Part shown: piece by piece, positions 1 to 44,963 of the stretch
How the letters are laid out: each line of letters opens with the position of its first letter
How positions within the stretch are numbered: the stretch's first letter is position 1
From: Escherichia phage BF9
Direction: 5' to 3' (one strand)
Length of the DNA stretch: 44,963 nt
Sequence record: NC_073083.1
The notes under the pieces: generated by a model
Told to the model about the DNA's origin: nothing
Databases searched by the model: none
What the model saw: the letters and a program-made list of their open reading frames with translations, nothing else
Translations under genes and position numbers: made by a program

Positions 1-1610
1 CCTTCCAGCTTCTCCACTTTCCGCAACAGGTGAACGAAGGCGGCGCACAGATCCATCAACAGCACGTTACTATCGAGAGTCAGCACATCGTCTGTGTACC
101 CGATTTCCTTTCGGTCGATTACAACTTCGTTCCCTTCCTCGTCCACCCCCTTGATATCCTCATAAATGGCATAACCCGGCAGCAAGTGTACGTATTCTGG
201 GTCAATCCTTGCCAGATCCTGTGCGATAAGGCCGTATCGCTGTACGTCCGACTCCTTATACTTGAACATTGCCGGAAGCCATTGACGAACGCGGTTGTAG
301 CTTTCCTCGCCGTCAGTGTATTGGATTTCTTTTTTAAGGTCGCGGTCTGATAGCGGCGCTTTCTGGAACTCGTTAACCGAAGGGTTGCCGCTGGTACCAC
401 TAATCAGCCTTTGGTCTGGCATAAAGCGGAATAAAGCCTCACTGACACCACTTTTCCACACGTGGACGCGGTAGTCTGACAAGTGGGTGTCGCCCGCACG
501 CACAAGTCCTGCGCGTGCCCAGTCTATATACCACCGATGCATTGTATGCCCCACCCAGTTATCTACCCCATACAGCGCGTTTGACAGACTGGTAGAGTTA
601 GCCTCTAATGCCTTTAACACTACTGACTCGCCGCCATTCAGGTGCAGCGCACCCAACTTAACCAAACTATCATCACCAACCCCAAGATTAGTGCGCGCCT
701 CCGCTGCCGTTGTTGCTGCCGTGCCGCCTTTTTCGATGGGTACGGTGTTCTCCGTAGCTACAGACCCCAAACCAAGATTAGCGCGTGCTGCAGATTTATC
801 TGCGACGTCTGCCAGGTTCTGCGACTTCTTCATGAATTGCGTAGGGTCGATCGCGTTTTTGAAGTCTTCGGCTTCATCCCGATACCCCTGCGCGGCATCG
901 CGGGCGGCTTGCGCGTCCGTCTTCGCTGTATTGGCCTGATCTCGAATAACGCCAGTATCAGTCTTAATCTGGTTCGTCTGGTCCTTGATGGTCTGCGTAT
1001 CAGTCTTGATCTGGTCCGTCTGCGTCTTGATGGTATTAGTGGCGTCGTGGATCGCCTGCGTATCCGCCTTAATCTGATTGGTGGCGTCGCGAATACCCGC
1101 CGTCTCGGTCTTGAAGCCTTCGGCCTCATTGCGAAATCCTTGCGCGGCGGCTTCCGATGCGGCTGCTTGTTGTTGCAGGTTGCGCATCTCAACTGGGTCG
1201 ATCTGTTTCATCAACTGCGACAGATAGCCCCATGACATGCCCTGCATAACCTGCCCGTTAGGTAACGTCACTGTGATTTCTTCAGCGTCGCCGAAGATTG
1301 CACGCCAGTTGTTTTCATCTGCAATCATCAAGCGCAATGCTTTTTGGGCCTGTACGGTAACGCCCATCGTTGCCAGTGACATGGTATCGCGCTTAACGCC
1401 ATCCCACGCAAGACCGGTTGCCGTTGGGCCGTCGAACGGTAACACTAGCGTAAGCGCGGTCTCGCTTTCAATGGACGCGATCGCAACCGTGTAAGGCACT
1501 TGCCCCACCACCAGAGTTAAGAAGTCGCCAGCGTTAAACGAGGTAAACGTTGTGCCGACCCCTACAACCGCCTTGCTGTTATTCGTTACGGATAGAGTTC
1601 CCGCTGCCAT
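1..1610 (-). CDS. Tail fiber protein with C-terminal intramolecular-chaperone-like domain; 3' end runs off the window start and is represented again at 44688..44963
   Basis: ATG at 1610..1608 preceded by GAGGA. Hand translation begins MAAGTLSVTNNSKAVVGVGTTFTSF, has a central run of degenerate repeats (IKADTQAIHDATNTIKTQTDQIKTDTQTIKDQTNQIKTD), and ends with SDVQRYGLIAQDLARIDPEYV, which resembles the auto-cleaving chaperone domain of endosialidase-type fibers. Not in the ORF track because the frame has no stop before position 1. Confidence 0.6.
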   Translation of the reverse strand, partial: MAAGTLSVTNNSKAVVGVGTTFTSFNAGDFLTLVVGQVPYTVAIASIESETALTLVLPFDGPTATGLAWDGVKRDTMSLATMGVTVQAQKALRLMIADENNWRAIFGDAEEITVTLPNGQVMQGMSWGYLSQLMKQIDPVEMRNLQQQAAASEAAAQGFRNEAEGFKTETAGIRDATNQIKADTQAIHDATNTIKTQTDQIKTDTQTIKDQTNQIKTDTGVIRDQANTAKTDAQAARDAAQGYRDEAEDFKNAIDPTQFMKKSQNLADVADKSAARANLGLGSVATENTVPIEKGGTAATTAAEARTNLGVGDDSLVKLGALHLNGGESVVLKALEANSTSLSNALYGVDNWVGHTMHRWYIDWARAGLVRAGDTHLSDYRVHVWKSGVSEALFRFMPDQRLISGTSGNPSVNEFQKAPLSDRDLKKEIQYTDGEESYNRVRQWLPAMFKYKESDVQRYGLIAQDLARIDPEYVHLLPGYAIYEDIKGVDEEGNEVVIDRKEIGYTDDVLTLDSNVLLMDLCAAFVHLLRKVEKLE

Positions 1611-1690
1611 AGCTAAATCCTCATAAATTGGTTGCATTCTCGATTGAGCGGTGCAATACTAAAACTCGACCAAATATGGGAGATGATAAC
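1611..1690 (+). promoter_or_regulatory. Candidate promoter for the rightward lipoprotein cassette, containing one TTGGTTGCA motif
   Basis: aaATTGGTTGCATtctcgattgagcggtgcAATACT gives TTGCAT-N17-AATACT, a sigma70-like spacing, immediately upstream of the lipoprotein gene. Confidence 0.35.
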
Positions 1691-1912
1691 ATGAAAACAT
1701 TAATTGTGATTTGTTCGGTTCTTCTGTCCGGCTGTGCGGTAGAACGTAACAACGGCGATTGCATTACGGTAGCTTACGGTAGCTGCATGTTGCGCTACGT
1801 CGATGGGCAAAAAGTGCCTGCCGGAGATGTGGATATGCGCTTCACTGGCCTGTCTTCGGATGCCGACGGCAATTTCTCAGGCACTGTATCAGTTAAATCA
1901 CGGGAGTGGTAA
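1691..1912 (+). CDS. Small secreted lipoprotein (73 aa); possible Cor/Llp-type superinfection-exclusion protein
   Basis: MKTLIVICSVLLSGC has a signal peptide and lipobox (LSGC). Sits next to the tail fiber/J genes on the opposite strand, as cor and llp do in T1- and T5-like phages. Start is the internal ATG of track ORF 1628..1912. Confidence 0.5.
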   Translation: MKTLIVICSVLLSGCAVERNNGDCITVAYGSCMLRYVDGQKVPAGDVDMRFTGLSSDADGNFSGTVSVKSREW

Positions 1913-1914
1913 TT

Positions 1915-2880
1915 ATGGGCGCTGGAATACTTATCGACTACAACGACGGGCGGCCTGTTATGGCGATAACTGCCGGTCTACGCGCTCCGTCATACTGCAC
2001 TACGTTTGATCAACGCTGCCAGTCAGACAAGACGCTGACCATTAACACCCCGCTAACCCCTGGGTCGGATCTTGTCGTTGCGCTCACGCGCCCGGTCGAA
2101 GTGATTGAGGTATTCGACCAAACGCTGGTTCTTCCAGATCCGTTCTACGTGACGTCGGTACAACGCAACGGGGATAGCGGCATTATTCTACGAGGCGCGG
2201 ACGCGTATAACGCATATAGTGGTCTCCCGCAATGGGCGGGGATAATTATGGAAGTGCTGCCGGTTGGGTCGCGCAATGCGGGCTTACTGGTGGCGAACTC
2301 GACTGACTTCACCGCGATATCGAACGTATCCCGGCTTATGACCTGCCGATATGCGCAGCGCGTGCATGTGAACGACAGTATGCCTTTACCGGTGGGTGGC
2401 ATCCCGTTCGCGCGCTGGGATAACGGCAACGTGTCGGTAGGATTTGATGGCAGTAATATCATCGTCCGCAATTCGTCTTATGGCGGGATCGACGACGTAG
2501 GGGCCGAAGTGGACCTGGATTTGGTTATCTTCAATAACACGCCACCATCTCCGGGGACCGGTATAACCATGACGAACAACCAGGGGCAGGTCACGTTCTC
2601 CACCGTGAATAAGCCGTTTGTTCTCAATTCCGTTATTAATATCGGCACTGGTGGTCAGAATATCGGTAACAGCCTCGTACAGCTTTCATATACCGGCGCG
2701 CTCATTGAGAACAACAGCGGATACAACCACGTGAGAATGAACGGAATACGCATGGCAGGCAACGTGGTTAGCGCGGCACGAAATCGCGTGATTGGTAACT
2801 ACTCACGACAGCAATTCCAGATGCCTAACCGCAACATAACCGCACCCACCCCGTTACTCGTCATCCCTAACATGTATTAA
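1915..2880 (+). CDS. Hypothetical protein (321 aa), Gly/Asn/Thr-rich, probably beta-rich; function unknown
   Basis: Track ORF 1906..2880; ATG at 1915 is preceded by GGGAGTGG. Co-oriented with the lipoprotein gene and followed by a hairpin terminator. Confidence 0.5.
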   Translation: MGAGILIDYNDGRPVMAITAGLRAPSYCTTFDQRCQSDKTLTINTPLTPGSDLVVALTRPVEVIEVFDQTLVLPDPFYVTSVQRNGDSGIILRGADAYNAYSGLPQWAGIIMEVLPVGSRNAGLLVANSTDFTAISNVSRLMTCRYAQRVHVNDSMPLPVGGIPFARWDNGNVSVGFDGSNIIVRNSSYGGIDDVGAEVDLDLVIFNNTPPSPGTGITMTNNQGQVTFSTVNKPFVLNSVINIGTGGQNIGNSLVQLSYTGALIENNSGYNHVRMNGIRMAGNVVSAARNRVIGNYSRQQFQMPNRNITAPTPLLVIPNMY

Positions 2881-2906
2881 AAAAGGGGCCGGATGGCCCC
2901 TTCGCA
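2881..2906. terminator. Bidirectional intrinsic terminator between convergent genes
   Basis: aaaaaGGGGCCggatGGCCCCttcg: GC stem flanked by an A-run on one side and T-rich sequence on the other. Confidence 0.6.
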
Positions 2907-2907
2907 T

Positions 2908-5900
2908 TTACCACGTCCCAACTTTCACCCTACCTCCTCCAGGTAATGGCACGTTAATGCCGGTTGCGTCGATCTGTACCGACCCGCCGGAGAAACCGAA
3001 GTTACCAGTGGTCGCGAACAAGTTGCCGCGTACCGTTACGTTGTTGAACTCCGCCCAGCCATCCTTCGCGATACGCCAGCCGCTGCTACCTGGATTCCAG
3101 TTATTCGATTGCAGCGTGTCCGTGATCTGTGCGAAGTTGATGGACGCGTTCTTGATGCGCGCCGTGTCGATGTACACCTGACCGCCGTCAACGATAAACG
3201 CAGACGAAAGTGACCCATTCGACGGGTGCATGATGTAGAACTGGTCCGCCTTGAACGCGATGCTGGATTTAACCGCACCGCCTTCCACCACAACTGAAAG
3301 CTGCATACCGGCATCATAGTAAGTCCCGTTATACGTCACGCCAGCATTAAGGCTGTATGTGGCACTACCGCCAGCATGGTTAAACGAAGACGTCATCTTC
3401 TGCTCGATAGCTGCGGACTGCTGACCGAACTGCGCCGCTACCTGGGTCTTGTACTCCGCCAGCGCTCCCGCTACGTCTGCCGTTGCCGTTTGTACCTGCT
3501 GGATGGCAGCTTCCTGTTCCCCGAACTTAGCGGCAACAGTTTGTTGGTACTGGGCGAACGCTTGTTCGTGCGTGCTTTGCGCGGTCTGCAACGTGTGGAT
3601 CGCCGCTTCCGCATCGTCAAGGCGAGTACCGATCAACGTCTCAAGTTGCGCGACCGCCTTGTGGGCATCCGCCGCCACGTTATACGCTACCTTGATTTCT
3701 GCGTAGATCCCCTGGTACTCGGCGCGGGCGTTAAACAATTGCTGTGCGTCCGTGAGCATGGCTTCATAAATGCCTTGCGGCATGGTGTCGATCGCTTCCT
3801 GGAAGCGTTTACCATCCTCTGAAGTCAAGAACTCGTCGTCCAACCCCTTCATATACTCGTCAACTTTGTCACTCACCTGGCCTTCAAACGGGGCTGACCA
3901 GTCCGACAGGTTGCCGATTTTATCCGCTACGCGGGCGCGCAACTGCTGGTAGATCCCGAACTCCAGCGACGTTTGCGCATAGTCCGATCCCGGATATGGG
4001 ACGTTGGTCAAGAACTTCCATTCCGTTTCGCCCCGCTTGCGCACTTCAAGCTCGGTGTAAGAGATATCCGTCGCGGCGTTGTTGTGGTTCCACTTCCACA
4101 AAATTTGGTGAAGGCCCGAAATCGCGTTGGTGATGATAGGCGCGTTAAGCCCGCCGAGACGACCTTCGATCGGCGTGATGGCAGACGACACCCACGGGGA
4201 TGAAATCTCACCCATACCGATTGCGCGGACGCGTGCCTGGTAGTTACCGGAGAACACGTTAGGGATGTGAGCGCCGTTCGATGCCGTGCGAGGGATGTTC
4301 ACCCAGTCGTTACCCCACTGGATTTCCATATTCTGCAAGCTGGTACGTCGCCACTGGATTTCATATACAACGGCATCCTTCACCGGCGGGAAAACAATAT
4401 CCACGTTGGTGATTAGCTGGCCTTGCGATGAAATCTGCGACGGGGTGATGGTCACGGACTCCGGCCCCTTCATTACGCCGTCAGGTACTTGCGTAAAGAT
4501 GCCTGGGTCAAGGCGAGCGCCATTATCAACGGCATCATATTTGCTATCGTTGTACTCGATCCCGCGCACTGAAAAAGTGCTGGTAGAGTCGTCATATTCC
4601 AGGTCGGTGATGCGGAACTTCTGCAACTGGATATCATCGCCATCAACGCAAAACGGCTGGTCTGGAATCGGGTCGGCGTCCAGTGCGGTTTTTAGCGTAA
4701 CCTTGTTGCCGTTGACGCTGGCGATCTCGCGAGTCTCCACATTACCGCTATCGGTGCGTACCAGGAATTTATCGCCAGGGCGGAACGTGATTTCGCTGTC
4801 TGTGTTCAGCACCGTCCGCGTGCCCGGATCTGACAACAGGCGACCGCCGCGTGTCTCGAAGCCGCCAGAAATGTTTGTATCGGCGATCGCTACTACGCTA
4901 CCCGGAATAAAGAATAGTCCTTCCATGCCAACCTTAAAGCTAACTTGCTGGTCAAGCTGGTTGGAGATTAGCGCCCAGTGCCCCCGGCGTTGCGCTTCTG
5001 ATTCACGCGTACAGCCGATCGCCGTTATATCGAGACGGTTAATCTTATGGCGGCGTACCAGTTCGACACGTTGCCCCGTTGCGATGGCATCCTCATAGTG
5101 GTTCTTCGGGTTGCCGTATGCTACCGCGAACGTGGAATAGCGAGTTTTCTGGCTCCCTGACGCGTAGTCGAATCTGCCATCAATAACAGAGGCGTTGGTG
5201 ATAGTGTGCGATACCGCTGCGACCGGCTGGTCACTTACGATATTCAACATCTGGTTGCCCCACCAGGTCATACCGGCAAAGATGGCGGCTAAATCCTTAA
5301 GCACGGTCCAGGCGTCGGTCTGCGACTGGATGTACATATCATTCTTAAATCGGATTTCCTGCCCGCCGTTGCCGTCGCTGACAAGCTGGTCACAGCGCTG
5401 CGCAATCTGGTAGAGCGCGTACCGGTTCAGCATTTGCGGCTTGATCCTACGACCGAGGCCGAAGCGCTCAGTAATACAAATATCGTACCAGTGCCACGCA
5501 GGGTTGTCCGTCCAGGCGCGTTTAAACGTGCCATCCCAGTCGCCCGAATATGTATGATTAATCGGGTCGTAGTTGTTCGGAACCAGCACTTTGCGGCCTT
5601 TGCACTTGATGGACACCCGAGGGATGTTCTGAAACGCTTTAGCGTCGAACTCCACGAACAACAGCGCGGTTAGCGGGTAGCGCAGGCGGGCGTCGATAAT
5701 CTCAGTGATTGATTGCACCTGAATATCGTTCACCACTTTTGCCGATGTGGAATCAGCCGTTGTGCGGTGCACTTCCACGCGCCAGCCAGTGTTAACGTTC
5801 GGCGGTAACTCGATGCGGTGGTCTCGCTCGTACAGCGACATTGTTTTACCAACGGCAGCAAATGTAAACTCGCGCGGATCTGCGTTATCCGTATACACAA

Positions 5901-6354
5901 CGATTTTATAGTCGATGCGCCCGCCTACCAGGTCGCCATTATCTTCGTTGGTGTACAAAGCCGGAATGCCGATTCGAATGCGCACGGCGTCAAGACTTGT
6001 GTCATTAATCTGGCGCACCCACGGCGTGCCGTTTTCCAGTTTTACGCCTACTGTTTGCTCACTTTCCACCGCGGAAAATCCGTGGATTACATCCTGGTGC
6101 TGTGTGCCTGGGCGGAACTCCACGCGCGCGCCGGGGAAGTTTTCCGACAGGTCGGCGTTCTGGATCGGTGTGCCGTCCAGGTATACGCGCTGCCGTAATT
6201 CGTTAGGGTCGGGAATACCTTCGAATTCCCCTTCACCCAGCGCAAGCAAGATGCGGATTTTAGCCAGGGAATGCAGGCTGTCCGGCGTTTCCTGCGGGGT
6301 GTGCTGTTTGCCTCCGCCGCCTTTATGGCCTGTAACGTCGTAGATAATCGTCAT
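2908..6354 (-). CDS. Central tail fiber / host specificity protein (lambda gpJ-like), 1148 aa
   Basis: Size, position after the K and I homologs, and conserved gpJ-type N-terminus MTIIYDVTGHKGGGGK...LLALGEGEFEG. Confidence 0.85.
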   Translation of the reverse strand: MTIIYDVTGHKGGGGKQHTPQETPDSLHSLAKIRILLALGEGEFEGIPDPNELRQRVYLDGTPIQNADLSENFPGARVEFRPGTQHQDVIHGFSAVESEQTVGVKLENGTPWVRQINDTSLDAVRIRIGIPALYTNEDNGDLVGGRIDYKIVVYTDNADPREFTFAAVGKTMSLYERDHRIELPPNVNTGWRVEVHRTTADSTSAKVVNDIQVQSITEIIDARLRYPLTALLFVEFDAKAFQNIPRVSIKCKGRKVLVPNNYDPINHTYSGDWDGTFKRAWTDNPAWHWYDICITERFGLGRRIKPQMLNRYALYQIAQRCDQLVSDGNGGQEIRFKNDMYIQSQTDAWTVLKDLAAIFAGMTWWGNQMLNIVSDQPVAAVSHTITNASVIDGRFDYASGSQKTRYSTFAVAYGNPKNHYEDAIATGQRVELVRRHKINRLDITAIGCTRESEAQRRGHWALISNQLDQQVSFKVGMEGLFFIPGSVVAIADTNISGGFETRGGRLLSDPGTRTVLNTDSEITFRPGDKFLVRTDSGNVETREIASVNGNKVTLKTALDADPIPDQPFCVDGDDIQLQKFRITDLEYDDSTSTFSVRGIEYNDSKYDAVDNGARLDPGIFTQVPDGVMKGPESVTITPSQISSQGQLITNVDIVFPPVKDAVVYEIQWRRTSLQNMEIQWGNDWVNIPRTASNGAHIPNVFSGNYQARVRAIGMGEISSPWVSSAITPIEGRLGGLNAPIITNAISGLHQILWKWNHNNAATDISYTELEVRKRGETEWKFLTNVPYPGSDYAQTSLEFGIYQQLRARVADKIGNLSDWSAPFEGQVSDKVDEYMKGLDDEFLTSEDGKRFQEAIDTMPQGIYEAMLTDAQQLFNARAEYQGIYAEIKVAYNVAADAHKAVAQLETLIGTRLDDAEAAIHTLQTAQSTHEQAFAQYQQTVAAKFGEQEAAIQQVQTATADVAGALAEYKTQVAAQFGQQSAAIEQKMTSSFNHAGGSATYSLNAGVTYNGTYYDAGMQLSVVVEGGAVKSSIAFKADQFYIMHPSNGSLSSAFIVDGGQVYIDTARIKNASINFAQITDTLQSNNWNPGSSGWRIAKDGWAEFNNVTVRGNLFATTGNFGFSGGSVQIDATGINVPLPGGGRVKVGTW

Positions 6355-6968
6355 TCGTTCAAATCCTCGGTTACGATTCCGGCTGAAATAATAGCGCCGC
6401 CGATCTCACGCTCGCCCCATAATACACCAAGTGCCGTGCCTTGCGCGGTGGTGTTCACTGGTCCGCCGAACGCATACGACGCCTTGTTATCCACGTCCTG
6501 CCTTGTCTGCAATCCTTTCGGTTGCGGTGATAACAATTGCATAACGCCACCCAGCGCCATCGACATCCCGAACGAAAACGTCGCTGCACCGATAGAGGCC
6601 GCGGTCGCCGCTGAAGCTCCGAAAGCGGCAGTCGCAAGCCCGCCGGTATAGAACGACGCCACCACGATTGCTACACCCGCCAGCAATTGGCCCAGTCCGC
6701 TTTTTGCGCCAGTCATAACCGGCGCGATGGTCACTACGCGGTCGCCGTGTAACTCACCCAACTCGTCGTAGCCGGTCATAGTGTGATTGCCCTTGCGCAC
6801 TTTGAACATCATATTGTCCAGGTGGGCAGACATTAGAAAGTCCTGTAATCCTGGTAACTTCACGCACAGGCCGGTGATACCCTCGCCCGGTGTGAAGCAG
6901 TCCAGCTTGTGCACTTTACCGAATCGACGTCCTAAAACGCCGTATAATTTAAATGTGGTCATTGCCAT
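6351..6968 (-). CDS. Tail assembly protein (lambda gpI-like)
   Basis: 205 aa between the K-like and J-like genes, with a Gly/Ala-rich hydrophobic C-terminus; 4 bp overlap with the J gene. Confidence 0.7.
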   Translation of the reverse strand: MAMTTFKLYGVLGRRFGKVHKLDCFTPGEGITGLCVKLPGLQDFLMSAHLDNMMFKVRKGNHTMTGYDELGELHGDRVVTIAPVMTGAKSGLGQLLAGVAIVVASFYTGGLATAAFGASAATAASIGAATFSFGMSMALGGVMQLLSPQPKGLQTRQDVDNKASYAFGGPVNTTAQGTALGVLWGEREIGGAIISAGIVTEDLNE

Positions 6969-7699
6969 TCTGTGATATTCCCCGGTAGGTCTTTATGACG
7001 TACCCATTTAACCACATTGTCCCGGAAAAATCCTGCCCGGAAGGGAATGACGCTCGACAGGCTGCCGTAGATATGGTGTAGTAGTTGGTTGCCCGGAAGG
7101 TAGATTCCGGCATGGTTAGGCACTGGCGCGCTAATCTGCATGATGACCATCGCCCCTGGCGTATTCTCCTCACACTCCCGGAAGCCCGCGCCATACCAAT
7201 TGTCCATATACAGGTTTTCGCCTGTCTCCCACCAGTTATACGGCACACGGAAGTCTGGCAGGTTTACGCCCTGCTTTTTGTGCCAGTCCATGACGAGGCC
7301 GTAACAATCCGTAATTCCGAGAACAAATCGACGCCCCACCAGCGGAGGGTCTTCAGGGTCGATCTCGATAAAGTCGCCATACTCATTGGTAATTGTCCAG
7401 ACGACGCCGCTGCCGTTGCATCCGTTAACGTCGCCCAATGACGGGGTTAACTCGCGCTGACCTGGGTGCGAGTGGACTACGCGCACGACGTCGCCCATAT
7501 CCTCGGCATCCATCCAGGCCATATCACTAATTGTAAACGCGTCTTTGCGCGAGCGCACGCCGGTCGGGTCTTCGAAGACGTTCAGGCACGGGATAAACAC
7601 TTGTTTGCGTCCCACCATGACGACCAGCCCGCACGCTTCTTCCGGCAGACACGCCGCAACGTGTGCGGCGATATCGCGTTTAACCTTCTTCGTTAGCAT
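6959..7699 (-). CDS. Tail assembly protein gpK-like (JAB/MPN metalloprotease plus NlpC/P60-like domain)
   Basis: HSHPG (JAMM) motif in VVRVVHSHPGQRELTPSLGD; position between the L-like and I-like genes. Confidence 0.8.
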   Translation of the reverse strand: MLTKKVKRDIAAHVAACLPEEACGLVVMVGRKQVFIPCLNVFEDPTGVRSRKDAFTISDMAWMDAEDMGDVVRVVHSHPGQRELTPSLGDVNGCNGSGVVWTITNEYGDFIEIDPEDPPLVGRRFVLGITDCYGLVMDWHKKQGVNLPDFRVPYNWWETGENLYMDNWYGAGFRECEENTPGAMVIMQISAPVPNHAGIYLPGNQLLHHIYGSLSSVIPFRAGFFRDNVVKWVRHKDLPGNITEWQ

Positions 7700-7701
7700 G
7701 A

Positions 7702-8490
7702 CTACCCCTTAATTAATTTGGACCCTGGAAAACCGCCGAAGTCCAGCACCGCCGCTTTAGGGTCCGCCAGACCTTGCCCAAAACGAAGATAACAGTCGGA
7801 CAAACAGCCGCCGCATCGGTCCATATTCATCGCGATAACTTCGTTTCCGCGCTCGTCGTAATATTTGATGCCCGGCTGTGCAAGGTTCCATGTGCAACCA
7901 TCCCCGCTGGCGTACTTCCCATTGAGCGCCCATTCGCACATGTTCATGATCTGGCGGCGGGGTACTACTTGCCCCTCCATATCCGCGGGGGAGGATAGCG
8001 CGAAGGTGATCTGCTTGCCCGGATTGCGCCCGACCTGTGAGTCGATGTAATACTCCTGGACACGTTTTTGCGTCGGGTCCGGGTCCGATCCGTTATCCAA
8101 GAACTTCGCGAACGTATCAATGATCTCAACCTTCGCGCCCAGTAGCTGGTCGTGATTCAGCGACAACCGGGTGATGATTCCGCCAATATCCACGATGGTT
8201 AGCTGCGGTTCTGCTGCCGTTGATGTGGAAAAGTTGAGTCCGGATAAATCGAAGGGCCAAAATTCGAATTCCTGCCCGCCGAAGAAGATAGATTTGGGCT
8301 TTAGCTTGTCCTCGTCTCCGCCTGCTGCGGCAATATCCTCGGCAGTGTGCGGAATAAAGCAATAGTGAAAATAGTGGTGGCCCGCGCCGATCGCGCCGTC
8401 GCCCGGTTCCACGTCCTGCGCGTCAATGTGAATCAGGCGAACGCGTCCCGATGGGTCAAAGCGCGTCGCCTCGCGGTATAGTTTATTCAT
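7702..8490 (-). CDS. Minor tail protein (lambda gpL-like)
   Basis: 262 aa, C-terminal cysteine cluster (CGGCLSDC), position between the M-like and K-like genes. Confidence 0.7.
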   Translation of the reverse strand: MNKLYREATRFDPSGRVRLIHIDAQDVEPGDGAIGAGHHYFHYCFIPHTAEDIAAAGGDEDKLKPKSIFFGGQEFEFWPFDLSGLNFSTSTAAEPQLTIVDIGGIITRLSLNHDQLLGAKVEIIDTFAKFLDNGSDPDPTQKRVQEYYIDSQVGRNPGKQITFALSSPADMEGQVVPRRQIMNMCEWALNGKYASGDGCTWNLAQPGIKYYDERGNEVIAMNMDRCGGCLSDCYLRFGQGLADPKAAVLDFGGFPGSKLIKG

Positions 8491-9086
8491 CTTACGAATC
8501 CAATAGCTGTCTTAAGGGTTGCGGATACCGTTGCCGTGTAGTGCCCATTGTCAGTGTACGACAAGCTCGAACGCTCGACCACGAATAAACCCGTTTCGCC
8601 ATCCGGCGCGGTGACGACAAACGGTTTGACGAAGTGACCGCGAAGAAAGTTGTAAACCAGTTTAGGGTCGCACCACTTGTCAGTAGTCAGTCCGATGAAT
8701 TGCACGGGGAATTGTTTCGTCTCGGCGTTCGGGCCGTCTGCGATGTTCTGACCGTAACCATTACCGAATTGCAATTCCTCGGCCCGGAAAGCCAGCTGCA
8801 CGTCTCCGCCGCCTTGCAATTGCATGTGCCAGTAATAGGGCCATTCGTTTGACCGCGGGTCGTGCGCTTCGATTAGCTCATAAGCCACACCGGCTTTTGT
8901 CGGACCGGCCCAGTTATCCGCCAGGGTGATGACGGTGTTAGAGTTGAATGCTGCAATTTTGCCGGTGTAGTCGTTGCCGTCGATGCGGGCAAATACGCGG
9001 ACTTTACCGATCTCGCTCAGGAACGCGGTTCCCGCGCCAGTGACGGTCTTACTTCCCTTCGTAAGTGTGATTGTACCTTGTGACAT
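8487..9086 (-). CDS. Minor tail protein (gpM-like, distal tail)
   Basis: First gene after the tape measure gene; start taken as the internal ATG (MSQGTITLTKGSK) of track ORF 8487..9125 so it does not overlap the tape measure stop. Confidence 0.55.
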   Translation of the reverse strand: MSQGTITLTKGSKTVTGAGTAFLSEIGKVRVFARIDGNDYTGKIAAFNSNTVITLADNWAGPTKAGVAYELIEAHDPRSNEWPYYWHMQLQGGGDVQLAFRAEELQFGNGYGQNIADGPNAETKQFPVQFIGLTTDKWCDPKLVYNFLRGHFVKPFVVTAPDGETGLFVVERSSLSYTDNGHYTATVSATLKTAIGFVR

Positions 9087-9121
9087 AAAAAAGCCCCCAC
9101 GTTGTAGTGAGGGCCATTTTA

Positions 9122-11764
9122 TCATCGTTTGTAAAGTACACCACCCGGTTTCGTCGCCTTCACGATCTCGGCCTTGACCGACTCGGTGATTTGCTTCCCG
9201 AACGCCTGCGCGGTGCGCGGGTCCGGTCCGCTAACACTGGTATCCGTCTTACCGGTCCCCATGTTAACGTTGGTCGTCACGACCATACCACCGCCTGCGC
9301 CAGACGCGGCAACGCCCAGTTTCCCGTCGGGCCCGCGCTTCAGTGGCATGATGGCTTCGGGTCCGGCCTCACCCATCAATCCTGCGCCCTTAGCGAACGC
9401 CTGGACGCCATAACTGAAAAAGGTAGGCTGGCTTACCACCTGCCCCGAATAGGCCGCGAGGTTGCCCCCTGCGTACGCTCCGCCGTCCGCATTCTTAGTG
9501 AGGCCCGAGAAGATCGCGCCGAACAATCCGTTTTTGCCGCCGTCGCCACCGAAAGCGCTAACAATGGACTTGAACGCCTGCGATGTAGCTAGCTTGATTA
9601 ATTCGCTCAGGATGGACTTAACCATATCCTTTGCGTTCAGCTTGCCAGTCTCGAAAAACTCGTTCATAGAGTCCTGCATTGCGCTGAACGTGAATTTAGT
9701 GAGTGACGTCATCTGCGTGTATCCGTTACCCATTTCGTCAACGCTATCCTTAAGCCCGCGGCTGAAGCCATCCCATAACGAGGCATTAGCACCGGTCTGT
9801 GCTTCCTGCACTTCGCGCAGCTTAGACACCGCCAGGTCAATATCGGTATCGTTAGCGCCAACACGACGAAGGCGGTCAATTAGCTGCAATTCTTCGCGCA
9901 GGTTAGCCGCTTCGCGAGTGGAAAGTGCATAGCCCGCGGCGGTGGCTTTTAGCTCTGCGTTCTGGTTCTTAACGAAGGCATCGATCTGCGCGTGCGCCTT
10001 GACCTGCTTCTCTTTCGCGTCCAGCAATTTGGCTTCTTCGACGATCTGCTCGCGGACTTCCTTCACGCGTCCAAATTCGACTAATTGCTGCTTCTCTGCT
10101 GCCGTGAGTGCCCTTTCCTTGCTAGCTGCGATTAACTGCTCATTATCGGCAATCAGCTTGTTAAGGGCCGCTTGCGCGCGCTGTGTGCGGGTCTGAGTTG
10201 AGGAGTTGGCCTCAATCTGCTTGCCTGATTCCCGAAGCTGTGCCAGTTCGCTCCGTGCGACCTCCAGCATTTTCATGCCGGCATCCACGCGAACAGCCGC
10301 TGCCTTCTTCGGTGCCGGGTCTTTGTAGCGCTCGTTGACCTGCTTCACCGCCTCAGCCAGTTCCTTCTCGTCGATCACGCCGCGCTTATTCAGCAAATTG
10401 AGGCGGGCGATCTCGTCGGCGCGCTTCTTAGCGTTGGTGGCGTATTCCTTCTCGAACGCGGCGCGGTCACGGGCGGTGCGGTTGGCCTCCTCGTTCGCCT
10501 TCGCGGATTCGTCCGCGGCGCGGGCGTTGTCTCGCTCTGCACGGTTTCGCAGGGTGAGCGATGCCACTACTTTTTCCTGTGCGACCAGTTCGCTGTAAAG
10601 CATGTTAATACGTGCTTTCTGCGCCTCTGTCATTACCCCACCGGCAGCGTTGACCGCTTTCATCTCGGCATAGTAAGCCGTTGTCAGACGCTGTAAGGAC
10701 TCTCGCGCCTTCATCTCGGACTCATTTGAGGACTGCGCGCGGCCCACATCCAGGATTGCATCCCACATAGATTTCGCTGCCGATGTGACGACGTTCATCG
10801 ACCGCTCGAGCGTTCCCATGTTGGACTTAATATCGTTGGTCATGGTGGTGAACGACGCCGCGGCTGTTTTATTAGCCAGCGCCACCGCTTCAGTCTCACG
10901 ACCCATACCCACCAGGGATTGTACCTGCTGGATCTGCGCTTCGTTTACGACGTGATACTTATCAGCCAATGCTCGCAAGCCACCTACCGGGTCTGTAGAC
11001 AGCTTCGCCACCGCCGCGACCACATCCTCGATCGGCTGGCTGGACACCTTCGCAAAGTCATTCACTACCTTCGCCAGTGCGCCGAAGTCACCACCCGCTT
11101 TCACACCCGCCGCCGCCAGCGCCTGGATTGTGTCACGCGTCTTGCGGAACGACCCGCCCATGCGCTCGGCGTTCTCGGATAGTACCAGGATCTGGTTTGC
11201 CGTCAGGCCGGAAATGTTACCGGAAAGTGCCAGCGTCTTGTTAAGCGCGGCGACCTGGTTCTCTGCGCGGGACGTAATTGCCACGCCCACGCCTAACGTT
11301 GCCGTTACGGCGGCAAGGCCGATCCCTACTGGGCCGAGGAAGCCCGCAACATAACGCAGCGTGTTACCCAATCCACCGAACGCCCCAGTTAGCTGCGGTA
11401 ACTGCTGAAGCATGACGCGGTGAACAGGCATCCCCATCTCAAGCGTAACTGCGATATCCTGTAATTGGAATGCGGCGTTACGCGAGGCAAAGCCCAGGTT
11501 TTTGGTCGACATGCCTAACCTGTTGGCAAGTCGCTCCTGTTTCGTCATGCCATCGGCGGCGCGCTGCGATTCAGTCGCCAGCTTCTCCATTCCGCCCGCG
11601 GCGTCACTCGTCACCTTTTTGGATTTGCCGAGTGTGTCGTTTAATTTCTTAACCTTGTTTTCTGTGTTCTCGGATTTCTGTGCGAATGAATCAAGCACAG
11701 TATTCGCCGTTCTGATTTGTGCAACATCCGCCTTTAGCGTGATGCCTGCTGCTTGATCTGCCAT
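9122..11764 (-). CDS. Tail tape measure protein (880 aa)
   Basis: Long, Ala/Gln-rich, predicted coiled-coil protein with Gly-rich hydrophobic segments, downstream of the G/GT chaperone. Confidence 0.9.
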   Translation of the reverse strand: MADQAAGITLKADVAQIRTANTVLDSFAQKSENTENKVKKLNDTLGKSKKVTSDAAGGMEKLATESQRAADGMTKQERLANRLGMSTKNLGFASRNAAFQLQDIAVTLEMGMPVHRVMLQQLPQLTGAFGGLGNTLRYVAGFLGPVGIGLAAVTATLGVGVAITSRAENQVAALNKTLALSGNISGLTANQILVLSENAERMGGSFRKTRDTIQALAAAGVKAGGDFGALAKVVNDFAKVSSQPIEDVVAAVAKLSTDPVGGLRALADKYHVVNEAQIQQVQSLVGMGRETEAVALANKTAAASFTTMTNDIKSNMGTLERSMNVVTSAAKSMWDAILDVGRAQSSNESEMKARESLQRLTTAYYAEMKAVNAAGGVMTEAQKARINMLYSELVAQEKVVASLTLRNRAERDNARAADESAKANEEANRTARDRAAFEKEYATNAKKRADEIARLNLLNKRGVIDEKELAEAVKQVNERYKDPAPKKAAAVRVDAGMKMLEVARSELAQLRESGKQIEANSSTQTRTQRAQAALNKLIADNEQLIAASKERALTAAEKQQLVEFGRVKEVREQIVEEAKLLDAKEKQVKAHAQIDAFVKNQNAELKATAAGYALSTREAANLREELQLIDRLRRVGANDTDIDLAVSKLREVQEAQTGANASLWDGFSRGLKDSVDEMGNGYTQMTSLTKFTFSAMQDSMNEFFETGKLNAKDMVKSILSELIKLATSQAFKSIVSAFGGDGGKNGLFGAIFSGLTKNADGGAYAGGNLAAYSGQVVSQPTFFSYGVQAFAKGAGLMGEAGPEAIMPLKRGPDGKLGVAASGAGGGMVVTTNVNMGTGKTDTSVSGPDPRTAQAFGKQITESVKAEIVKATKPGGVLYKR

Positions 11765-11827
11765 TATGCAGTCCCCTTTTTTATGCAGTTGCCGGTTGAC
11801 ATTGTATCAGCGAATTTAAAACAAACC

Positions 11828-12150
11828 TTATTCAGTCTCAGACGAGGGGGGCCACTGACCCCCGTCTAGTCTGAAAGACTGGGCTTTGTCCCGCTTGTCC
11901 CGATCGGCTGAAAACCGCGGCAGCACTGGCGGGGACGGGGCGCCGTCCCGCTTTGTCCCGCATCTTGTTTGTCCCGCTTTTTGTCCCGTTTGTTTTATGC
12001 ACGAAATCCGAATAGGTATGCACATTTGTGGGGTGGGACAAAACGGGACGTCCCGATTGTCCCGCTTTTAGATTATGCAATGGAAGTGAGTAGGTATGCA
12101 CATTTGTGGGGTGGGACAAAACGGGACATCCCGTTTTGTCCCGCTTCATT
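11828..12150. repeat. Iteron region A: about 67 bp hairpin leader followed by 10 or more GTCCCG(C) heptamers in both orientations, including a roughly 74 bp tandem duplication
   Basis: Leader ttattcagtctcagacgaggggggccactgacccccgtctagtctgaaagactggg, then ttgtcccgc copies and gggacaaaacgggac inverted pairs. Near-identical leader at 28280. Non-coding in my reading; track ORFs across it are repeat-driven. Confidence 0.8.
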
Positions 12151-12840
12151 ATGCGGGGTTCTGCTGCGCCATCTCATCAAGCGCGATTCGTTCCATTAGC
12201 TTGATATCTTTAAACGCGCGCTGTTCGTTTTCGATACCGTGCATCTTAAATAACCACTCCAGCACGCCGTAGTCGATGCCGTATGCGCCACCAAATCCGG
12301 TGCGCCATTGCGTGGCGCAATCTGTGAAGACTGCGACTATCTTCGCGTTGTCAGGCCATAGCGCAACAGGCGGACAAACATCTTCGGGGGCCGCGCCCCA
12401 TAAACTTGCGGCTAAATCTTCAGAGGGTGGCGGCGGGCCATAAAAGCGTCGCGCCGCCTCAATTAGTTTTTTTCACGCAACCCCATCAGTTCGAGATAGT
12501 ACGACGTGTGGAACACACCGAACGCGCGTGGATAGTTGACCACCAGGCGGCGGACGTTCTCCGCGTTAAATTCGTCCGGCAGATTCCAGCCTTCTGCGAC
12601 GTGCATGATGGCCTCGACCATAACGTTAAAGCCGTCAGGGTCATTGTCGTCATATTCCGATAGCTTTCGTTCAGTTTCCTGCATGGTTTGCGAAAATTCG
12701 TCGATCGGGCGGTGGCGGACGGTAAACGTCATCTTGCCCGGTTCGTTCTCACCAGGGCGCGGGATCTCAATCGGCAGCTTAAAGGTTGGTTTAGGGTCAA
12801 GTGTGAAGAGTGGTGCTTTAGCCATTGTAGTATTCTCCAA
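12149..12840 (-). CDS. Tail assembly chaperone GT-like fusion made by programmed -1 ribosomal frameshift
   Basis: Slippery heptamer A_AAA_AAC (plus-strand T7 run at 12467..12473) at the end of the G-like ORF. The -1 frame continues open to a TAA at 12151..12149 and encodes ...DNAKIVAVFTDCATQWRTGFGGAYGIDYGVLEWLFKMHGIEN... Confidence 0.6.
12463..12840 (-). CDS. Tail assembly chaperone (gpG-like), 125 aa
   Basis: Track ORF between the major tail and tape measure genes, ending in the slippery site. Confidence 0.75.
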   Translation of the reverse strand: MENTTMAKAPLFTLDPKPTFKLPIEIPRPGENEPGKMTFTVRHRPIDEFSQTMQETERKLSEYDDNDPDGFNVMVEAIMHVAEGWNLPDEFNAENVRRLVVNYPRAFGVFHTSYYLELMGLREKN

Positions 12841-12842
12841 TA

Positions 12843-12868
12843 AAAAAGGGGCCGTGCTGGCCCCATAT
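12843..12868 (-). terminator. Intrinsic terminator after the major tail protein gene
   Basis: Minus strand reads GGGGCCAGCACGGCCCC followed by TTTTTT. Confidence 0.6.
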
Positions 12869-12894
12869 TAACACTCGCTAATTAAGCGACCAAA

Positions 12895-13620
12895 TCAAGA
12901 CAATGCCTCGACCAGATCCTTACGGTAGATAACCATATCAGACTGCATGGTCAGAGTGGATTGTACTGTTTCCACGTTGTTTACTTCAGCGGACGGAATC
13001 TTCTGGAAAGATACCTTAGCCGGGTAAATACGGATCTCACCTTTGCCGCTTGCCGCTGCCGGGTTAGTGAACTTGATCACAGTGGTTTTCTGTGTGCCGT
13101 CCAGGTCTTCCAGGATTGGGCGGATCGGGTCTTCTTCGTCGTGGGTGAAGGTGTAAGTCTGAACAAACGGGTTTTTCGTGGTGTTCAGACTGATTGCGGT
13201 GTTCACCTGCAACGGCTGGAAGGTAGTAGTCTGCTGGTCGCCACCAGACACGGCAACGTTAGTAATGAAAGGGAAGTCGATAAAGCTCGACACCTTCACC
13301 ACTTCGCCCGGAGTGCCTGCCCCAAACGCGCCAGTAGGATATTTGGTCACGTCCGAGGTGTCGAAGCGCGCCAGCGTAACGTCGTTGGTAGCTACTTTAC
13401 CCACGATGAACGCTCGGTTCAGCGCACGGACCCACGGAGTTTTAGTGAACATTACCACATCGCCTACTTGCAGGCCATGAGAAGCCGCGCAGGTGATAAC
13501 GCAACCTTGCGTAAGATCAGAGATAGACGCTGCGGCGTTGGTTGCTGCCGTAACAGCGATGCCGCTACCCAGTACGGACCCAATCTGGACGCTGGACCCG
13601 TTAGGAAGTTGATAACCCAT
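12895..13620 (-). CDS. Major tail (tube) protein
   Basis: 241 aa, immediately upstream of the chaperone/tape-measure genes, followed by a terminator; RBS present. Confidence 0.75.
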   Translation of the reverse strand: MGYQLPNGSSVQIGSVLGSGIAVTAATNAAASISDLTQGCVITCAASHGLQVGDVVMFTKTPWVRALNRAFIVGKVATNDVTLARFDTSDVTKYPTGAFGAGTPGEVVKVSSFIDFPFITNVAVSGGDQQTTTFQPLQVNTAISLNTTKNPFVQTYTFTHDEEDPIRPILEDLDGTQKTTVIKFTNPAAASGKGEIRIYPAKVSFQKIPSAEVNNVETVQSTLTMQSDMVIYRKDLVEALS

Positions 13621-13681
13621 AATGAACGCTCCTGTTTAGATATACGGTTCAATGATACAGCACGCGCAGAATAGCGCAAAA

Positions 13682-14104
13682 TCAGGCGCAACAGGTGTAG
13701 GGGACTGTGACCACGATGCGGGCACGATCAACATCCTCAATCACCGAACTGGTGTAGGGCGCGTCCTGAAGCTGGAACGCAGCGCCAGTAAGCCTTACGG
13801 CCTGCCACTTGTCAGACGTCGCGATGGCGTCCGCCAGTTCACTCGCATACTGTGTGCCAGTTCCCGCAGGAAATACCACGGCAACCTGATACACGCCTGC
13901 ATAGATCCGGCCCTTCTGCTGGAAGCCCACAAACTGGGTCGGGGCCGGAAGCAGATATGGTTCCAAGTAGACACCGCTGCCGTTTGCGTGGTCGCCGCTC
14001 ACGTTCTCCCAGTTAACCTTTATCGGGCGCGTGCTAGTGCTCAGGCTAACCGATAGCTCTTCGATAACGCTGTTAAGCGCCTTGCGGATTAGAGTATTGC
14101 TCAT
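13682..14104 (-). CDS. Tail terminator-like neck protein (gpU-like position)
   Basis: 140 aa gene directly upstream of the major tail gene; assignment by synteny only. Confidence 0.45.
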   Translation of the reverse strand: MSNTLIRKALNSVIEELSVSLSTSTRPIKVNWENVSGDHANGSGVYLEPYLLPAPTQFVGFQQKGRIYAGVYQVAVVFPAGTGTQYASELADAIATSDKWQAVRLTGAAFQLQDAPYTSSVIEDVDRARIVVTVPYTCCA

Positions 14105-14697
14105 TATTTCACCTTCGAATTAATTTCTGCCGCTACGACGCGAACAATCCCCGCGGGCGCTTGTTTACTCCAGCCATACTCAAGTCGCTGCGCATACGGC
14201 ACATTGTTAGTAAACCAGATCGACCCGTATTCACCTGAATCGTAATGTGCCAGCACTTCACGCCCTGCGGCTAATGTTGCCGTTCCGGCCTTGTCCACGC
14301 GGTCGATAGCGCCTACAGCCGGGCGGTCGAACGTAACCTGCCAGTTCCCCCGGAAGCGTCCGCCGGTGTAATTCTTCGCAGCCCAGCCACGCTGGCGGAA
14401 CGTGACGTTGCCGTTTTTAGTTTTGAATGAGATTAGCACACTGGCGTGCTTCTTCTGCCCGCGCTTCAGTTTGCCGCCATTCTTGCGGCGCTGTGCGGCG
14501 TTCACCTTGTTCGCGTGCTGGCAGGCCATTGCATAAGCCTTGTTAATCTTCCACCGGCGAGGGTCGCCCACCGGGGAGATCTCAATAAGGCGTCCGAGTA
14601 TTTGCATCCCGTACGCCCGCACCGCCTTATCGTTGTTCTCCTTCGTCTTACCCACCCACGTAGCAATAGTGGCGGCGAATGAATAGACTTCAGCCAC
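14104..14697 (-). CDS. Neck / tail completion protein (HK97 gp10-like)
   Basis: 197 aa between the capsid and tail genes; the C-terminal YGWSKQAPAG region resembles gp10-family proteins. Confidence 0.5.
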   Translation of the reverse strand: MAEVYSFAATIATWVGKTKENNDKAVRAYGMQILGRLIEISPVGDPRRWKINKAYAMACQHANKVNAAQRRKNGGKLKRGQKKHASVLISFKTKNGNVTFRQRGWAAKNYTGGRFRGNWQVTFDRPAVGAIDRVDKAGTATLAAGREVLAHYDSGEYGSIWFTNNVPYAQRLEYGWSKQAPAGIVRVVAAEINSKVK

Positions 14698-14698
14698 G

Positions 14699-15052
14699 TT
14701 AGCCCCTTAGCTGTAGTTGAAACAGCATGGTCGTGCCTGCCGGTTGCAGTGGGTTAGGATTGACGACCCGGTAGTCAGCACCGTTCAGGTTAACCAGGTC
14801 GCCCACCCGCAATTGCTCAACCGCCCGACATAAAAACTTCACATCTCCGGCAACGATACGCGTTCCGTCGATCTCGCTGGGCTTGTACTCCTCGCGAAGA
14901 CCGATGATGTCAAACGACGTTGGCGGGATTACCACTTCGTCGCCGTCTACGCGGTCAACCGATCCCGGACGCGTAACCGTAACGGTCATGCCGAATTTTT
15001 TAATCAGCGGATTCACTTTCCGCTTTAATCCTGCGTAATTAAAGCCCGCCAT
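14699..15052 (-). CDS. Head closure / head-tail joining protein
   Basis: 117 aa, position in the neck gene block; synteny only. Confidence 0.45.
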   Translation of the reverse strand: MAGFNYAGLKRKVNPLIKKFGMTVTVTRPGSVDRVDGDEVVIPPTSFDIIGLREEYKPSEIDGTRIVAGDVKFLCRAVEQLRVGDLVNLNGADYRVVNPNPLQPAGTTMLFQLQLRG

Positions 15053-15156
15053 CTTCTTCGCTCTCCTGTACCGGTGGTTCCGGTTCTGGCTCCGGTTGTT
15101 CTGGTTGCCGTTTAGCGTTGGCGGCGATTATCGCCGCGAGTAATGCAGGATTCATA

Positions 15157-15657
15157 TTACCCCCTGAATACGTCGAAATTGCCTGCGGCGTTGCCGCCTG
15201 AATCAACCCAGTGCCCTAACAAGCCATCCCACCACGGGAACGACACCCCGCTACCAATCGACGCGGGGTCATACTCCATCGTGATCGGGCCTACAGTTTC
15301 GCGGATAGTCTCCTTACCGTCCCCGATCGGAGAAATATCAACATCGTCCGCCACCAGCATAGCCAGCCGGTAAACGGCTTGCTCAACGGCAACAGGGATT
15401 GACGCGAAGTCTACAATCTGCCCAGCGGGAACTACTGCCAAATCTTCAGTAAGCGTGTTTTGCACCGGCTTACCGTCTGACGGGTAGTTGACGCGGGGCC
15501 ATGCGTCTATTCCTGTCTGGTCCGCCTGTTCGCCGATCCAGTTGATGCCGTTAAGGAAGTCATTAACGATGGTAAGGTGTCGCGTTGCATCGCCCAGCGT
15601 AATTTCAACGCCTCGCGCAGCGGCATAATCGACAAAGGTTTGCGGGTCGCCATACAT
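15157..15657 (-). CDS. Head-tail adaptor (putative)
   Basis: Internal ATG (MYGDPQTFVDYAAARG) of track ORF 15157..15699, preceded by GGAG; first gene after the capsid terminator. Confidence 0.45.
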   Translation of the reverse strand: MYGDPQTFVDYAAARGVEITLGDATRHLTIVNDFLNGINWIGEQADQTGIDAWPRVNYPSDGKPVQNTLTEDLAVVPAGQIVDFASIPVAVEQAVYRLAMLVADDVDISPIGDGKETIRETVGPITMEYDPASIGSGVSFPWWDGLLGHWVDSGGNAAGNFDVFRG

Positions 15658-15669
15658 TAGATTCACTCC

Positions 15670-15700
15670 TATAAAAAAGGCGGGCATAAGCCCGCCCATT
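15670..15700 (-). terminator. Intrinsic terminator after the major capsid protein gene
   Basis: Minus strand reads GGGCGGGCTTATGCCCGCC followed by TTTTTT. Confidence 0.65.
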
Positions 15701-15715
15701 TGGGATGTGCGTCGA

Positions 15716-16810
15716 TTAAGACGCTGTGGTAGCCGTCAGAGTAACCAGTACGCCCGCCGTTTCCTTGATGTGACGGGTCGGCACTGCCTGTGCGGCCTGT
15801 GTCTTACGACGGCCTTTAGTATCGCTATCGCCGCCAACGTCCTGCACGGTTGCCGGTGCGTTGTCTACCTGGCCCTGATCCAGTTCCCAGTTAGCGGAAG
15901 TGGTGATGTCGTCCAGTTTGAACGAGCGCACACCTTCGATCGGGGTACGAGCGGACGCCTTCAGACGATAGCCTTTAACAGCCACGTTGAAGTCGAACTC
16001 GCCCTGCCACCAGCGTTCGATGTTCTCGTTACCGCCTTTTTCCTGCGCCAGCATATCGAGGCCGTTGGTGGTAACTGCAACCGCGCCAGGGACCAGACCC
16101 AGCATGTTACCAGCACCCATAGCATCGGCAGCGGCATCGGAGATAATGAAGCGACGGCCCAGGCCATCACCCATTACCTGGAGATCGCCAATTGCGAATA
16201 CCTGTTCAGCGGAAGGGAGTGCCTGGTACGCAATGAAGTTTGCCCAGGTAACGCCGTCCATAAACCAGGACTTAATCAAAGACGCCTGATCGCCGAACTT
16301 AGAAGCAGCCAGCGGGAAGTCTGCCAGGGTCGGGAAGGTACGACCGCCAACGCCGTCAACGCGCGCCGGTTGGGTGTATTTTGCCGCTGCGTTGCTTTCG
16401 ATCGCCGCTTTACTTGCGCCGATACCCGCTTTCAGGTAGTGCAGCATAATCGCTTGAGTAGCCTGTGCCGCGATCTCCGCCGCAACGCTGTTAACGTTGG
16501 TTTCGATCTTAGCCATCATGGCCTTCGTGATTGCTACCGGACCCACTTTCGCGGAAAGGTTAACCGAGTTGGTCAGCATACGCGCCAGCACTTTTGCGGT
16601 CGCCGGAGTACCTACAGGGGCGTAGGCGTTACGGTCGGTAACGAGGTTGGCAATCAAGCCTACGGACATTTTCTCAATAACATCCTTCAGCACTTCACCA
16701 GTACCGAGAACAACAGCGCCATTGGCGGCGGCGTTGAAAACGTTCAGGTTGTCGGGGATCATTTGCGTAACCGCGGTAACGAGTTTACGCTGGAACACTG
16801 TTAAAGACAT
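15716..16810 (-). CDS. Major capsid protein
   Basis: 364 aa, follows the scaffold gene, RBS AAAGGA, terminator downstream; Ala/Gly-rich composition typical of HK97-fold capsid proteins. Confidence 0.8.
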   Translation of the reverse strand: MSLTVFQRKLVTAVTQMIPDNLNVFNAAANGAVVLGTGEVLKDVIEKMSVGLIANLVTDRNAYAPVGTPATAKVLARMLTNSVNLSAKVGPVAITKAMMAKIETNVNSVAAEIAAQATQAIMLHYLKAGIGASKAAIESNAAAKYTQPARVDGVGGRTFPTLADFPLAASKFGDQASLIKSWFMDGVTWANFIAYQALPSAEQVFAIGDLQVMGDGLGRRFIISDAAADAMGAGNMLGLVPGAVAVTTNGLDMLAQEKGGNENIERWWQGEFDFNVAVKGYRLKASARTPIEGVRSFKLDDITTSANWELDQGQVDNAPATVQDVGGDSDTKGRRKTQAAQAVPTRHIKETAGVLVTLTATTAS

Positions 16811-16877
16811 ATCGAAATCCTTTGAGTTGTGAGCATTCGCCCAGTGACGTTAATGTTACCTTAGATTTACGCGCTCG

Positions 16878-16905
16878 CAAAATTGCCCGCTTTCGCGGGC
16901 AATCT
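16878..16905 (-). terminator. Hairpin with T-rich tail between the scaffold and capsid genes
   Basis: Minus strand reads TTGCCCGCGAAAGCGGGCAA followed by TTTTGCG. Confidence 0.4.
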
Positions 16906-16907
16906 GC

Positions 16908-17612
16908 TTACTCGTCGTCGCCCATCTTAGCGATGATTTCACCTGCCTGTTTCGTAAGGTCAGTGATACCGAAGCTGTGGCCCATAGTGATTTTCGACTT
17001 CACATCTTCGACAACCTGCGTCGGTTTGCTAGGCGCGCCACCGGCTGGCGTGCCAGCCAGGACGGATGCAAAATCGGCGTTATTACGGAACTCTTTTTCA
17101 AGCTCTTCCATAGTCAGCGCGGACGGTTTGCCATCCTGCAAGACACGCACTTTCAAGCTGCCGTCTTCGCCGTCCTCCAGCGTCAGGCGGTCCATTACGT
17201 GGCGTTGCATGATCCCAGCATTCTTACCGAACAGCTTCGATGCCAGGTCTTTGGCAGCGCTGCCGATGGTGAGATCGTGGATCTGCTTGCGGTAGGCTTC
17301 GATTTTTCCCGATGTGTCTGCTTCGTGTTTCGCAAACTTATCTTTCCAGGACTTGTCGATCGCTTCGAGGTCGCCATTTTTGCGCGCGGCGGCTTCCTCT
17401 TTCTCTTTCGCAAGGCGCTCAGCTTCGGCGCGGCGTTCGGCTTCTGCTTTCTTCTCGCTCACCAGCTTCGCGTTGTTGTCTTTCAGACCCTTGATTTCCG
17501 CCTGTACTTCTTCTGCGGTCATGAAAGTTGATTTATACCCGTCGCCATCGGCAACAAAAAGCGCCTTCATACCTTCCGGCAACGCGTCATATTCTGCTTT
17601 AGTAAGTTTCAT
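16908..17612 (-). CDS. Capsid scaffolding protein (putative)
   Basis: Internal ATG (MKLTKAEYDALPEG) of track ORF 16908..17759 with RBS GGGGGA; acidic, Lys/Glu/Ala-rich coiled-coil protein directly upstream of the capsid gene. Confidence 0.6.
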   Translation of the reverse strand: MKLTKAEYDALPEGMKALFVADGDGYKSTFMTAEEVQAEIKGLKDNNAKLVSEKKAEAERRAEAERLAKEKEEAAARKNGDLEAIDKSWKDKFAKHEADTSGKIEAYRKQIHDLTIGSAAKDLASKLFGKNAGIMQRHVMDRLTLEDGEDGSLKVRVLQDGKPSALTMEELEKEFRNNADFASVLAGTPAGGAPSKPTQVVEDVKSKITMGHSFGITDLTKQAGEIIAKMGDDE

Positions 17613-17699
17613 GCTATCCCCCTGGGATTGTGGCAGAGCGGGCCACCCGCTCGACTTCACGCTTCTAATATTATCAGCGATAAAAATAATCGCAAAATT

Positions 17700-17750
17700 C
17701 GCTTGCAATCCGCGTATTGGTTGCACTATATTGGTTGCACACCAACCACG
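17700..17750 (+). promoter_or_regulatory. Promoter with tandem TTGGTTGCA motifs driving the rightward gene inside the head module
   Basis: TTGCAAtccgcgtaTTGGTTGCACTATATTGGTTGCACaccaacc gives TTGCAA-N17-CTATAT. The same 21 bp core (CTATATTGGTTGCACACCAAC) recurs in reverse orientation near 28085. Confidence 0.5.
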
Positions 17751-17761
17751 AGGACACACAA

Positions 17762-18526
17762 ATGAGACTGACTAAAGACATTAAAAACCAGATCCTGGCT
17801 AACATCCTGCGCGACCACGAAATAGCTACCGAAGCCAAATCAATCATGATGGACTCACGCGACCTGGCGTACGCCATTACGCTGGACTGTATGCCGGAAG
17901 GCATTCGCACATTCGCCGAGCTACTCGCGCGCATTGAAGCAATCGGCGATGATCCGTCGCAGATGTACGGCGTCTGTGTATACACCAATAAGGCGACGTA
18001 TAGACATGACGCCGACAACCCATATGGTATAGGCTGCGTTTACGACGCCACTTTCGAAATCAACGCAGGCGGAAACGTCCGTACCGTGTCATTGAGCGGA
18101 GACGGACACCGATTCCGAGTACATCGCGGATACTGGGAGTATAAATACATGAATAAACTGTCTCCCGATCTCGGCGATATTGTGCCAGGGTATGAGGAAA
18201 TTTTGTTAGCGTCAGTGTGCGAAGTCGACGACGACGGGAAAGCGCTGCCGATATATCTTCCGCGCGGTCGAGTAGACTACCCTGCGGACCATGATTTCTG
18301 TAAGCGCCTGGACCGTAACGACAAGGCCCGCCGCGAGTTGCGAGCTAAGTATGACGCGTTCAAACTAACCGTTACCGGCGTGCTGGATATGCACAATACC
18401 GATAAGAAGCTGATCAAGGCGTGGCCTGAAGTGGAACAGTTCATTCCGCACCCTGACAAGCCGAAGTCCACGGCGGTGGCGCTGGACGTGAAGACGCTAA
18501 ACGAGATTTGCGGTATTCCGCGCTAA
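17762..18526 (+). CDS. Hypothetical protein (254 aa) on the opposite strand within the head gene block; accessory (moron-like) gene
   Basis: Internal ATG (MRLTKDIKNQ) of track ORF 17717..18526 with RBS GAGGA; own promoter upstream and terminator downstream; no motif recognised. Confidence 0.6.
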   Translation: MRLTKDIKNQILANILRDHEIATEAKSIMMDSRDLAYAITLDCMPEGIRTFAELLARIEAIGDDPSQMYGVCVYTNKATYRHDADNPYGIGCVYDATFEINAGGNVRTVSLSGDGHRFRVHRGYWEYKYMNKLSPDLGDIVPGYEEILLASVCEVDDDGKALPIYLPRGRVDYPADHDFCKRLDRNDKARRELRAKYDAFKLTVTGVLDMHNTDKKLIKAWPEVEQFIPHPDKPKSTAVALDVKTLNEICGIPR

Positions 18527-18527
18527 C

Positions 18528-18550
18528 AAAAGGGGGCCATCACGGCCCCC
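18528..18550. terminator. Bidirectional intrinsic terminator
   Basis: aaaaGGGGGCCatcacGGCCCCCgaattatttt: GC stem with T-rich tails on both strands. Confidence 0.6.
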
Positions 18551-18779
18551 GAATTATTTTCTGCAACTCCAGCACTTGCGCCCTCAGCTTCGCACCACAT
18601 TCCATATTTTTCACGTCAATCATCAAATCTTCGTCGGGGTCCGCGGACGGGTTATCGAACTTGCACGGCGGTCGCAGTGCCGACTCCGTTAGCGGCATCA
18701 ACGGCACGTTGCTTGATCCGCACGCGCTCAGCATCAAAACTACAATCAGGGCGGTTAGGGCGCGTAACATATTTAACAA
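18540..18779 (-). CDS. o-spanin (Rz1-like outer-membrane lipoprotein)
   Basis: MLNMLRALTALIVVLMLSACGSS has a lipobox; the mature part is Pro-rich with conserved Cys. The gene lies in the +1 frame overlapping the 3' end of the i-spanin gene and extends beyond it. RBS AAGAGG. Confidence 0.7.
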   Translation of the reverse strand: MLNMLRALTALIVVLMLSACGSSNVPLMPLTESALRPPCKFDNPSADPDEDLMIDVKNMECGAKLRAQVLELQKIIRGP

Positions 18780-18981
18780 CCTCTTTCGTGATAGTCCGGT
18801 ATTCTACGTCGCGGGCTTGTTCGGCCTGCACGGAGCGCTCAATAACTTTAGTTTGCTGCCGTTGGGCTTTCGCTTGCGCTTCTTGCGCCGCTCTCGCCTC
18901 AACGCCAGTGCGGTAGGAATCACCCTGCCAGAATCCAACCGCCAGACCTATAACCAGTCCGATCGCCGCGTATTTAATCAC
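18652..18981 (-). CDS. i-spanin (Rz-like)
   Basis: N-terminal transmembrane segment (AAIGLVIGLAVGFW) followed by a Gln/Ala-rich coiled-coil. Start is uncertain: the track uses TTG at 19011; I prefer GTG at about 18981, which has CAGGGGG upstream. Confidence 0.6.
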   Translation of the reverse strand: MIKYAAIGLVIGLAVGFWQGDSYRTGVEARAAQEAQAKAQRQQTKVIERSVQAEQARDVEYRTITKEVVKYVTRPNRPDCSFDAERVRIKQRAVDAANGVGTATAVQVR

Positions 18982-20077
18982 GCCATAGCCCCCTGTTTTT
19001 AAGCTGTGCAATAGTCATCAATTCGCCCGTATCGGTGAACATCTTCGGCACTTTCACGCCTCGCATAATCTGGTCTGCGCGCTGCACCCCATATAATTCC
19101 TCCAGAATATGGCGCGGCTGGCGCTGCACCCATGAGAAGAAATCAGTCTGCGCGTCGACCTGCTCACTCAGCAATCTGCCCGCTTCAGCCTTCAGTGCCG
19201 GACGCTTACCACTGGGCCAATCTTCCATACCTTTGACTTTCCACGTCTCCGTCGAACGGCAGCAATAATGCAGCTTGCCAGGACCAGCGCCATATTGTGA
19301 CCCCGCCACCACTTTCCCGCCGCGCTTTCCTTTGGTGTCGGGAGTAACATCAACTGGATAAAACAGGCGATCGCGTAGCTGGCACATGGGAGAAGTATGC
19401 GTGTCCAATGTAGCCAACCATTGGCGACCTTCGAGAATATCGTCATTAGCTTTTACCATTAATTCGCGGGCGGTTGCCGCATAGTGGTTGACCGCGGACT
19501 TAACAACGCTTGAGATTGCTTGCGCACTACGACCGCCTAGCGCGCGCCTCACGTCCGCAATAATTTCCATAGTCGGCTTGCCCTGGATGAATCCAGCGCG
19601 CACCTGATTGCCGATCTGCGTCCTGGTCCACTCGGAAAGTGAGTCAGGCCATTGCATCATGGTGTTACCCTGGAACGGGTTTTTCATTGCAGTCGCTGCG
19701 ATCTGCGCGCCGGTCACAACACCCACCACCTCGACAGCCGGTACGGCGACCGCTGGCTGGATCGCTGCCGTTAATGTGTCGGCGAGATAATCAGCCTCGG
19801 TGTCTGCGAACTCCTGAAGGCTTTCAGCCAGCGCCTTAAACTCGGTGCGCAGTTCCGTTTTGACGGTCTTGTCGAGTTGCGTTAAAAGTGTGGTAAGTGC
19901 CTTGTTGCTCATGGACTTTTTGCCATCAAGTAACTCGGTCAGCTTACCCAGTAAAGCGGGCCGGAACTTCTCCCACATAGCCAGCACCCTTCGCGCCTGG
20001 TCATTGCTCAGGCGCTGGGTGAAGATGTGACGGCGAATCATTCGATCCGCCATATATTGATTAATTGTCTTCGCCAT
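18974..20077 (-). CDS. Head morphogenesis / minor head protein (phage Mu gpF-like)
   Basis: 367 aa directly downstream of the portal gene; WLATLDTHTSPMC-type region typical of the Mu F family. Confidence 0.7.
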   Translation of the reverse strand: MAKTINQYMADRMIRRHIFTQRLSNDQARRVLAMWEKFRPALLGKLTELLDGKKSMSNKALTTLLTQLDKTVKTELRTEFKALAESLQEFADTEADYLADTLTAAIQPAVAVPAVEVVGVVTGAQIAATAMKNPFQGNTMMQWPDSLSEWTRTQIGNQVRAGFIQGKPTMEIIADVRRALGGRSAQAISSVVKSAVNHYAATARELMVKANDDILEGRQWLATLDTHTSPMCQLRDRLFYPVDVTPDTKGKRGGKVVAGSQYGAGPGKLHYCCRSTETWKVKGMEDWPSGKRPALKAEAGRLLSEQVDAQTDFFSWVQRQPRHILEELYGVQRADQIMRGVKVPKMFTDTGELMTIAQLKNRGLWRD

Positions 20078-21581
20078 TGTCCGCTACCTTGTCCGGGTCT
20101 TCTTCGGTCGATTCTACCGCATCGGGGGACATTTGAGGCAATGGATTCTGATTTCGCAATTCGTCTTCCACCTGCTCGACGGTTTGCGAGTCGTCGATGA
20201 CGCCCTGCGCCATCATCCACTTGATGAAATCAGCCAGGCGGACCGTACCAGTCTGCACACCCGACATCATCGCGGTCATAAGCTGCGCATCAACCGTGAT
20301 TTCGGTGTAGAACTTATTCAGCGTCACACGCTGGTCGGCGGTGTCCCCAGTGAAAAGCTGCACGATTTGCAGCGCACGGTTGAAAGCCTTCTCAACGTTA
20401 CCGGCAATAAGCGACAGGATACTGTTATCAGTCTGCGCATCATAGGCCGCCTCGGTTGCCGTCTTAGGTGCGGTCCCCTTCTCGACCAGGGCTGCGCCCA
20501 GTTTAGCCATTTGCAACTCGCGACGCTCACACAGTGCAACCGACAAGTTGCGCTCCTCCGCCTGGATCAGTTTAGCGTCCATGTTCTGGCCCAGGATAAC
20601 GCCCTTAGTTGCACCGAGGGCAATGCCGCCCTTCAGGTTTTTGTCAGCCCATGATTGAGTCAAGCCCGTTGCTACCAGAGTAGGTTGACCAACGATGTGC
20701 GCAATCTCGGCGACGTCCGCTTCGGCGTTGTAGTGCTTAATGTTGATGGATGCGATATCCGCCAGCGGAGCGGCGTCAGGCGTTGCGTTGTTGTCCACCG
20801 CGCCACACCAGCAAAACGGAAGCTGTGTCAGCGCTTTACCGGCAGCATCCACCAGCGGCACAAGGTCGGTGCGGGTAAATCCACGCGGCAAGTCCATTTG
20901 CACCTCAGACGTGTCCGCGTTATAAAACCAGCGGCGGGCGTGTGCCGCACCGTTAATCATGCGAAGCTCGGTCCAGATTGTTACTTCGTGGTTTGCGAAA
21001 TCGTCCGGGTCTTCGGTGCTGATTTCGTCCGTTTCCTTCAGCACAATTAGCGTATCGACGCCGTGGGTCTGCCGCCAGTTGATGATCTGTTCTGCCGTGT
21101 ACAGGCGGATAAGCGGGCGGTGTGACGCCATCTCGGCGGCTGTCTGCGGCACTACGTTACCAAGTTCATCAAAATGCGCCTGGCGGTCATAGTCGACCAT
21201 AAAGCCAGCACGTCCTGATTGCAGAACTTCAGACATAGCACCGCGCAGGAGTTGCGGCAGCGGCATGCCGCTGCCGTCTACGTCGTCAATCAGGTCAGCC
21301 ATCGCCCCGGAAAGGTCAAGACTTACCGGTTTAGCAAAGGCTACGCCTAACAGCGCGTTAAGTGTGCGGGCGGTGGCGTTCAGGAATACAGCGCGTTGCT
21401 TGTACGCCTTATACCGCGCCCGTGCTTTCGGGTCAGTATTGTCGCCACTGGCGGGATGAGGCAGGTACAAGGGGCCGCACGCCTTCACGGCGCGCTCCCC
21501 TGCTACACAATCGCGGATCATCTTCCACTCTGGCGCGATGCGCGCATAAAGTGGGTGCTGGTTGTCAACGTTAACGGTCAT
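20061..21581 (-). CDS. Portal protein
   Basis: 506 aa between the TerL and head morphogenesis genes; acidic C-terminus. Confidence 0.7.
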   Translation of the reverse strand: MTVNVDNQHPLYARIAPEWKMIRDCVAGERAVKACGPLYLPHPASGDNTDPKARARYKAYKQRAVFLNATARTLNALLGVAFAKPVSLDLSGAMADLIDDVDGSGMPLPQLLRGAMSEVLQSGRAGFMVDYDRQAHFDELGNVVPQTAAEMASHRPLIRLYTAEQIINWRQTHGVDTLIVLKETDEISTEDPDDFANHEVTIWTELRMINGAAHARRWFYNADTSEVQMDLPRGFTRTDLVPLVDAAGKALTQLPFCWCGAVDNNATPDAAPLADIASINIKHYNAEADVAEIAHIVGQPTLVATGLTQSWADKNLKGGIALGATKGVILGQNMDAKLIQAEERNLSVALCERRELQMAKLGAALVEKGTAPKTATEAAYDAQTDNSILSLIAGNVEKAFNRALQIVQLFTGDTADQRVTLNKFYTEITVDAQLMTAMMSGVQTGTVRLADFIKWMMAQGVIDDSQTVEQVEDELRNQNPLPQMSPDAVESTEEDPDKVADNGEDN

Positions 21582-21591
21582 GGTCGTTTCC

Positions 21592-22977
21592 TTAGTAGAA
21601 GTCTACAGTTGGAACAACGGCGATTGGGCGAATCACTGGGAACAGGTGCGCAATTGGATAGCCCGCGGCATCGTTCATGTGGTCCACACCGGCGGTTTTA
21701 TCCGGCTCGCCTTTCTTCAGGTCGTAAACCTGCTGTTCCAGACATTTCGCTAGTGTAGGGCATTTATCCAGGTTGACAAAATACTGGCGCACGCCCTTCG
21801 AGTTGCACATCATCGTATTCATCGCGATCAATCGGTCTTTCACAGGTGGGTTAACACTGTCATACTCCACCTCGAAGCCCGCGTCTTCCAGTTGCGCTAT
21901 ATCGGACGATGATGCGTTGACAGTCTTGCGAGACTTGCCGCTGCTATCCGGGTAAACGACAACACGACCGGCAGCACAATGATCGGGGTATCGCTCCTCG
22001 ATCGCCTCAATCATAGCCGGGGTGTCAAACAGGTCCACAAATTCATCCACTGCGTGGATCTCGTCGCGGAACTCCTTGTTTTCGGTGATGCGCTGCCGTC
22101 TGACGTACACGACCGCCGCCATCTTCGTGACGTTAAAGTCCATACCGATAATCAGCGTGTCTTCCGGCTGAACTTCTTCGGTGCTGGCGTTCTCCTCGCG
22201 GTTAAACATCTTGTATACAGCGCCCGACGTAAGGTTGACAAACAGGCCGTTCAGGTACGCATCAATCAGGTTAGACGGGTACTGACTGCGCAGCGTGTCG
22301 ATAAAGTCTGCCGGTAGGTGGTGGTTATCGGTAGTCTTCGCCCGGATCAAACGTTTCTGGCTATCCTTCTCCACTTCGAAAATCTGGTACATCGCCCGGA
22401 AGCCTTCCGGCGTGGATACGATGACGAACTGGCGTACCAAGCCCGCACGAAGACGACCAAGCAATTTGTGATAAGCCGCCATCGCTACGTCTTGCTTCGT
22501 GGTGTCGAACTCGTCGGCAACAATCCACGCGGCGTTGACCCCGATCAGGCGGGTATAGTTCTCCATTGATTCACAGATAACGCGGGTCCATTTGCCTTTC
22601 ACCAGCACGCTATAAATCTTGTCCTGCTTATTGAACTTCCACCGGAAGCCCGCCTCGTCGAAAGCCTTCTCCAGTTCCGGGTACATGATCTTAACCAGGA
22701 GGGGAATAGTCGGTTCTGTAACGATGCCATCATGACCGGGGTTCAGGGTTAAAAGCTGGATGACCTTACGTGCCGCAACCCATGACTTACCGCCACCGAA
22801 GCCGGAGCACAGGCCGAGGATTTTAGTCTTCGTGTCGCGCAGTAGTTCCACCTGGTGCGGAAGGCAATCAGGTTGATACAGGCGGACGGCCTGCGCAACG
22901 CGTGTCGGGCGCGGCGGTCGGTTTCTCTTTGCGATCGCTCGTTCAAGGGCGCGATGTTCTGCCGCATAGTTACGCAT
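21592..22977 (-). CDS. Terminase large subunit
   Basis: 461 aa; P-loop (LCSGFGGGKSW) near the N-terminus and an acidic nuclease-like C-terminal half; follows the TerS gene. Confidence 0.8.
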   Translation of the reverse strand: MRNYAAEHRALERAIAKRNRPPRPTRVAQAVRLYQPDCLPHQVELLRDTKTKILGLCSGFGGGKSWVAARKVIQLLTLNPGHDGIVTEPTIPLLVKIMYPELEKAFDEAGFRWKFNKQDKIYSVLVKGKWTRVICESMENYTRLIGVNAAWIVADEFDTTKQDVAMAAYHKLLGRLRAGLVRQFVIVSTPEGFRAMYQIFEVEKDSQKRLIRAKTTDNHHLPADFIDTLRSQYPSNLIDAYLNGLFVNLTSGAVYKMFNREENASTEEVQPEDTLIIGMDFNVTKMAAVVYVRRQRITENKEFRDEIHAVDEFVDLFDTPAMIEAIEERYPDHCAAGRVVVYPDSSGKSRKTVNASSSDIAQLEDAGFEVEYDSVNPPVKDRLIAMNTMMCNSKGVRQYFVNLDKCPTLAKCLEQQVYDLKKGEPDKTAGVDHMNDAAGYPIAHLFPVIRPIAVVPTVDFY

Positions 22978-23528
22978 TAATCACCCTGACCTTTGCCGGT
23001 AGGTTCCACAACGACGTCGCCGTTATCATCTTCGTCGTCATCCAGCGGTACATCGTCCCGGACGCCGTGGTTTGCTTTAAGCAGGAAGGTAGCGAAGCCC
23101 GCCGCGATGGTCACGCCGCCAGCTTCCATCAGGAAGGTTTTCTGTAGCTCCATAGCGTCAGCCATCGCCTCGGCGAACTCCTCATGTGCGCGCGCCCAGC
23201 GATAAAGGCAGGCGACGCCTACGCCAATCTTTGCGGCGAAGCGACCGAAGGTAGGCATCATGTTGCGGGGGATTACTTGCGCAGCACCCTTGTCGGAGTA
23301 GTTAACTTGCCAGGCTACGGCATCGGCAAAATAGCGACGAAGCTGATCACAATAAACGGTGCGGTAGTCGGTTGGGCGTCCACATTTGCCACCCCTACGG
23401 CGCTTGCCGTATTCGATCTCCGGTCCGAGATTGGTGTGTTCTGTTTGCTCGCCTGGTTTACGGCGCGGGGTAACTGCTACTCGTCCGTCCAGTTTAGCGC
23501 GACGGCCCTTAACTTTGATTTCTGCCAT
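22977..23528 (-). CDS. Terminase small subunit (putative)
   Basis: Basic N-terminus, acidic C-terminal tail, abuts the TerL start; start taken as the internal ATG (MAEIKVKGRR) of track ORF 22977..23549. Confidence 0.55.
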   Translation of the reverse strand: MAEIKVKGRRAKLDGRVAVTPRRKPGEQTEHTNLGPEIEYGKRRRGGKCGRPTDYRTVYCDQLRRYFADAVAWQVNYSDKGAAQVIPRNMMPTFGRFAAKIGVGVACLYRWARAHEEFAEAMADAMELQKTFLMEAGGVTIAAGFATFLLKANHGVRDDVPLDDDEDDNGDVVVEPTGKGQGD

Positions 23529-23644
23529 GATATAAGCCCTTTTGTGCATATGCGCCGACCATCGGCAACATAGGAGACGGCCCTGCCATCTAAGGGGATT
23601 ATAACAGGCACAAAAAAGCCCACCAAATCGGCGGGCTAGGAGGG

Positions 23645-23857
23645 TTAAAAGGGGCGACCGTAGTATCGGGTTAACATGCTTTTTACTTCGCTTATAGCGC
23701 CTTCTGTGTAGCGTATTTGCGATAGTATCTCGATCCGCTCGCTGATAGACATGCCTATCGCCGCTGCCGTTCGTTCGAATCGGCGCAAGCCTTCGAGTTG
23801 TTTGCGTAGCTCTTTCAGGCGTGCGGCCTGCGTGCTCATGAATACTTGTCTAATCAT
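23645..23857 (-). CDS. Hypothetical small protein (70 aa)
   Basis: Track ORF whose end overlaps the upstream gene by 4 bp, suggesting translational coupling. Confidence 0.4.
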   Translation of the reverse strand: MIRQVFMSTQAARLKELRKQLEGLRRFERTAAAIGMSISERIEILSQIRYTEGAISEVKSMLTRYYGRPF

Positions 23858-24996
23858 TTCAACATTTCCGGGCTAATGGTTAAGCGCGCTACTTCGCCGT
23901 AGTTGGCGCTGTAGGTAATGACATTGGCGCTACGACCGGACATCCAACCGCCGCGGCTGGCATATGCGTCTTTCGCCGCGAGTGTCCGGTGCTGCTCAAC
24001 AATCATGTTGCGGGATTCTACAATCTTCTGGTGGTGCAAGTGGCCTATATGCGCGTAGCTGTACTCGCTGGCCCCGAAAGCCTGTCTGAATTTAGAAATC
24101 ATGACGGTTTCGATAGCATCGAAGCGCGCTTTGTGCCCGTGGTGGAAGAACAGCGTTGTTTTACCGTGTTGCACCATTTTGTACACATCCGGGGATGTAT
24201 CCACATCGACGCGCGGCTCGTTATCATACAGAGTATTGAACATTTCGGCCAGCCAAATCATGCCAGACTCGTCATGATTCCCCTGGACGATTAGAAGTTT
24301 GACTTTGTGGTGTTTTTGCAGCGCCAGGTCTACCACGTTGCGCACCATGCGAATCATGTAGCGGACCAGCTTCTGGTAACGGGTATCCGCGTCCAGTACG
24401 TGACCGCTGGCAGGTGTGACGGCATCGAGGCTATCAAAGTGGGCCATATCCCCGAGGATATTGATAACGGCAGTGCCTGCGTCCGGTGCGCGTGCGAAGG
24501 CTTCGACAAACCAGCGGTAGAACAGGTCTTCGGCAATCGCCATATCCCAATCCTCGCCAGTCTCCTCGCCCCAGGCCAACATGCCCAGGTGGAAGTCGGA
24601 CACGGTGTACAGGTTGAGTAGGTCAAGTGCCTGGATCGGGACTGGTGGGGCGCTTACTGGTGCTGCCGGAGTGATTTCGCTGTTCATACCTTCGACAACG
24701 GCGCGCATTGCTTCAAGCTGGCGCTCCTTGTCCTGCTCAGTGATAACCCACGACATGACTTCTTCGCCATTGCCGCGCACCAGGGCGGATACGCGCTTAA
24801 CGCCGAAGCCATCGGCAACGCGCTTACGGATTACGGCATCGTTACCGTGACCAATACCTTTCTTCGACAGGCGGGCTTTGCGCATGTAGACATTTCGAAG
24901 AGCAATTCCGTACTTCTTCGCAATCTCTTTCGCGGTAGTGCCGGATTGCAACTCGGTGATCAATTGCTCGTCGGTGATTTTAGTTTGCGGGTGCAT
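23854..24996 (-). CDS. Calcineurin-like metallophosphoesterase with N-terminal helix-turn-helix domain
   Basis: N-terminal TAKEIAKKYGIALRNVYMR looks like an HTH; metallophosphatase motifs GDMAHFD, GNHDE and GHLHH are present. Confidence 0.6.
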   Translation of the reverse strand: MHPQTKITDEQLITELQSGTTAKEIAKKYGIALRNVYMRKARLSKKGIGHGNDAVIRKRVADGFGVKRVSALVRGNGEEVMSWVITEQDKERQLEAMRAVVEGMNSEITPAAPVSAPPVPIQALDLLNLYTVSDFHLGMLAWGEETGEDWDMAIAEDLFYRWFVEAFARAPDAGTAVINILGDMAHFDSLDAVTPASGHVLDADTRYQKLVRYMIRMVRNVVDLALQKHHKVKLLIVQGNHDESGMIWLAEMFNTLYDNEPRVDVDTSPDVYKMVQHGKTTLFFHHGHKARFDAIETVMISKFRQAFGASEYSYAHIGHLHHQKIVESRNMIVEQHRTLAAKDAYASRGGWMSGRSANVITYSANYGEVARLTISPEMLK

Positions 24997-25233
24997 ATTA
25001 ATTCACTTCCAGATTATGGGACCGAGGACAATATACCACGGTCCCTATTGCGGCGGGTTATAGCAATTCGCAAATAACCATGCCGATAAAAGCCGCGGTG
25101 GTCCAGATCGCTAATACCCAAATATCTTTACGTGCCATCTTGATTACTCCTCCAGTTGATTGGTTGCAGTATGGCCCCTGTGTTGGTTGCGAGTCAAGCA
25201 ATAAAAAGCCCGGTTAATTCCGGGCTTAATTGT

Positions 25234-25401
25234 TTACGCTGCGGGGCCAGATTCCTCCTGCGGTGGTGGGCTTGGCAGCTTCGCATCGAAGACCCCGGCG
25301 TGGTTGATAGAGTCCGCGATGATAGCGCGTGCGCCTGGGTCTTCGGTTTTAGCCAGTGCGGCAAGCGCGTCCGCATTATGATCAAGAATACTTTTTAACA
25401 T
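25234..25401 (-). CDS. Hypothetical small protein (55 aa), not in ORF track
   Basis: ATG 16 nt after the endolysin stop with RBS GAGGTGA; followed by a hairpin and T-run terminator at about 25203..25230 on the minus strand. Confidence 0.4.
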   Translation of the reverse strand: MLKSILDHNADALAALAKTEDPGARAIIADSINHAGVFDAKLPSPPPQEESGPAA

Positions 25402-25417
25402 ATCGTGTCACCTCGTA

Positions 25418-25909
25418 TTATGCAGCGTTTCGACCGATTCGTTCGGCAACGTCCCACTGCTTACCATCAAACAACGCCTGTCTGCCGATTGCACGGCGTA
25501 CCAGACCCTTAAGCACTTCGCCGCCTTGCTTGCGGAACTGCGGCAGCGTAGCACGGACCTTCGCCCAGTCGCCCAAGCGCACCGCGTCGTCGAAGTCATT
25601 GGCAATATGGTCCGGTACGATCGGACCTTGACCTGCATTGATAACCAGGTCCACCAGCGCGTCGAATTGCGCCTGGTTAATGCTCGGATGTGCGTATTTG
25701 TTCACCCAATCTTCCGCATACGCCACATCGCGCTTGAGTAGCTCCAGCGCTTCCGCGCGGGTAATGCTTCGCGGCGGGTTAGTGCCGGTGTGACCATAAC
25801 CCCAGGTGTACAGGCCGCGGGCCTGCTCTTTCTTAGTCGCGAAATACGGCACTGGGCTAAACGACTCCCATGCTGCCGTAAATCTTAGACCGTTGTCACT
25901 GAATCGCAT
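25418..25909 (-). CDS. Endolysin (T4 e-type lysozyme / GH24-like muramidase)
   Basis: 163 aa; N-terminal catalytic region ...WESFSPVPYF...GLYTWGYGHTG matches the lysozyme E/D/T pattern; directly downstream of two membrane-protein genes. Confidence 0.8.
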   Translation of the reverse strand: MRFSDNGLRFTAAWESFSPVPYFATKKEQARGLYTWGYGHTGTNPPRSITRAEALELLKRDVAYAEDWVNKYAHPSINQAQFDALVDLVINAGQGPIVPDHIANDFDDAVRLGDWAKVRATLPQFRKQGGEVLKGLVRRAIGRQALFDGKQWDVAERIGRNAA

Positions 25910-26141
25910 GTTTTACCCCATTCAAAACAGCATTACGCAGCGTGCGCAATGCAAACAACCAGATTAACGCGGTCCAGGTGGTGTCAGATACGTCTCCTGT
26001 TTGCAACAATCCGACAACGCAGATCATCGCCGTTAGCAGATATAACACCCGGCCTAAAATGCCATCCTGGACGGACGGCGCATACACGTTAAACAGGGAC
26101 GAAGCCCCTATGATAACAAACAACAGGACGGAGATAATCAT
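25896..26141 (-). CDS. Small membrane protein (holin/antiholin candidate), 81 aa
   Basis: Two or three hydrophobic segments; lies between the holin-like gene and the endolysin gene with overlapping stop/start. Confidence 0.5.
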   Translation of the reverse strand: MIISVLLFVIIGASSLFNVYAPSVQDGILGRVLYLLTAMICVVGLLQTGDVSDTTWTALIWLFALRTLRNAVLNGVKHAIQ

Positions 26142-26428
26142 TTTGCGCCCCCCGGAAGTCGGAACGACTCAATAGTCTCCCTGATCCGGGCGGCTATTGG
26201 CATCCAGAAGATTGCAGTTACGAAGCCCAAACCGGCGACAGTGCGCTCGCCCGATAAACCAGCCCACTCGGCGATAGCTGGCGCACCAAATATGGCACAC
26301 AGGAAGCCAACTACGATATATAAAACGAAGTTTAGCGGCCCTTTCGTAGCCTCGCCATGAATGCGTGCGCCTACGAAGCCGCCAGCCAGACATGCGAGGG
26401 CAAATAGCCACTCGTTTATCTTATCCAT
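26138..26428 (-). CDS. Holin candidate (96 aa membrane protein)
   Basis: Three hydrophobic helices and a charged C-terminus; first gene of the lysis cassette. Confidence 0.55.
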   Translation of the reverse strand: MDKINEWLFALACLAGGFVGARIHGEATKGPLNFVLYIVVGFLCAIFGAPAIAEWAGLSGERTVAGLGFVTAIFWMPIAARIRETIESFRLPGGAK

Positions 26429-26435
26429 AAAAAAG

Positions 26436-26466
26436 TCCCAGTAAGTTTTAGCTCACTGGGACTATA
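26436..26466 (-). terminator. Hairpin plus T-run immediately upstream of the holin gene
   Basis: Minus strand reads AGTCCCAGTGAGCTAAAACTTACTGGGACT followed by TTTTTT. Confidence 0.45.
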
Positions 26467-26480
26467 TCACGCTTGCGTAT

Positions 26481-26768
26481 TTAATCGAAAATGGACCACT
26501 TGCCGACGCCTTTCCACTCCCATCCTTCCGATCGGACGGCCTCGAACATCCGGCCCCCTATCATATCCCGATACCATAGCCACCACATGCGCAACCTGGT
26601 CGGGTGCTCCGTGATGCCACGGCGCTTGTATATCTGAAACGTCATGCGGGTAATGCTGGCGGCTTCCGCCGCAGGCCAAATCAGGAATACCCACACCAAC
26701 AGCGCCAGCACCGTAACAAAGAGTGTCGCGCACCCCAATCCAAACCAATATATCAAATCGTGTAGCAT
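26481..26768 (-). CDS. Hypothetical membrane protein (95 aa)
   Basis: Track ORF with an N-terminal transmembrane segment (LGCATLFVTVLALLVWVFLIW); preferred over the overlapping 26467..26811 frame. Confidence 0.45.
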   Translation of the reverse strand: MLHDLIYWFGLGCATLFVTVLALLVWVFLIWPAAEAASITRMTFQIYKRRGITEHPTRLRMWWLWYRDMIGGRMFEAVRSEGWEWKGVGKWSIFD

Positions 26769-27040
26769 CGTATTGCCCCTTCCGGCTTGCCAATATGGCG
26801 CGCCCAGGCACGCGCCACGAAGTAATTGCGGAACACCCGACCGCCTATCTCAAAGCGGTTGTGCATCAGCATATCACGAATCACAGCCGACACGGGATAC
26901 TACCTCCAGGTGTGGGTTATGGCGTGGCGCCCAGTGCGCTTGCTTAGTAGCCATATTACGTAGTTTAACCTGGTAATGGGTTACGGCTACAACCAGATAC
27001 AAATCACGGGTTAATTTATCCCGCACTAAATCGAATTTAT

Positions 27041-27352
27041 TCATTTCAGAATCACCGAGCGCGGGTCAATGGCGTTCATGCTGCCGTCTGGTTCGACACG
27101 GATGAATCCTACACCGTATTCCTGCGCATGGCGCTGTGCATTCGTCACGGCATCAAAGCGATTGACTATCTCACGCGTGGCATGGCGAATTTTAGATTGC
27201 TGGTTATGGTCACACCCGCTTTCGTCGATCTCGTCGGCTGTAAGGTTGTCGCCGTCGCATACCGTAGCGATTCCGTAGTGGGTGTAGTCGTCATAGCAGG
27301 ACACGAGGTCGATAAACTCCTGCGAACATCCTGCGAATAGTGCTGGGGTCAT
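27041..27352 (-). CDS. Hypothetical early protein (103 aa)
   Basis: Internal ATG (MTPALFAGCSQEF) of track ORF 27041..27454; the start overlaps the upstream stop (ATGA) and has RBS GGAGAC. Confidence 0.45.
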   Translation of the reverse strand: MTPALFAGCSQEFIDLVSCYDDYTHYGIATVCDGDNLTADEIDESGCDHNQQSKIRHATREIVNRFDAVTNAQRHAQEYGVGFIRVEPDGSMNAIDPRSVILK

Positions 27353-27501
27353 TTGCTCAGTCTCCGATAGTTCTTGTTCAGGGTAAATTGGCTGATAGTG
27401 TGGCGAGATTTGGTTTTTGGGTGCATGAGCGTTACGCTTCCGTCCCCCTCCCACACCACAAGATAAATCAGACCGGTTGCCTTGCTCTGAACTTTGATCA
27501 T
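27349..27501 (-). CDS. Hypothetical small protein (50 aa), not in ORF track
   Basis: MIKVQSKATGLIYLVVWEGDGSV...; its 17 nt initiation region (GGAGACTGAGCAAATGA) is identical to that of the next gene, with ATGA overlaps at both ends. Confidence 0.4.
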   Translation of the reverse strand: MIKVQSKATGLIYLVVWEGDGSVTLMHPKTKSRHTISQFTLNKNYRRLSK

Positions 27502-27767
27502 TTGCTCAGTCTCCAGTGTTTGCCTACCCGCTCAACGGCGGGCTTCCGGCGTAATGTAATACGTATTCCCATTGGTTGCAAGGAAGTCCGCACCCTGAAA
27601 TCGTGTTGTGCTGCGAACTGGTGCAAGTAGCGAGTCTGCGTCAACGGCTTCACGTCATCGCGATAACACCAGAATACAGATTCGCCATCAACCGCATTCT
27701 CAGCCCATATTCGTATGCAATGCAGTGGAATATGCCACGAAAGCTGTTTCGCTCGTCTGCGGCTCAT
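27498..27767 (-). CDS. Hypothetical early protein (89 aa)
   Basis: Track ORF, translationally coupled to the downstream small gene. Confidence 0.4.
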   Translation of the reverse strand: MSRRRAKQLSWHIPLHCIRIWAENAVDGESVFWCYRDDVKPLTQTRYLHQFAAQHDFRVRTSLQPMGIRITLRRKPAVERVGKHWRLSK

Positions 27768-27776
27768 TTTGGCCCC

Positions 27777-28067
27777 TTATTTCGCAAGCTGGGCGAATAG
27801 TTCGCGCTGGGCTTTAATCCGGGCGACGTTTGTCACTGCCGTCTCGCCGATCCCGAAGCGATACGCCAGGCGCTCACGGGCAAAGGCAAGCGCGTAAGCC
27901 CTGATAGCCGCGCGCAACGGCTCGGGGTCTTCCATGCCCGCGGTCGCATCCATGATCGCAAACCAGGTCGGAGCTACCAGGCGCTCCCACGGTGCTCTGC
28001 CGTTGGTGTATCTCACTTCGACCGGTTTTGCCACGGCCATTGTGTAATTCCAGATTAATGCTCTCAT
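27777..28067 (-). CDS. Hypothetical early protein (96 aa)
   Basis: Track ORF; first gene downstream of the 28068..28600 control region; RBS GAGGA. Confidence 0.45.
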   Translation of the reverse strand: MRALIWNYTMAVAKPVEVRYTNGRAPWERLVAPTWFAIMDATAGMEDPEPLRAAIRAYALAFARERLAYRFGIGETAVTNVARIKAQRELFAQLAK

Positions 28068-28279
28068 CGTTCAGTCCTCATGTTGGTGTGCAACCAATAT
28101 AGCAGGGTGCCAGGGCGAGCGCAACCAAGATTAATCACGCGCATGAAAAAGTTGATCGCTATCTGCTGTAACTGCAAACCGCATTTTTCACTCAACATAA
28201 TACAACCCGCATTGGTTGCCTAGTTCATCGACGACCGCACTTCGCGTCATGCTGCCGTGTATTTTGCAATCCCCGGATT
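28068..28279 (-). promoter_or_regulatory. Leftward promoter/operator region with several TGCAACCAA motifs
   Basis: Minus strand reads CTATATTGGTTGCACACCAAC (28085..28105), identical to the core at 17727..17747; further copies near 28123 and 28211. Confidence 0.45.
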
Positions 28280-28445
28280 TTATTCAGTCTCAGACGAGGG
28301 GGGCCACTGACCCCCGTCTAGTCTGAAAGACTGGGGTTTGTCCCGCCTGTCCCGCTCCTCTGGAAGCCGCGCCATCCGGGGCGGGACTGGGGTGCTGTCC
28401 CGCTTTGTCCCGCCCCCGGTCTGTCCCGCTTTCTGTCCCGCTTAC
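28280..28445. repeat. Iteron region B: same hairpin leader as region A (one mismatch) followed by 6 or more TGTCCCGC copies and one inverted copy
   Basis: ttattcagtctcagacgaggggggccactgacccccgtctagtctgaaagactggggtttgtcccgcctgtcccgc...ctgtcccgctttctgtcccgc. Lies about 160 bp 3' of the primase-helicase stop; three more GCAACCAAT motifs occupy 28480..28600. Confidence 0.8.
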
Positions 28446-28601
28446 TTTATGCAGTAAAACTGCATAACTATTCATTATATTTACACTACACGGCAACCAA
28501 TACGACCGGATAAAAACACTCAAAATGGCAACCAATGCGCGCAAATTTTAATCTTTTAGCGATATGGGAATTCCCATATCGGCAACCAATACACGCACAA
28601 A

Positions 28602-30866
28602 TTAATCTTTCAGGTCGTCATCGGTCGCCGAAAGCGTGATGGGTATATTCGTTTTGATGACGATATTAGACGACCCATAGATGGCCCCTGTGTGTGGGTC
28701 TGTGTAAAACCCAAGCACGCCGCGCTCGACCATATCGTCTATTGCCTTCGTCGATGTGCCACCTTTTGCCAATCCCGCCTGGCGGACAATTGCCGATTTA
28801 CTGAATCCGGTATGGTCCGGGTTATCTTCCATCAGTTTTTCCAGTGCCGCATAAAGCACTTTCTCTTTTTCGTTGCGCGGTCCTGCGGCGTTCTCATCCT
28901 TAACTGCGGCCTTGCCAGCGGACTTCGCCTGTTCGATGGCGAACGGTGCCAGGGCGACCGGTACGAGGTACAGAGTCTCGTCGCGTGGTGTGGATGCAAT
29001 TGGCTTGACGTCCCAACCGGCAACTACGTCGCCGAAGTCTGGCCCGGTGCTGGTGGACTGGTGCGACGCGAACGCTTCTGACTTGCGGAGATCCACCTTC
29101 ACCTTGCACTTGAGCAGGACGAAGCCACGCGGCGCTTGCTTGATGCCGTTACGTGATTTTTCGTGGTACAGGTTCAATTGTCCGGGCTGGTTGTCGTCCG
29201 GCTGTTCCAGGAAGAAAGCTGAATCGACAGCACCATGAAGCGCACCGGACCCGCGCGGGGATCTGCTGCCGTTTGCACCTTTCGCCGGGTGGTGGATGAC
29301 GCCCGCACTGCCACCTGTATTTTCCGCAATGGCTTTCAGCGCTTTGACCACTTCACCCATATCGCTGGCGTTGTTCTCGTCGAACGGTTTAGCATCGGCG
29401 GACCGCAGCGCAACAGTCTGGTTGAGTGAGTCGAACGCCACCAGGCCAACCGGCTCGCCGTTAGCGGTGCGGTTGATGAAGCTGATAACTTCACGCAAGC
29501 CGGATTTGCTGGTGATATCCCAGCCGCGTGATTGCAGATCGATAATGTGCAGCTTGTCCAGGTCGTGCTCATATTTAATCTGCAATGCTTCTTTGCGCTG
29601 GTTAGAGGCTTCACCACCTTCCGCGTCGAAATAGAAGCAATGAGACTGGACGACCTTCGCGCCACCGAACGGAATCCCCGCGGCAACCGCACCCATTTGC
29701 CCCAGCACGTAGAACGATTTACCGATGTTCGACTCACCCGCCATATACCAGGTTGATTTAAAGTTAACCAACCCCTCGATAATCGGGTCGTGCTTACTGA
29801 ACAGCGCAACCGGCTCGTTATCCAGATCCGCATCGGTGCACACGCCGTATTCTTCGCCGTCGCCAACCGCATCAACAATATGTTCATATAAGGATTCGAC
29901 TTCCTCGTCGTCCAGCCCTGGGAGGATGGCGGCGATTTGCTTACGTGACATGTTGTGCGGTTCGACGTTCAGGTGGTCCGGTATCCCGATGAGGCGTAGC
30001 GCAAGGTGCTGGTGTCTATTTAGCTCCGAGCAACACTCGTTGCCGGTGTGCATACACTTGAAACGGATCTCGCCATCCTTAACCATGATAGCGGTGGACC
30101 CTTCGCCGCTGTGCAGGTGTTCGTTTGGGCATGGCACTTCATAACCACGACCGGACGACAGCGGTTCTAATCCCGCCTGGAAGCACCAATCCAGAATACC
30201 GTCCGCCACGCCGTCATCGCCCTGGGTTAGTTCGCGGCGTACTTCCTCTTTTTCCACTCCCAGCTTATCAGCCAGGCGAAGCAGACGACGGACGCGGGCG
30301 CGCTTGCCGTAGTGGCACTTAACGACAGACTGCTGGTGTGGCAGGTACATCAGGCGGTTTGTGTCTTTCGTGCAATCGTCGAAGTCCACATCTGACAGAC
30401 CCAGTTGGTGTAATAGTGCATACTGGACGCGGCCCAGGTCTTCAGCCGGTACGGGCTTATCTGTTAGCACCAGGAAACGAGCGCAACGCGTGCCGCCTTT
30501 CAGCGGGTGGCGGTCGCCGGTAGTGGTGTGAAATACATGTTCCAGTCCCGCGTCGATGAAAGCCTTACGGCAGCGGCGCAGGGTGCGGGTGTCGGTGCGG
30601 TCAATATCGAAGAACAGGATCGAGCGGTCCACAGCACTGGTCTTGCGGCGTAAGCCGTCACTGGTATACGCCACGATGCCATCGGCCTTACGCTTACGGC
30701 GCGCATACTCGGCTTTATCCTCGGTCTTGTTGATATGCACCGAGGAGATTTCTTTCGCGTCATTGATGAATTCGAAAAATTCATCGGTAGTCATCTGGAA
30801 GTTTTCCGCCCTGGCTTTTTCGCCTTTTTTAGCGGGTCGTGTTACAGCGAATTTAATTAAGCTCAT
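28602..30866 (-). CDS. DNA primase-helicase (N-terminal primase-polymerase-like domain, central P-loop NTPase, C-terminal putative DNA-binding domain)
   Basis: 754 aa; acidic FFDIDRTD motif in the N-terminal domain, Walker A-like MAGESNIGKSF, Walker B-like LVAFDS, and a C-terminal region of about 150 aa. Confidence 0.65.
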   Translation of the reverse strand: MSLIKFAVTRPAKKGEKARAENFQMTTDEFFEFINDAKEISSVHINKTEDKAEYARRKRKADGIVAYTSDGLRRKTSAVDRSILFFDIDRTDTRTLRRCRKAFIDAGLEHVFHTTTGDRHPLKGGTRCARFLVLTDKPVPAEDLGRVQYALLHQLGLSDVDFDDCTKDTNRLMYLPHQQSVVKCHYGKRARVRRLLRLADKLGVEKEEVRRELTQGDDGVADGILDWCFQAGLEPLSSGRGYEVPCPNEHLHSGEGSTAIMVKDGEIRFKCMHTGNECCSELNRHQHLALRLIGIPDHLNVEPHNMSRKQIAAILPGLDDEEVESLYEHIVDAVGDGEEYGVCTDADLDNEPVALFSKHDPIIEGLVNFKSTWYMAGESNIGKSFYVLGQMGAVAAGIPFGGAKVVQSHCFYFDAEGGEASNQRKEALQIKYEHDLDKLHIIDLQSRGWDITSKSGLREVISFINRTANGEPVGLVAFDSLNQTVALRSADAKPFDENNASDMGEVVKALKAIAENTGGSAGVIHHPAKGANGSRSPRGSGALHGAVDSAFFLEQPDDNQPGQLNLYHEKSRNGIKQAPRGFVLLKCKVKVDLRKSEAFASHQSTSTGPDFGDVVAGWDVKPIASTPRDETLYLVPVALAPFAIEQAKSAGKAAVKDENAAGPRNEKEKVLYAALEKLMEDNPDHTGFSKSAIVRQAGLAKGGTSTKAIDDMVERGVLGFYTDPHTGAIYGSSNIVIKTNIPITLSATDDDLKD

Positions 30867-30876
30867 TGCCGTTGCC

Positions 30877-31206
30877 TTACTTCGAAGTTTTGTTATTGCG
30901 TACCCAGGAGCGCACGGTGCTCTGATTAATTCCCGTCAACTCGGCGATCATCGCCCATGACTTCCCCTCATCGCGCAAACGGATAACCTGCTTTTTGTAT
31001 TCTTCCATTTCTTCATTGTGTTTTTGCAGCTTGCTTGCTGCCGTGCCGTTGAGCAATTCCAGCTTCGCGGTAAGCTCCTTCTCCGCACGCGATAATCTGG
31101 ACACTTCAAATAACAGAGTATCCACCGCATTTGTGTAATACCAGGATTTACCCGCTTCGCCGCGGATTGCATTAGATAACACTTCAATTGCTTCTTTGAT
31201 ATTCAT
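30877..31206 (-). CDS. Helix-turn-helix DNA-binding protein (putative transcriptional regulator)
   Basis: 109 aa; C-terminal GKSWAMIAELTGINQSTVRSWVRNN is HTH-like; first gene of the leftward operon. Confidence 0.5.
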   Translation of the reverse strand: MNIKEAIEVLSNAIRGEAGKSWYYTNAVDTLLFEVSRLSRAEKELTAKLELLNGTAASKLQKHNEEMEEYKKQVIRLRDEGKSWAMIAELTGINQSTVRSWVRNNKTSK

Positions 31207-31608
31207 AATTCAGTCTCCTGTTGGTTAATGGCCAACGAAACTACACCCAAAACTGCACGGTGTCAAATCCTTTGGATATTGAAACGGGCGCGCACGCGTG
31301 TAATAATAATTCCCGTCTCATTGTCTCTTATTGGTTAGCGCCGGTGCATTTTGCCTCGGCGCTTTTTTTTTTAAATTAGTTGTTGACACCCATCCTGCAA
31401 CCAATCTATTATTCACCCCGTCGACAGGATGCAGGACGCAAACTGGAGAGGGGCAACGCAGGGGCCGGATCGAAGTGTCAGGATTCCCAACCGTGATTAT
31501 ATAACCAGGTCCACTACCCGAACGGGAGAACGCGTAACCTGGCAATATGTTAAGGCCACCGACGAAGTTAACTGCCGACACCTAAACTAAACCAATCGGA
31601 GATATACC
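31207..31608. promoter_or_regulatory. Divergent control region between the leftward and rightward early operons
   Basis: Plus strand: TTGACAcccatccTGCAACCAATcTATTAT (about 31374..31405). Minus strand: TTGACA-N17-TAGTTT followed by the near-palindrome TTGGCCATTAACCAA (about 31221..31235). About 400 bp with no ORF of 60 codons or more that is not antisense to neighbouring genes. Confidence 0.5.
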
Positions 31609-32127
31609 ATGTTTGAGCAAATCGTAAACCTGATCACTCGCGGCGTAGTAGCACTGGAAACCATCGCTAAACATTATGAAACCGTTGGCGCTGCCGTTGG
31701 TAAGCAGGAAGACAAGAAGCCGTCTAAGGCCAAAAAAGAAGTTGTCGAAGATGACGACGATGAAGCCGAAGACGAAAAACCGGCGAAAACTAAAAAAGCC
31801 CCGGCGAAGGGTAAGGCCAAAAAAGAAGTCGTAGAAGATGACGACGACGAAGACGCCGAAGACGAAAAACCGGCTAAGGCTAAAAAAGCACCGGCGAAAG
31901 GCAAAGGTAAGAAAGATGCCGATCCGCTGGCGGAGATGCGCGACGAAATCAAACAGTATGCCGCGATTATCGCCGGTGGTGATGACGACGATGCGAACGA
32001 CGAATTCGACGACCTGCTGGAATCGTTCGAGATCAAATCAATCGCCAAGCTGGAAGATGACGACGTCGAAGACTTCCACACAGAGTTAAAAGAAATCGTC
32101 GAAACCTATTTCGAACTGGAAGATTAA
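31609..32127 (+). CDS. Highly charged acidic/basic repeat protein (172 aa); first rightward early gene
   Basis: Two copies of KKEVVEDDDDE(D)AEDEKPAKxKKAPAKGK, then a DDDD-rich C-terminus; strong terminator follows. Confidence 0.6.
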   Translation: MFEQIVNLITRGVVALETIAKHYETVGAAVGKQEDKKPSKAKKEVVEDDDDEAEDEKPAKTKKAPAKGKAKKEVVEDDDDEDAEDEKPAKAKKAPAKGKGKKDADPLAEMRDEIKQYAAIIAGGDDDDANDEFDDLLESFEIKSIAKLEDDDVEDFHTELKEIVETYFELED

Positions 32128-32129
32128 TA

Positions 32130-32160
32130 TATTCCGGCCCGCAGATTAGCGGGCCTCTTT
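32130..32160 (+). terminator. Intrinsic terminator
   Basis: GGCCCGCagattaGCGGGCC followed by TCTTTTT. Confidence 0.6.
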
Positions 32161-32175
32161 TTAGAGGACGAGACA

Positions 32176-32427
32176 ATGGCACGCTTCACGCTAATCGAGG
32201 CGGTGGACTCCCGCGACCAGCGCCCATATTATTGGCTATTCGAACGCATCGGCAGCTTTCAGTCACGCGTTGCCGTAATAGATAAACGCCGTAACACCCC
32301 CGCGCAAATTAAGCGCACCACCTTTATTAACCCCGACTTTTATATTTGGGCGGATTCCAATCTGGAATATGTTCGCTTCGCAGTTGCATCCGAAGCAAAA
32401 ACAATCGACCGCTGGGAGACGAAATAA
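32176..32427 (+). CDS. Hypothetical protein (83 aa)
   Basis: Track ORF with RBS GAGGA. Confidence 0.45.
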   Translation: MARFTLIEAVDSRDQRPYYWLFERIGSFQSRVAVIDKRRNTPAQIKRTTFINPDFYIWADSNLEYVRFAVASEAKTIDRWETK

Positions 32428-32616
32428 ATGGCTATATTCTTTGTTTTATTTCGTTGCCGTATCACCGGCGACGAGCAACCAGAAATTGTTATGAATCAAA
32501 ACTGGAATTGCTGCTGGACGCAAGCCCGAGAACTGGCATCGACCATGAACGAAGCCGCGAAGCGGGCCAATGTTAAACACGACTATTACATTGCTCAATT
32601 TTCAAGGGTGGAATAA
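32428..32616 (+). CDS. Hypothetical protein (62 aa)
   Basis: Track ORF with RBS GGGAGA; tightly packed between neighbours. Confidence 0.4.
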   Translation: MAIFFVLFRCRITGDEQPEIVMNQNWNCCWTQARELASTMNEAAKRANVKHDYYIAQFSRVE

Positions 32617-34046
32617 TGGCGATTAAACCAAAACGTAAAACGCAATCCGGTAGCAACACGGAGCATTCATTACTCGGCCCATCCGGTGCTAAAAAATGGA
32701 TGGGTTGCCCTGCCGCCCTGGTGGTGGAAAAAGATATCCCGAACGAATCCGGGCAAGCGGCGATTAATGGTACGAGTATGCACACCGTATCTGAAGTGGT
32801 GCTAAACCGCATTATCGCCGGGGAGAAGCTGATAACCGCGAAGACTTACAAAGGGTGTTACGTCGAGAACGAAGGTAAGGGACCGGTAAAGGCGCACCCG
32901 AAAGCACCGAAAGGCGGCGTACTGGTCAACGACGACATGGTGAAACAGTGCGACGCGTACATCGACCACTGGCGACCGCTCCTCGAAGTGGCGGAGTTTG
33001 TTCGGCTTGAGATGCGCGCCGATCTTACCCGCGTCCTACACTCTGGCTTCGAGGTCAACGGCAACCGGGTTAAGACGTTCGGTACTGCCGATATGGTCAT
33101 GGTCATGAAGAAGACCGACGGCACGTACATGCTGATTGTTGGCGACCTGAAGACGGGGCGGCATAAGGTCGAGGCGAAAGAAAACAAACAGCTTATGTTG
33201 TACGCGCTCGGCCTGCTGCGCAAGCTGAAAACTATGTACGACATTACGACCGTGCGCCTGGTTATCTTCCAGCCGTATTGCGGTGGGGCGTCGGAGTGGG
33301 ATATTTCGGTAGAAGCCCTGGAGATATTCGCTAAGTTTGCGTCCAAGCGTGCTATCGCCGCCCTGGAAGCGTACGCCCGAGGCAAAAAGGGACTCACCCG
33401 CGCCGACTTCCGACCGAGCGTTGATGCGTGTCAGTGGTGTCGATTTGCGGATCAGTGTAGCGCCCGCGCTAAGGCTGCAATCGACACGATGACCCCACCA
33501 ACGGCAACAGACGAAGACCTGGGCGACGACGTGAGTATTGCGACAGAGGAAGAATGCGCCAATCTCGACCGCAATATGGCCCGCGAAGCCCGCAAAGCGG
33601 CACGACGTGAGAAGCGTGGTAAGAAAGAAGCGGCCCCCGGCGCTATGACCGCCGCGGAACTTCGCAAGGCATATGAAGGTCTAGACGCAATGCGCCAGCA
33701 CATCAAGGCTATCGAGTCCGCGGTATTCAAGGCGGTTATGGCGGGCGATGGCGAATCGCTGGGCCTCAAGATGGTTGCCGGTAAGGAAGGGATCCGCAAG
33801 TGGGCGGACGAAAGCGAAGTGATTGAAATCTTCACGAAGGCCAGGATCAAGCGCGATGTGATGTACAAAGAAACATTACTCAGCCCTACCGATGCCGAAA
33901 AGGTACTGAAGGACGAGAAGCCGAAAGTGTGGGCGAAGCTGTGTGATAAAATCACGCGCGCACCGGCAAAACCGGTATTAGCACCAATCGACGACCCGCG
34001 CCCTGCGTGGTCTGAAGCCACTGACGAGGACTTAAGCAATGAATAA
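32616..34046 (+). CDS. PD-(D/E)xK nuclease with Cys cluster (Cas4/RecB-like, DUF2800-type exonuclease)
   Basis: 476 aa; D...VGDLKTGRHKV...QLMLYALGL core; N-terminal Cys plus C-terminal CQWCRFADQC, the pattern seen in Cas4-like Fe-S nucleases. Confidence 0.55.
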   Translation: MAIKPKRKTQSGSNTEHSLLGPSGAKKWMGCPAALVVEKDIPNESGQAAINGTSMHTVSEVVLNRIIAGEKLITAKTYKGCYVENEGKGPVKAHPKAPKGGVLVNDDMVKQCDAYIDHWRPLLEVAEFVRLEMRADLTRVLHSGFEVNGNRVKTFGTADMVMVMKKTDGTYMLIVGDLKTGRHKVEAKENKQLMLYALGLLRKLKTMYDITTVRLVIFQPYCGGASEWDISVEALEIFAKFASKRAIAALEAYARGKKGLTRADFRPSVDACQWCRFADQCSARAKAAIDTMTPPTATDEDLGDDVSIATEEECANLDRNMAREARKAARREKRGKKEAAPGAMTAAELRKAYEGLDAMRQHIKAIESAVFKAVMAGDGESLGLKMVAGKEGIRKWADESEVIEIFTKARIKRDVMYKETLLSPTDAEKVLKDEKPKVWAKLCDKITRAPAKPVLAPIDDPRPAWSEATDEDLSNE

Positions 34047-34281
34047 AGTATTCGCAATCTTATTGATGTTTGTTATCGGCGCGCTGGGCTTTATCCTGAA
34101 TTGTGTGCAAGGCGTGTTAATGGTGGCGTGGATGATTCGACATCCGACCCGCTGGCTGGATGACGGCTATAGCGAAGCTGCCGTCGATTGGGTGGAGAAG
34201 AACATCAACCGCCCGCCGTTAAGCTGGATCGAGAACGCGACCAACTACGTGACAAGAAATCTTTTTAATGAAAATGCTTGA
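34039..34281 (+). CDS. Small membrane protein (80 aa)
   Basis: Track ORF with a hydrophobic N-terminus (AILLMFVIGALGFIL); 8 bp overlap with the upstream gene. Confidence 0.35.
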   Translation: MNKVFAILLMFVIGALGFILNCVQGVLMVAWMIRHPTRWLDDGYSEAAVDWVEKNINRPPLSWIENATNYVTRNLFNENA

Positions 34282-34371
34282 CCGCTTAGGCGCAACCAAG
34301 TAGATTAGCAACCAAGCCGAACGGGGTGGCTCACAATAACCCCGATACATGTGAAAATGAGGAATTGGAAA

Positions 34372-35100
34372 ATGGCTAAAGTCAACCTGAAAAATGTGCG
34401 CGTATGTTTCCTTAAAATTTGGGAACGCGACACCCCTAAACAGGATGGTCAAAAACCGGCATACCGTGCAGTGATTCTTCTTGATAAAGAAGATCCGCAG
34501 GTGGACAAAGTGGAAGCGGCAGCGCGCGCAGTGCTCACCGACAAGCTGAAATCCGAGAAGAATGCTGATAAGTGGATGGACCGCCACTACGCCCAGGATT
34601 CGAAGGAATGCGCAGTCCGCGACGGTGACGAGCGCGACGAAGTGACCGAAGAATTCGAAGGCATGTTGTACATCAACGCCAAATCGTTCAAACAGCCTAT
34701 CATTCAAACGTCACTCGGCGAGAAGCAGACTGAACAGGGTCTGACCATCGACGGCGACGAGATTGAAGGCCAGGAGATCTACTCCGGTTGTTATTGCAAC
34801 GTGTCCCTTGATATTTGGGCATGGAACAATACCAACGGCAAGGGTCTCGGGGCGGGCTTGCTGGGTCTGCGATTCCGTGAAGACGGCGAAGCCTTCGGAG
34901 GTGGCGGGTCTTCATGTTCCGACGAAGACCTGGACAACGATGACGAAGACGAAAGCCCGCGTAAGTCCAAAAAGTCAAAACGTCGTGATGACGATGACGA
35001 AGACGACAAGCCGCGTAAGTCCAAAAAGTCCAAGCGCCGCGATGACGACGACGAAGACGACGACGAAGACGAAGCACCACGTAAACGTCGCCGCCGTTAA
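34372..35100 (+). CDS. Single-stranded DNA-binding protein (DUF2815-like) with repetitive acidic/basic C-terminal tail
   Basis: Start at MAKVNLKNVRVCF (RBS GAGGA), internal to track ORF 34351..35100; C-terminus carries two copies of PRKSKKSKRRDDDDEDD. Sits between the nuclease and polymerase genes. Confidence 0.5.
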   Translation: MAKVNLKNVRVCFLKIWERDTPKQDGQKPAYRAVILLDKEDPQVDKVEAAARAVLTDKLKSEKNADKWMDRHYAQDSKECAVRDGDERDEVTEEFEGMLYINAKSFKQPIIQTSLGEKQTEQGLTIDGDEIEGQEIYSGCYCNVSLDIWAWNNTNGKGLGAGLLGLRFREDGEAFGGGGSSCSDEDLDNDDEDESPRKSKKSKRRDDDDEDDKPRKSKKSKRRDDDDEDDDEDEAPRKRRRR

Positions 35101-35103
35101 GGG

Positions 35104-35136
35104 CAAAGCCCACTATTCAAGCCCGCTTAATGCGGG
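35104..35136 (+). terminator. Intrinsic terminator
   Basis: AAGCCCGCttaatGCGGGCTT followed by TTT. Confidence 0.6.
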
Positions 35137-35159
35137 CTTTTTAATAGGACAATGAAAAA

Positions 35160-35330
35160 TGCGTATTAAAGCCAGCGAAGTAAAAGTCGGAATGCAAGTA
35201 TGGTCCAAGCTACTGGGGGAATATTTCACAGTTGCCGAGATTCGCAACAACGGCGAAGAAATCACCCTATCCGACGGCATCTTCTCCATGATCGGCAGCG
35301 CTGACGCCGTAGTAAGGATAAAGCAATGAA
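35160..35330 (+). CDS. Hypothetical small protein (56 aa), not in ORF track
   Basis: MRIKASEVKVGMQVWSKLLGEYFTVAEIRNNGEEITLSDG...; its TGA stop overlaps the polymerase ATG (ATGA). Confidence 0.35.
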
Positions 35331-37617
35331 AGACTTCGAACGCCTGTTTCTCGACACCGAGACATTCAGCGGGGTGGACCTGAAGAAAGTAGGCGCGTAC
35401 GCCTACGCGGAGCACCCATCCACCGAAATTATGATTTGCACCTACGCCATCGACGAGGGCCGCGTGCAGACATGGGATTGCACTGAATCCCCTAAAATGC
35501 CGCGTGAACTGCGCAAGGCGCTCCGTCAGGTATCCCGCAAGAAAGCAAAAATCGTGATGGCTAACGGCCTCCTGTTCGACCGCCTGGTTATCCGCGAGAA
35601 GTGGGGTATCGACCTGCCGGTAAGCCAGATCGAAGATACAATGATTATGGCCTTTCGCCACGCGCTTCCGGGTAGCCTCGATATGCAGTGTCAGGTTCTG
35701 GGCGTTGACGCAGAGCACGCGAAGGATAAGGCGGGCAAGGCGCTGATTAAACGATTCTGTAAGCCTACCCCTAAGACCTACAAAATCCGCCGCTACACCC
35801 GCGAGACTCACCCGGAAGAATGGGCCAAATTTTTGCGCTATGCCGCGCTGGATATTATCGCAATGCGTGAAGTCTACTGGCGCATACCGGACTGGGGTAA
35901 TACTCCGAAGGAAGATGAAATCCTGCTTATCGACCAGTTGATCAACGACCGCGGCTTCTATGTGGACGTTGCCCTGGCGAACGCCGCGATCAAAGCGGTG
36001 CAGGCGCATAAGGAAGAATTGAAAGAAGAAGCCTGGGAGCGATTTGGCGGTAAGCTGACCGGCAATGACTTCCTGCCAATCCTGCGTGATATTGCGCCAG
36101 CATTCACAATACACAACGCGCAGAAATCCACACTTAACGACCTGCTTGAAGACCCGGACTTCCCCGACGAAGGCAAAGCGCTTATCGAAATGCGCCTCGG
36201 CGCGTCATCAACGGCATCGACTAAATACAATCCGCTCGTTAATGGCCTGTCTGCCGATGGTCGCCGCCGTGGGTGTCTTCAGTATGGTGGTGCAAAGCGC
36301 ACGCTGCGCTGGGCCGGTAAAGGCTTCCAGCCGCAAAACCTGGCACGCGGCGAGTATAGCGACGACCATGAAGGTAAGATTAAGCGCCGCGAGGGCGAAA
36401 GCGACGTCGCTTTCTGGGTCAGGTCGCACATGCTTACCAACGGCATCAACTCCCTGTTACGCGGGACCGCGCACTGGGCGTATGACATATCTAAGCTGAC
36501 CGCCTCGACCGTTCGCGGGTGCATCATTCCGGCGAAGGGCAAGAAGTTTGTCGTCGCGGACTACTCCAACGTGGAAGGGCGCGGCCTTGCCTGGATCGCT
36601 GGCGAGAAAACCGCGCTAATGGTGTTTAAGGCCGGTCGCGATATCTATTGCGAGACTGCCGGTAAGATGTTCGGCCTTGACCCGGATTACATCAAAGCCA
36701 ACCGCAAAGACTTGCGACAGATCGGTAAGGCGTGTGAGTTGGGACTGGGCTATGGCGGCGGCGTCGCGGCGTTCTTGCAGTTCGCTAAAAACCTGGGCCT
36801 CGACCTTTACACTATGGCGGACGTGATGAAAGGCACGTTCCCGGATCACATTTGGGCGGCGGCGAAACGCGGCTATGAGTACGCCCGCATTAACGAAGCG
36901 AAACGCCCGCCGAAGCCTGGCAAGAAAGACGAGCGCCCAACATACATACTGCCGAAAAACGTATGGCTGACGTGCGACGCGATCAAACGTATGTGGCGTG
37001 AGGCGCACCCGAAGACGGTAGCCTTTTGGGCCGAGCTTGAGGACGCGGTGTTGTGTGCAATCCGCAATCCGGGCAAAGCATACTGGGCGGGCGCGAACGT
37101 TCGCCTGGACGGTAGAAAAGCGCTCAAAATTGTTCGAACGAAGGCGAAGCATGACCCAACCTTCGACGAGGAGCGAGACGACCCGAACGCGGCAGGGTGG
37201 TGGCTTACAATTGAGTTGCCGTCAGGGCGCATCATGAGCTACCCCGGCATCGCACTGTCTGTCACGACCGAGATCGACGAAGACACCGGCAAGAAGTGCA
37301 CCAGTACCCGCATCAAATATCAGGGCGAGAATCAGACGACGCGCCAGTGGGGATTCCAGTACACCTACGGCGGCAAACTTACGGAGAACATCGTGCAAGC
37401 GTTGTGTCGCGATATTCTCGCGTGGTCCATGCCTGGCGTTGAAGCTGCGGGCTATGAAATCGTCCTGTCAGTGCACGATGAATTGATCACCGAAGTGCCG
37501 GACACTGACGACTACACGACCGAGGAACTTTGCGCGCTGATGTGCGACCTGCCGATTTGGGCGAAAGGCTTCCCACTTGCCGCAGAGGGCGATTGTATGT
37601 ATCGATACCGCAAGTAG
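35326..37617 (+). CDS. DNA polymerase, family A, with 3'-5' exonuclease domain
   Basis: 763 aa; FLDTET (Exo I), RQIGKACELGLGYGGG (motif B) and SVHDELITEV (motif C). Confidence 0.9.
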   Translation: MKDFERLFLDTETFSGVDLKKVGAYAYAEHPSTEIMICTYAIDEGRVQTWDCTESPKMPRELRKALRQVSRKKAKIVMANGLLFDRLVIREKWGIDLPVSQIEDTMIMAFRHALPGSLDMQCQVLGVDAEHAKDKAGKALIKRFCKPTPKTYKIRRYTRETHPEEWAKFLRYAALDIIAMREVYWRIPDWGNTPKEDEILLIDQLINDRGFYVDVALANAAIKAVQAHKEELKEEAWERFGGKLTGNDFLPILRDIAPAFTIHNAQKSTLNDLLEDPDFPDEGKALIEMRLGASSTASTKYNPLVNGLSADGRRRGCLQYGGAKRTLRWAGKGFQPQNLARGEYSDDHEGKIKRREGESDVAFWVRSHMLTNGINSLLRGTAHWAYDISKLTASTVRGCIIPAKGKKFVVADYSNVEGRGLAWIAGEKTALMVFKAGRDIYCETAGKMFGLDPDYIKANRKDLRQIGKACELGLGYGGGVAAFLQFAKNLGLDLYTMADVMKGTFPDHIWAAAKRGYEYARINEAKRPPKPGKKDERPTYILPKNVWLTCDAIKRMWREAHPKTVAFWAELEDAVLCAIRNPGKAYWAGANVRLDGRKALKIVRTKAKHDPTFDEERDDPNAAGWWLTIELPSGRIMSYPGIALSVTTEIDEDTGKKCTSTRIKYQGENQTTRQWGFQYTYGGKLTENIVQALCRDILAWSMPGVEAAGYEIVLSVHDELITEVPDTDDYTTEELCALMCDLPIWAKGFPLAAEGDCMYRYRK

Positions 37618-37665
37618 CGGAAACGTCAGGCAATATTGTCTGGCGTTTTCTTTTTCGGGGGGTAT

Positions 37666-38268
37666 ATGAAACATTGTGGGCGTTGTAATACGGATAAAGA
37701 TGAGTCCGCTTTCAACAAGGGTCAGTCGTGGTGTGCCAAATGCATGGCGGCGTATAAGAAAGAGAGACGTGATAAGGAAAGAGGAGCGCCGCCGCGCGAA
37801 GTATGGCGAGAGTATACCGGGGAGATCGTAACGTGCCGTCAGTGCGGGGAACGCAAGCCGCTTACGCCGGAAAACTTCCGGCCCGGAAACCGGGCAAGCC
37901 AGTCACACATTCGTAAAGAATGCAGGTCGTGCTCTAATAAGTCCCGCCGTGAGTACAACCACCGGACACCAGAGATCCGAGCTTACTATAAGCTCTTTCA
38001 GTACCGTAAGGCGGACGAAAGGAAGGGGCTAACCACCGACCTAACCACCGAGGACGTGCTACGCCTTACTTCTCAACCATGCGCATACTGCGGATTCACC
38101 GGCGACAATGGCGCGGACCGACTCGACAACGCAGTAGGCCATACGAAAGATAACTGCGTGCCGTGCTGCGTAGAGTGCAACATAGCCCGCGGGGACCGGT
38201 TTACCCCGGACGAAATGAAGAAGTTTATCGGACCGGCCATCGCGGCCGTAAGGAAAAGCCGACAATGA
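37666..38268 (+). CDS. HNH endonuclease-like, Cys-rich (zinc finger) protein
   Basis: Several CxxC pairs (CGRC, CAKC, CRQC, CRSC, CAYC, CCVEC) and DRLDN...GHT...N, HNH-like; start at MKHCGRC with RBS GGGGGG. Confidence 0.5.
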   Translation: MKHCGRCNTDKDESAFNKGQSWCAKCMAAYKKERRDKERGAPPREVWREYTGEIVTCRQCGERKPLTPENFRPGNRASQSHIRKECRSCSNKSRREYNHRTPEIRAYYKLFQYRKADERKGLTTDLTTEDVLRLTSQPCAYCGFTGDNGADRLDNAVGHTKDNCVPCCVECNIARGDRFTPDEMKKFIGPAIAAVRKSRQ

Positions 38269-38543
38269 CACCAGAAGGCAAGATACAAAGTCACCTGATG
38301 AAGCTGGTTAAAGCCGTTGGGGGATTCTGCCGAAAACTGGCATGGGAGGGGCGCGCAGGTGCGCCCGACCTGATTATTATCATCAACGGCAAAATAGTGT
38401 TCGTCGAAGTGAAGCGCCCCGGTGGCAAACCGAAGCCGCACCAGGTACGAGAACATGAGCGAATGGTCCGACGAGGTGCGGACGTTCGCGTCATCGACAA
38501 CATAGCCGACTGTGATTTATTGGTTGCTGAATTGGTCGCGTAG
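38265..38543 (+). CDS. VRR-NUC domain nuclease (PD-(D/E)xK)
   Basis: 92 aa; ...GAPDLIIIINGKIVFVEVKRPGGKPKPHQ... gives a D...E-V-K...Q pattern. Confidence 0.55.
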   Translation: MTPEGKIQSHLMKLVKAVGGFCRKLAWEGRAGAPDLIIIINGKIVFVEVKRPGGKPKPHQVREHERMVRRGADVRVIDNIADCDLLVAELVA

Positions 38544-38583
38544 CGGTATAGTGGGCCGGTTAGCACTATCGAGGATTTTAGAA

Positions 38584-38757
38584 ATGGTTGAAGAAAAACG
38601 TTGTAGTAATTGCGGTTGCGTCAAGCCGCTTTCCCAGTTCCACAAATACACCGGTAAGACTGCGCGCAGCCCAGACGGGTATCGGGCCGAGTGCAAATCG
38701 TGCCGCAATAAAAAAGAGCGCGAACGGCAGCGCCGCTACCGCGCAGCGCAAGAATAA
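38584..38757 (+). CDS. Small zinc-ribbon protein (57 aa)
   Basis: CSNCGC...CKSCRN pairs; internal start of track ORF 38512..38757. Confidence 0.4.
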   Translation: MVEEKRCSNCGCVKPLSQFHKYTGKTARSPDGYRAECKSCRNKKERERQRRYRAAQE

Positions 38758-38762
38758 TTAAT

Positions 38763-38790
38763 ATGGCGGGCTTGTCCCGCCATTTTTGGG
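38763..38790 (+). terminator. Intrinsic terminator
   Basis: TGGCGGGCttgtCCCGCCA followed by TTTTT. Confidence 0.6.
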
Positions 38791-38800
38791 AGACATGACG

Positions 38801-39019
38801 ATGAAAGAACATTATCGACTCACCACACTGGGCGAATGCAAACCTGGCGATCGCGTATGGTTTATCGCTGGCATGAATAACCCGCTGCCGTTGACGGTGT
38901 GCTGGCAAAAATTTAAGAGCTTCCGGGCGACGGGTGTGCACATCGGTCACCGCACCAACTACGACGCCACAAAAAGGAACTGGAACAGTGAGACAGAAGT
39001 CTGGAAAAAGGCGGAATAA
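38801..39019 (+). CDS. Hypothetical protein (72 aa)
   Basis: Internal ATG (MKEHYRL) of track ORF 38786..39019 with RBS GGGAGA. Confidence 0.4.
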   Translation: MKEHYRLTTLGECKPGDRVWFIAGMNNPLPLTVCWQKFKSFRATGVHIGHRTNYDATKRNWNSETEVWKKAE

Positions 39020-39023
39020 AGAT

Positions 39024-40448
39024 ATGGCACGATTCCGACGCCGCGAATATCAGAAGTTGATAACCGCGTTCATCCTCAAGCATAAGCGATGTAATATCTG
39101 GGCGACAATGGGTTCCGGTAAAACCGGCGCGACAATGTGGGCGCTGAATAAAATGTTCCAGACGGGTATCCTGTCCTACCAGGAGGACCGCGTACTGGTG
39201 CTGGCCCCGCTGCGCGTTGCGTCAGGTACGTGGCCCCCGGAGCAAGAAAAATGGCGATTCCCCGCCCTGCTGGTAGTAGACGGCACAGGACCAGAGAAGG
39301 ACCGCATAGCCGCGCTGGAGAGTAACGCTAATGTGGTTTGTGTTAACTATGATGTAGTTGAGTGGCTGGTTGACTATTACGGCGATGCGTGGCCCTTTAC
39401 GGTCGTTGTTGCCGATGAATCGACTAAGCTGAAAGGCTACCGAAGCAAGCAGGGAAGTAAGCGCGCACGCGCACTGGCGGCGATTGCACATAAGCACGTC
39501 AAGCGCTGGATTAACCTGACCGGCACACCAGCGCCAAACGGGCTGAAAGACTTATGGGGTCAGACGTGGTTTGTCGACGGTGGCGAACGCCTCGGCAGTA
39601 GCTATACGGCATTTACGGATCGCTGGTTTATTAGCAAGCCTGTTAAGCCTGGCAGCTTCACGATGCAGCACGCCCCGCTAAAGAACTCCGAGAAAGAAAT
39701 ACAACAACGCCTGTCTGACGTATCACTAACCGTTGACGCGGCTGAATACTTCGGATGTGACAAGCCAATATATACGCCGGTTGTTGTGGATCTGCCGAAG
39801 AAAGCCCGCAAGATTTACGACCAGTTTGAAAGCGAGCTATTTGCCGAACTGGAAAGCGGAACAGTGGAAGCGGCGAACGCGGCATCGAAGACCATCAAGT
39901 GCCTTCAGCTTGCTTCCGGCGCTGTGTATAAGGTGGACGAAGACGGCGAACGGACCGACGAGTGGGTGAAGATTCACGACGCGAAGCTGGACGCGCTGGA
40001 AAGTATCGTGGAGGAATTGAACGGGGCGCCGTTGCTCGTTGCGTATCAGTATAAGCATGATCTGGCACGTCTTAAGAAGAAATTCCCGCACGGCGTCGCG
40101 ATGGGTAAGGGTAAGCAAGGAAATAAGGATATGGAAGCGTGGAACAGGGGTGAGATCCCCATCATGTTCGCGCACCCGGCATCGGCGGGTCACGGCCTTA
40201 ACTTGCAGGATGGCGGACACCACCTTGCTATATTCTCAGACACCTGGAACTATGAGCACTTTGCGCAGATCGTGGAGCGTATCGGGCCAGTTCGCCAGAT
40301 GCAAGCCGGACACCCTCGTCCCGTATTCGTCTACATTATCCAGGCGCGCGGCACACTGGACGAACTGGTTGCCGAACGTCGCGACAGTAAGCGCGATATT
40401 CAGGATGACCTGATGGAATACATGAAAGCTAAAAAGGCGCGCAAATGA
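39024..40448 (+). CDS. Superfamily 2 DNA helicase (SNF2/DEAD-like)
   Basis: Walker A MGSGKTG, DEAH-like VVADEST, and a C-terminal helicase domain; start at MARFRRREYQ, internal to track ORF 38934..40448. Confidence 0.7.
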   Translation: MARFRRREYQKLITAFILKHKRCNIWATMGSGKTGATMWALNKMFQTGILSYQEDRVLVLAPLRVASGTWPPEQEKWRFPALLVVDGTGPEKDRIAALESNANVVCVNYDVVEWLVDYYGDAWPFTVVVADESTKLKGYRSKQGSKRARALAAIAHKHVKRWINLTGTPAPNGLKDLWGQTWFVDGGERLGSSYTAFTDRWFISKPVKPGSFTMQHAPLKNSEKEIQQRLSDVSLTVDAAEYFGCDKPIYTPVVVDLPKKARKIYDQFESELFAELESGTVEAANAASKTIKCLQLASGAVYKVDEDGERTDEWVKIHDAKLDALESIVEELNGAPLLVAYQYKHDLARLKKKFPHGVAMGKGKQGNKDMEAWNRGEIPIMFAHPASAGHGLNLQDGGHHLAIFSDTWNYEHFAQIVERIGPVRQMQAGHPRPVFVYIIQARGTLDELVAERRDSKRDIQDDLMEYMKAKKARK

Positions 40449-41140
40449 TAATTTGGTCATTGTTCGACGGCAGCGGCTTGATGATTGAGCGTGCGGCCGA
40501 GATGGGGCATAAGTGTTATTGCTTCAACTACTCCGAAGCCGACCACGGGTCGTACCTGGACTACCGGATTTATGGGCGCGGTATCCGATATCGTAATGAG
40601 TTTATCGATCTGGACTTCGTGGACCGCGCGATGAATGGTGATTTCGGCACGCCGGATATCATTTATGCATTCCCGCCGTGTACGGATCTGGCGGTTAGCG
40701 GTGCGCCAGCGTTCCCGCGCAAACGCGCCCGCGACCCTGCCTTCCAGCTTAAGGCGGTGCGCACCGCGAAGATCGCCGCTTACCTGGGTGATTTCTTTGA
40801 AGTGCCGTATATGATTGAGAATCCGCGCAGCGTGCTATCAACTCAATGGCGTAAGCCTGACCACTCGTTTGACCCGTGGGAGTATGGCGGATATCTGCCG
40901 GAGGATGACGTACACCCGTTATTCCCTGAATACATCAACGCCCGCGATTCATATCCGAAGCTGACCTGCTTATGGACCGGCAACGGCTTCCGTATGCCAG
41001 AGAAGAAACCTGTTTTCGTTGAAAAAGGGTACTCGAAGCAGTATAGTCGCCTCGGAGGCAAATCTGCCCGCACCAAATTAATCAGGTCGCTCACCCCGCG
41101 CGGCTTCGCGATAGCGGTTAACGAGGAAAATTTAAAATGA
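40445..41140 (+). CDS. Putative DNA (cytosine-5) methyltransferase-like protein, short (231 aa)
   Basis: LFDGSG (motif I-like), AFPPCTDLAVSG (PC catalytic motif-like), MIENPRS (ENV-like); shorter than typical C5 methyltransferases. Confidence 0.4.
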   Translation: MIIWSLFDGSGLMIERAAEMGHKCYCFNYSEADHGSYLDYRIYGRGIRYRNEFIDLDFVDRAMNGDFGTPDIIYAFPPCTDLAVSGAPAFPRKRARDPAFQLKAVRTAKIAAYLGDFFEVPYMIENPRSVLSTQWRKPDHSFDPWEYGGYLPEDDVHPLFPEYINARDSYPKLTCLWTGNGFRMPEKKPVFVEKGYSKQYSRLGGKSARTKLIRSLTPRGFAIAVNEENLK

Positions 41141-41460
41141 ATACTGCATTCGACGCCATCGACTTTTCAGTGGCAATGACCAATCAGCTTTTTTCCTACG
41201 ACAGTAAAACGGGCGTTATCCGCCTTAAGTCAACCGGCTGCAAGATTGGCAACCTCAATACTGCCGATGGCGGTACTCGTATCGAATGCAACGGCAAGAC
41301 GCTGTCTGGCGCACGCGTGGCGTGGATTATCGCGACCGGCAATACAATTCCACCAGGCTTCGCCGTTGTGTGCCGTCAGCGCACGCCAGGCCATTACGGC
41401 AACCGGATCAGCAATCTTTATTTGGTGGACGTTGCACGCGACCCGAACTTTTATGCGTAA
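41137..41460 (+). CDS. Hypothetical protein (107 aa), possibly a degenerate HNH-like DNA-binding domain
   Basis: Track ORF; the pattern ...NGKTLSGARVAWIIATGNTIPPG...NRISNL resembles HNH_3-type endonucleases but lacks the His. Confidence 0.3.
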   Translation: MNTAFDAIDFSVAMTNQLFSYDSKTGVIRLKSTGCKIGNLNTADGGTRIECNGKTLSGARVAWIIATGNTIPPGFAVVCRQRTPGHYGNRISNLYLVDVARDPNFYA

Positions 41461-41541
41461 ATTGGTTGCATAATCATATTGGTTGCATTATATTGAGGGT
41501 GTCCGGTTTGGACGCCCTTTTTAATACCTGGAGACGACACG
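41461..41541 (+). promoter_or_regulatory. Promoter with tandem TTGGTTGCA motifs
   Basis: aaATTGGTTGCATaatcataTTGGTTGCATTATATTgag gives TTGCAT-N17-TATATT. Confidence 0.5.
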
Positions 41542-41784
41542 ATGAGATCATTATTTTTCGACTACGACGGCGACCTTCGATTTTGGGTGATACTCACCCT
41601 CATGTTTGCCGTTTGTATTTTCGTACCTACCGCGGCTATTTACTACACGGAACGCTACGAATGCAAGACCGTGTATGCCGAGCAAACTGGCCGTAATACC
41701 CAATGGCGCTATGGAACTTGCTGGGTCGAGAAGGACGGCAAATTTATTCCACGCGATGAAATCCGCACTACGGAGATTAAATAA
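41542..41784 (+). CDS. Small membrane protein (80 aa)
   Basis: One transmembrane helix (FWVILTLMFAVCIFVPTAAIYY). Confidence 0.45.
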   Translation: MRSLFFDYDGDLRFWVILTLMFAVCIFVPTAAIYYTERYECKTVYAEQTGRNTQWRYGTCWVEKDGKFIPRDEIRTTEIK

Positions 41785-42243
41785 ATGAAAATTTTACAAG
41801 AAGAAAAAGCATACTGGGCCGCGCAATGCCTCGAAGCCCGCGAACAGGCCGACCGTGCGAACGCGTTGGCGGACACCAACCAGGCGCTATATGAAGGCGA
41901 GGAGAAGGCGCGCAAGGAATTAGAGGAGCGCTTCGATCTGCTGTATGAGTTGATGGGTATTATGCAGCGCACCGGATACACCACCACCGTCGCGCTAAAC
42001 CGCATCACTGCCGAAGGTCTGCGCGAGCATTGCAAACGTGCCGAGGAGTACGTGCGTCCGAAGGGTCGTCAGTCTAAGATCGACCGGAAAGACCTGGTGC
42101 TTATGGCGTGGCGCGCAAACGGTAGCTACTACTCCGATTGCCGACCGCTTAGCGTCGAGGGAGCAAAGCGCCGGCAACGCGTTCTAAACAGTGGTAAGAA
42201 AATTGCCCTGTACGCGATAGATCAAGACCATGCAGAAGAGTGA
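41785..42243 (+). CDS. Hypothetical protein (152 aa), coiled-coil N-terminus
   Basis: Track ORF, tightly coupled to its neighbours. Confidence 0.45.
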   Translation: MKILQEEKAYWAAQCLEAREQADRANALADTNQALYEGEEKARKELEERFDLLYELMGIMQRTGYTTTVALNRITAEGLREHCKRAEEYVRPKGRQSKIDRKDLVLMAWRANGSYYSDCRPLSVEGAKRRQRVLNSGKKIALYAIDQDHAEE

Positions 42244-42715
42244 GCAGAAAGATAGCTGGCGCACACCGCCAGCTTTATTTAAACCGCTTCGTCGGAAATA
42301 CCGATTCCGTTACGATATGGCGGCGAGCGACGCCAATCATCTGCTACCGCGTTACTTCACGGCGGAGCACAGCGCGCTTGATGTGGACTGGGCAGAGTTG
42401 AAAGGGTGGAAATGGTGCAATCCGCCGTATTCCGACCCGCTGCCGTGGGTGGAATGCGCAGCGCACGGTCGCCGGACTGTCATGCTACTGAATCAGGATA
42501 CGTCGACGAAGTGGGCGAAGTTGGCCCGGAAGACTGCAAACCTGATAATTCTTCTGGACTGGCGGATACGATTTATACATGCTGTCACCGGCGAAGTCGG
42601 TCCGAGCAATAACAAGTGCCAGCAATTGATAATCTTTGACGAAGCGCCGCCCATCGGCAGCGCACAAATTGAAATAATGAGCGAGAGTGAGTTACATGAA
42701 TATCTTAATCGTTGA
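42230..42715 (+). CDS. DNA N6-adenine methyltransferase (phage Dam-like)
   Basis: 161 aa with the NPPY motif (WCNPPYSD) and a conserved N-terminal WRTPP. Confidence 0.6.
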   Translation: MQKSEQKDSWRTPPALFKPLRRKYRFRYDMAASDANHLLPRYFTAEHSALDVDWAELKGWKWCNPPYSDPLPWVECAAHGRRTVMLLNQDTSTKWAKLARKTANLIILLDWRIRFIHAVTGEVGPSNNKCQQLIIFDEAPPIGSAQIEIMSESELHEYLNR

Positions 42716-42920
42716 CCGCGACCCCGAGGTCGTATACCGGATTCAAAAAGACTACGGCATCGACCAGCGCCGCGATCGTGTGAAGCGCGTGTCACGTCCC
42801 GAACATATCCAGGGCCTGGATCTTACCGGCTGGCTTGTCATGACACAGCGATGCCATTTCGTATGCAACTCCATTACCGCGCGCAGCGCCCGATACACCC
42901 TTATTGAGAGCTTAAAATGA
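42696..42920 (+). CDS. Hypothetical protein (74 aa)
   Basis: Internal ATG (MNILIVD) of track ORF 42687..42920. Confidence 0.35.
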   Translation: MNILIVDRDPEVVYRIQKDYGIDQRRDRVKRVSRPEHIQGLDLTGWLVMTQRCHFVCNSITARSARYTLIESLK

Positions 42921-43387
42921 AACTACTGATTTGTGATCTGGATGGCGTTATTAACGGTTCAAGTGATGCGCGCGCCGACCTGGTGCCGGGGATAAAAACG
43001 AAATCAACATTTTGGGCGAAGTGGCACAAAGCGCACGTACGCGAAGACCTGAACATGGATATGCTGCCGCTGTTGCGCATGTACAAAGAGCAAGGCTTCG
43101 AGATCGCGTATCTGACGAACCGGCAGCGCGAATGTTGGGACACCACCGCCGAGCAATTGGAGGTCTTCCCCGTAGGTCGATTGTTCATGCGCCACATGCT
43201 GGACGACACCCCGCCGCCAGAGTTTAAGGCGTGCGCCGTTTTCAAAATGGTCTGCTATGCGGACGTGTCGGAACTGGTCATCATTGAAGACTGTCCGAAG
43301 AACATCGCGGCAATTCGTCGGGCGTGTGGTGATTTGGTCCCGAAAATTTACGCAATAAACGTTGCAAAATTCACTTGCAACCAATAG
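42917..43387 (+). CDS. HAD-superfamily hydrolase-like protein (possible nucleotidase/phosphatase)
   Basis: N-terminal LLICDLDGVI matches HAD motif I (DxDG). Confidence 0.45.
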   Translation: MKLLICDLDGVINGSSDARADLVPGIKTKSTFWAKWHKAHVREDLNMDMLPLLRMYKEQGFEIAYLTNRQRECWDTTAEQLEVFPVGRLFMRHMLDDTPPPEFKACAVFKMVCYADVSELVIIEDCPKNIAAIRRACGDLVPKIYAINVAKFTCNQ

Positions 43388-43400
43388 GTTGGTTGCACTA
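43370..43400 (+). promoter_or_regulatory. Promoter/operator with inverted TGCAACCAA / TTGGTTGCA pair
   Basis: cacTTGCAACCAAtaggTTGGTTGCACTATAGtt: an inverted repeat that also gives TTGCAA-N17-CTATAG. Confidence 0.45.
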
Positions 43401-43450
43401 TAGTTAACGCGTCGGGAGGCAATACGGCCTCCCATAAACAGGGCCACATC

Positions 43451-43900
43451 ATGAAAGCATACGAATACTGCAAAAACGCCGCCACCACTATGGAACAGCG
43501 CGGAAAAGAAAACGGCTATGGCAACGCGAAAGAAGAACGCATCGCTAAACAAATCGCTGCCGTGTTTAACGCGCTTACCGGTCGCGACCTGACCGAGCAA
43601 GAAGCCTGGACCTTCTTGATTTGCCTGAAGCTGGTACGCCAGCACCGTAAGCACCGGGAAGACAATATCGTCGACCTGGTAGCGTATGCGGCCTTGCTGG
43701 GCGAGTCGTACATGACCGTACACGACGAGATTCAGATCGATACAACGGCAGCGCAATACGATAGACTTAAATACGGCGGCGCATTCCCCCCGGGCAAGAC
43801 TACGGTCGTGCTCACCGGCGAAGACGGATCCAAAATCCTCATGACGCCGGAAGACTTCCGCAACATGGAAAAAACACTGGTACGTAGCGCACTGAAATAA
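43451..43900 (+). CDS. Hypothetical protein (149 aa)
   Basis: Track ORF downstream of the promoter-like motif pair. Confidence 0.45.
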   Translation: MKAYEYCKNAATTMEQRGKENGYGNAKEERIAKQIAAVFNALTGRDLTEQEAWTFLICLKLVRQHRKHREDNIVDLVAYAALLGESYMTVHDEIQIDTTAAQYDRLKYGGAFPPGKTTVVLTGEDGSKILMTPEDFRNMEKTLVRSALK

Positions 43901-43942
43901 TTCTAATCGCGGGCCGAGGCCCGCATCAATGAGGACCACACG

Positions 43943-44518
43943 ATGTACGGCGAATATGAAATATCCGGTAAACAATTCCACCTGGCGGCAATGATCGCAA
44001 GCATCGAGTTTGACCAGTGGCGCTTAAAGTCCGACTCGTGCAAGCAAAGCCGTCTTGTCGGTGTTCTGGGCGAGATGTTTGCAGGTATGTACCTTGAGGG
44101 GCAGGCGGGCGGGCGTAGTTGCATACCGCAAGGCTTACTAATGCGTACCGGCCTGTTTAGCGCCAATACCATCGACCGCGGCGATATTATCATGGTAGGT
44201 AAGCGCAAGGTTAAATCTGGCCCCGACTTCCGCGAGCATGTGGTCGATGCCGTATGGACCTACGAGGTTAAGGCCACCAGCGGCATCCGTCGTGGACTGG
44301 TTGAGGCGCGTTGCGCTCGCGAATATCTGACCCGTCGCGTTGCCGGTGTTATCCTGGTGGGCGTATCGTTCGGGCAACATAGCGCGCACGGCGTGATTGA
44401 GGATATTGCGGAACCATACGTGATTGTGAACGACTGGCCCCTGGTGGAAGTGGAAGGAAAGGAATATTACGAAAGCCCGTTGGTACGGCGTAAAATGGAC
44501 TGGGAAAACTTAAACTAA
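43943..44518 (+). CDS. Hypothetical protein (191 aa), possibly PD-(D/E)xK-like
   Basis: Track ORF with RBS GAGGA; weak D...E-V-K pattern in GDIIMVG...DAVWTYEVKAT; last gene of the rightward block. Confidence 0.45.
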   Translation: MYGEYEISGKQFHLAAMIASIEFDQWRLKSDSCKQSRLVGVLGEMFAGMYLEGQAGGRSCIPQGLLMRTGLFSANTIDRGDIIMVGKRKVKSGPDFREHVVDAVWTYEVKATSGIRRGLVEARCAREYLTRRVAGVILVGVSFGQHSAHGVIEDIAEPYVIVNDWPLVEVEGKEYYESPLVRRKMDWENLN

Positions 44519-44547
44519 AAAAGGGGCCGCATGGCCCATTCTCCTTA
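44516..44547. terminator. Bidirectional terminator between the last rightward gene and the tail fiber 3' end
   Basis: aaaaaaGGGGCCgcatGGCCCattctcc; the minus strand reads GGGCCATGCGGCCCC followed by TTTTTT. Confidence 0.6.
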
Positions 44548-44551
44548 TTTA

Positions 44552-44687
44552 CCTTCCAGCTTCTCCACTTTCCGCAACAGGTGAACGAAGGCGGCGCACA
44601 GATCCATCAACAGCACGTTACTATCGAGAGTCAGCACATCGTCTGTGTACCCGATTTCCTTTCGGTCGATTACAACTTCGTTCCCTT
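44552..44687. repeat. Extra tandem copy of the 136 bp unit that equals window positions 1..136
   Basis: Exact match read directly in the sequence; the next copy starts at 44688. Confidence 0.85.
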
Positions 44688-44963
44688 CCTTCCAGCTTCT
44701 CCACTTTCCGCAACAGGTGAACGAAGGCGGCGCACAGATCCATCAACAGCACGTTACTATCGAGAGTCAGCACATCGTCTGTGTACCCGATTTCCTTTCG
44801 GTCGATTACAACTTCGTTCCCTTCCTCGTCCACCCCCTTGATATCCTCATAAATGGCATAACCCGGCAGCAAGTGTACGTATTCTGGGTCAATCCTTGCC
44901 AGATCCTGTGCGATAAGGCCGTATCGCTGTACGTCCGACTCCTTATCCTTGAACATTGCCGGA
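44688..44963. repeat. Terminal overlap: duplicate of window positions 1..276 (one mismatch, C at 44945 versus A at 258)
   Basis: Read directly in the sequence; encodes the tail fiber C-terminus (track ORF 44621..44956, minus strand). Confidence 0.9.

Follow-up and report, generated by a model that had tools for sequence, protein, structure and literature searches.

The lateral tail fibre protein pb1 of phage T5 carries a chaperone at its C terminus, and cleavage of its Thr1263–Ser1264 bond by Ser1264 and Lys1269 is experimentally established: the serine, activated by the lysine, departs with the chaperone (PMC4690869). The cleaved pb1 tip alone competes with the phage for receptor (PMC4690869), and the processing of both pb1 and the K1F tailspike has been reported (PMC4690869). 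Within Dhillonvirus, Gp29 of phage RuthEpting (Bas85) has been described as an N-terminal coiled coil followed by a T5-like tip with a C-terminal chaperone (PMC11990801), and papers on Dhillonvirus fibres call this domain an ‘intramolecular chaperone’ or ‘IMC’.

Here we analysed 44,963 nucleotides from Escherichia phage BF9 (NC_073083.1), a stretch that we refer to as the window. On the minus strand, the open reading frame starting at 1610 encodes the lateral tail fibre of an Escherichia coli siphophage of the Dhillonvirus type (HK578/JL1-like). Its C terminus is a Peptidase_S74, or endosialidase-type, IMC domain, for which we describe the domain match, the catalytic pair and the predicted fold. 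We are highly confident that the locus as a whole is best explained as a Dhillonvirus-type lateral fibre of four modules, the last of which is a Peptidase_S74 IMC that is predicted to cleave itself off. The literature on Dhillonvirus fibres already contains this architecture (PMC11990801, PMC12309495), and some close homologues in UniRef bear the name ‘Peptidase S74 domain-containing protein’; given both, the finding is already known, although it is real and was correctly interpreted.

The gene begins with an ATG at 1610 on the minus strand and reads without a stop up to window position 3, a total of 536 codons. Its main part (1..1610, minus strand) comprises codons 1–536 and the first two bases of codon 537. 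Because the two ends of the window overlap, the gene crosses the left edge and its end is found at 44545..44551 (minus strand), where the final 7 nt supply the third base of Gly537, Lys538 and a TAA stop codon (44545–44547). The earlier note, which placed the fibre reading frame in 1–1610, was right about the start and the strand but lacked these final 7 nt. The complete fibre has 538 amino acids and ends in ...KLEGK, and all close relatives share this length and ending. A ribosome-binding site, GAGGA, can be read at 1618..1622 (minus strand), 7 nt upstream of the ATG. A sigma-70-like site (ATCACA, a 16-nt spacer and TG-TATCAT) lies at 1683–1710 on the minus strand, approximately 70 nt upstream of the ATG and within the beginning of the divergently oriented lipoprotein gene; it is the sole such site in 1400–3000, where its number is no higher than that expected from shuffled sequence.

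Upstream of the chaperone, the fibre starts with an N-terminal virion-attachment (anchor) domain (1206..1610, minus strand; residues 1 to approximately 135). The N-terminal half that includes the anchor is conserved in every homologue and is shared across Dhillonvirus fibres. Residues 1–73 are similar to PDB chain 23gd_B, a ‘distal tail protein gp20’, and profile positions 1–201 match the N termini of the phage ‘Depolymerase’ chains 7VZ3, 7VYV and 7LZJ (E approximately 1e-14). An AlphaFold2 (AF2) model of the full-length monomer, in which this N-terminal domain has a pLDDT below 50, is usable for domain boundaries only.

A coiled-coil shaft follows (843..1196, minus strand; residues 139–256). 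It contains approximately 16 strict heptads at residues 145–256, of the form [I/F/A/Y]-[K/R]-x-[D/E/Q]-[T/A]-x-x, and the BLOSUM62 self-similarity of residues 145–252 peaks only at lags of 7, 14, 21 and 28 (z = 8.4, 10.9, 7.7 and 5.9, respectively, against 1,000 shuffles). At the DNA level, Tandem Repeats Finder (TRF) reports a 42-nt period in 955–1034 with 89% matches. Residues 139–253 form one helix in the AF2 model, with pLDDT values of up to 94, and the shaft has weak matches to the trimeric coiled coil of Lpp and to the shaft of T7 gp17. The degenerate central repeats pointed out previously, IKADTQAIHDATNTIKTQTDQIKTDTQTIKDQTNQIKTD, are present at residues 180–218 and are heptads of this coiled-coil shaft, with z-scores of up to 10.9.

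Between the shaft and the tip lies a region of AARxNLGLG fibre repeats (630..842, minus strand; residues 257–327) with one full 30-residue unit and a partial one, and these ...A-A-R-x-N-L-G-L-G... repeats match those in the solved fibres 9ZD7 gp92 and 7Z47. The distal, β-rich tip, presumed to be the receptor-binding domain, occupies residues 328–420 (351..629, minus strand), and its strands are modelled by AF2 at residues 338–407 with pLDDT values of approximately 70–85. In a fold search, the tip and the IMC together align to T5 pb1 (4UW8).

The IMC domain itself comprises the last 118 of the 538 residues (421–538; 1..350, minus strand). It stands at the extreme C terminus of the fibre, after the coiled-coil shaft, in a protein that matches tail-fibre PHROGs. 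The Peptidase S74 profile search that had been proposed for this region gave a significant result: PF13884 (Peptidase_S74, ‘Chaperone of endosialidase’) matches residues 421–474 (nt 189–350, minus strand), the Pfam core of the IMC, with E = 5.6e-9 and 36.6 bits, 14 bits above the curated (gathering) cut-off of 22 bits. The match spans profile positions 1–57 of 58 and starts exactly at S421-D-R-D-L-K426. Its first position, Ser421 (codon 348..350, minus strand), is the predicted autoproteolytic nucleophile, and Lys426 (codon 333..335, minus strand), at i+5 from Ser421, is the predicted general base. The earlier claim of an endosialidase-type chaperone domain at the C terminus of the minus-strand fibre is therefore borne out by PF13884, by an invariant Ser/Lys pair and by fold matches to IMC structures alone. 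The C-terminal string quoted in its support, SDVQRYGLIAQDLARIDPEYVHLLPGYAIYEDIKGVDEEGNEVVIDRKEIGYTDDVLTLD, does occur, at residues 454–513, and takes in the latter half of the Pfam core together with the tentacle hairpin, but its opening residue, Ser454, is not the cleavage serine; the conserved serine that had been postulated exists as Ser421 in SDRDLK, 33 residues upstream of the string.

Among 62 diverse relatives, with C-terminal identities down to approximately 20%, S421, K426 and G460 are the only invariant positions of the region, and all three are also invariant in a non-redundant alignment of 13 IMC sequences that are 12–82% identical. The persistence of the Ser/Lys pair across the 62 relatives to such low identity points to selection on catalysis and not on the fold alone. 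Approximately 400 homologues were found, and among the 120 matches listed nearly all carry a precomputed PF13884 annotation.

A search of PDB sequences with the single fibre sequence matched the NLGLG repeats and the N-terminal domain and no IMC structure, so a family profile was needed. We built this profile from the last 128 residues alone, using the 13-sequence alignment, and searched it against PDB chains. It matches the L-shaped tail fibre 8HQZ (E = 2.9e-33), the ICA domain of MyRF (7DC3; E = 3.3e-14), 8JOV (4e-10), the S16-type long tail fibre 6F45 (1.5e-8) and the GA-1 neck appendage (3GUD; E = 2.5e-5). In every solved chain matched by the C-terminal profile, SDxxxK (Ser-x4-Lys) is in register: SDRDLK of the fibre is aligned with SDERLK in 8JOV, SDRRIK in 6F45 and SDERHK in 3GUD.

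In an AlphaFold2 model of residues 316–536 as a monomer (mean pLDDT 79), a mixed α/β core, a long β-hairpin and a long terminal helix follow one another as in published descriptions of the T5 pb1 chaperone. The β-hairpin ‘tentacle’ corresponds to residues 481–505 (nt 96–170, minus strand) and the C-terminal trimerising helix to 22 residues, 514–535 (nt 6–71, minus strand), so that core, tentacle and helix are all present in the monomer model. When this model was compared with the PDB using Foldseek, the best 13 matches were all IMC structures (3GW6, 7DC3, 4UW8 and 3GUD), each with probability 1.0; 11 of the 13 have E-values between 1e-4 and 6e-4, two matches to 3GUD have E-values of approximately 2–3e-2 and the next match is at approximately 1. 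Judged by its sequence and by this predicted fold, the fibre is a regular member of the S74/IMC family in every sequence and fold respect considered.

By analogy with T5 pb1, we predict that the Leu420–Ser421 bond is cut, at the position at which pb1 is cleaved. The bundle of C-terminal helices of the IMC would set the three chains in register, and its β-hairpin tentacles would serve as a template on which the interwoven tip folds. After correct trimer formation, Ser421, activated by Lys426, would attack the Leu420–Ser421 peptide bond. Release of the 118-residue IMC (approximately 13.7 kDa) would leave a mature fibre of 420 residues, approximately 45 kDa per chain, from a precursor of 58.6 kDa, such that the mature fibre would be shorter than the open reading frame. 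This release would also unmask the tip for binding to surface glycans; the roles in trimerisation of the fibre and in exposure of the receptor site are both suggested by the same analogy. In T5 and K1F, the oxyanion hole is completed by an arginine from the neighbouring chain, and cleavage therefore depends on correct trimer assembly; in T5 pb1 this residue is Arg1250, beside the carbonyl of the scissile bond. Two candidates for such an arginine lie upstream of the predicted cut in our fibre, which was modelled as a monomer: one is R395, which belongs to the conserved LFRF motif, and the other is R401. Downstream of the fibre we found no separate fibre-assembly or chaperone gene, in keeping with a built-in chaperone; directly beyond the stop codon lie a likely terminator and a convergent gene.

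The S74-like domain might instead be present but uncleaved, remaining on the virion for good as a cap or trimerisation knob at the distal end of a full-length fibre. We consider this improbable. Cleavage of this particular fibre is predicted by analogy, and the details of the cut do vary in phi29 and other variants (PMC4690869), but a Ser/Lys pair that stays invariant in 62 relatives down to approximately 20% identity argues against a domain that is only structural. Moreover, among the members treated in PMC4690869, T5 pb1 and the K1F tailspike are processed, and the uncleaved T5 form was unable to compete for receptor (PMC4690869), which is difficult to reconcile with a permanent cap. We found no published demonstration of fibre processing in Dhillonvirus. 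In the virion-lysate proteome of the Dhillonvirus EE09, the fibre of that phage has been detected with 14 peptides and 34% coverage, reported as counts without peptide positions and hence uninformative about processing.

The genomic context identifies the protein that carries this chaperone. The window is as large as a complete Dhillonvirus genome and shares approximately 91% DNA identity with coliphages of the Dhillonvirus type, among them vb_EcoS_bov22_1, Pandora71 and JL1. The fibre matches PHROG 1980 ‘tail fiber protein’ (E = 2.8e-129), has homologues of 538 amino acids that are 94% identical in phage contigs of approximately 44 kb, and its gene is syntenic with that for the ‘putative tail fiber protein’ of Pandora71. 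The gene order runs from gpJ through an oppositely oriented pair of genes, for a lipoprotein and a DUF6453 protein, to the fibre and then to convergent replication and modification genes. Pandora71 and two metagenomic contigs share this order exactly, and both this position and the anchor are those of a Dhillonvirus lateral fibre. The gpJ homologue (1,148 amino acids; 2908–6354, minus strand) has Phage_Tail_Tip and FNIII-A_GpJ domains and its own downstream locus of the receptor-binding protein (RBP) type. The phage lipoprotein (PF24052; 73 amino acids; 1691–1912, plus strand) has the lipobox LSGC, and the DUF6453 protein (324 amino acids) is encoded at 1906–2880 on the plus strand. The BASEL papers treat this lipoprotein/DUF6453 locus as a bona fide terminal receptor-binding module, and its products have been proposed to be overlooked receptor-binding proteins (PMC12309495). 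The counterpart of the PF24052 lipoprotein in phage EE09 is annotated as superinfection exclusion.

Homologues in JL1, UAE_MI-01 and mckay are named ‘putative tail tip protein’ in databases, a name that would place the protein on the tail tip, as its central, terminal receptor-binding protein, and not in a lateral fibre. This assignment is very unlikely: the window already encodes a separate gpJ homologue at 2908–6354 with its own RBP-type locus, and the BASEL papers place binding to the porin receptor on the gpJ/RBP locus (the central fibre) and the interaction with surface glycans on this gene, as the lateral tail fibre. In addition, an anchor, a long coiled coil, a T5-like tip and an IMC together constitute a lateral-fibre architecture. 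Finally, the idea that the C-terminal resemblance is due to chance or composition (for example, a coiled-coil-like terminal helix), with the fibre relying on a separate chaperone, could appeal to the single-sequence PDB search that returned no IMC structure and to a Pfam model of only 58 positions, but it is effectively refuted by a Pfam match located N-terminal to that helix and 14 bits over its curated cut-off, by profile and fold searches that both reach IMC structures only and by the lack of a candidate chaperone gene after the fibre gene.

Relatives of this lateral fibre with near-identical anchors and tips range from 424 to 598 amino acids, and their lengths differ only in whole heptads (steps of 7, 14, 21 or 42+ residues) or in 30-residue NLGLG units (NLGLGSVATENTVPIEKGGTAATTAAAARS), which are present in 0–3 copies across relatives. 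We speculate, as a tentative idea that is more likely wrong than right, that the shaft is a rapidly adjustable length ruler, with the reach of the tip tuned by recombination or slippage between repeats; if so, reach would be matched to O-antigen or capsule layers of differing thickness.

The distal cassette of the fibre is mosaic. From approximately residue 255 onwards (window 1–850), the protein shares approximately 90% identity with the fibre of Shigella phage SH6, which is T1-like and whose fibre has an unrelated N terminus, and the IMC part shares 57–61% identity with the L-shaped tail fibres found in T5-like phages of Salmonella. The closest alleles of the tip are in vB_EcoS-UDS3lw, SSL-2009a, the bov phages and Pandora71. 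In some Dhillonvirus fibres, a PF25670 (Phage_tail_C_2) end replaces S74 in the same gene slot, indicating that the distal cassette moves between phage families. The tip and the IMC are evidently exchanged as a cassette between Dhillonvirus, T1-like and T5-like phages. A downstream chaperone gene for the PF25670-type fibres that lack S74 was looked for by synteny and not found; this test has no discriminating power because the gene order is identical for S74 and PF25670 fibres.

At the other end of the window, a G+C-rich hairpin of five pairs with T-runs on both strands (44524..44537) lies between the fibre stop codon and a convergent open reading frame of 191 amino acids (43943–44518), the end of which faces the fibre stop across the hairpin. 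The hairpin is likely to be a bidirectional terminator common to both. Beyond the fibre end, 44552..44963 (minus strand) consists of redundant copies of the 3′ end of the gene: 44688–44963 repeats window 1–276 with one mismatch, and 44552–44687 is an additional tandem copy of window 1–136, with junction microhomology of 3 nt (CCT). The 136-nt unit is single-copy in relatives. These ends are consistent with a 276-nt overlap plus one extra 136-nt tandem unit. A plain wrap-around with a 412-nt overlap was considered and rejected, as the ends match over 139 nt only. The sole difference between the terminal copies, A at 260 versus C at 44947, turns Tyr451 of the fibre into Asp; this residue is Tyr in 14 of 14 aligned close relatives, and the difference may reflect either variation in the population or an error in sequencing.

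The tandem duplication is probably an assembly artefact rather than real. Reading the contig as a wrap-around gives a genome of 44,687 bp, in which the fibre ends in ...KLEG followed by RERSCNRPKGNRVHRRCADSR and a stop codon instead of in ...KLEGK. Were the unit real, a 21-residue frameshifted tail would replace Lys538 on the chaperone that is predicted to be discarded, and, as a further speculation, a discarded domain of this kind could accommodate superfluous sequence at its 3′ end, of which the 136-nt duplication at the right end would be an example. No tRNA or tmRNA genes were found in the whole window using ARAGORN.

For annotation, the virion fibre would be residues 1–420 rather than 1–538, given the predicted cleavage. 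Recombinant receptor-binding constructs are predicted to require the chaperone domain for folding and to lose it afterwards, and host-range swaps should move the tip and the IMC as a single cassette. The value of the result lies in annotation and engineering; the understanding of the S74/IMC family is unchanged.

The founding member of the S74/IMC family is the IMC of the K1F endosialidase endoNF (3GW6; PF13884 / MEROPS S74), which shares the profile and the predicted fold with our fibre at approximately 12–14% identity in structural alignment, but its passenger is a tailspike, with a sialidase β-propeller and a triple β-helix stalk, and not a fibre tip. MyRF ICA (7DC3), from a eukaryotic transcription factor, and the GA-1 neck appendage IMC (3GUD), from a Bacillus podophage, have only the self-cleaving trimerisation module in common with the fibre. 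Fibres of the T5 pb1 / LtfA type (4UW8 and 8HQZ) are more similar: like ours, they are siphophage lateral fibres in which a small distal tip is followed by a C-terminal S74 IMC, and the Ser/Lys pair has the same i,i+5 spacing (Ser1264/Lys1269 in pb1 versus Ser421/Lys426). The T5-type proteins are longer, at 1,076–1,396 amino acids compared with 538, and our fibre differs from them in its N-terminal anchor and in having a simple heptad coiled-coil shaft. The tips are loosely similar, with a TM-score of approximately 0.45 on the monomer model, and pb1 binds polymannose O-antigen. The Bas85 Gp29 and JLBYU60 fibres share with ours the same genus-level context and, by published description, the same order of modules; they differ in the allele of the tip.

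Follow-up and report, generated by a model that had tools for sequence, protein, structure and literature searches.

A predicted LptD-specific host-recognition module in the tail gene block of Escherichia phage BF9

A two-gene cassette on the plus strand of Escherichia phage BF9 is very probably an LptD-specific host-recognition module of a Dhillonvirus-type siphophage, in which a 321-aa protein would serve as the terminal receptor-binding protein (RBP) and a 73-aa lipoprotein would act as a receptor blocker. Our analysis of the cassette established its gene structure, the family membership of its products, their near-identity to characterised proteins, an identical locus architecture, and purifying selection. 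The preliminary description of this region had as its central idea that the lipoprotein blocks the phage's own receptor beside a receptor-binding gene. Homology to the structurally characterised proteins of phages Oekolampad and Rtp now backs that idea.

The stretch that we analysed, called the window throughout, comprises 44,963 nucleotides (NC_073083.1) and represents a Dhillonvirus-type coliphage with approximately 90–92% DNA identity to deposited phages. Its region 1–3200, which contains the cassette, shares ~90% DNA identity with Escherichia phages bov22_1, bov11C2 and Pandora71 and is matched by 161 phage records. The other half of the window shares ~92% DNA identity with phages mckay, SO-1 and the bov series.

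Gene layout

Two co-oriented plus-strand genes sit inside a minus-strand tail block, as had been described from the sequence, and both open reading frames were confirmed together with both flanking genes. The lipoprotein gene (1691–1912, plus strand; ATG at 1691, stop at 1910–1912) lies immediately upstream of the gene for the 321-aa protein (1915–2880, plus strand; ATG at 1915, stop at 2878–2880). The two open reading frames are real genes, with Pfam scores far above the cut-offs and low dN/dS. A gap of 2 nt separates the lipoprotein stop from the start of the second gene, and a GGGAG Shine-Dalgarno sequence is found 8 nt upstream of each start, at 1678–1682 for the lipoprotein and at 1902–1906 for the 321-aa protein. 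The pair is probably one small plus-strand operon with the lipoprotein gene first, placed for co-transcription and co-translation.

On either side of the cassette are minus-strand genes that we describe for context. The lateral tail fibre gene (3–1610, minus strand) lies outside the module and starts at 1610, not 1611; 536 aa are visible, and the window edge cuts it 7 nt short, with the last two codons and the stop beyond the edge. Its product shares 90% identity with the tail fibre of Pandora71 and carries a Peptidase_S74 intramolecular chaperone domain at aa 421–474. On the other side, a GpJ-like tail tip gene (2908–6354, minus strand) encodes 1148 aa with the Pfam domains FNIII-A_GpJ, Phage-tail_3 and Phage_Tail_Tip, and the product shares 89% identity with J of Oekolampad over its last 200 residues. 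This gene and the gene for the 321-aa protein converge, such that the stop of the 321-aa gene (2880) faces the stop of the GpJ-like gene (2908).

The 321-aa protein

The 321-aa protein had been described as lacking any recognisable motif. Profile searches of both proteins, proposed at the time as a check, instead revealed a full-length DUF6453 protein here (PF20051; 393 bits against a cut-off of 25, profile positions 1–290 of 291) and a PF24052 member in the lipoprotein. A PHROG scan assigned the 321-aa protein to phrog_1265. Among all PDB chain sequences its sole match was 9RPT chain C, with residues 1–321 aligned to residues 1–321 at E=1.5e-180. This entry, along with 9RPW and 9RQI, shows by cryo-EM how the RBP of Oekolampad (Bas18, Dhillonvirus) sits on the LptDE translocon in its open state, with an interface of about 1,700 square angstroms and 20 hydrogen bonds (Dunbar et al., PNAS 2025, PMC12685063).

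In a study based on genome-wide screens, a single RBP family, defined by >30% identity and >99% coverage, was specific to LptD (bioRxiv 10.64898/2026.04.02.716166). We assigned LptD-type membership by a Pfam score above the gathering cut-off together with the same identity and coverage to a verified member. By BLASTP, the 321-aa protein is identical to the Oekolampad RBP (RBPOeko, bas18_0025) at 271 of 321 residues (84%), in a gapless alignment that spans 321/321 residues, and the 50 substitutions are spread evenly along the whole length. Gln299 is kept; in RBPOeko this residue forms a hydrogen bond to LptD Ser350 and is the contact residue that the paper names in its text (PMC12685063). Receptor binding had been one of several roles offered for this protein, and it is the one that full-length homology to an RBP solved on LptDE supports. 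We predict that BF9 depends on LptD.

Comparison with Oekolampad shows strong purifying selection on the gene (dN/dS 0.08), and the high synonymous divergence (dS 1.38) points to an old divergence or to a different allele lineage. Relatives of the RBP are encoded in 344 records of the phage collection, the closest being the Pandora71 DUF6453 protein at 98.8% identity. The protein had also been called Gly/Asn-rich, and this enrichment is real but mild: glycine makes up 10.0% and asparagine 9.7% of residues, with valine equally at 10.0%.

The lipoprotein

The first gene encodes a 73-aa Rtp45-type lipoprotein, a proposed superinfection-exclusion factor acting on LptDE. Its N-terminus, MKTLIVICSVLLSGC, comprises a signal peptide (aa 1–14) and a lipobox LSG/C (MKTLIVICSVLLSG/C), with the lipid-anchor cysteine at Cys15 and Ala16 at position +2. 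Thus the size and the LSGC lipobox given earlier were correct, and the anchor residue is confirmed. By the sorting rule of the Lol pathway, the lack of Asp at +2 directs a lipoprotein to the outer membrane. The BF9 protein combines a signal peptide, a lipobox and an anchor cysteine with the absence of Asp at +2, as expected for outer-membrane sorting.

The lipoprotein matched families strongly in two profile collections, with 74.9 bits against a cut-off of 27 for the Pfam 'Phage lipoprotein family' (PF24052) and E=1.5e-32 for phrog_4281. Rtp45 itself scores 128 bits on the PF24052 model, and a PDB sequence search aligned the BF9 lipoprotein to Rtp45 (9RPS chain D) at E=6.9e-8. Cys24 and Cys32 align to the Cys30–Cys38 disulfide of Rtp45 and form a putative disulfide pair; the alignment of the Oekolampad lipoprotein SEOeko in Dunbar et al. 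marks the same pair (PMC12685063). The closest characterised counterpart by identity is bas18_0026 of Oekolampad, with 70 of 73 residues identical (96%). Purifying selection between these two genes is strong (dN/dS 0.05, dS 0.5). Lipoprotein relatives are encoded in 318 records of the phage collection, of which bov22_1 is closest (97.3% identity).

Alternative readings

Three other accounts of the cassette were weighed against the module reading. The label attached to phrog_1265, 'membrane protein; moron, auxiliary metabolic gene and host takeover', and the naming of relatives as membrane protein in several GenBank records would make the 321-aa protein a membrane protein or moron instead of a virion receptor-binding protein. 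We give this account almost no credence and rejected the label, as the protein has no transmembrane-compatible hydrophobic stretch (maximum Kyte-Doolittle 19-residue mean 1.23), carries no signal peptide (the N-terminus MGAGILIDYNDGRP is not signal-like), and has an 84%-identical homologue that is soluble and, in cryo-EM structures, sits on LptDE from the extracellular side. The second account concerns the lipoprotein, which had been likened to Cor and Llp. The functional half of that comparison, receptor blocking beside an RBP gene, stands on the 96% identity to SEOeko and the homology to Rtp45, but the family is PF24052. A member of the Cor family (T1/phi80/N15) or of the Llp family (T5), excluding other phages by blocking FhuA in a phage that itself uses FhuA, would have the same build, a small lipoprotein beside host-specificity genes, and some Dhillonviruses do use FhuA (PMC8594841). 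The lone Cor PHROG match, to phrog_1119, is weak (E=0.0043) and confined to residues 1–30, the signal peptide; no Cor-type Pfam match appeared at E<=1, no Llp family in Pfam or PHROG scans at E<=1, and no Llp-containing entry in the PDB sequence search at E<=10. The strong matches are instead to PF24052, phrog_4281 and Rtp45 on LptDE, and the adjoining RBP is of the LptD-type DUF6453 family, not the FhuA type. With nothing matching beyond the signal peptide, we rejected membership in either family and regard FhuA blocking as barely credible.

The third account keeps the family assignment and changes the function: the lipoprotein would help the 321-aa protein to assemble or fold, as a partner or chaperone, or would act on LptDE in some other way, for example by altering LPS export. 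Tight gene linkage, with the 2-nt gap and probable co-translation, is what such a partnership would produce; in vivo exclusion by a Dhillonvirus lipoprotein is itself extrapolated from Rtp45; and Kuravirus podophages encode PF24052 members with no DUF6453 gene next to them, which suggests that the role of PF24052 may be broader. A chaperone role conflicts with the predicted location of the two proteins. The lipoprotein is headed for the periplasm and outer membrane by its Sec signal and lipobox, whereas the RBP, having no signal peptide, would stay cytoplasmic until lysis, which makes a folding partnership implausible. A function other than exclusion also sits poorly with Rtp45, which binds LptDE and displaces the EL4 loop that the RBP requires. 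We therefore consider this account very improbable, and favour receptor blocking as the function of the BF9 lipoprotein, which may have a further role at LptDE.

Regulatory sequences around the cassette

The cassette had been credited with a promoter-like sequence of its own. We place a putative sigma-70 promoter at 1632–1660 on the plus strand, consisting of TTGCAT at 1632–1637, a 17-nt spacer, TG at 1652–1653, and AATACT at 1655–1660; transcription from it is predicted to start near 1667. Its −10 region is kept in Oekolampad and Pandora71, but it is weak, with 7 of 12 consensus positions, and a consensus scan of 1400–3100 did not call it. The only call of that scan, a minus-strand promoter-like match at 1710–1683 (ATCACA-16-TATCAT), was discarded, as shuffled sequence gives as much.

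Upstream of the cassette, and partly within this candidate promoter, lies the 9-mer TTGGTTGCA (1628–1636, plus strand), whose last five bases together with the next T make up the putative −35. The 9-mer is invariant at this place in three phages, the window, Oekolampad and Pandora71, and the bases between it and the −10 region vary.

Exact copies of TTGGTTGCA occur 11 times in the window, against about 0.5 expected, and at up to one mismatch there are 29 copies, against 11.4 +/- 3.4 in shuffles. Oekolampad likewise holds 11 exact copies against 0.48 expected; 10 of the 11 lie between annotated genes, one of them upstream of the lipoprotein gene. Copies often occur two together, in direct or inverted orientation. 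The TTGCAx portion precedes a TATAxT box by 17 nt in several instances, among them 41462 and 38520 (plus strand) and 28128 (minus strand). Other copies overlap a −10 box or a start region, as at 17717/17731 and 28097.

The element looks like a promoter or operator class that would serve much of the genome. A sigma-54 or NtrC-type reading was dropped by eye, as the spacing is wrong. A full-text literature search for TTGGTTGCA returned unrelated primer sequences only, and by that search the element is the only feature of the region for which no description was found. Whether the cassette belongs to a phage-wide regulon defined by TTGGTTGCA is a more tentative matter, and we think it unlikely. 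If it does, the element would be the operator or promoter of a phage-encoded or hijacked host transcription factor, and the RBP and lipoprotein would be switched on with the replication, early and lysis-side units, not with the surrounding tail genes. Such a regulon would explain the opposite-strand placement of the module and would amount to an undescribed regulatory circuit in Dhillonviruses.

At the other end of the cassette, a GC-rich hairpin with an 8-bp stem (2883–2902) lies between the convergent RBP and J genes. Folding gave −16.3 kcal/mol on the plus strand and −18.5 kcal/mol on the minus strand (z about −3). A U-run, UUUUUU, follows on the minus strand only, after J, and the plus-strand tail reads UUCGCAUUU. 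The clean U6 on the minus strand suggests that the hairpin is first of all the terminator of J and a weaker terminator for the cassette. Of the bidirectional terminator described earlier, the hairpin is thus real on both strands, but a proper U-run is found on the minus strand alone. A consensus terminator scan of 1400–3100 did not call the hairpin. The corresponding place in phage Rtp also holds a hairpin, quite unlike this one in sequence, and this combination of same position and different sequence argues for function.

Proposed mechanism

In the mechanism that we propose, the RBP would be synthesised in the cytoplasm and then attach by non-covalent contacts to the distal end of GpJ, at its C-terminus. 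This attachment to J is inferred; in the Oekolampad cryo-EM maps, the tail-proximal end of the RBP is disordered (PMC12685063). On a new host, the RBP would plug into the extracellular mouth of open LptDE.

The lipoprotein, meanwhile, would be exported, receive its lipid anchor and be sorted to the outer membrane. Homology to Rtp45 predicts that it binds LptD at the periplasmic rim, close to strands 5–8 and between LptE and LptM, and sends a hairpin up the LptD lumen that displaces loop EL4 outward by up to 20 angstroms. With EL4 displaced, the RBP would be unable to dock. Such a block would protect infected cells from superinfection and spare progeny virions from being wasted on debris, and a shared operon would guarantee that the receptor is blocked as RBP is produced. 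In vivo superinfection exclusion by the BF9 lipoprotein is likely on the same homology. In Oekolampad, bas18_0026 is the proposed exclusion lipoprotein SEOeko; its expression failed, and the mechanism rests on the structure of the 35%-identical Rtp45, solved on the periplasmic side of LptDE with LptM (PDB 9RPS; PMC12685063).

The module itself is already known: its genetics were described in 2021 and its structure in 2025 in a congeneric phage, and near-identical genes are in GenBank. Conceptually, the assignment adds nothing new. Its use is that it predicts the terminal receptor of BF9 from sequence as LptD, the essential and conserved outer-membrane LPS exporter, a prediction that could serve host-range prediction, phage-cocktail design and receptor engineering.

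Comparison with known systems

The 'bona fide RBP locus' is common to Drexlerviridae, Dhillonvirus, Nonagvirus and Seuratvirus; its allelic types matched the receptor without exception, and it bears the marks of frequent horizontal transfer (Maffei et al., PLoS Biol 2021, PMC8594841). Spontaneous lptD mutants were resistant, in the same study, to Oekolampad and six further small siphoviruses that carry the module. GpJ C-termini are receptor-type-specific, and some carriers of the module require a second receptor, as does Bas01, which requires NupG via its J protein (bioRxiv 10.64898/2026.04.02.716166). In Kuravirus podophages, for example phiEco32, a strong PF24052 lipoprotein (124 bits) is encoded among small genes away from any DUF6453 gene; a literature search found no link between these podophages and LptD.

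The closest known system is Oekolampad, a phage of the same genus with the same layout: J (bas18_0024), opposite-strand RBP (bas18_0025) and lipoprotein (bas18_0026), and lateral fibre (bas18_0027). RBP and lipoprotein have equal lengths in the two phages, 321 and 73 aa, and the TTGGTTGCA element and the terminator hairpin are at the same places. The lateral tail fibre next door, in contrast, differs. Rtp, of the Drexlerviridae, is more distant. Rtp44 and Rtp45 belong to the same two Pfam families, DUF6453 and PF24052, and the order is likewise lipoprotein (rtp45) then RBP (rtp44), facing J (rtp43), with a hairpin between the convergent genes. The lipid-anchor cysteine and the disulfide cysteine pair of Rtp45 are kept in the BF9 lipoprotein. 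However, Rtp belongs to a different phage family, protein identity is only about 33–35%, and its upstream neighbours are recombination genes, not a lateral tail fibre. The opposite-strand layout shared with Oekolampad and Rtp marks the cassette as conserved and portable, a unit linked to the gpJ 3' end.

The wider parallel is with T5 pb5/Llp and T1/phi80 Cor, where a tail-tip RBP is likewise paired with an adjacent outer-membrane lipoprotein that inactivates the receptor from the periplasmic side. The protein families are unrelated, and the receptor of Llp and Cor is FhuA. The mode of inactivation also differs: according to Dunbar et al., Llp works by long-range allostery, whereas Rtp45 works by physical loop displacement through the barrel lumen (PMC12685063).

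A repeated 9-mer across the genome

The 9-mer TTGGTTGCA, one copy of which lies upstream of the lipoprotein and receptor-binding protein (RBP) genes, is strongly over-represented in the window, with 11 exact copies against ~0.5 expected. Eight copies, at 1628, 17717, 17731, 25160, 27572, 41462, 41479 and 43389, carry no strand sign, and three, at 28089, 31396 and 43376, are on the minus strand. Examples with one mismatch include 25183 and 38520 (no strand sign) and, on the minus strand, 28120, 28492/28527/28581 and 34291/34307. The relative Oekolampad (Bas18) likewise holds 11 exact copies where ~0.5 are expected, and 10 of the 11 are intergenic relative to its annotated genes. Copies are frequently paired or inverted, as in GCAACCAAtaggTTGGTTGCA at 43376–43397, and they overlap −35 or −10 positions. 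TTGGTTGCA probably serves as a promoter or operator element throughout the genome; searching the literature in full text for this 9-mer turned up no account of it.

Two copies sit immediately upstream of a second opposite-strand gene in the structural module, the later one ending 22 nt before the ATG. This gene (17762–18526, plus strand), within the minus-strand head/tail block, encodes a 254-aa protein that matches Pfam Nmad5 (186 bits), nucleotide modification associated domain 5, and phrog_1965, which is annotated as unknown function. Its Oekolampad counterpart is bas18_0007.

Relatives of the LptD module in other phages

The lipoprotein family PF24052, typified by Rtp45 of phage Rtp, extends to Kuravirus-type podophages. 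In phiEco32, phi32_106 (L004 3468–3749) matches it strongly, at 124 bits, and comparable matches occur in Bas87 AnnaHegner, SGF2 and other Gordonclarkvirinae. There the gene lies among small genes with a tRNA adjoining, and no DUF6453 RBP was seen near it. Kuravirus-type podophages are described as O-antigen/LPS-core dependent, and a literature search found no link between them and LptD. Their lipoprotein could serve to exclude competing LptD-dependent siphophages; alternatively, it could hint at a role for LptD in the podophages' own entry.

Genes with 60–89% identity to the window's RBP gene, or with up to 94.5% identity to its lipoprotein gene, also appear in records named for non-Escherichia hosts: Acinetobacter phage NJ01 (OQ221563), Campylobacter phage A121 (MG065670), Aeromonas phage SD04 (MH230177) and Sodalis phage SO-1 (GQ502199). 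SO-1 also shares ~93% DNA identity with the window across much of the genome. Either the host labels of these records are doubtful, or the host range of the LptD module is wider than E. coli.

The lateral tail fibre gene

The lateral tail fibre gene (3–1610, minus strand), whose last 7 nt lie beyond the window edge, may require a promoter of its own at 1710..1683, since a good terminator closes J. This minus-strand match (ATCACA-16-TATCAT, with TG), lying within the 5′ end of the lipoprotein gene and directed toward the fibre gene start at 1610, is the sole hit of a consensus scan in the region, a number not above the mean of 1.7 from shuffled sequence.

The fibre carries a Peptidase_S74 intramolecular-chaperone domain at aa 421–474. 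DNA encoding its C-terminal part (window 1 to ~800) is common to only 9 of 161 matching records; window ~800–3200, by contrast, is widely shared among them. Such uneven sharing fits the known mosaic lateral-fibre locus.

Follow-up and report, generated by a model that had tools for sequence, protein, structure and literature searches.

In long-tailed phages the G/GT frameshift is textbook knowledge (review PMC5009743), and the locus described here raises the question of whether the short tail assembly chaperone of Escherichia phage BF9 is extended in the same way, by a programmed −1 frameshift at its very end that leads into a second, T-like reading frame. The window analysed is the whole stretch of 44,963 nucleotides in sequence record NC_073083.1, and all coordinates refer to it. 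A 2-kb query around the site matches 157 phage records at 80-95% identity, nearly all of them Escherichia phages of the genus Dhillonvirus, with HK578, SO-1, JL1 and the BASEL phages among the Dhillonvirus matches. Judged by these sequence matches, the source phage is a Dhillonvirus, an HK578/SO-1-like coliphage.

The genes around the site are on the minus strand and run in the order tail terminator (PF13554), tail tube, G, T frame, repeat region and tape measure. The tail tube (major tail) protein gene (12895..13620, minus strand, 241 aa) matches PF08813 with E = 5e-32, and its product is presumed to be the partner of the T domain. The tape measure protein gene (9122..11764, minus strand, 880 aa) carries PF06791 and PF09718, and its product is presumed to be the client of both G and GT. 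The G/T pair, flanked by PF08813 upstream and by PF06791 and PF09718 downstream, thus has the position of the lambda-type pair. Between the tail tube gene and G, a pattern scan picks out a terminator-like hairpin, GGGGCCAGCACGGCCCC followed by T6 (12848..12864, minus strand), and a terminator is annotated at the equivalent position in HK639. This hairpin probably lowers transcription into G/T and the later genes, and probably sets a high ratio of tube protein to chaperone. It also overlaps the sequence leading up to the ribosome binding site of G.

G, the short tail assembly (tape measure) chaperone, is a protein of 120 aa encoded at 12463..12825 on the minus strand, with its stop codon TAA at 12465..12463. 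The original prediction gave the open reading frame as 12463..12840 and ending in GLREKN; the end of the frame stands, and position 12840 proves to be a mechanically assigned TTG within the T-tail of the terminator-like hairpin. The likely start, judged from the sequence, is the ATG at 12825, which is preceded by the Shine-Dalgarno sequence GGAG at 12838..12835 and gives a gene of 363 nt; relatives annotate an identical 363-nt CDS for G. The protein matches Pfam family PF08748 (Phage_TAC_4) over profile positions 1-124 of 124 with 84.5 bits (cut-off 21.1), and it matches phrog_569 with E = 1e-40. An AlphaFold2 model of G has a pLDDT of 92.4, and comparison of this model with solved chaperone structures returned no significant neighbour; the fold of the solved tail assembly chaperones is described as a “spiral” (Pell et al. 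2013, as cited in PMC5313236). Among 52 G homologues drawn from 50%-identity clusters, the C-terminal residues are KN in 31/52 and GN in 5/52.

The 0 frame of G ends CGT GAA AAA AAC TAA, where GAA occupies 12474..12472, AAA 12471..12469, AAC 12468..12466 and TAA the three positions that follow. The slippery heptamer A_AAA_AAC (12466..12472, minus strand) lies in the correct X_XXY_YYZ phase against the codons GAA|AAA|AAC, and on the plus strand its six A's belong to a run of seven T at 12467..12473, the run given in the original prediction. A TGA (12475..12473) immediately 5' of the A run closes the −1 frame, while the TAA that abuts the heptamer on its 3' side ends the 0 frame. The two frames are therefore open together only across AAA AAA C, which means that a productive −1 shift must occur on the heptamer. 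The sequence AAAAAAC is depleted in the window, with 2 copies on both strands of the 45 kb against 8.0 ± 2.9 expected from shuffles. The other copy (43869..43875, plus strand) lies near the end of a plus-strand ORF (43451..43900), is out of X_XXY_YYZ phase and was dropped as a candidate. A search for an upstream Shine-Dalgarno-like element (GGAGG- or AGGA-like, about 10 nt 5' of the heptamer) found no motif shared by the compared relatives; the sole recurring feature upstream is a conserved Gly codon (GGG, GGC or GGA).

From CTA (12466) onward the −1 frame has 105 sense codons, or 107 when the two AAA codons that follow the TGA are counted as well. This frame, T (12149..12466, minus strand), reads LIEAARRFYGPPPP...QQNPA and ends at TAA 12151..12149. 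It reaches as far as predicted, its translation contains the expected peptides DNAKIVAVFTDCATQWR and GIDYGVLEWLFKMHGIEN, and it also includes the stretch LIEAARRFYGPPPPSEDLAASLWGAAPEDVCPPVALWPDNAK. T matches the full profile of Pfam family PF08809 (DUF1799), positions 1-80 of 80, with 74.7 bits (cut-off 26) and E = 7e-21. The initial description of the locus as a G-like chaperone with a T-like extension is borne out by these two family matches and by the tube and tape measure genes on either side. The T domain is 34-47% identical in T1, HK639 and phiES15. An AlphaFold2 model of T, which was modelled separately from G, has a pLDDT of 92.6. In a set of 11 equal-length Dhillonvirus sequences, the first, second and third codon positions of the T frame hold 8, 4 and 37 variable sites, and the T frame is under purifying selection.

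Searches with the conceptual G-T fusion place both halves in one protein family. The fusion spans positions 1-212 of the 213-position profile phrog_17368 with E = 1.5e-32, and this end-to-end match means that full-length G-T proteins already exist in phage annotation. NCBIfam returned no family match for the fusion. A word-indexed protein search with the same query gave two matches, both to G only, and is uninformative on fusions. An exhaustive HMMER search returned G-only matches that end at query residue 119-120, T-only matches and one two-domain protein. The last, 206 aa long, holds Phage_TAC_4 and DUF1799 in a single frame and is without about 10 residues around the junction. Either an assembly indel produced it, or the frameshift was lost in a natural fusion. 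A joint MAFFT alignment of G-only, T-only and fusion proteins misplaced the T sequences.

The junction itself is conserved far beyond the immediate relatives. In a scan of IMG/VR, the T match starts at query residue 1 in 80/80 loci; the heptamer at the T start is AAAAAAC in 79/80 and GGGAAAC in 1/80, with a stop codon adjoining it in all. In T1, a Tls-like phage, HK639, phiES15 and three metagenomic contigs (Logan), the T domains are 34-70% identical to the query, and their homology starts at a Leu codon made up of the last base of AAC and the first two bases of the stop. In the same seven sequences G ends in A_AAA_AAC followed by TAA or TGA, and the preceding codon differs (GAA, GCA or GTA). 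Xp10, Acinetobacter phage Silvergun and a Ralstonia phage carry G_GGA_AAC and TGA at the junction, so that one canonical slippery heptamer has been swapped for another in place, as selection for slippage predicts. The junction reads CAA AAG TAA in Pectobacterium phage Sabo and GCA AAA GTT TAA in Klebsiella phage Snook. Xanthomonas phage Xp10 (1412..1715) is a further case of extra material behind T: the next annotated feature after T, about 390 nt downstream, is an HNH endonuclease gene (17R), and the tape measure gene lies outside the stretch covered. The original prediction called the G/GT frameshift a conserved feature and proposed comparing its position with that in related phages. It is conserved here, with T homology following a canonical heptamer in all the IMG/VR relatives and in distant phages, and its position is the same in T1, HK639, phiES15, Xp10 and others. 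The arrangement of heptamer and frames is not due to chance, given the rarity of AAAAAAC, the DUF1799 match and the recurrence of the junction in every relative examined.

Taken with the protein families, the anatomy of the junction, its conservation and the selection on the T frame make it very probable that G and GT are made by programmed ribosomal −1 frameshifting on A_AAA_AAC. Two other routes to a T product have to be weighed. In the first, the fusion would arise by transcriptional slippage: RNA polymerase would add an extra A within the A7 run, and an unshifted ribosome would then read through into T. The slip site is indeed a homopolymeric A7, and slippage on A/T runs is a known route to −1-frame products (review PMC5009743). 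However, the relatives with GGGAAAC share the junction, and this heptamer, with its three A's, cannot support polymerase slippage; the conserved adjacent stop and the downstream hairpin also suit a ribosomal mechanism. Efficient slippage in E. coli also generally takes a run longer than seven A's, which counts against this route. We consider it very unlikely as the main source of the fusion, to which it could make a minor contribution.

In the second, T would be a separate gene with a start of its own, entered either by reinitiation at an AUU that overlaps the G stop (TAATT) or at an internal GTG. Gene callers frequently call T-only ORFs, and gp16 of SO-1 and gp16 of HK578 are annotated as CDSs in their own right, each 315 nt long and with the final base of the G stop as its first base. 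Against this, the ATT is found there only in the Dhillonvirus group and is replaced by ATC, AGG, AAA or ATA in heptamer-bearing relatives, and no Shine-Dalgarno sequence precedes it. The first ATG, GTG or TTG of the T frame is codon 68 in the window and codon 5, 8, 18, 32, 34 or 42 in relatives; as its position varies in this way, there is no conserved start. Residues 2-9 of T, encoded directly 3' of the slip site, are helical in the model (block pLDDT 92), so the domain requires sequence that no start codon precedes, and the T-only starts that have been called are scattered and lose this conserved N-terminal helix. The heptamer, finally, is either unchanged or swapped for a canonical one, which an independent start would not need. 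Separate initiation is thus even less likely than polymerase slippage, and we are confident that T is expressed only as the C-terminal half of a 225-aa GT fusion. The idea that T is open merely by chance, or is a relic that is no longer translated, is effectively refuted by the DUF1799 match, the codon-position bias, the identity to T1, HK639 and phiES15 and the confident structural model.

Under ribosomal frameshifting, the majority of ribosomes would terminate at the G stop and release the 120-aa G. A minority would slip back one base on A_AAA_AAC, the Lys-tRNA moving from AAA to AAA and the Asn-tRNA from AAC to AAA, and would go on to read CTA ATT GAG and the rest of the 105 codons in the −1 frame. 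The resulting 225-aa GT would run through ...LREKN directly into the first residues of T. With a tandem slip of both tRNAs, the Asn is decoded before the slip and the junction becomes ...REK-N-LIEAARR, not ...REKK-LIE. The slip would be aided by the abutting stop codon and by a G+C-rich hairpin that begins 7 nt downstream.

This candidate stimulatory hairpin (12429..12458, minus strand), identified by folding, has an outer stem in which GGCGGCG (12458..12452) pairs with CGCCGCC (12435..12429), and its distance from the heptamer is within the 5-9 nt spacing of the dnaX type. The 40 nt after the heptamer fold at -17.1 kcal/mol with z = -2.1, a value equalled by 5/200 shuffles; a 101-nt segment around the site gave no significant fold (z = +0.23). 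At the equivalent position the T1-like phages have hairpins in which GGCGGTTT is paired with AAACCGCC, with z about -5.4. Between Dhillonvirus and the T1-like clade, two stem pairs are changed on both sides, from C-G to U-A and from G-C to U-A. Across 29 diverse junctions the lower four stem pairs are mostly retained, with pair types CG/UA/UG and UA/GC/CG. The covariation score over these 29 junctions, whose sequences are related to each other, is 0.298 against 0.121 in shuffles (0/500 reach 0.298) and above all slid controls, a signal that is confounded by the conserved Ala-Ala and Pro-Pro that the hairpin arms also encode. Within Dhillonvirus, third positions vary in 1/14 of the first 14 T codons and in 36/91 of those that follow (Fisher p = 0.018). 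RNAalifold found no family-wide consensus structure over the 29 diverse junctions, the hairpins of the phiES15 and HK639 groups are weak, and an Rfam search over 11700-12900 returned nothing above noise. On comparison of these sequences, the hairpin is probable in the Dhillonvirus clade, with partial covariation of its lower four pairs, and our claim is confined to the clade level.

The second candidate stimulator, the adjacent 0-frame stop, adjoins the heptamer in 80/80 of the IMG/VR loci and, outside that set, in most of the phages compared, and this conserved adjacency suggests that the stop probably raises the rate of slipping through slow termination. In E. coli, A_AAA_AAC reportedly shifts far less readily than A_AAA_AAG (review PMC5009743), and the efficiency of the shift may therefore be low.

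The best-known counterpart is the G/GT pair of phage lambda (Levin, Hendrix & Casjens 1993; Xu, Hendrix & Duda 2004, as cited in PMC5313236 and described in PMC5009743). Both pairs lie between the major tail and tape measure genes and yield a short product and a −1 fusion, and in both the downstream frame lacks a start of its own and the slip site is at the extreme end of G. There is no detectable sequence similarity between the two, however, and the families represented here are Phage_TAC_4 and DUF1799. The slip site of lambda is G_GGA_AAG and stands a few codons before the stop, whereas A_AAA_AAC abuts the stop in the present locus and is followed by a downstream hairpin. A 384-bp repeat region also separates T from the tape measure gene here, in place of the direct junction found in lambda. 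The lambda-type heptamer G_GGA_AAG is listed as highly shift-prone in E. coli (review PMC5009743). By analogy with lambda, the shared G part would bind the tape measure protein and T (DUF1799) would recruit the tail tube protein, with the tube then polymerising around the tape measure and both G and GT being absent from the finished virion. We infer from lambda and related phages that the GT fusion would be needed for tail assembly.

Closer parallels, which share both the protein families and the architecture, are provided by the chaperones of Snook, Scapp, Solomon and Loki. The record of Klebsiella phage Snook holds a joined CDS named “tape measure chaperone, frameshift product”, although its junction differs from the AAAAAAC of the query. 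The T model matches the C-terminal part of “tape measure chaperones” of 210-236 aa from Serratia phage Scapp and Klebsiella phage Solomon (BFVD, E = 6e-6 to 4e-5), and the same frameshift has been predicted for gp12/gp13 of Acinetobacter phage Loki (PMC5313236). In T1, the Tls-like phages and Loki, AAAAAAC lies directly against the stop, as it does here, and the identity of the T domain to that of T1-like and related “tape measure chaperone” phages is 23-40%. The site also recalls E. coli dnaX (A_AAA_AAG), with which it shares an A-rich heptamer, a hairpin a few nucleotides downstream and the use of a single gene for two products made at a fixed ratio. Unlike dnaX, it has AAC (Asn-tRNA) rather than AAG as the last codon, it lacks a convincing upstream Shine-Dalgarno-like element, and its shift lengthens the protein where that of dnaX truncates it.

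The region that follows T lies outside the frameshift. It is a non-coding repeat region of 384 bp between T and the tape measure gene (11765..12148, minus strand), well inside the tail operon, and it begins right at the fusion stop as predicted for the iteron region, with the first CGGGACAA at 12143..12136. Seven copies of this motif are found in the region, and 11 in the whole window against 1.8 expected. The region also contains a 64-nt unit in two copies (11995-12058 and 12073-12136) and, immediately behind the stop codon of T, an inverted repeat of 14 nt without mismatches (12113-12126 / 12129-12142), at the position of which a rho-independent terminator is annotated in HK578. It corresponds to “region A” of the SO-1 record, noted there as similar to a “region B”. 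Plausible roles for the repeat region are the binding of a phage regulator to its arrayed sites, or the control of tape measure expression by a terminator/antiterminator. Spurious ORFs are called within it, for example 11838..12149 (103 aa). A second array, with at least 6 copies of GCGGGACA(G/A) motifs, lies on the minus strand at about 28320..28445 and is probably the SO-1 region B. The stretch ccccagtctttcagactagacgggggtcagtggcccccctcgtctgagact that follows this array seems to be repeated at the end of region A that is nearer to the tape measure gene, judging by the translation of the ORF 11828..12025, from which the recurrence was read.

The treatment of T in existing records is uneven. 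In the SO-1 and HK578 records it begins at an ATT overlapping the stop codon of G; those of SECphi18, Opt212 and EE09 hold only fragments of 31-51 aa (CDSs of 32 to 39 codons in the T frame); that of Kenya-K19 holds a 76-aa piece; and in Pandora71 and UDS3lw T is uncalled. None of the Dhillonvirus records inspected annotates the frameshift, product names in 60 sampled records, from a listing without join flags, indicate no frameshift product, and in the published literature we found neither a statement of the frameshift for Dhillonvirus or HK578 nor experimental data on the fusion in Dhillonvirus. Names derived from PHROG are misleading, as both G and T are called “tail length tape measure protein”. 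With T fragmented, started at ATT or omitted, the 225-aa GT is missing from protein and proteomics search databases. In the proteome of Dhillonvirus EE09 (PMC10673088), only the chaperone CDS is reported, and the whole T frame was not in the database searched; the raw data are deposited as PXD046455 (PRIDE). For CDS21, “tape measure chaperone”, a table in that paper shows a length of 103 aa and a mass of 11.0 kDa, and the EE09 record OR756193 (15735..16097) and the supplement of the paper give the same CDS as 363 nt and 120 aa. The length of 103 aa is that of a spurious ORF in the repeat region (EE09 CDS18). The 103-aa entry was rejected as evidence for T, given the 120 aa of the record and the supplement.

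The frameshift described here is already known in kind and adds no new biology to the G/GT paradigm; its main value is in the correction of annotation. The site nevertheless illustrates clearly how a slippery heptamer can lie directly against a stop codon, and in E. coli it could serve to measure the separate shares of stop codon and hairpin in −1 frameshifting on A_AAA_AAC. A broader proposal, which we put forward tentatively and regard as rather doubtful, is that the Phage_TAC_4/DUF1799 family shares a stereotyped signal, a heptamer (A_AAA_AAC or G_GGA_AAC) set against a stop codon with a hairpin at 7 nt, in which the stop is the main stimulator. If this were true, slow termination at the stop would make an otherwise weak heptamer work at the low rate that is needed. 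It would also justify correcting well over a hundred records of Dhillonvirus and related phages that split or omit T, and the family would offer a clean natural model for stop-codon-assisted −1 frameshifting.

Follow-up and report, generated by a model that had tools for sequence, protein, structure and literature searches.

Nmad5 of a Dhillonvirus is encoded by a dispensable plus-strand gene, probably an accessory cassette, in a slot with variable cargo among the head genes

The window, that is, the whole 44,963-nt stretch of DNA analysed here (Escherichia phage BF9, NC_073083.1), carries among its leftward head genes a plus-strand gene that is real and dispensable, but that has already been catalogued as Nmad5. 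It appears probable that this region constitutes an autonomous accessory cassette, made up of promoter, ribosome-binding site, gene and terminator, which encodes the Dhillonvirus Nmad5, and the accessory-cassette interpretation offered by a first-pass annotation of this DNA is largely right. What is new is a description of the slot and of its alternative cargo, the recognition of a phage-wide TTGGTTGC element, evidence for a relocation of nmad5 from an early operon, and negative evidence on an enzymatic role of Nmad5.

The window represents a Dhillonvirus, a virulent siphovirus of E. coli, and is about 95% identical to phage GeorgBuechner. A search with a 1-kb region returned 156 matching phage records, the best being that of Escherichia phage GeorgBuechner (95.8% identity), and phages SM_S22, SM_A8 and KS_S9 were among the matches at 92-94% DNA identity. 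The slot is bounded on its left by the head scaffolding gene (16911..17612, minus strand; 100% amino acid identity to GeorgBuechner bas16_0008) and on its right by the overlapping o-spanin and i-spanin genes (18540..19011, minus strand), after which come the minor-capsid, portal and terminase genes, all of them leftward. Between the scaffold and spanin genes, and antisense to the head genes, lies nmad5 (17762..18526, plus strand; ATG at 17762, TAA at 18524-18526), a gene of 254 codons whose coordinates and features had been given correctly at first pass. Its start was placed at ATG 17762 rather than at an upstream TTG (17717) because the N-terminus MRLTK is conserved across the family. The product matches Pfam PF18757 (Nmad5, nucleotide modification associated domain 5) with an E-value of 1.3e-54 and a score of 185.8 bits (cutoff 27), residues 1-253 aligning to profile positions 1-206, and phrog_1965 with an E-value of 2.8e-60, while the match in NCBIfam was sub-threshold only (E 0.076; 13.1 bits, cutoff 247). 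The protein had been described as one of unknown function, but it is not unclassified: it is Nmad5, the record of one close relative already bears the annotation nucleotide-modification-associated protein, and an orthologue has already been studied. The Pfam score, together with a dN/dS of 0.13 among seven Dhillonvirus orthologues, indicates that nmad5 is not a chance reading frame, and the latter value implies that the gene is functional and under purifying selection. The family is widespread, as a HMMER scan of 1.84 billion representative proteins recovered 525 representatives at the 50% clustering level.

Full-length nmad5 is present in 144 of the 157 records that carry the Dhillonvirus capsid gene (about 92%), and a comparison of presence and absence at this site, as proposed at first pass, revealed a range of arrangements. 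The slot holds nmad5 alone in the window, SM_S22 and GeorgBuechner, and a 104-109-aa phrog_24635 gene plus nmad5 in SM_A8, where the added 104-aa gene stands between the promoter and a full-length nmad5, and in JL1, where nmad5 is truncated. A 172-aa gene with an internal duplication accompanies nmad5 in SM_W22 and a 170-aa gene does so in EP23; in TheodorHerzl a 172-aa homologue of the latter replaces nmad5, and Teewinot and JL1 possess nmad5 remnants after internal deletion. The gene shared by EP23 and TheodorHerzl is homologous to domain II of the bacterial beta sliding clamp (E 4.5e-8 against residues 140-282 of E. coli DnaN; the Pfam match is weaker, E 7e-4). All slot variants share one promoter region, ahead of the first gene, and one hairpin, behind the last; in the outgroup Eiauvirus phage eiAU-183 no insert separates the head-morphogenesis gene from the scaffold gene.

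Such variation bears directly on the idea that Nmad5 is a head-assembly, structural or morphogenetic protein which is encoded on the other strand by chance. This explanation can only draw on position, namely that nmad5 lies between the scaffold and the head-morphogenesis/spanin genes and that in one IMG/VR contig (L023) an antisense Nmad5 gene likewise sits beside a capsid gene; the head module of that contig, capsid gene included, is however unrelated to that of the window, which argues against a conserved structural partnership. Furthermore, some viable natural isolates lack nmad5 or carry it in truncated form, and its engineered deletion is viable (PMC11846954), so that it is not required for growth as a structural role would demand. 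With homologues residing in replication or early operons of other phages, and with an Eiauvirus head module devoid of Nmad5, a structural role is scarcely credible. In keeping with the accessory reading, Nmad5 showed no homology to any structural protein shared by all relatives.

Morons are said to have been described by Hendrix and colleagues as autonomous promoter-gene-terminator units located between late genes of lambdoid phages, and the layout of nmad5 had been likened to them. The likeness stands in so far as nmad5 probably forms a self-contained, rightward cassette, equipped with promoter-like and terminator-like signals of its own, separates genes that are neighbours in a related genus, is dispensable and varies in presence among close relatives. 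It does not extend to the remaining attributes: nmad5 belongs to a virulent phage, which leaves no place for expression from a prophage, it is near-universal in its genus, and at 0.50-0.53 it is only slightly poorer in GC than its flanks (0.55-0.58). Because it is near-core and only mildly lower in GC, nmad5 is not a sporadic foreign moron, and unlike a moron it probably came from the phage's own early region rather than from outside.

Ahead of nmad5, a sigma-70-like promoter is predicted at 17703..17732 on the plus strand (TTGCAA-18 nt-TATATT, 9/12 consensus positions). Because a generic promoter scan was not enriched (2 sites versus 1.9 expected from shuffled sequence), this match alone is not significant; a promoter function is instead suggested by conservation and by recurrence of the composite element. 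The site is kept in all relatives examined, including one with a 63%-identical homologue, it precedes whichever gene stands first in the slot in ten relatives, and its layout TTGCAw-N8-TTGGTTGCAy-TATAnT is found again at 41468-41497 and 43371-43400. Two TTGGTTGCA repeats on the plus strand, one in the promoter spacer (17717-17725) and one just past the -10 hexamer (17731-17739), look like operator sites. In addition, the 20-mer TATATTGGTTGCACACCAAC (17727..17746, plus strand) is shared with the upstream region of an early-region gene (27780-28067, minus strand), its context being identical at sites 17731 (+) and 28097 (-). The tandem TTGGTTGCA promoter of the first-pass annotation is thus upheld as regards the repeats, which are real, and the promoter-like site, which is conserved, but the motif is phage-wide and not private to nmad5. 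The ribosome-binding site GAGGA (17750..17754, plus strand), located 7 nt ahead of the ATG, is present as had been claimed, and the leader AACAACGAGGA also occurs upstream of the Nmad5 gene of Eiauvirus eiAU-183. When folded, a leader hairpin (GGTTG/CAACC) was no more stable than shuffled sequence (z = -1.2), and no RNA families were found by Rfam in 17300-18900.

Downstream of nmad5, the GC-rich hairpin GGGGGCC-ATCAC-GGCCCCC (18532..18550, both strands) starts 5 nt past the nmad5 stop, overlaps the o-spanin stop codon and is predicted to act as a terminator for nmad5 on the plus strand and for the convergent spanin genes on the minus strand. It consists on both strands of 7-8 GC pairs followed by a T-run, it folds with -17.8 and -19.9 kcal/mol on the two strands (z-scores of -2.5 and -2.1), and its stem is kept in divergent relatives, including those without nmad5. 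The proposal of a bidirectional terminator accordingly agrees with a hairpin that, judged by its sequence, is terminator-like in either direction.

The motif in the nmad5 promoter region is part of a broader pattern. There are 11 exact copies of the 9-mer TTGGTTGCA in the window, as compared with about 0.3 expected, and 29 matches when up to one mismatch is allowed, as compared with 11.4 +/- 3.4 in shuffles; the 8-mer TTGGTTGC occurs 22 times. Eighteen of these 22 sites are intergenic (p = 3e-13), non-coding DNA making up 13% of the genome, and 12 are located within 115 bp upstream of same-strand genes, every one of which is non-structural. The genes concerned are nmad5, three small early-region genes, the Dam-like methylase operon, another small gene and a lipoprotein cassette located on the plus strand within the tail module. 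In this genome the element marks non-structural operons (helicase region, methylase operon, lipoprotein cassette); none of the 22 window sites is upstream of a structural gene, and the only two in the structural block (7085 and 13538) both fall within opposite-strand coding sequence. Eiauvirus, with 23 sites, and one contig of a sister group of metagenomic phages show an enrichment of the motif as well. This distribution suggests that the TTGGTTGC sites are binding sites of a phage regulator, embedded in host-type promoters, for which a 109-aa protein with a sigma-70 region-4-like HTH (30877-31206) is a candidate. On this basis nmad5 would belong to the early or middle transcription class and would be expressed separately from the late head operon, to which it is antisense, an assignment of promoter class and timing that draws on motif sharing.

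The genomic position of Nmad5 in related phages provides a possible account of how the gene arrived among head genes. In eiAU-183 Nmad5 is encoded by O197_32, which belongs to the early or middle region, downstream of the primase-helicase gene, and has its own TTGCAC-17-TATAGT site. In the sister group of metagenomic phages (L013 and L016), a 27% identical Nmad5 is encoded in a rightward replication operon in the order acidic protein, Nmad5, DUF2800 nuclease, Enc34-type ssDNA-binding protein and DNA polymerase A, and in a further contig (L014) the homologue is likewise found in an early or replication region. A match in BFVD to a 232-aa protein of Escherichia phage C130_2 suggests that this sister group is C130_2-like. 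The window possesses the sister-group operon, with the acidic protein and without Nmad5. Because the Eiauvirus and C130_2-like homologues sit in early or replication regions, these arrangements suggest that nmad5 relocated from an early operon to the head module within the Dhillonvirus lineage, and a move within the phage fits better than an origin from foreign DNA given that the GC content is only slightly below that of the flanks. No second Nmad5 was found in the window by the family model; a 232-aa early-operon gene (hyp48), which occupies the place taken by Nmad5 in the sister phages and had been considered as an Nmad5 paralogue, was rejected, its product being an acidic, Lys/Asp/Glu-rich protein.

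At the protein level, the family is characterized by an N-terminal xRLT, G104, G113, P167, the helix motif T213-x3-L217-x3-W221-P-E223, P229 and a C-terminal LNxxCG(I/L)P, and the window protein possesses all signature residues (R2, L3, T4, G104, G113, P167, T213, L217, W221, P222, E223, P229, L246, N247, G251 and P253). With 254 residues against a 206-position profile, the Dhillonvirus Nmad5 has about 48 additional residues in a central beta subdomain, and sequence entropy among 34 cluster representatives identified codons 51-120 (17912..18121, plus strand) as a lineage-specific part of this subdomain containing the variable patches 51-95 and 116-120. The dN/dS in these patches is 0.54 versus 0.07 elsewhere, a value which, as the patches were picked after their variability had been seen, is no proof of positive selection. 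At the DNA level nmad5 has diverged more than the capsid gene, with identities of 80-90% in 100 of 137 records compared to 4 of 157. The protein has a GRAVY of -0.43 and a pI of 5.8, without any long hydrophobic stretch.

An AlphaFold2 model built on a 50-sequence alignment reached a pLDDT of 81 and a pTM of 0.80, an earlier model from 28 sequences having been too poor (pLDDT 59). The modelled protein comprises three N-terminal helices, the small central beta subdomain, a long helix (178-209), two short helices bearing the T213/L217/WPE motif, and a low-confidence tail with a short terminal helix (243-249); the low confidence of this C-terminal tail may just reflect poor modelling, while the helix that contains K216 (T213-x3-L217-x3-W221-P-E) is modelled with a confidence of about 93. 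The improved model matched no solved or known enzyme fold, structure matches in BFVD were to other Nmad5 proteins only, a Foldseek search of the poorer model against the PDB returned nothing under E = 2.6, and PDB sequence searches with either the single protein or the profile gave only noise. Remote-homology and structure-prediction searches, which had been recommended at first pass, have consequently retrieved a Pfam family and no solved fold.

The gene has been studied in relation to the Tmn defence in work on three Dhillonviruses, SM_S22, SM_A8 and KS_S9 (Yamashita et al. 2025, Commun Biol 8:290; PMC11846954); their nmad5 is the same gene at the same locus as that of the window, and nothing essential differs. 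Tmn-escape mutants share one nmad5 substitution, reported as K216E in SM_A8 and as "K296E" in SM_S22 (PMC11846954). The SM_S22 record contains a 334-aa CDS whose annotated start is 80 codons too far upstream, within the promoter, and which overlaps the scaffold gene, and because this annotation is 80 aa too long its residue 296 is residue 216 of the real 254-aa protein. Reversion of the substitution restored Tmn sensitivity, in tests performed in SM_S22 only, and its engineering into a phage gave resistance, although the escape mutants had further mutations, one of them, in SM_A8, affecting the adjacent scaffold gene (PMC11846954, Table 1). The same work established that Tmn sensitivity persists in the viable nmad5 deletion, that cloning of nmad5 failed, apparently as a consequence of toxicity, that phages with wild-type nmad5 are Tmn-sensitive (SM_A8, and SM_S22 without its anti-Tmn gene), and that the actual anti-Tmn gene is ORF35 and not nmad5 (PMC11846954). 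An anti-defence function, one of those suggested at first pass, is thus not supported in the case of Tmn, given that phages with the wild-type gene are sensitive, that deletion has no effect and that only K216E escapes.

More recently, it has been described that Tmn is a membrane decamer directly activated by RIIB, an early, replisome-associated protein of T2, in a 2026 preprint in which Dhillonvirus is unmentioned (PMC13001434). RIIB of T2/T4 and Nmad5 are alike in that both are non-essential and non-structural and point mutations in both escape Tmn, and the early, replisome-associated nature of RIIB is mirrored by the presence of Nmad5 homologues in replication operons. On the other hand, the two are unrelated in sequence or fold, and loss of RIIB results in escape and RIIB alone activates Tmn, whereas deletion of nmad5 provides no escape, from which it follows that Nmad5 is not the sole Tmn trigger.

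The name Nmad5 reportedly derives from the gene neighbourhoods examined by Iyer et al. in 2013 in a comparative genomics study. A neighbourhood with nucleotide-modification genes, on which the family name is based, is not encountered at the window locus; membership of PF18757 stands regardless, because neighbourhood is a contextual and not a sequence property. A role in DNA modification is implied by the Pfam name and was assumed by Yamashita et al. (PMC11846954), in which case Nmad5 would itself be an enzyme that modifies DNA bases, or an indispensable subunit of such an enzyme, and Tmn would sense the Nmad5-dependent modification. Support for this comes from Pseudomonas M6-, SN1- and Yua-like phages (PMC9476957), and from the Yuavirus phage Aergia, whose homologue matches phrog_1965, since in these phages the Nmad5 gene is located inside a thymidine-hypermodification cassette. 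The Pseudomonas proteins are homologous to that of the window (38-41% identity in the C-terminal third), but theirs are co-transcribed with aGPT-Pplase, 5-hmdU kinase, radical-SAM and PLP enzymes, whereas the window gene stands alone, antisense among head genes, in a phage without a hypermodification pathway: neither the window nor the annotated GeorgBuechner genome encodes a hydroxymethylase, 5-hmdU kinase, aGPT-Pplase or other hypermodification gene, the only DNA-modification genes in either being those for Dam- and Dcm-like methylases, at a distance of over 20 kb from nmad5.

Across the family, most contexts are similarly without such genes. The Nmad5 gene immediately follows N in the pL operon of HK542 and Stx-converting lambdoid phages and elsewhere lies inside the tail module of a Vibrio myovirus, in replication operons of several small siphoviruses, and in head modules; among the 84 neighbour proteins at 12 IMG/VR loci no family recurs more than three times, so there is no consistent neighbour family, and a 5-hmdU DNA kinase and a thymidylate-synthase-like gene lie nearby at only one of the 12 loci, the single instance in this set that speaks for a modification enzyme. 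A few polar residues are invariant in the family, which counts in favour of an enzyme, and the conserved R2, T213, E223 and N247 might together make up a small catalytic or ligand-binding site, but the model resembles no known enzyme fold and neither a catalytic fold nor a catalytic motif was recognized. Moreover, Dhillonviruses are comparatively sensitive to type I and II restriction-modification (PMC8594841), and sensing of the modification by Tmn predicts relief upon nmad5 deletion, which does not occur (PMC11846954). That Nmad5, a widespread protein, is mobile between modules, usually apart from modification genes and without an enzyme-like fold argues against the term "DNA modification enzyme", a label that is unsupported for the nmad5 of the window, and we regard the enzymatic explanation as improbable.

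When these observations are read jointly, the most likely mechanism, albeit one that we advance only tentatively, is that Nmad5 is a partner-binding rather than a catalytic protein. In this view it would be soluble and cytoplasmic, and would probably act by binding and not by catalysis; the conserved N-terminus and the T213-L217-WPE-P229 helices would make up a helical core, and a flexible tail would end in the invariant peptide LNxxCG(I/L)P. Core and tail peptide together may bind a conserved partner, of host origin or associated with the replisome, with specificity tuned by the lineage-variable beta subdomain, and such engagement would place Nmad5 on the pathway sensed by the membrane NTPase Tmn; the charge reversal of K216E might then create a new interaction that either masks the trigger or blocks Tmn. 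Partner binding would explain the cloning toxicity, the placement in replication operons, and a gain-of-function escape by K216E without escape by deletion.

A competing explanation, possible if rather unlikely, is that Nmad5 is a dedicated anti-defence protein directed against a system other than Tmn, for instance a nuclease-based or restriction-type one. This would explain why nmad5 is accessory, fast-evolving and found in anti-restriction hot spots: the gene is lost in some lineages, moves between genome modules, encodes a variable surface patch with raised dN/dS and is co-located with DNA-hypermodification genes, which are themselves anti-restriction. The lambdoid Nmad5 genes moreover occupy the slot directly after the N gene, which in lambda and P22 houses ral-type and anti-exclusion genes. 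These points have to be set against termini that are strongly conserved across phages of Escherichia, Pseudomonas, Vibrio, Bordetella and Roseobacter, a pattern which, like the cloning toxicity, better fits a housekeeping target than a patchily distributed defence. No nmad5-deletion phenotype has been reported on any defence system, and PADLOC, a collection that covers defence and not anti-defence proteins, returned no match for Nmad5.

Returning to partner binding, a more far-reaching version of it, which we consider doubtful, is that Nmad5 acts as a non-enzymatic adaptor which uses its invariant terminal motifs to attach to a conserved component of the host or replisome, at a point monitored by Tmn, while the slot would serve as a plug-and-play locus for replication-interfering cargo (Nmad5, the beta-clamp domain II fragment and phrog_24635) with early-gene timing conferred by a TTGGTTGC-binding phage regulator. 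The evidence on Nmad5 points future work to its binding partners. In the window the K216 codon (AAG, 18407..18409, plus strand) specifies the wild-type residue at the position of the K216E escape, and K216 and its surrounding helix are identical between the window and the SM phages, which helps to predict how this phage will behave on Tmn hosts. Dhillonvirus is used in phage-therapy engineering, and K216 is the one residue in nmad5 through whose change such phages escape plasmid-borne Tmn.

Among the Dhillonviruses, the interval from promoter to terminator between the scaffold and spanin genes, occupied by nmad5 in the window, can also hold other cargo. In EP23 (1154-1666) and TheodorHerzl (1140-1658) this slot contains a gene for a protein of 170-172 aa with homology to the bacterial beta sliding clamp, namely to its domain II (E 4.5e-8 against residues 140-282 of E. 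coli DnaN). The protein is a phage-encoded clamp fragment; in TheodorHerzl its gene stands in place of nmad5. Further cargo variants are located in SM_W22 (1668-2186), SM_A8 (1668-1982) and JL1 (1124-1453). In one variant the product is 172 aa long, contains an internal tandem repeat made by duplication of about 34 residues, and has no family match; another variant is a phrog_24635 protein of 104-109 aa. A conserved GGGGCGAAAGCCCC tetraloop hairpin, not followed by a run of T residues, lies between the cargo genes and nmad5.

If the hairpin at 18532-18550, the putative terminator of nmad5 and of the spanin genes, also stops leftward late transcription, a minus-strand promoter would be needed for the scaffold gene. 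Within 17613-17710 (minus strand), a TTGCGA-16-TAATAT site, which the consensus promoter scan did not call, precedes the scaffold gene by about 50 nt. The hexamer TTGCAA at 17703-17708 is palindromic and could serve as a shared -35 element of both divergent promoters.

The unrelated siphovirus contig IMGVR_UViG_3300034069_000566 is an independent instance of the layout of a cassette within the head module. At 5001-5986 this contig carries an Nmad5 gene and a 127-aa gene, both antisense, with a PF09950 major capsid gene on one side and a DUF4054 gene on the other. The window also contains a second antisense cassette (1628-2880, plus strand), situated within the tail module. In it, a phage lipoprotein gene (PF24052, E 6e-21) and a DUF6453 gene encoding 324 aa lie behind a promoter-like TTGGTTGCA site. 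Its location beside the receptor-binding genes suggests that the lipoprotein acts in superinfection exclusion.

The sequence TTGGTTGC(A) is strongly over-represented across the window, for example at 1628, 25160/25183, 28097/28128, 28500/28535/28589, 31404, 34299/34315, 38520, 41462/41479 and 43384/43389, and 18 of 22 sites are intergenic (p = 3e-13). The element frequently occurs in pairs and is located upstream of non-structural genes. One contig of the sister group is likewise enriched in it, as is the outgroup Eiauvirus eiAU-183, with 23 sites. The element is probably a binding site for a phage regulator. A candidate binder is the 109-aa protein encoded at 30877-31206 (minus strand) by the gene heading the leftward helicase operon, whose C-terminal HTH resembles sigma-70 region 4 (HTH_23, 5.6e-7; Sigma70_r4_2, 1.4e-6). 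At 25160-25235 (plus strand), between two leftward genes, a TTGGTTGC pair precedes a AAGCCCGG-TTAATT-CCGGGCTT hairpin, after which no plus-strand ORF was found; this element could represent a bidirectional terminator or specify a short antisense transcript. Shortly downstream of the primase-helicase gene, three TTGGTTGCC sites occur with even spacing (28500-28589, minus strand), and eiAU-183 has a six-site cluster at the equivalent position (26877-27161). The layout is iteron-like and may correspond to an origin of replication or to a regulatory hub.

The GenBank nmad5 CDS of SM_S22 (PP627283.1, 1422-2426) is 80 codons too long, running over the promoter and the scaffold gene, and K296E (SM_S22) and K216E (SM_A8) in the literature therefore denote one and the same residue. 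In the rightward replication operon, the first sizeable gene (31609-32127, plus strand) encodes a highly acidic 172-aa protein with Lys/Asp/Glu repeats, and the GeorgBuechner annotation of 232 aa is probably too long. Preceding the internal ATG, the window has a TAA stop (31588-31590) in place of the TTA of GeorgBuechner, and in the sister group the internal Met is where the homologue begins.

Follow-up and report, generated by a model that had tools for sequence, protein, structure and literature searches.

A predicted overlapped spanin gene pair in the head module of a Dhillonvirus phage, apart from its holin and endolysin genes

The gene pair and its genomic site

The window, i.e., the whole stretch of 44,963 nt that was analyzed, belongs to a HK578-like E. 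coli phage (Dhillonvirus). Its genes were assigned to families by Pfam (E<=0.1) and PHROG profile matches, and annotated phage records together with 22 viral contigs served as comparison material. Two open reading frames, 18652..19011 and 18540..18779, are present on the minus strand between a gene of family phrog_241 and a convergent plus-strand gene (17717..18526; Pfam Nmad5, E=1.7e-54). This agrees with the first-pass annotation, which had placed an i-spanin/o-spanin pair between the head-morphogenesis gene and a rightward accessory gene. The putative o-spanin gene lies in the +1 frame relative to the putative i-spanin gene, overlaps it by 119 nt and runs 112 nt beyond its stop codon; the overlapped architecture described earlier is thus found in all its parts. 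The features of the locus and of the lysis cassette are given in Table 1.

Table 1. Predicted genes and regulatory features, with positions in the window
Feature	Position	Strand	Description
Bidirectional terminator-like hairpin	18528..18550	both	GGGGGCC GTGA/TCAC GGCCCCC, then TTTT
o-spanin gene	18540..18770	-	76 aa, ATG start; lipoprotein, Rz-like spanin families
i-spanin gene	18652..18981	-	109 aa, GTG start; phrog_2536 Rz-like spanin, E=3.4e-36
Head-morphogenesis gene	18974..20077	-	phrog_241, E=1.9e-116
Portal	20061-21581	-	PHROG match
terL	21592-22977	-	PHROG match
terS	22977-23549	-	PHROG match
Terminator-like hairpin + T6, then extended -10 candidate TGTTATAAT (23606-23598)	23598..23637	-	upstream of terS
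Endolysin	25418..25909	-	163 aa; lysozyme family PF00959, E=3.4e-21; phrog_7
Holin 2 or antiholin candidate	25896..26141	-	81 aa; phrog_2508 holin, E=5.7e-27
Holin 1	26138..26428	-	96 aa; phrog_2359 holin, E=1.5e-31; three hydrophobic segments
Hairpin + T6 + extended -10 candidate	26429..26469	-	41-nt element; abuts holin ATG

The start of the i-spanin gene had been left ambiguous between TTG 19011 and a GTG near 18981. Across 18 relatives, the GTG at 18981 and its GGGGG Shine-Dalgarno sequence (18993-18989) do not vary, but the TTG is missing in two of them (L015 and L018) and was consequently rejected. With GTG 18981 as start, the gene pair spans 18540..18981. The overlap with the upstream gene that had been noted stands: the head-morphogenesis stop overlaps the GTG by 8 nt (GTGATTAA), and this overlap is conserved in relatives.

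In the putative i-spanin, residues 1-18 constitute the sole hydrophobic segment (mean hydropathy 1.95), taken as an N-terminal transmembrane helix of approximate bounds. It is followed by 85-90 polar residues, among which Ala, Gln, Arg and Glu are abundant, and the single cysteine, Cys80, falls into this predicted periplasmic domain. A single-sequence AlphaFold2 model of low confidence (mean pLDDT 59.9) places helices at residues 5-72 and 84-97, joined by a linker around RPNRPDC, and hints weakly that the domain may be mainly helical. It resembles the two-helix periplasmic domain predicted in the literature for i-spanins of the EP23-to-SO-1 subfamily (PMC6139136).

The partner protein matches two Rz-like spanin families of PHROG, phrog_5672 (E=1.1e-26) and phrog_1267 (E=1.7e-11). 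Its signal sequence MLRALTALIVVLMLSAC-GSS contains the lipobox LSAC within VVLMLSAC, with Cys17 as the lipobox cysteine and Gly at +2, so that the lipobox claimed earlier as LMLSAC is a canonical one. The mature protein would comprise 60 aa, is proline-rich (7 Pro) and carries Cys36 and Cys58; both proteins have periplasmic cysteines (Cys80 in the one, Cys36 and Cys58 in the other) available for predicted intermolecular disulfides. Hydrophobic windows of the o-spanin are limited to its N-terminus. A unimolecular spanin of the T1 gp11 type was considered as well and rejected, based on this hydropathy profile and on a lipobox scan of the window that delivered no other candidate except 1691-1912.

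In the gene run terS-terL-portal-head morphogenesis-i-spanin-o-spanin, the order of which is identical in all Dhillonvirus loci compared, the spanin genes are the final two cistrons. Terminator-like hairpins flank this run on either side, at 23637-23617 and 18550-18532. Within it, from terS to the o-spanin gene, the terminator scan detected no strong minus-strand terminator-like site, the weak calls having 4-5 G-C pairs and poor T-runs and lying inside coding sequence. From this we infer that terS through o-spanin form one transcription unit. Its predicted end, and that of the convergent nmad5 gene, is the bidirectional hairpin (-18.2 kcal/mol, z=-2.4), which holds the o-spanin stop codon in its loop and is labelled 'terminator' in CS16 and PTXU06.

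The endolysin stop and the i-spanin start lie 6437 nt apart, close to the 6.5 kb of the first-pass annotation. Family matches (phrog_2359, phrog_2508, PF00959) and hydropathy also agree with its view of two membrane proteins and an endolysin at 25418..26428. The second holin or antiholin candidate shows 2-3 hydrophobic segments by hydropathy, and the endolysin is a soluble protein in which hydropathy revealed neither a SAR (signal-anchor-release) segment nor any other transmembrane segment. Holins and endolysin probably constitute a separate unit, 6.4 kb upstream of the spanins. A different spanin-like pair next to the endolysin had been named as the finding that would contradict the proposed pair. 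Family matches, hydropathy and a lipobox scan through all six frames of the window gave no spanin candidate there, so the proposal holds on this point; the lipobox scan returned the o-spanin frame and an unrelated lipoprotein at 1691..1912 only. Two small proteins of this region were rejected as spanins: a 55-aa protein after the endolysin (phrog_11068) is devoid of membrane or lipoprotein signals, and a 47-aa ORF at 25058-25201 has no family match.

Relatives and family placement

No relative examined has a disrupted spanin frame. The +1 overlap, the lipobox cysteine and the periplasmic cysteines are kept along with both frames in 18 Dhillonvirus loci, Jerseyvirus Ent1, Kagunavirus K1G and three lambdoid-type contigs. 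Identity of the i-spanin is 94% to SSL-2009a and 91% to EP23, falling to 40% for K1G and 39% for Ent1, and that of the o-spanin is 50% to K1G and 43% to Ent1. All four phages are listed in the 'Jersey' family (Kongari 2018), an overlapped spanin family in which HK578, EP23 and SSL-2009a have been placed (Kongari et al., 2018, PMC6139136). Its shorter EP23-to-SO-1 subfamily includes HK578, JL1, SSL-2009a and EK99P-1 (PMC6139136). We found no substantive difference between this subfamily and the pair described here: the +1 overlap, two conserved o-spanin cysteines and the site after the head-morphogenesis gene are the same, and the low-confidence model suggests that the two-helix periplasmic domain of the i-spanin may be so as well. 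The i-spanin is 109 aa long here vs 102 aa in some relatives, where the shorter C-terminus leaves an overlap of 98 instead of 119 nt.

Dhillonvirus genomes in which the spanin pair is already annotated share ~95% identity with the window. Public records of Bas84, Opt212, PaulFeyerabend and slur05 carry i-spanin or o-spanin labels; the i-spanin gene is termed 'i-spanin' in Bas84, and relatives carry the o-spanin gene under the name 'Rz-like spanin' or 'putative o-spanin'. Since public records annotate the arrangement and the spanin literature describes it, spanins split from holin and endolysin are already known and ordinary in Dhillonvirus, and the novelty implied by the first-pass annotation is not supported.

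Among the Guernseyvirinae, homologous spanins are found in Jerseyvirus Ent1 (gp07/gp08), Kagunavirus K1G (ORF5/6) and phage Schulenberg, which occupy the same syntenic slot, flanked by head morphogenesis on one side and scaffold/major capsid on the other, and likewise lie away from holin and endolysin. For Schulenberg, the separation of the spanin pair from holin and endolysin is stated in the 2019 genome announcement (PMC6763661). Ent1 differs in that a head-decoration gene, a terminator and ~300 nt lie between its head-morphogenesis gene and the spanins, which consequently lack the 8-nt overlap or any coupling through it. Its i-spanin is longer, too, as is the overlap of the two frames (155 nt).

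With lambda Rz/Rz1 the pair shares the functional class, i.e., an N-terminally anchored i-spanin together with a lipoprotein of the outer membrane whose gene lies in the +1 frame. In contrast, BLASTP revealed no similarity to Rz and Rz1 (E=4.1 and E=8.1), and the lambda proteins belong to other PHROG families (phrog_13 and phrog_3198). Neither protein of the pair matches a Pfam family at E<=0.1, and thus nothing in Pfam ties them to the lambda-type families. Membership in the lambda-type Rz/Rz1 sequence families was therefore rejected, the functional class being retained. The architectures differ as well: Rz1 is wholly embedded in Rz, and the lambda pair directly follows S and R on one late transcript. 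In T4, too, the spanin genes PseT.3/PseT.2 are unlinked from those of holin (t) and endolysin (e) (PMC6139136), a precedent that differs from the present case by its separated architecture, by belonging to another family and by its location outside the head module.

Function of the pair

Based on homology, topology and context, we propose with a probability of about 90% that the two frames encode an overlapped two-component spanin of the Dhillonvirus (HK578-like) branch of the 'Jersey' family. PHROG families, topology, conservation of both frames and the cassette of the lambdoid contig L022 all support the core of the earlier reading, an overlapped spanin pair in the head module and apart from the holin/endolysin cassette. 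It is yet conceivable, though in our view highly improbable, that the pair has no role in lysis and represents a superinfection-exclusion or otherwise membrane-modifying pair, or a head-assembly accessory, its place in the head module being fortuitous. Among phage lipoproteins encoded near structural genes, exclusion factors are frequent, a second lipoprotein candidate of this kind is present at 1691-1912, and the pair resides within the packaging/head operon and not beside the endolysin. Besides, no experimental test of any Jersey-family spanin, neither complementation of lambda Rz/Rz1 nor outer-membrane disruption, was found in the published literature searched. However, homologues of both proteins (39% and 35% identity) directly follow holin-holin-endolysin in L022, a cassette with a Q-like antiterminator upstream, and the PHROG families matched here are themselves spanin families. 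Furthermore, the phage would otherwise be devoid of any spanin according to the lipobox scan, and both the +1 overlapped layout and the conserved periplasmic cysteines are spanin hallmarks (PMC6139136).

If the pair is a spanin, the N-terminal helix of the i-spanin would hold it in the inner membrane, with a mostly helical domain reaching into the periplasm. The o-spanin would be lipidated at Cys17 and subsequently sorted to the outer membrane, because its +2 residue is Gly and not Asp. Following established spanin biology, the C-terminal parts of both proteins would bind each other, disulfide-linked complexes would cross the periplasm, and after the endolysin has stripped the peptidoglycan these complexes would fuse inner and outer membranes. 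Judged from the sequence, the 8-nt overlap probably couples translation of the i-spanin to the head-morphogenesis gene. The spanins should need the same late timing as holin and endolysin, though not the same transcript; the split site would be tolerable, since spanins would build up harmlessly until the holin triggers.

Hairpins and promoter-like motifs at the holin gene and terS

The first-pass annotation had noted a hairpin plus T-run (26436..26466) directly upstream of the holin gene. We could confirm this structure at 26463-26434, with a perfect 12-bp stem of which 6 pairs are G-C, followed by T6 (minimum free energy -22.9 kcal/mol, z=-5.9 vs shuffles). It is kept in 10 relatives, and L018 shows a compensatory C:G pair insertion. 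The 5' arm is overlapped by a conserved extended -10 candidate, TGATATAGT (26469-26461), and the 3' arm contains a Shine-Dalgarno-like GGGA motif. A related element upstream of terS, where the hairpin occupies 23637-23617, is conserved in relatives including the divergent L018 (TGATATAAT). The pattern TGNTATAVT has two matches in the 45-kb window, both on the coding strand and immediately upstream of the holin gene and terS; since 2.04 would be expected by chance, only their positions are suggestive. Both copies are kept in relatives, again including L018, where the flanks differ. A further candidate for a phage-specific promoter motif, GTGATATAGTCCC, was dropped, as 13 matches with <=3 mismatches vs 8.0 expected are not a significant enrichment.

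How these elements might act can be envisioned in two ways. The hairpin might be an intrinsic terminator that gates the lysis genes by read-through, as the first-pass annotation had suggested; these genes would then depend wholly on regulated read-through of transcripts coming from the replication-gene operon upstream. The perfect stem with its T6 and low z-score fits this idea, as do conservation and the compensatory insertion in L018. In addition, the T-run adjoins the holin ATG with zero nucleotides in between, and thus a promoter downstream of the hairpin is impossible. However, no antiterminator was detected among the nine genes checked (six on the minus strand, four of these upstream of the lysis genes), and the conserved extended -10 candidate overlaps the 5' arm; we rate regulated read-through at odds short of even. 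Alternatively, a terminator with an embedded promoter might be present. Upstream transcripts would stop at the hairpin, and TGATATAGT could start transcripts inside it, within the 5' arm. Such transcripts would be unable to form the hairpin, hence would not terminate, and their GGGA ribosome-binding motif would stay unpaired. A promoter of similar type, TGTTATAAT-CCC, located after the terminator 23637-23617, would drive the terS-to-spanin operon, and the likeness of both promoters would co-time the split lysis genes. This scenario agrees with the position of the only two TGNTATAVT matches directly upstream of the holin gene and terS and with their conservation up to the divergent L018. Nevertheless, the number of matches equals chance expectation, the -35 regions are poor, and motif conservation is weak evidence as the intergenic regions are conserved overall; we thus regard the embedded promoter as a possibility with odds short of even. 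That similar promoters of the extended -10 type (TGnTATAnT-CCC), each at a terminator and the holin-side one starting inside the hairpin, indeed set a common timing for the two lysis units, holin-holin-endolysin and terS-to-spanin, appears rather doubtful.

The value of the present analysis lies mainly in annotation, with the i-spanin start fixed at GTG 18981. The phage possesses a complete predicted set of holin, endolysin and spanin genes, which is useful to know when phages of this kind are to be engineered or evaluated as therapeutics. The split arrangement is a textbook-level reminder that a phage can do without clustering its lysis genes, T4 and the Guernseyvirinae being precedents. Of some value is the control of lysis timing by the holin-proximal hairpin and the promoter-like motif overlapping it, on which no transcript data were found in the published literature searched. 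If the co-timing scenario were true, one 41-nt element would halt early transcripts, give rise to lysis transcripts free of the hairpin and expose the ribosome-binding site of the holin gene.

Architecture of the spanin locus

Positions 18300-19300 matched 156 GenBank phage records (megablast), 142 of them with a query coverage of at least 80% and nearly all with 90-95% identity or slightly above. Since these records stem almost exclusively from HK578-like siphophages of Escherichia/Shigella (genus Dhillonvirus), among them vB_Eco_Maverick, slur05, Bas84, mckay and Opt212, the window is a Dhillonvirus genome. Its minus strand carries the structural, packaging, lysis and adjoining replication genes as far as about 31.2 kb. 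The first-pass annotation had proposed an overlapping spanin pair between the head-morphogenesis gene and a rightward accessory gene, and these flanks were identified as the phrog_241 gene and nmad5. Both ORFs were found as described, the second lying in the +1 frame, encoding a lipobox and extending past the first stop.

Genes and ORFs in and around the spanin and lysis loci
Feature	Coordinates	Strand	Matches and remarks
i-spanin	18652-18981	-	109 aa
o-spanin	18540-18770	-	76 aa
head-morphogenesis gene	18974-20077	-	phrog_241, E=1.9e-116; upstream of i-spanin gene
nmad5	17717-18526	+	Pfam PF18757 Nmad5, E=1.7e-54; 3' of spanin pair, opposite strand
terS	22977-23549	-	first gene of terS-to-o-spanin run
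exonuclease-like gene	23854-24996	-	phrog_704
55-aa ORF	25234-25401	-	phrog_11068; last gene of holin-endolysin unit; proline-rich C-terminus
endolysin	25418-25909	-	PF00959, lysozyme family; soluble, no signal-anchor segment
second holin-family protein	25896-26141	-	phrog_2508
holin	26138-26428	-	phrog_2359; three hydrophobic segments
95-aa protein	26481-26768	-	phrog_2531; long N-terminal hydrophobic stretch, residues 5-39
73-aa lipoprotein	1691-1912	+	MKTLIVICSVLLSGC..., phrog_4281
324-aa 'membrane protein' moron	1906-2880	+	phrog_1265

Within the second ORF (18540-18779), the gene begins with the ATG at 18770, so that the two genes overlap by 119 nt and the o-spanin gene continues 112 nt beyond the i-spanin stop. 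The longer ORF (18652-19011) may begin at TTG 19011 or GTG 18981, the ambiguity recorded earlier; an alignment of 18 Dhillonvirus sequences, window included, settled it. GTG 18981 and at least four G's 7 nt upstream of it (GGGGG in the window) are invariant in all 18, while TTG 19011 is altered in L015 (TCG) and in L018, a divergent relative. The start is GTG 18981, and the resulting 330-nt gene agrees exactly with the annotation of Bas84 and Opt212. This GTG overlaps the head-morphogenesis stop by 8 nt (GTGATTAA), which suggests translational coupling of the i-spanin to the upstream gene.

The i-spanin comprises one hydrophobic segment (residues 1-18), beyond which it is rich in Ala, Gln, Arg and Glu, with Cys80 as sole cysteine. 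The o-spanin starts with MLRALTALIVVLMLSAC-GSS and displays a positively charged N-terminal region, a hydrophobic core and the lipobox LSAC with Cys17 and Gly at +2; its mature form of 60 residues contains 7 prolines and two more cysteines.

The o-spanin and scaffold genes are separated by a variable slot. No Nmad5 match was obtained in the loci L007, L012, L015 and L016, and pairwise diversity reaches 0.28 in the 78 nt just past the o-spanin stop. Point mutants in Dhillonvirus Nmad5 escape the Tmn defence system (PMC11846954). A strong hairpin lacking a T-run (GAGCGGG-TGG-CCCGCTC, 17634-17650, minus strand) lies in the scaffold-gene 5' leader, about 20 nt ahead of the Shine-Dalgarno sequence.

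Spanin identity and known relatives

Both proteins matched 'Rz-like spanin' families, the i-spanin phrog_2536 (E=3.4e-36) and the o-spanin phrog_5672 (E=1.1e-26) and phrog_1267 (E=1.7e-11). In a scan of all six frames of the window, only the o-spanin and the unrelated 73-aa lipoprotein combined a signal-peptide-like N-terminus with a lipobox. The genes of this lipoprotein and of the moron adjoin the central tail fibre J gene (2908-6354) in opposite orientation and could represent a superinfection-exclusion locus.

We compared the region in 17 related Dhillonvirus loci, in Ent1 (Jerseyvirus) and K1G (Kagunavirus) and in three more distant viral contigs. Throughout, both reading frames are open and the +1 overlap is kept. 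No cysteine is lost either: the lipobox Cys, both periplasmic cysteines of the o-spanin (in PPC and ExC motifs) and the only cysteine of the i-spanin occur in all of them. In the lambdoid-type contig L022, a pair (39% and 35% identity, same PHROGs) directly follows holin-holin-endolysin and is flanked by a Q-like antiterminator on the upstream side and terS/terL on the downstream side. This is a classic lambdoid lysis cassette, and it provides the strongest contextual evidence for spanin identity. L023, another distant relative, carries an i-spanin-like gene about 1 kb past an endolysin gene, with an opposite-strand HNH endonuclease gene in between. Neither protein of the window has a Pfam match or pairwise similarity to lambda Rz and Rz1. 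This is no surprise, given that spanins comprise many sequence families unrelated to one another (PMC6139136). By sequence, the pair appears to belong to the spanin functional class, outside the lambda families.

The split arrangement is already known. The classical example of spanin genes that are not linked is T4 (PMC6139136), and the 'Jersey' family of overlapped two-component spanins includes both components of HK578, JL1, EP23, SSL-2009a, SO-1 and EK99P-1, with the shorter EP23-to-SO-1 subfamily analysed in Figure 5 of that study (Kongari et al. 2018, PMC6139136). The i-spanin of the window is 94% identical to that of SSL-2009a and 91% to that of EP23. A single-sequence AlphaFold2 model of low confidence (pLDDT 60), with helices 5-72 and 84-97 and an RPNRPDC linker, agrees with the two-helix organisation published for the EP23-to-SO-1 subfamily. 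The pair is annotated as 'i-spanin' and 'Rz-like spanin' in Bas84 and as 'i-spanin' and 'o-spanin' in PaulFeyerabend; Opt212 lists a 'putative o-spanin', and RefSeq slur05 a spanin pair. The paper on vB_EcoS_P78 assigns the holins to genes 31 and 32, the endolysin to gene 33 and an Rz-like spanin to gene 40. K1G and Ent1 carry homologous spanins at the same site, between head morphogenesis and scaffold/major capsid, those of K1G being annotated 'putative spanin' and 'overlapping gene'. Since i-spanin relatives occur in 668 phage records (tblastn), the family is large. Taken together, the architecture noticed earlier is confirmed and its interpretation as a spanin pair is supported.

In four Dhillonvirus relatives (L006, L014, L016, L018), the i-spanin measures 102 aa and ends in a different and shorter C-terminus, so that the gene overlap shrinks from 119 to 98 nt; the extreme i-spanin C-terminus is evidently dispensable or variable. 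Between Dhillonvirus and Guernseyvirinae (L003, L004), spanins share 39-50% identity, whereas the flanking portal and head-morphogenesis proteins share 24-30%. The L022 pair is about equally similar to the window spanins (35-39%), whereas within Dhillonvirus, diversity (pi) is higher in the spanin region, at 0.11, than in the neighbouring head gene, at 0.067. Such comparisons hint that the pair may be horizontally exchanged.

The holin-endolysin unit and its hairpin

Two membrane proteins and an endolysin had been placed at 25418..26428, and the phrog_2359, phrog_2508 and PF00959 matches lie there. The i-spanin start lies 6437 nt from the endolysin stop. No spanin-like product was found beside the endolysin of the window, the 55-aa ORF product having neither hydrophobic segment nor lipobox; thus, the assignment of the distant pair stands. 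Holins, endolysin and 55-aa ORF form a separate short unit ending at a bidirectional terminator-like hairpin (25227-25206). The 95-aa protein gene, just upstream of the holin and its hairpin, is kept in all Dhillonvirus loci, and its product might be lysis-related. Two loci, L005 and L010, lack a match to the exonuclease-like gene that separates the lysis unit from terS; its position, between two terminators, is thus another variable slot.

The hairpin plus T-run reported immediately upstream of the holin gene was recovered as a perfect 12-bp stem (26463-26434) with a 6-nt loop (-22.9 kcal/mol, z=-5.9 vs shuffles), followed by six T's that run directly into the holin ATG. It is kept in 10/10 relatives whose sequence includes the region, and in the most divergent, L018, a compensating C:G pair has been added to the stem, with the T-run again adjoining the holin ATG. 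Therefore, the structure is real.

Two roles for it are about equally likely. The hairpin may act as terminator, with the lysis genes expressed by read-through, as the first-pass annotation had proposed; the lack of room for a promoter between T-run and ATG fits this idea. However, a conserved sequence, GTGATATAGT, overlaps the 5' arm, within which TGATATAGT fits the extended -10 consensus TGnTATAAT, and a promoter may instead be embedded in the hairpin. TGNTATAVT matches the 45-kb window only twice, both times on the minus strand and followed by CCC: at 26461-26469, immediately upstream of the holin gene on its coding strand, and at 23606-23598 (TGTTATAAT), directly after the terminator preceding terS. 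Both -10 motifs are kept in relatives, the latter even in L018, where the flanking sequence differs. Two matches equal the chance expectation (2.04), and therefore only their positions are suggestive. Transcription from the holin-proximal motif, were it a promoter, would begin inside the 5' arm; such transcripts would lack the hairpin and escape termination, leaving the GGGA motif of the 3' arm free for ribosome binding.

Expression and proposed function of the spanins

The genes terS, terL, portal, head morphogenesis, i-spanin and o-spanin form one unbroken run, tightly packed or overlapping, between terminator-like hairpins at 23637-23617 and 18550-18532. The latter is bidirectional, is shared with the convergent nmad5 and holds the o-spanin stop codon in its loop. 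In lambda, the inner membrane houses the i-spanin and the outer membrane the lipidated o-spanin; the two proteins connect through the periplasm in disulfide-linked complexes and fuse both membranes after the endolysin has degraded the intervening peptidoglycan (PMC6139136, references therein). Homology, topology and context suggest that the pair studied here would act likewise. The spanins would be made together with the packaging and head proteins, which fits their biology, because spanins are inert until the holin triggers.

Follow-up and report, generated by a model that had tools for sequence, protein, structure and literature searches.

An HTH-metallophosphoesterase encoded upstream of the terminase genes of a Dhillonvirus belongs to the common T1 gp16 family and is a candidate stand-alone DNA nuclease

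A gene just upstream of the terminase genes of Escherichia phage BF9 encodes a 380-residue protein in which an N-terminal helix-turn-helix (HTH) is joined to a metallophosphoesterase (MPE) domain. We propose, with moderate confidence, that the protein is a stand-alone binuclear-metal DNA phosphodiesterase (nuclease) that acts in DNA metabolism during infection. The phage is a Dhillonvirus (an HK578-like coliphage), and the window analysed here is a 44,963-nucleotide stretch of its sequence record NC_073083.1. The protein is an ordinary copy of a very common phage family, of the T1 gp16 type. Drexlerviridae, Dhillonvirus and Jerseyvirus phages all have the family as part of their core genome, and many of these phages have been put to use in therapy and biocontrol. 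Members of the family carry conflicting automated labels ("DNA repair exonuclease", "phosphoesterase", "transcriptional regulator", "DNA polymerase II small subunit", "oxidoreductase" and "protein phosphatase"). Whether such an enzyme degrades host DNA or serves replication matters for transduction risk, for the nucleotide economy of infection and for the triggering of bacterial genome-degradation sensors.

The genes and signals of the locus, all on the minus strand, are listed in the order in which they would be transcribed.

25206..25227, minus strand: intrinsic-terminator-like hairpin AAGCCCGG-6-CCGGGCTT followed by a T run (terminator scan); marks the end of the lysis-gene unit that precedes the MPE unit
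25030..25038, minus strand: predicted extended -10 promoter TGgTATATT, about 35 nt upstream of the MPE ATG
23854..24996 (stop included), minus strand: HTH-MPE coding sequence, 380 aa, T1 gp16 / PHROG 704 family (ORF listing, PHROG 704 match, T1 gp16 identity)
23645..23857, minus strand: 70-aa helical ORF, PHROG 20931; its ATG and the stop codon of the MPE gene overlap (ATGA)
23617..23637, minus strand: strong intrinsic terminator AGCCCGCC-5-GGTGGGCT followed by TTTTTTG (terminator scan), between the MPE unit and TerS
22977..23549, minus strand: terminase small subunit (TerS)
21592..22977, minus strand: terminase large subunit (TerL)

The ORF lies exactly where the original prediction had placed it, and we add the strand, which that prediction did not give. 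It starts with ATG, with a GGAAG ribosome-binding site 9 nt 5' of the start. The position just upstream of the terminase genes also held, with the 70-aa ORF and the intrinsic terminator as two further elements in between, so that the order is MPE, 70-aa ORF, terminator, TerS, TerL and portal. Homologues of the 70-aa ORF occur in just 73 phage records, all of Dhillonvirus type; it is 87-94% identical in Ioannina and Bas84 and is absent from phage Pride. We considered it as an obligate partner or immunity protein and rejected this, because it is limited to part of the genus and missing in Pride. It is an accessory gene. Neither NCBIfam nor PADLOC has a model for the MPE protein or for the 70-aa ORF.

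In this Dhillonvirus the MPE gene forms an insulated unit consisting of a terminator, an extended -10 promoter, the gene with its optional 70-aa ORF, and a second terminator. The upstream hairpin folds at -16.6 kcal/mol (z -3.6) and has an equivalent in other Dhillonviruses. The downstream terminator folds at -15.1 kcal/mol (z -3.2), better than any of 200 shuffled sequences. Among the seven Dhillonviruses compared, the -10 element is the most conserved non-coding block regardless of which gene lies upstream, with the invariant core CCGTG(G/A)TATATTG. Its agreement with the consensus suggests that it acts as the MPE promoter. Host RNA polymerase could therefore transcribe the gene independently of the downstream packaging genes.

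Family membership is clear. The protein matches PHROG 704 ("DNA repair exonuclease", a name that is an automated annotation only) with an E-value of 2.4e-160, residues 5-380 aligning to profile positions 2-390 of 390. Its T1 orthologue, gp16 (ST16), is 45% identical from end to end across all 377 residues, the HTH included. We found 3344 homologues in a set of 5.8 billion proteins, and the family comprises 4620 clusters at 50% identity; this is no chance ORF. Relatives occur in 2028 of 50,697 deposited phage genomes. In Drexlerviridae the gene is core, and 508 of 522 genomes keep it within an exonuclease-holin-endolysin-spanin module (PMC13164509). Our literature searches turned up no biochemical or genetic work on any family member and nothing on the function of the family; they covered defence-escape mutations in Dhillonvirus SECphi4/18, m6dAMP sensors, transcriptome data and the T1 host-degradation gene.

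We sampled the genomic context of the family from annotated phage records. The Dhillonvirus gene follows the lysis cassette and precedes TerS, whereas T1 gp16 precedes the lysis cassette, adjoining the lysis genes and lying 32 kb from TerS; both genes have their own terminator on the 3' side. The gene sits among tail genes in Jerseyvirus, after the primase in Jedunavirus, and beside thymidylate synthase and dCTP deaminase in an N4-like roseophage. Its neighbours in other phages include a Dam methylase and a helicase and, in some Drexlerviridae, a dNMP kinase or a polynucleotide kinase (PNK) (PMC13164509). In a temperate-looking Xanthomonas phage it follows the Q antiterminator directly, a few genes before TerL. 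We count the replication and nucleotide-salvage neighbours in favour of a nuclease. The adjacency to lysis genes, seen in four phage groups, is left unexplained by that reading.

The protein consists of three modules, with the following coordinates in the window.

24862..24972, minus strand: N-terminal HTH, residues 9-45, LuxR/GerE-like
24679..24807, minus strand: family-specific beta-hairpin (residues 64-88, invariant W83) and helix 90-106, joining the HTH to the catalytic domain (AlphaFold)
23857..24636, minus strand: MPE catalytic domain, residues 121-380
24583-24600, minus strand: motif I, SDFHLG, residues 133-138
24433-24453, minus strand: motif II, GDMAHFD, residues 182-188
24268-24282, minus strand: motif III, GNHDE, residues 239-243
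24130-24147, minus strand: motif IV, FHHGHK, residues 284-289
24031-24045, minus strand: motif V, GHLHH, residues 318-322

The catalytic domain has the beta-sandwich MPE fold and the complete motif set of the calcineurin-like MPE superfamily (DxH, GDxx[DH], GNH[DE], H and GHxH). Together these five motifs provide the residues that bind a binuclear metal centre; the enzyme is probably metal-dependent. Motifs II, III and V had been recognized before; motifs I and IV complete the set. We assessed conservation in an alignment of 71 sequences that share 32-81% identity with the window protein, and again for the catalytic core. D134, H136, G182, D183, N240, H241, H286, G318 and H321 are invariant, and H186, D188, H285, H288 and H319 are at least 90% conserved. 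The metal ligands thus withstood the check that could have overturned the MPE assignment, and the invariance of the catalytic residues argues for selection on catalysis. Scores against Pfam are low: the window protein falls below the curated thresholds of Metallophos PF00149 (20.1 vs 21.5 bits) and PF12850 (21.8 vs 27), and PF00149 matches at E ≤ 0.01 were obtained for just 18 of the 71 family members. The family is a divergent MPE branch outside Pfam coverage.

The N-terminal segment, which the original prediction had described as HTH-like, is well supported as an HTH. AlphaFold places helices at residues 9-17, 22-29 and 33-45 with pLDDT 92-95. Pfam HTH models match many family members, with E-values down to 1.5e-9 for Sigma70_r4_2 and 2.4e-8 for GerE, and further matches to HTH_1, HTH_8 and HTH_23/28; the window protein itself reaches E-values of 0.02-0.05 (GerE 0.022), below the curated thresholds. 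Foldseek aligned residues ~1-60 with the LuxR/NarL-type DNA-binding domains of DosR, LiaR, VraR and GerE at a probability of 0.96-0.97, at weak E-values of 0.09-0.4, and the family profile matched GerE in the PDB at a similarly weak 0.028. The LuxR subtype, which rests on these weak scores, is accordingly a tentative assignment. The hairpin-helix module gave no structural match in Foldseek. Among 150 family representatives, sub-profiles detected the hairpin-helix in 137 and the HTH in 130, and all three modules in 122. When the N-terminal-domain alignment was searched against a large protein database, only five fragments came back, so there is no evidence that this module is fused to other enzymes.

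We propose that the active site is kept on duplex DNA by the N-terminal DNA-binding module, the HTH and hairpin-helix together taking the place of the capping domain and of a Rad50/SbcC-type partner. The enzyme may process intermediates of phage replication or recombination, or degrade the host chromosome and so supply nucleotide salvage, or do both. We count in favour of this proposal that T1-type phages are known to degrade the host chromosome (PMC11447400, its references 46-47). Against it, the Xanthomonas phage looks temperate and carries its MPE gene right behind the Q antiterminator, a poor match for an early part in destroying the host. The DNA-directed activity suggested by the original prediction is upheld to this extent, with DNA as the probable substrate; its suggestion of a role in packaging, discussed below, is not.

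Alternatively, the MPE could hydrolyse a nucleotide-derived compound, such as a cyclic (oligo)nucleotide immune signal, 2',3'-cNMP, Ap4A or the dNTP/dNDP pools, while the same protein doubles as a transcription factor or carries an HTH that has no catalytic role. We consider this unlikely. A DNA-binding domain kept in most of the family has no obvious use in an enzyme for soluble nucleotides, DNA nucleases rank highest among the structures and are the only sequence matches in the PDB, and no PADLOC defence-system model matched.

Fusion of an HTH to an enzyme can also mark a regulator instead of a DNA-cutting enzyme. The protein would then be mainly a sequence-specific transcription factor, an autoregulator or phage gene switch, and the MPE domain would serve to sense or modify a ligand. 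HTHs of the LuxR/GerE type are well known from transcription factors, one deposited relative is labelled a transcriptional regulator, and an inverted repeat that is unique within the window (25018-25045) flanks the -10 element of the MPE gene itself. We rejected this repeat as an HTH operator and as evidence of autoregulation: in other Dhillonviruses the -10 core alone is kept and the arms are not conserved, and the half-site occurs in the genome at chance frequency (8 observed vs 6.95 expected). Together with the invariance of the catalytic residues, this makes a primarily regulatory protein improbable.

It is more doubtful still that the MPE heals broken nucleic-acid ends as a 2',3'-cyclic phosphodiesterase or 3'-phosphatase, working with the PNK-like and ligase-like genes of the phage in the manner of the MPE domain of Clostridium thermocellum Pnkp (CthPnkp). 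The window encodes matches to PHROG families that bear the names polynucleotide kinase and DNA ligase, and the PNK gene of some Drexlerviridae lies directly 3' of the MPE gene (PMC13164509). Both CthPnkp and lambda phosphatase have 2',3'-cyclic phosphodiesterase activity (PMC2190708). The scheme combines the MPE with a kinase-only PNK and a ligase, and it is weakened because the "PNK" of the window is a HAD-phosphatase-like protein.

A packaging role, in which a nuclease assists the terminase from the position occupied by an HNH endonuclease in HK97-like phages, is very unlikely. In this genus about 300 nt separate the MPE gene from TerS, which lies downstream of it on the same strand, and the Xanthomonas phage likewise places it shortly before TerL. 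Against this, the gene has its own conserved predicted promoter, a strong terminator separates it from TerS, and the protein has an MPE fold and no HNH fold. The adjacency to the terminase is specific to Dhillonvirus, as the arrangements in T1, Jerseyvirus, Jedunavirus and the N4-like phage differ. We can likewise largely dismiss a lambda-type Ser/Thr/Tyr protein phosphatase that rewires host signalling: lambda Ser/Thr phosphatase (PPP) and the ApaH-type diadenosine tetraphosphatases share the superfamily fold and metal-binding logic with the window protein, and one deposited relative is labelled "protein phosphatase (phage lambda like)", but the protein has neither the GDxHG, GDxVDRG and GNHE signatures nor close structural similarity to lambda phosphatase or PPP enzymes.

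The catalytic fold is closest to DNA nucleases. In architecture, the compact catalytic domain of 260 residues resembles the nuclease domains of Mre11/SbcD and of DP1, the small (proofreading) subunit of archaeal PolD. Of the MPEs in the PDB, the family profile picked up only Thermotoga maritima Mre11/SbcD, with motifs I (DxHLG), II (GDxxH), III and V in register, at non-significant E-values of 0.39-1.6. Profile searches, which the original prediction had proposed for separating Mre11/SbcD-like from lambda-phosphatase-like families, single out Mre11/SbcD and fall short of a significant assignment. A PDB search with the single sequence returned only spurious matches to designed repeat proteins. 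The window protein lacks the Mre11 capping domain, its chain ending 58 residues past motif V, and it has an N-terminal HTH that Mre11/SbcD and DP1 do not. We found no Rad50/SbcC-type ATPase among the DNA-metabolism ORFs of the window or among the 68 annotated genes of its close relative Bas84, and DP1 has a DP2 polymerase partner that is likewise missing here. Given the missing capping domain, the lack of a Rad50/SbcC and the non-significant similarity, we describe the protein as Mre11-like and place it outside the Mre11 family.

Phage phosphoesterases offer a functional comparison. Bxb1 gp47 and its orthologue A10ZJ24 gp48, similar in structure and unrelated in sequence, are the precedent for the proposed role in DNA metabolism. 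The A10ZJ24 protein has phosphodiesterase activity: in vitro it degrades linear, plasmid and genomic DNA, and in vivo it breaks host DNA (PMC12287305). Bxb1 gp47 differs in that it has 255 aa and no HTH and moonlights as an integrase directionality factor, and we detected no homology to it beyond the superfamily motifs (hhalign probability 5.8%). The same holds for T5 A1 (16.7%, 19 columns around motif III), a 556-aa pre-early protein of Demerecviridae only. A1 is a predicted metallophosphatase that has been likened to double-strand-break-repair nucleases and polymerase proofreading subunits, and host DNA degradation requires it (bioRxiv 10.64898/2026.04.02.716235). According to the record annotation it works with a separate DNA-binding protein, A2, for which we found no Pfam match; the pair is loosely analogous to the HTH and MPE fused here.

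A more speculative extension, which we hold to be rather unlikely, is that the T1 gp16 family is the nuclease behind host-chromosome degradation by T1-type siphophages, with the LuxR-type HTH directing or restraining cutting, for example between host and phage DNA. Papers from 1981 reportedly described this degradation in T1-type phages and a raised transduction frequency in mutants without it, and linked the phenotype to T1 "gene 2.5". If the extension is true, the T1 gp16 family would be a fused version of the T5 A1 and A2 arrangement, and the third independent recruitment by phages of an Mre11/DP1-like phosphoesterase for host takeover.

The minus-strand gene at 23854..24996 encodes a metallophosphoesterase (MPE). 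The three motifs named in the original prediction (GDMAHFD, GNHDE and GHLHH) were all found in the 380-aa protein, together with two that it had not listed (motifs I and IV).

23854..24996, minus strand: MPE ORF, 380 aa, ATG start (ORF listing)
9 nt 5' of the MPE ATG: ribosome-binding site GGAAG
MPE residues 133-138: motif I, SDFHLG
MPE residues 182-188: motif II, GDMAHFD
MPE residues 239-243: motif III, GNHDE
MPE residues 284-289: motif IV, FHHGHK
MPE residues 318-322: motif V, GHLHH

We aligned 71 homologues (32-81% identity) and found D134, H136, G182, D183, N240, H241, H286, G318 and H321 to be invariant, and H186, D188, H285, H288 and H319 to be ≥ 90% conserved. Ligand conservation was reproduced when the catalytic core was aligned alone. 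Loss of the metal ligands had been proposed as grounds for rejecting the prediction; their invariance in these homologues leaves it standing, and the observation is correct, well beyond chance.

The window belongs to a Dhillonvirus, an HK578-like coliphage. Its MPE region was matched by 155 records in a nucleotide search and is 92-95% identical to dozens of such genomes. PHROG 704 ("DNA repair exonuclease") covers residues 5-380 over essentially the entire profile (E 2.4e-160), and no Pfam, NCBIfam or PADLOC model reaches threshold on the protein. We detected the protein by tblastn in 2028 phage records, including Dhillonvirus, Jerseyvirus, Drexlerviridae, Klebsiella, Vibrio and Xanthomonas phages and N4-like roseophages. 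An exhaustive HMMER search with the family retrieved 4620 clusters at 50% identity (1127 at E < 1e-30), with a usual length of 370-420 aa. Phage T1 gp16 (ST16) is a 45%-identical full-length orthologue, N-terminus included. The phage family is known and very widespread, and this gene is one of its ordinary members. Members bear a different name in nearly all records, among them hypothetical protein, phosphoesterase, DNA repair exonuclease, transcriptional regulator, oxidoreductase, protein phosphatase and DNA polymerase II small subunit. Of note, at least seven GenBank product names on one orthologous gene constitute an annotation-consistency problem.

The full-length AlphaFold model (pLDDT 92.5, pTM 0.79) places helix-turn-helix (HTH) helices at residues 9-17, 22-29 and 33-45, followed by a flexible stretch, a long beta-hairpin (64-73 and 79-88), a helix (90-106) and a proline-rich linker; the catalytic domain starts at residue 121. 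A Pfam scan of all 71 members matched HTH_1 in 15, Sigma70_r4_2 in 12 (best 1.5e-9) and GerE in 7 (best 2.4e-8), as well as HTH_8, HTH_28 and HTH_23. Residues 1-112 were also modeled on their own (pLDDT 86.7); Foldseek aligned residues 1 to ~60 of this model with the LuxR/NarL-type DNA-binding domains of DosR, LiaR, VraR, GerE and RcsB, at probabilities of 0.96-0.97 but weak E-values (0.09-0.4). The N-terminal HTH, whose absence would have counted against the prediction, is supported by the predicted helices, the Pfam matches and the structural alignment. For the hairpin-helix module, Foldseek found no structural match with the same model. This module occurs in 137 of 150 family representatives versus 130 for the HTH, and both accompany the MPE domain in 122.

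We compared the protein with known branches of the superfamily, a check that the original prediction had called for.

Structure comparison of the MPE protein
PolD DP1 proofreading exonuclease: 15.8
T. maritima Mre11: 14.9
S. aureus SbcD: 14.8
LpxH: 13.7
MJ0936: 13.5
Other Mre11/SbcD entries: 12.4-13.3
GpdQ: 12.6
Rv0805: 12.2
Ap4A hydrolase (3qfm): 11.8
P. putida nuclease MPE: 9.3
PPP protein phosphatases: 8.6-9.1

Mre11 and DP1 also rank top in Foldseek (E 6e-8 to 5e-7). The only MPE in the PDB matched by the family sequence profile is T. maritima Mre11/SbcD, at a non-significant E of 0.39-1.6, with motifs I (DxHLG), II (GDxxH), III and V in register. Given these ranks and the in-register motifs, the protein is Mre11/SbcD/DP1-like and clearly not lambda-phosphatase-like. 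The likeness does not extend to membership in the Mre11/SbcD family, because the sequence similarity is insignificant, the capping domain is missing (only 58 residues follow motif V) and no Rad50/SbcC-like ATPase was found among the DNA-metabolism ORFs of the window or in the annotation of the closely related phage Bas84. Small-molecule phosphodiesterases are outscored by a modest margin only, and a rival reading as such an enzyme would fit these thin structural margins; the conserved DNA-binding module speaks against that rival.

The minus-strand gene order is helicase-primase, small ORFs, two holins, endolysin, MPE, 70-aa ORF, small terminase (TerS), large terminase (TerL) and portal, in agreement with the predicted position 5' of the terminase genes.

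25227..25206, minus strand: intrinsic terminator hairpin 5' of the -10 element (-16.6 kcal/mol)
25030..25038, minus strand: predicted extended -10 element CCGTG(G/A)TATATTG, ~35 nt 5' of the MPE ATG
23645..23857, minus strand: 70-aa ORF, PHROG 20931, its ATG overlapping the MPE stop codon (ATGA)
23637..23617, minus strand: strong terminator between the MPE unit and TerS (-15.1 kcal/mol; 0/200 shuffles fold as well)

Among seven aligned Dhillonviruses, the -10 element is the best-conserved non-coding element 5' of MPE. It is kept beside different upstream neighbors (a 26-aa hydrophobic ORF, an Ig-like-domain gene, the endolysin region) and has an intrinsic terminator on its 5' side. The proposed analogy with terminase-assisting endonucleases, and with it a packaging role, is not supported: the gene carries predicted expression signals of its own, a terminator precedes TerS and the terminase neighborhood is unconserved across phage groups.

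The 26-aa ORF (MARKDIWVLAIWTTAAFIGMVICELL; 25058..25138, minus strand) has a GGAGG ribosome-binding site. It is bordered on one side by a terminator/promoter-like pair (25227..25206 and 25197..25168) and on the other by the MPE gene. Bas84 and L-h 1M also have this ORF, whereas other sequence takes its place in Ioannina, Pride, Kenya-K19 and TheodorHerzl. An inverted repeat (GGGACCGAGG / CCACGGTCCC, 8 nt apart, 25018..25045), unique in the window, flanks the -10 element, as might be expected if the protein were an enzyme-regulator fusion. However, its half-site occurs at chance frequency and other Dhillonviruses do not conserve its arms, which makes a conserved operator improbable.

The 70-aa ORF, predicted from the overlap to be translationally coupled to the MPE gene, is helical by prediction and matches a single family. 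It occurs in 73 records only, all Dhillonvirus-type, and is cleanly missing in phage Pride (L019, 1281..1388), where TerS directly follows the MPE gene; this distribution marks the ORF as accessory. We rejected it as an obligate partner or immunity protein, given its presence in only part of the Dhillonviruses and its absence from Pride.

Elsewhere, T1 gp16 lies 32 kb from TerS and has its own terminator; an HNH gene, a small ORF and the holin-endolysin-spanin genes come right after it. In Hanrivervirus phage vB_EcoS_G29-2 (Drexlerviridae), the MPE gene is immediately followed by the holin, endolysin and spanin genes, and according to a published pangenome analysis 508 of 522 Drexlerviridae have an exonuclease-holin-endolysin-spanin module (PMC13164509). 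The MPE gene follows a primase gene in Jedunavirus and a Q antiterminator gene in a temperate-looking Xanthomonas phage, sits within a divergent island among tail genes in Jerseyvirus, separates lysis from head genes in two Vibrio phages, and adjoins thymidylate synthase and dCTP deaminase in an N4-like roseophage. The lysis cassette is a recurrent neighbor (four phage groups), which may merely reflect shared module ancestry. In Bas84, the annotated i-spanin and o-spanin genes closely follow the head-morphogenesis gene (L017, 4548..4989), ~7 kb from holin/endolysin, so that the lysis genes of this genome occupy separate sites; by position, the window counterpart is expected at about 18650..19010 (minus strand).

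In three unrelated phage groups, though not in the window, an HNH (homing-type) endonuclease gene lies directly 3' of the MPE orthologue, which suggests that the MPE gene repeatedly serves homing endonucleases as a landing site.

L006 (phage T1), 42028..42510: HNH gene
L004 (Jerseyvirus KE15), 6159..6659: HNH gene
L014 (Vibrio phage 97E28-1b), 5010..5519: HNH gene

The window's other sizeable nuclease is a 476-aa PD-(D/E)XK / DUF2800 exonuclease (PHROG 69; 32616..34046, plus strand). There are also an endonuclease VII-like gene (37636..38268, plus strand) and two DNA methyltransferase genes (40445..41140 and 42230..42715, both plus strand), and a T7 gp2.5-like SSB is annotated in Bas84. The gene at 42917..43387 (plus strand) matches a PHROG family named polynucleotide kinase; its only Pfam match is the HAD phosphatase Acid_phosphat_B, and its product resembles a Pnkp reduced to the 3'-phosphatase half, with no kinase domain. 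This HAD-phosphatase-like protein removes the need for another phosphatase and speaks against the MPE being an end-healing enzyme. Protein phosphatase activity, the other function originally proposed, is not supported, as both the motifs and the ranking by fold speak against it.

Among the readings considered, a DNA-directed nuclease has the best support, and the originally proposed nuclease/repair activity stands as a putative function. The protein would act as a stand-alone metal-dependent DNA phosphodiesterase, with the HTH tethering the enzyme to duplex DNA. Published cases make this plausible. The cluster-A protein A10ZJ24 gp48, an orthologue of Bxb1 gp47, has phosphodiesterase activity: it breaks down linear, plasmid and genomic DNA in vitro and destroys host DNA in vivo, the latter in dependence on its motif residues (PMC12287305). 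T5 A1, described as a predicted metallophosphatase, is needed for host DNA degradation and has been likened to double-strand-break-repair nucleases and proofreading subunits (bioRxiv 10.64898/2026.04.02.716235). T1-type phages degrade the host chromosome, according to references 46-47 as cited in PMC11447400. That T1 gp16 is the enzyme responsible is an unlikely speculation. To our knowledge, no sequence has been tied to that activity. We detected no homology between the MPE family and Bxb1 gp47 or T5 A1 (hhalign probability 6% and 17%). T5 A1 has a separate DNA-binding protein, A2, as its partner (record annotation). Cluster-A gp47/gp48 and T5 A1 are functional analogies to the MPE protein and do not count as evidence of membership.

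Follow-up and report, generated by a model that had tools for sequence, protein, structure and literature searches.

Small-gene cassettes and a repeated junction sequence in a seven-gene operon of Escherichia phage BF9

Layout of the operon and its control elements

The window, the whole stretch of 44,963 nucleotides that was analyzed, was recognized through exact protein matches as the complete Dhillonvirus genome of Escherichia phage BF9, for which there are 157 related records. On the minus strand, seven contiguous small genes, g1-g7, fill positions 28067-26481 without gaps. This operon has the primase-helicase gene and a repeat-rich control region on one side and the lysis genes on the other. 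Purifying selection and the core or accessory status of each gene were scored in 34 unique relatives, while record counts refer to the ~157 related phage records. The genes and features of the locus are the following.

28096-28124, minus strand: candidate operon promoter (TTGCGC, 17 nt, TGcTATATT), from a relaxed consensus scan
28064-28198, minus strand: ORF g0, 44 aa, part of the regulatory region, with an ATGA overlap with g1
27777-28067, minus strand: g1, 96 aa, core gene, predicted four-helix bundle with a hypervariable second helix
27498-27767, minus strand: g2, 89 aa, core gene, predicted alpha/beta fold, very basic (net charge +11)
27498-27514, minus strand: junction copy 1, GGAGACTGAGCAAATGA, with a ribosome-binding GGAG, a 9-nt spacer, and the g3 ATG overlapping the g2 stop
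27349-27501, minus strand: g3, 50 aa, accessory cassette gene, dN/dS 0.19
27349-27365, minus strand: junction copy 2, GGAGACTGAGCAAATGA, with the g4 ATG overlapping the g3 stop
27041-27352, minus strand: g4, 103 aa from its ATG, acidic
26874-27044, minus strand: g5, 56 aa, accessory gene, with an ATGA overlap with g4
26753-26893, minus strand: g6, 46 aa, core gene, with a GTG start behind GGAGG
26481-26768, minus strand: g7, 95 aa, core gene, with an N-terminal membrane helix and a conserved Trp-rich domain
26428-26463, minus strand: putative intrinsic terminator, a hairpin and U-run that closes the operon, the U-run abutting the holin ATG

An earlier note on this DNA had counted five genes in the block. 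All five open reading frames that it named (27777-28067, 27498-27767, 27349-27501, 27041-27352, and 26481-26768) were recovered, but the operon holds seven genes; the 272-nt gap at 26769-27040 that the shorter list implied is filled by g5 and g6, both absent from that list. The two ATGA stop/start overlaps it described are likewise present at 27498-27501 (g2/g3) and 27349-27352 (g3/g4), but a third joins g4 to g5. Elsewhere, g5 and g6 overlap by 20 nt and g6 and g7 by 16 nt, and 9 nt separate g1 from g2. These overlaps suggest that g1-g7 are translationally coupled, and the operon is presumably transcribed as a unit from the upstream region. A scan of the block found no terminator-like site within it.

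The relatives were checked for frameshifts and for loss of purifying selection; six genes (g1, g2, g3, g5, g6, and g7) have intact reading frames and dN/dS values of 0.10-0.39, so that the proposal of tightly coupled protein-coding genes with no assigned function holds. The locus tags and accessions of BF9 proteins give g7, g3, and g1 the successive numbers gp29, gp30, and gp31, and we therefore take g2, g4, g5, and g6 to be unannotated in the BF9 record.

With a standard scan of this strand, no convincing sigma-70 promoter for the operon was found. The candidate from the relaxed scan sits within two copies of a genome-wide motif, ATTGGTTGC, of which the genome has 15 copies where 0.5 would be expected. 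The copies upstream of g1 are kept in most relatives, with a spacer between them that varies. ORF g0, whose 3' half is this variable spacer between two conserved ATTGGTTGC sites, was considered as an eighth gene and rejected on its dN/dS of 0.79 and on its length in relatives, where it runs from 3 to 145 codons and is often broken; it is probably non-coding. The same ORF is annotated in some relatives and matches phrog_23498.

At the other end, the terminator-like hairpin that had been noticed between the block and the holin gene was found as a G+C-rich stem-loop followed by a U-run. The hairpin (26463-26434, minus strand) has 12 pairs, a folding energy of -24.1 kcal/mol, and a z-score of -5.9. 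All 34 relatives keep it, and the most divergent of them has one additional, compensatory C-G pair. A search of the block against Rfam gave nothing above threshold; a weak NsiR1 match (27.4 bits, against a threshold of 39) corresponds to this hairpin.

Core genes and the question of function

Four of the seven genes, g1, g2, g6, and g7, form a core present in 33-34 of the 34 relatives; g3 and g5 are accessory, and g4 is unique to BF9. The arrangement between g2 and g6 differs in almost every relative. Gene-content turnover, which had been proposed as a mark of accessory functions at this locus, was seen for g3, g4, and g5 but not for the core genes.

Among the core proteins, g1 shows raised dN/dS in its hypervariable surface helix, and our best guess for the basic g2 is nucleic acid binding. 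The short g6 is annotated in relatives, occurs in all 34 of them at 87-100% amino-acid identity with a dN/dS of 0.12, and matches phrog_13628. The gene closest to the lysis genes, g7, is present in 33 of 34 relatives (dN/dS 0.21), and the transmembrane helix ascribed to it by the earlier note is evident as a clear hydrophobic helix with a Kyte-Doolittle 19-residue maximum of 2.59 at residue 12. This helix is variable, whereas residues 31-95 are nearly invariant.

The family of g7 extends well beyond the genus. The protein matches phrog_2531 over residues 1-95 (E = 1.8e-36), a profile search placed 26 representative clusters in the family with distant members aligning end to end, and tblastn with a distant member as query found 485 phage records, including Jerseyvirus, Erwinia, Pectobacterium, and Klebsiella phages. 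Like g7, members of PHROG 2531 have 94-108 residues and an N-terminal membrane helix, and they share with it the motif W-x-W-P-A-x-E-A-x-S-x-T-R followed by a C-terminal G-R...W-x-W-x-G-V-G-x-W. The genomic context of the family varies by genus, from a nin-like array of small genes in Jerseyvirus to a position beside a RecB-like nuclease gene in Pectobacterium phage PEAT2, and no member of PHROG 2531 has an assigned function. We regard g7, as a best guess, as a membrane-anchored factor. A role as a lysis regulator, considered for a gene that adjoins the holin gene, was set aside as the homologues in other genera are not beside lysis genes.

Remote-homology searches and structure prediction, which had been proposed as the check on the block, assigned no function, and the predicted folds were uninformative. 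None of the eight ORFs g0-g7 has a significant match in Pfam or NCBIfam, Pfam annotated none of five cassette proteins from relatives, and fold searches with the g1 and g2 models returned only non-specific hits. The statement that the genes carry no recognizable motif is thus correct for Pfam but not for PHROGs, where five of the seven genes match families without an assigned function (g4 in two halves; g3 and g5 not at all) and where the family of g7 spans the 485 phage records described above.

Small, presumably early genes in such a position are candidates for host takeover or anti-defence, and we consider this reading of the block possible though doubtful. The proteins are small, mostly basic, and genus-restricted except for g7; g3, g4, and g5 are variable, g1 has its fast-evolving surface helix, and the genus is known for small anti-defence and immune-trigger proteins (PMC11846954, PMC11564622). 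However, four of the seven genes are core, a poor fit to freely exchangeable accessory functions, and searches of Pfam, NCBIfam, and PHROGs, which are not dedicated anti-defence libraries, found no homology to a characterized anti-defence protein. The known Dhillonvirus anti-Tmn and Ksap1 genes map elsewhere, and the escape mutations reported for the related phage SECphi18 affect the portal protein, Ksap1, SSB, and DNA polymerase rather than this block. Of the published Dhillonvirus work considered (Ksap1, anti-Tmn, RAZR, escape mutants for retron Eco8 and Borvo, and EE09 proteomics), none concerns the block, and the Dhillonvirus literature searched yielded no transcriptome or genetic data on it. 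Our best guess is that the variable cassettes, as distinct from the core, are dispensable host-interaction factors.

The junction sequence and the turnover of accessory genes

The 17 nt reported at the starts of two genes are indeed identical, but they are not a peculiarity of those two genes; they belong to a boundary sequence found throughout the genus. In BF9, the 17-mer GGAGACTGAGCAAATGA is present in exactly 2 copies, compared with 0.03 expected even with 3 mismatches, and two or more copies arose in 0 of 100 shuffles. No further copy was found in the 45-kb genome with 3 mismatches allowed. The final five codons of g2 (WRLSK) and its stop make up the first copy, and the spacer within the junction is ACTGAGCAA. 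Outside Dhillonvirus, a search of 2.9 million viral contigs for the exact 17-mer gave nine single-copy matches in unrelated contexts, as chance would produce.

Across the genus, the boundary sequence takes the form GGAGACTGAGCAA(A)TGA, with 1-3 copies in each relative genome. Its core, GGAGACTGAGCAA, was found in 60 copies in 31 of 34 loci, 42 of them exact over 13 nt, and in the relatives these are confined to the boundaries of genes in the interval from g2 to L, a gene of 174-205 aa that lies downstream of the g2 slot. The junction sequence ends g2 in 31 of the 34 relatives, and the gene that follows differs: at least four unrelated families occur there, namely g3-like genes, orf57-like genes, a family of 62-63 aa, and L or a 114-aa paralogue. 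Two registers are used. Where the sequence reads ...GCAAATGA the upstream gene ends in RLSK*, and where it reads ...GAGGAGACTGAGCAATGA the upstream gene ends in EETEQ*. Since the same nucleotides are read in two upstream frames, the conservation is at the level of DNA and not of peptide. Junction copies of type B are more variable, with GGAGACAGAACAA in 6 cases. Compared with shuffled sequence, the two BF9 junction regions show no excess of RNA structure (z = -1.1 and +1.9), which fits open sites of initiation.

Each of the three variable genes of BF9 was compared with its relatives. The g3 cassette measures 149 nt, consisting of 132 unique nt and one junction copy, and is bounded by two identical copies. 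It was found in 23 of the ~157 related records, all Dhillonvirus, in three different downstream contexts, and in every genome with a close g3 homologue the flanking junction copies are spaced by exactly +149 nt. Oekolampad and LF50P3 have a g3 with 97.7% identity to that of BF9, but a different allele of the gene that follows. On the evidence of its alignments, g4 is a fusion created by an in-frame deletion: nt 1-131 derive from an orf57-like cassette gene and nt 163-312 from the last ~50 codons of L. Its PHROG matches fall into two parts, phrog_15977 (47 aa) for residues 1-45 and the end of phrog_10243 (184 aa) for residues 49-103; the two pieces lie ~610 nt apart in slur05 by blastn, and the linker between them resembles the 69-aa variant of BEK2-2. 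None of the 85 records matched by megablast holds a contiguous g4, and the exact protein is not in a collection of 15 billion proteins. The third gene, g5, was found in 10 of the ~157 records at 95-98% identity, with a dN/dS of 0.10. Its insertion point is exactly the ATGA at which the L stop meets the g6 start, and g6 takes its GGAGG ribosome-binding site and its GTG start, both new, from it.

The breakpoints between relatives coincide with the junction. Presence and absence of g3 and orf57 occur in all four combinations, and the insertions and deletions between junction copies are exactly +149, +150, +141, and +132 nt. Similarity shifts abruptly at the junction, with the nearest relative switching at each one; gene by gene along the block, the best matches are to the loci L014, L005, L040, L013, L045, L048, L005, and L004.

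We consider it likely that the locus is a seven-gene, gap-free operon in which a core backbone is interrupted by slots whose junction-bounded small genes are gained and lost through the junction itself. The junction would then serve at once as a ribosome-binding site, a coupling point, and a stretch of homology for cassette gain and loss. In the main slot, between g2 and L, each gene ends with GGAGACTGAGCAA(A)TGA, so that its last nucleotides hold the ribosome-binding site, the spacer, and, overlapping the stop, the start codon for the gene that follows. Recombination between two junction copies, in the same genome or in two co-infecting phages, could add, remove, or swap a cassette precisely, because every cassette carries the junction, and after the exchange the downstream gene would retain a working, translationally coupled start. 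In BF9, the main slot holds the g3 cassette followed by g4, in which a later in-frame deletion would have brought an orf57-like cassette and the 3' end of L together, and a second slot at the L/g6 ATGA is occupied by g5. On this account, the BF9 locus is an ordinary but unusually clean case of phage mosaicism.

How the recombination itself would proceed bears some comment. Crossovers could instead fall in the conserved genes on either side, g2 and L, in which case the junction would simply be carried along. For RecA-type recombination 17 nt is short, although, judging from the annotation of the relative SM_S22, the phage has an annealing protein and an exonuclease of its own. Three other slots (upstream of g1, L/g6, and g6/g7) do not use the 17-mer, and turnover therefore does not generally depend on the junction.

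The small genes might alternatively be related to one another. If g3, g5, and the N-terminus of L were diverged tandem duplicates, the junction would be a duplicated gene end and its copy number would change by unequal crossing-over. A true paralogue does exist in the 114-aa gene of locus L014, which is ~35% identical to the N-terminal domain of L and ends in ...RVGRKATWRLRK, resembling the ...ERVGKHWRLSK at the end of g2. The three sequences also align in register around K-x-T/D-x-x-Y-L-V...V-x-L, but profile and BLASTP comparisons were not significant (hhalign probability at most 5%; BLASTP E from 0.02 to no alignment), and we rejected them as paralogues. The orf57-like and 62-63-aa families have no similarity to the others. 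Duplication is consequently an unlikely source of the repeated junction.

We find it improbable that the 17-mer is convergent, with the same optimal ribosome-binding region having evolved independently for each gene and no part played by recombination. Ribosome binding constrains the GGAG and its spacing but not the sequence of the 9-nt spacer, yet 42 of the 60 copies share the exact 13-nt core. None of the ~60 other genes of the genome uses the 17-mer, which moreover marks the exact ends of the insertions and deletions listed above. Convergence would accord with the canonical position of the GGAG, 8-9 nt before the ATG in unstructured RNA, and with the ATGA overlap being a widespread means of coupling, present at g4/g5 even though the 17-mer is absent there.

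A cis-acting RNA signal that co-regulates the slot genes, recognized for example by a translational repressor or by an endoribonuclease that cleaves at GGAG, would explain nucleotide-level conservation in two reading frames and through the spacer, and would also suit a motif confined to one co-transcribed group of genes. No candidate regulator, no conserved RNA structure, and no Rfam match above threshold was found, however, and such a signal does not by itself explain why the ends of the insertions and deletions coincide with the motif. We give it little credence. Fainter still is the prospect that the 17-mer is a dedicated docking site at which a phage function, either its own annealase/exonuclease pair or a site-cutting nuclease, captures and shuffles small genes; were it so, the slot would be the phage counterpart of an integron cassette array, captured genes would gain a ribosome-binding site and coupled start automatically, and the array would be a rapidly reshuffled store of host-interaction factors.

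Use of the locus and comparison with known systems

The locus has limited but real practical value. For annotation, g2, g4, g5, and g6 are conserved coding genes that appear to be missing from the BF9 record. The four core genes are candidates for conserved, possibly essential functions, and the three dispensable cassettes are better candidates for screens of host range or anti-defence. The Dhillonvirus genus, for which an in-vitro synthesis system exists, is under engineering for therapy (PMC11846954). Here the slot offers an insertion site that is precise, tolerated in nature, and already equipped with a sequence for ribosome binding and coupling. If a payload gene were made to end in GGAGACTGAGCAAATGA, it could probably be placed between g2 and the gene that follows with expression left undisturbed.

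Several known systems resemble parts of this arrangement, although we know of no earlier description of a junction of this kind in Dhillonvirus. The SAS of Cluster K mycobacteriophages is a 13-nt motif with a ribosome-binding site directly upstream of some start codons. It is like the BF9 junction in being a conserved motif that brings a ribosome-binding site to the starts of a subset of genes. SAS copies are dispersed genome-wide, however, and are thought to be translational signals, whereas the BF9 motif is confined to one slot and matches the ends of insertions and deletions.

A second parallel is the PeSL of T4-type phages, in which an early promoter and stem-loop reportedly flank novel ORFs in hyperplastic regions, and which Arbiol et al. 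in 2010 are said to have called 'mobile regulatory cassettes'. In both cases a conserved regulatory sequence flanks small variable ORFs, and shuffling with retention of expression is proposed. The PeSL is said to be transcriptional, a promoter with a terminator-like stem-loop of ~50-70 nt; the BF9 junction, in contrast, is a start/stop overlap inside one operon with neither promoter nor hairpin.

Within the genus, functional precedents are anti-Tmn, which is ORF35 of phage SM_S22 (PMC11846954), and Ksap1, the immune trigger of SECphi18 (PMC11564622). Both are small, genus-restricted proteins with variable alleles and demonstrated roles in phage-defence interactions (PMC11846954, PMC11564622). 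The genes g1-g7 are not homologous to either and lie at different loci, the BF9 homologue of anti-Tmn being at 41785-42243.

A structural precedent comes from the proposal that short conserved boundary sequences drive phage mosaicism, as in mycobacteriophage Island3, where gene 68, an insertion, and gene 67, just upstream of it, encode the same 18 C-terminal residues (PMC3029335). As in Island3 and in the lambdoid model of modular evolution, BF9 has a short repeat at the 3' ends of neighboring genes and an insert flanked by that repeat. In Island3 too, relatives lack the insert precisely and homologous recombination between the repeats has been proposed. The BF9 repeat is shorter, at 13-17 nt compared with ~50 bp in Island3, and unlike the Island3 repeat it doubles as ribosome-binding site, start codon, and stop codon. 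It further differs in recurring, with as many as three copies per genome, across dozens of genomes, and in being read in two frames. The BF9 locus is thus a clean natural illustration of the boundary-sequence model, which can rarely be seen so easily.

Gene content of the block and its surroundings

By megablast, 157 phage records, almost all from Escherichia or Shigella phages of the genus Dhillonvirus, match 26400-28700 at 86-93% identity. The Dhillonvirus order is primase-helicase, a repeat-rich non-coding region of ~530 nt, small genes, two holin genes and endolysin, all in the same orientation. The earlier note had read five genes in the small-gene block. All five lie at the coordinates given there, and the sequence confirms the ATGA overlaps at 27498-27501 and 27349-27352, but the count was too low: seven genes (g1-g7) run from 28067 to 26481, because g5 and g6, both annotated in relatives, fill a 272-nt stretch that had been left empty. 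Overlaps of 20 nt and 16 nt join g6 to g5 and g7, respectively, and the sole spacer in the block is the 9 nt between g1 and g2. The locus was compared across 34 non-identical relatives (15 IMG/VR contigs, the rest GenBank records) after two duplicates were taken out, with dN/dS calculated by the Nei-Gojobori method.

Genes of the block and the adjacent primase-helicase gene, with presence and dN/dS among the 34 relatives and best nucleotide match to the window (L004, L005 and L014 are loci of relatives)
28602-30866, - strand: primase-helicase gene
27777-28067, - strand: g1; in 34/34, dN/dS 0.39; best match L014, 96%
27498-27767, - strand: g2; in 33/34, dN/dS 0.19; best match L005, 95%
27349-27501, - strand: g3; in 13/34, dN/dS 0.19; best match Oekolampad and LF50P3, 97.7%
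27041-27352, - strand: g4; 5' part best match slur05, 92%; 3' part best match ZCEC11, 97%
26874-27044, - strand: g5, 56 aa, ATGA overlap with g4; in 8/34, dN/dS 0.10; best match JohannBuxtorf, 98%
26753-26893, - strand: g6, 46 aa, GTG start nine nt past GGAGG; in 34/34, dN/dS 0.12; best match L005, 96%
26481-26768, - strand: g7; in 33/34, dN/dS 0.21; best match L004, 95%

An ORF (g0, 28064-28198) that some relatives annotate upstream of g1, with an ATGA overlap between the two, was rejected as an eighth gene, as it has a dN/dS of 0.79, is often broken and covers a variable spacer separating two conserved DNA motifs. In the public BF9 record, gp29, gp30 and gp31 are the consecutive locus tags of the proteins that match g7, g3 and g1, whose accessions are consecutive as well; we infer from this that g2, g4, g5 and g6 are without annotation there, though their homologues are annotated in relatives.

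The hairpin proposed between the block and the holin gene lies at 26463-26434 (12-pair stem, -24.1 kcal/mol, z = -5.9), and its U-run leads directly into the holin ATG. Directly upstream of the hairpin is an extended -10-like TGaTATAGT, conserved in 34/34 relatives (region 26461-26490, - strand, together with 26426-26463). A transcript from this element would start within the 5' arm of the stem, so that it would not be terminated there and would include the holin ATG, which has no Shine-Dalgarno sequence. Here a terminator and a lysis-gene promoter may overlap.

The 9-mer ATTGGTTGC occurs in 15 copies in the genome versus 0.5 expected, frequently as TATATTGGTTGCA or as inverted pairs. It clusters in the block's upstream control region (28090-28590); other sites are 1627, 17716, 17730, 25159, 27571, 31405, 38519, 41461, 41478 and 43385, several of them intergenic, with the copy at 27571-27579 (+) falling inside g2, antisense to its coding sequence. 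This is probably a phage promoter or operator motif. The sequence upstream of g1 (cTATATTGGTTGCACACCAAC...GAGGAC...ATGAGA) has a near-duplicate at 17726-17775, ahead of a + strand start codon. A 56-nt exact repeat with a strong GC hairpin (GACGGGGGTCAGTGGCCCCCCTCGTC), accompanied by runs of GCGGGACA(G/A) repeats, is shared by 28280-28445, in the control region beside the primase gene, and 11828-12130, where non-coding sequence precedes the tape-measure gene; an origin-like or regulatory element may thus be present twice. The window ends overlap: 1-259 match 44688-44946 exactly and 261-276 match 44948-44963, the single position between these pairs being a mismatch, and a 136-nt tandem duplication occupies 44552-44690 and 44688-44826. 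The repeat may be real, or the assembly may have wrapped around a genome that is circularly permuted or terminally redundant.

The repeated junction and its cassettes

The identical 17-mer GGAGACTGAGCAAATGA, noticed earlier at two gene starts, is real, with 2 matches in the window versus 0.03 expected (at most three mismatches). Its core GGAGACTGAGCAA is present in 60 copies, 42 of them exact, in 31/34 loci of relatives, one to three per genome and always at a gene junction between the end of g2 and the start of L, a 174-205-aa gene of relatives. It is well supported that the identical start regions represent a boundary sequence, found genus-wide, of a slot for gene cassettes. The junction after g2 is followed, phage by phage, by L, a g3-like gene, a gene of the small orf57-like family, a 62-63-aa gene or a 114-aa gene paralogous to the N-terminal domain of L. 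Every inserted gene has another junction copy at its end. The copy-to-copy distance is exactly +149 nt wherever a close g3 homologue is inserted; for orf57-like genes it is +150 nt (50 aa), +141 nt (47 aa) or +132 nt (44 aa). All four presence-absence combinations are found.

Presence of g3 and orf57-like cassettes
Neither: HK578-like L005, L007 and Gluttony_ev152
g3 only: YD-2008.s, 011D5 and Kenya-K19
orf57 only: SSL-2009a and others
Both: Oekolampad, LF50P3, SM_A2 and this window

The motif is read in two registers, ...GCAAATGA, with the upstream protein ending in RLSK*, and ...GAGGAGACTGAGCAATGA, with the ending EETEQ*, so the conserved entity is DNA or RNA and not peptide. The motif was not found elsewhere in this genome, and a set of 2.9 million viral contigs has only nine occurrences of the exact 17-mer outside Dhillonvirus, each a single copy in an unrelated context.

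Residues 1-45 of g4 match phrog_15977 (a 47-aa PHROG family) and residues 49-103 the C-terminal end of phrog_10243 (a 184-aa family). The two halves are separate genes in relatives, a small orf57-like gene (44-84 aa) and L; in DNA alignment, g4 nt 1-131 correspond to the former and nt 163-312 align with L at its 3' end. About 610 nt of phage slur05 are absent from the window. The linker is akin to the 69-aa variant of phage BEK2-2. Since the halves are separate in relatives, none of the 85 records found by megablast matches g4 contiguously and the exact protein is absent from a 15-billion-protein collection, g4 is a fusion produced by a recent in-frame deletion.

Conservation, mosaicism and function

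The ORFs compared (g1-g3 and g5-g7) are conserved as coding sequences, because dN/dS is low (0.10-0.39) and ORF lengths are conserved across relatives; the absence of coding conservation that would have refuted the earlier note is not seen. The core genes are g1, g2, g6 and g7; g3 and g5 are accessory, occurring in 23 and 10 of roughly 157 related records, all Dhillonvirus. Even core members can be lost or truncated in viable phages, because Pubbukkers (L054) has no annotated g7 and no homologue by tblastn, with the holin region directly after g6, and an independent internal deletion shortens L to 124 aa in JohannBuxtorf (L048).

The nearest nucleotide match to the window switches at every gene. 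At the g3/g4 junction, identity to Oekolampad is 97.7% before, and a different allele follows right past the ATGA. Other slots do not use the 17-mer. Upstream of g1, seven relatives carry an extra gene with the g1 start region kept; g5 sits exactly at the L-stop/g6-start ATGA, and its insertion supplies g6 with a new ribosome-binding site and GTG start; between g6 and g7, 14/33 relatives carry about 101 extra nt (range 101-114).

No function could be assigned to any block protein. The earlier note saw no recognisable motif, and neither Pfam nor NCBIfam gave a match. All are basic except the acidic g4. For g1 and g2, all matches came from contigs of Dhillonvirus size or from shorter fragments. 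The membrane helix reported for g7 is strong and hydrophobic. The g7 family reaches beyond the genus, with 26 representative clusters in a profile search, and a distant member matches 485 phage records, mostly Salmonella Jerseyvirus and also Erwinia, Pectobacterium and Klebsiella phages. Its common features are the membrane helix, then WPAxEAxSxTR and a Trp-rich C-terminal motif; its genomic neighbourhoods vary between phages, with no lysis linkage.

No positive evidence was found for the suggested host-takeover or anti-defence functions; the variable cassettes may have an anti-defence role. Those small proteins of the genus that have been characterised map outside the block. The experimentally shown anti-Tmn protein is ORF35 of phage SM_S22 (PMC11846954), and an ORF at 41785-42243 (+) in the window is 82% identical to it; the SM_S22 record labels ORF35 'DNA ligase'. 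In the escape-mutant papers checked, mutations of the related phage SECphi18 fall in SSB, DNA polymerase, the portal protein and Ksap1, and none in this block.

Probable cassette exchange and known phage architecture

Each junction provides GGAG, an 8-9-nt spacer, and ATG with an overlapping stop. RNA around the junctions has no more structure than shuffled controls, as one would expect where translation starts at an open, coupled site. All cassettes share one terminal sequence, so the most likely mechanism is recombination between two of its copies, in one genome or in two co-infecting genomes, which would cleanly delete, insert or exchange a cassette and always leave a working start for the next gene. 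The coincidence of breakpoints with the junction suggests that crossovers fall inside the 13-17 nt. The phage encodes its own annealing protein and exonuclease, per the annotation of its relative SM_S22.

These results can be used in annotation and in the choice of insertion sites and candidate genes. The mechanism proposed for the Dhillonvirus slot is that of the short conserved boundary sequence model of phage mosaicism, and the block is a clean instance of an already known phage genome architecture. A very similar case is mycobacteriophage Island3, in which the inserted gene 68 has its C-terminal 18 residues in common with the upstream gene 67 (PMC3029335).
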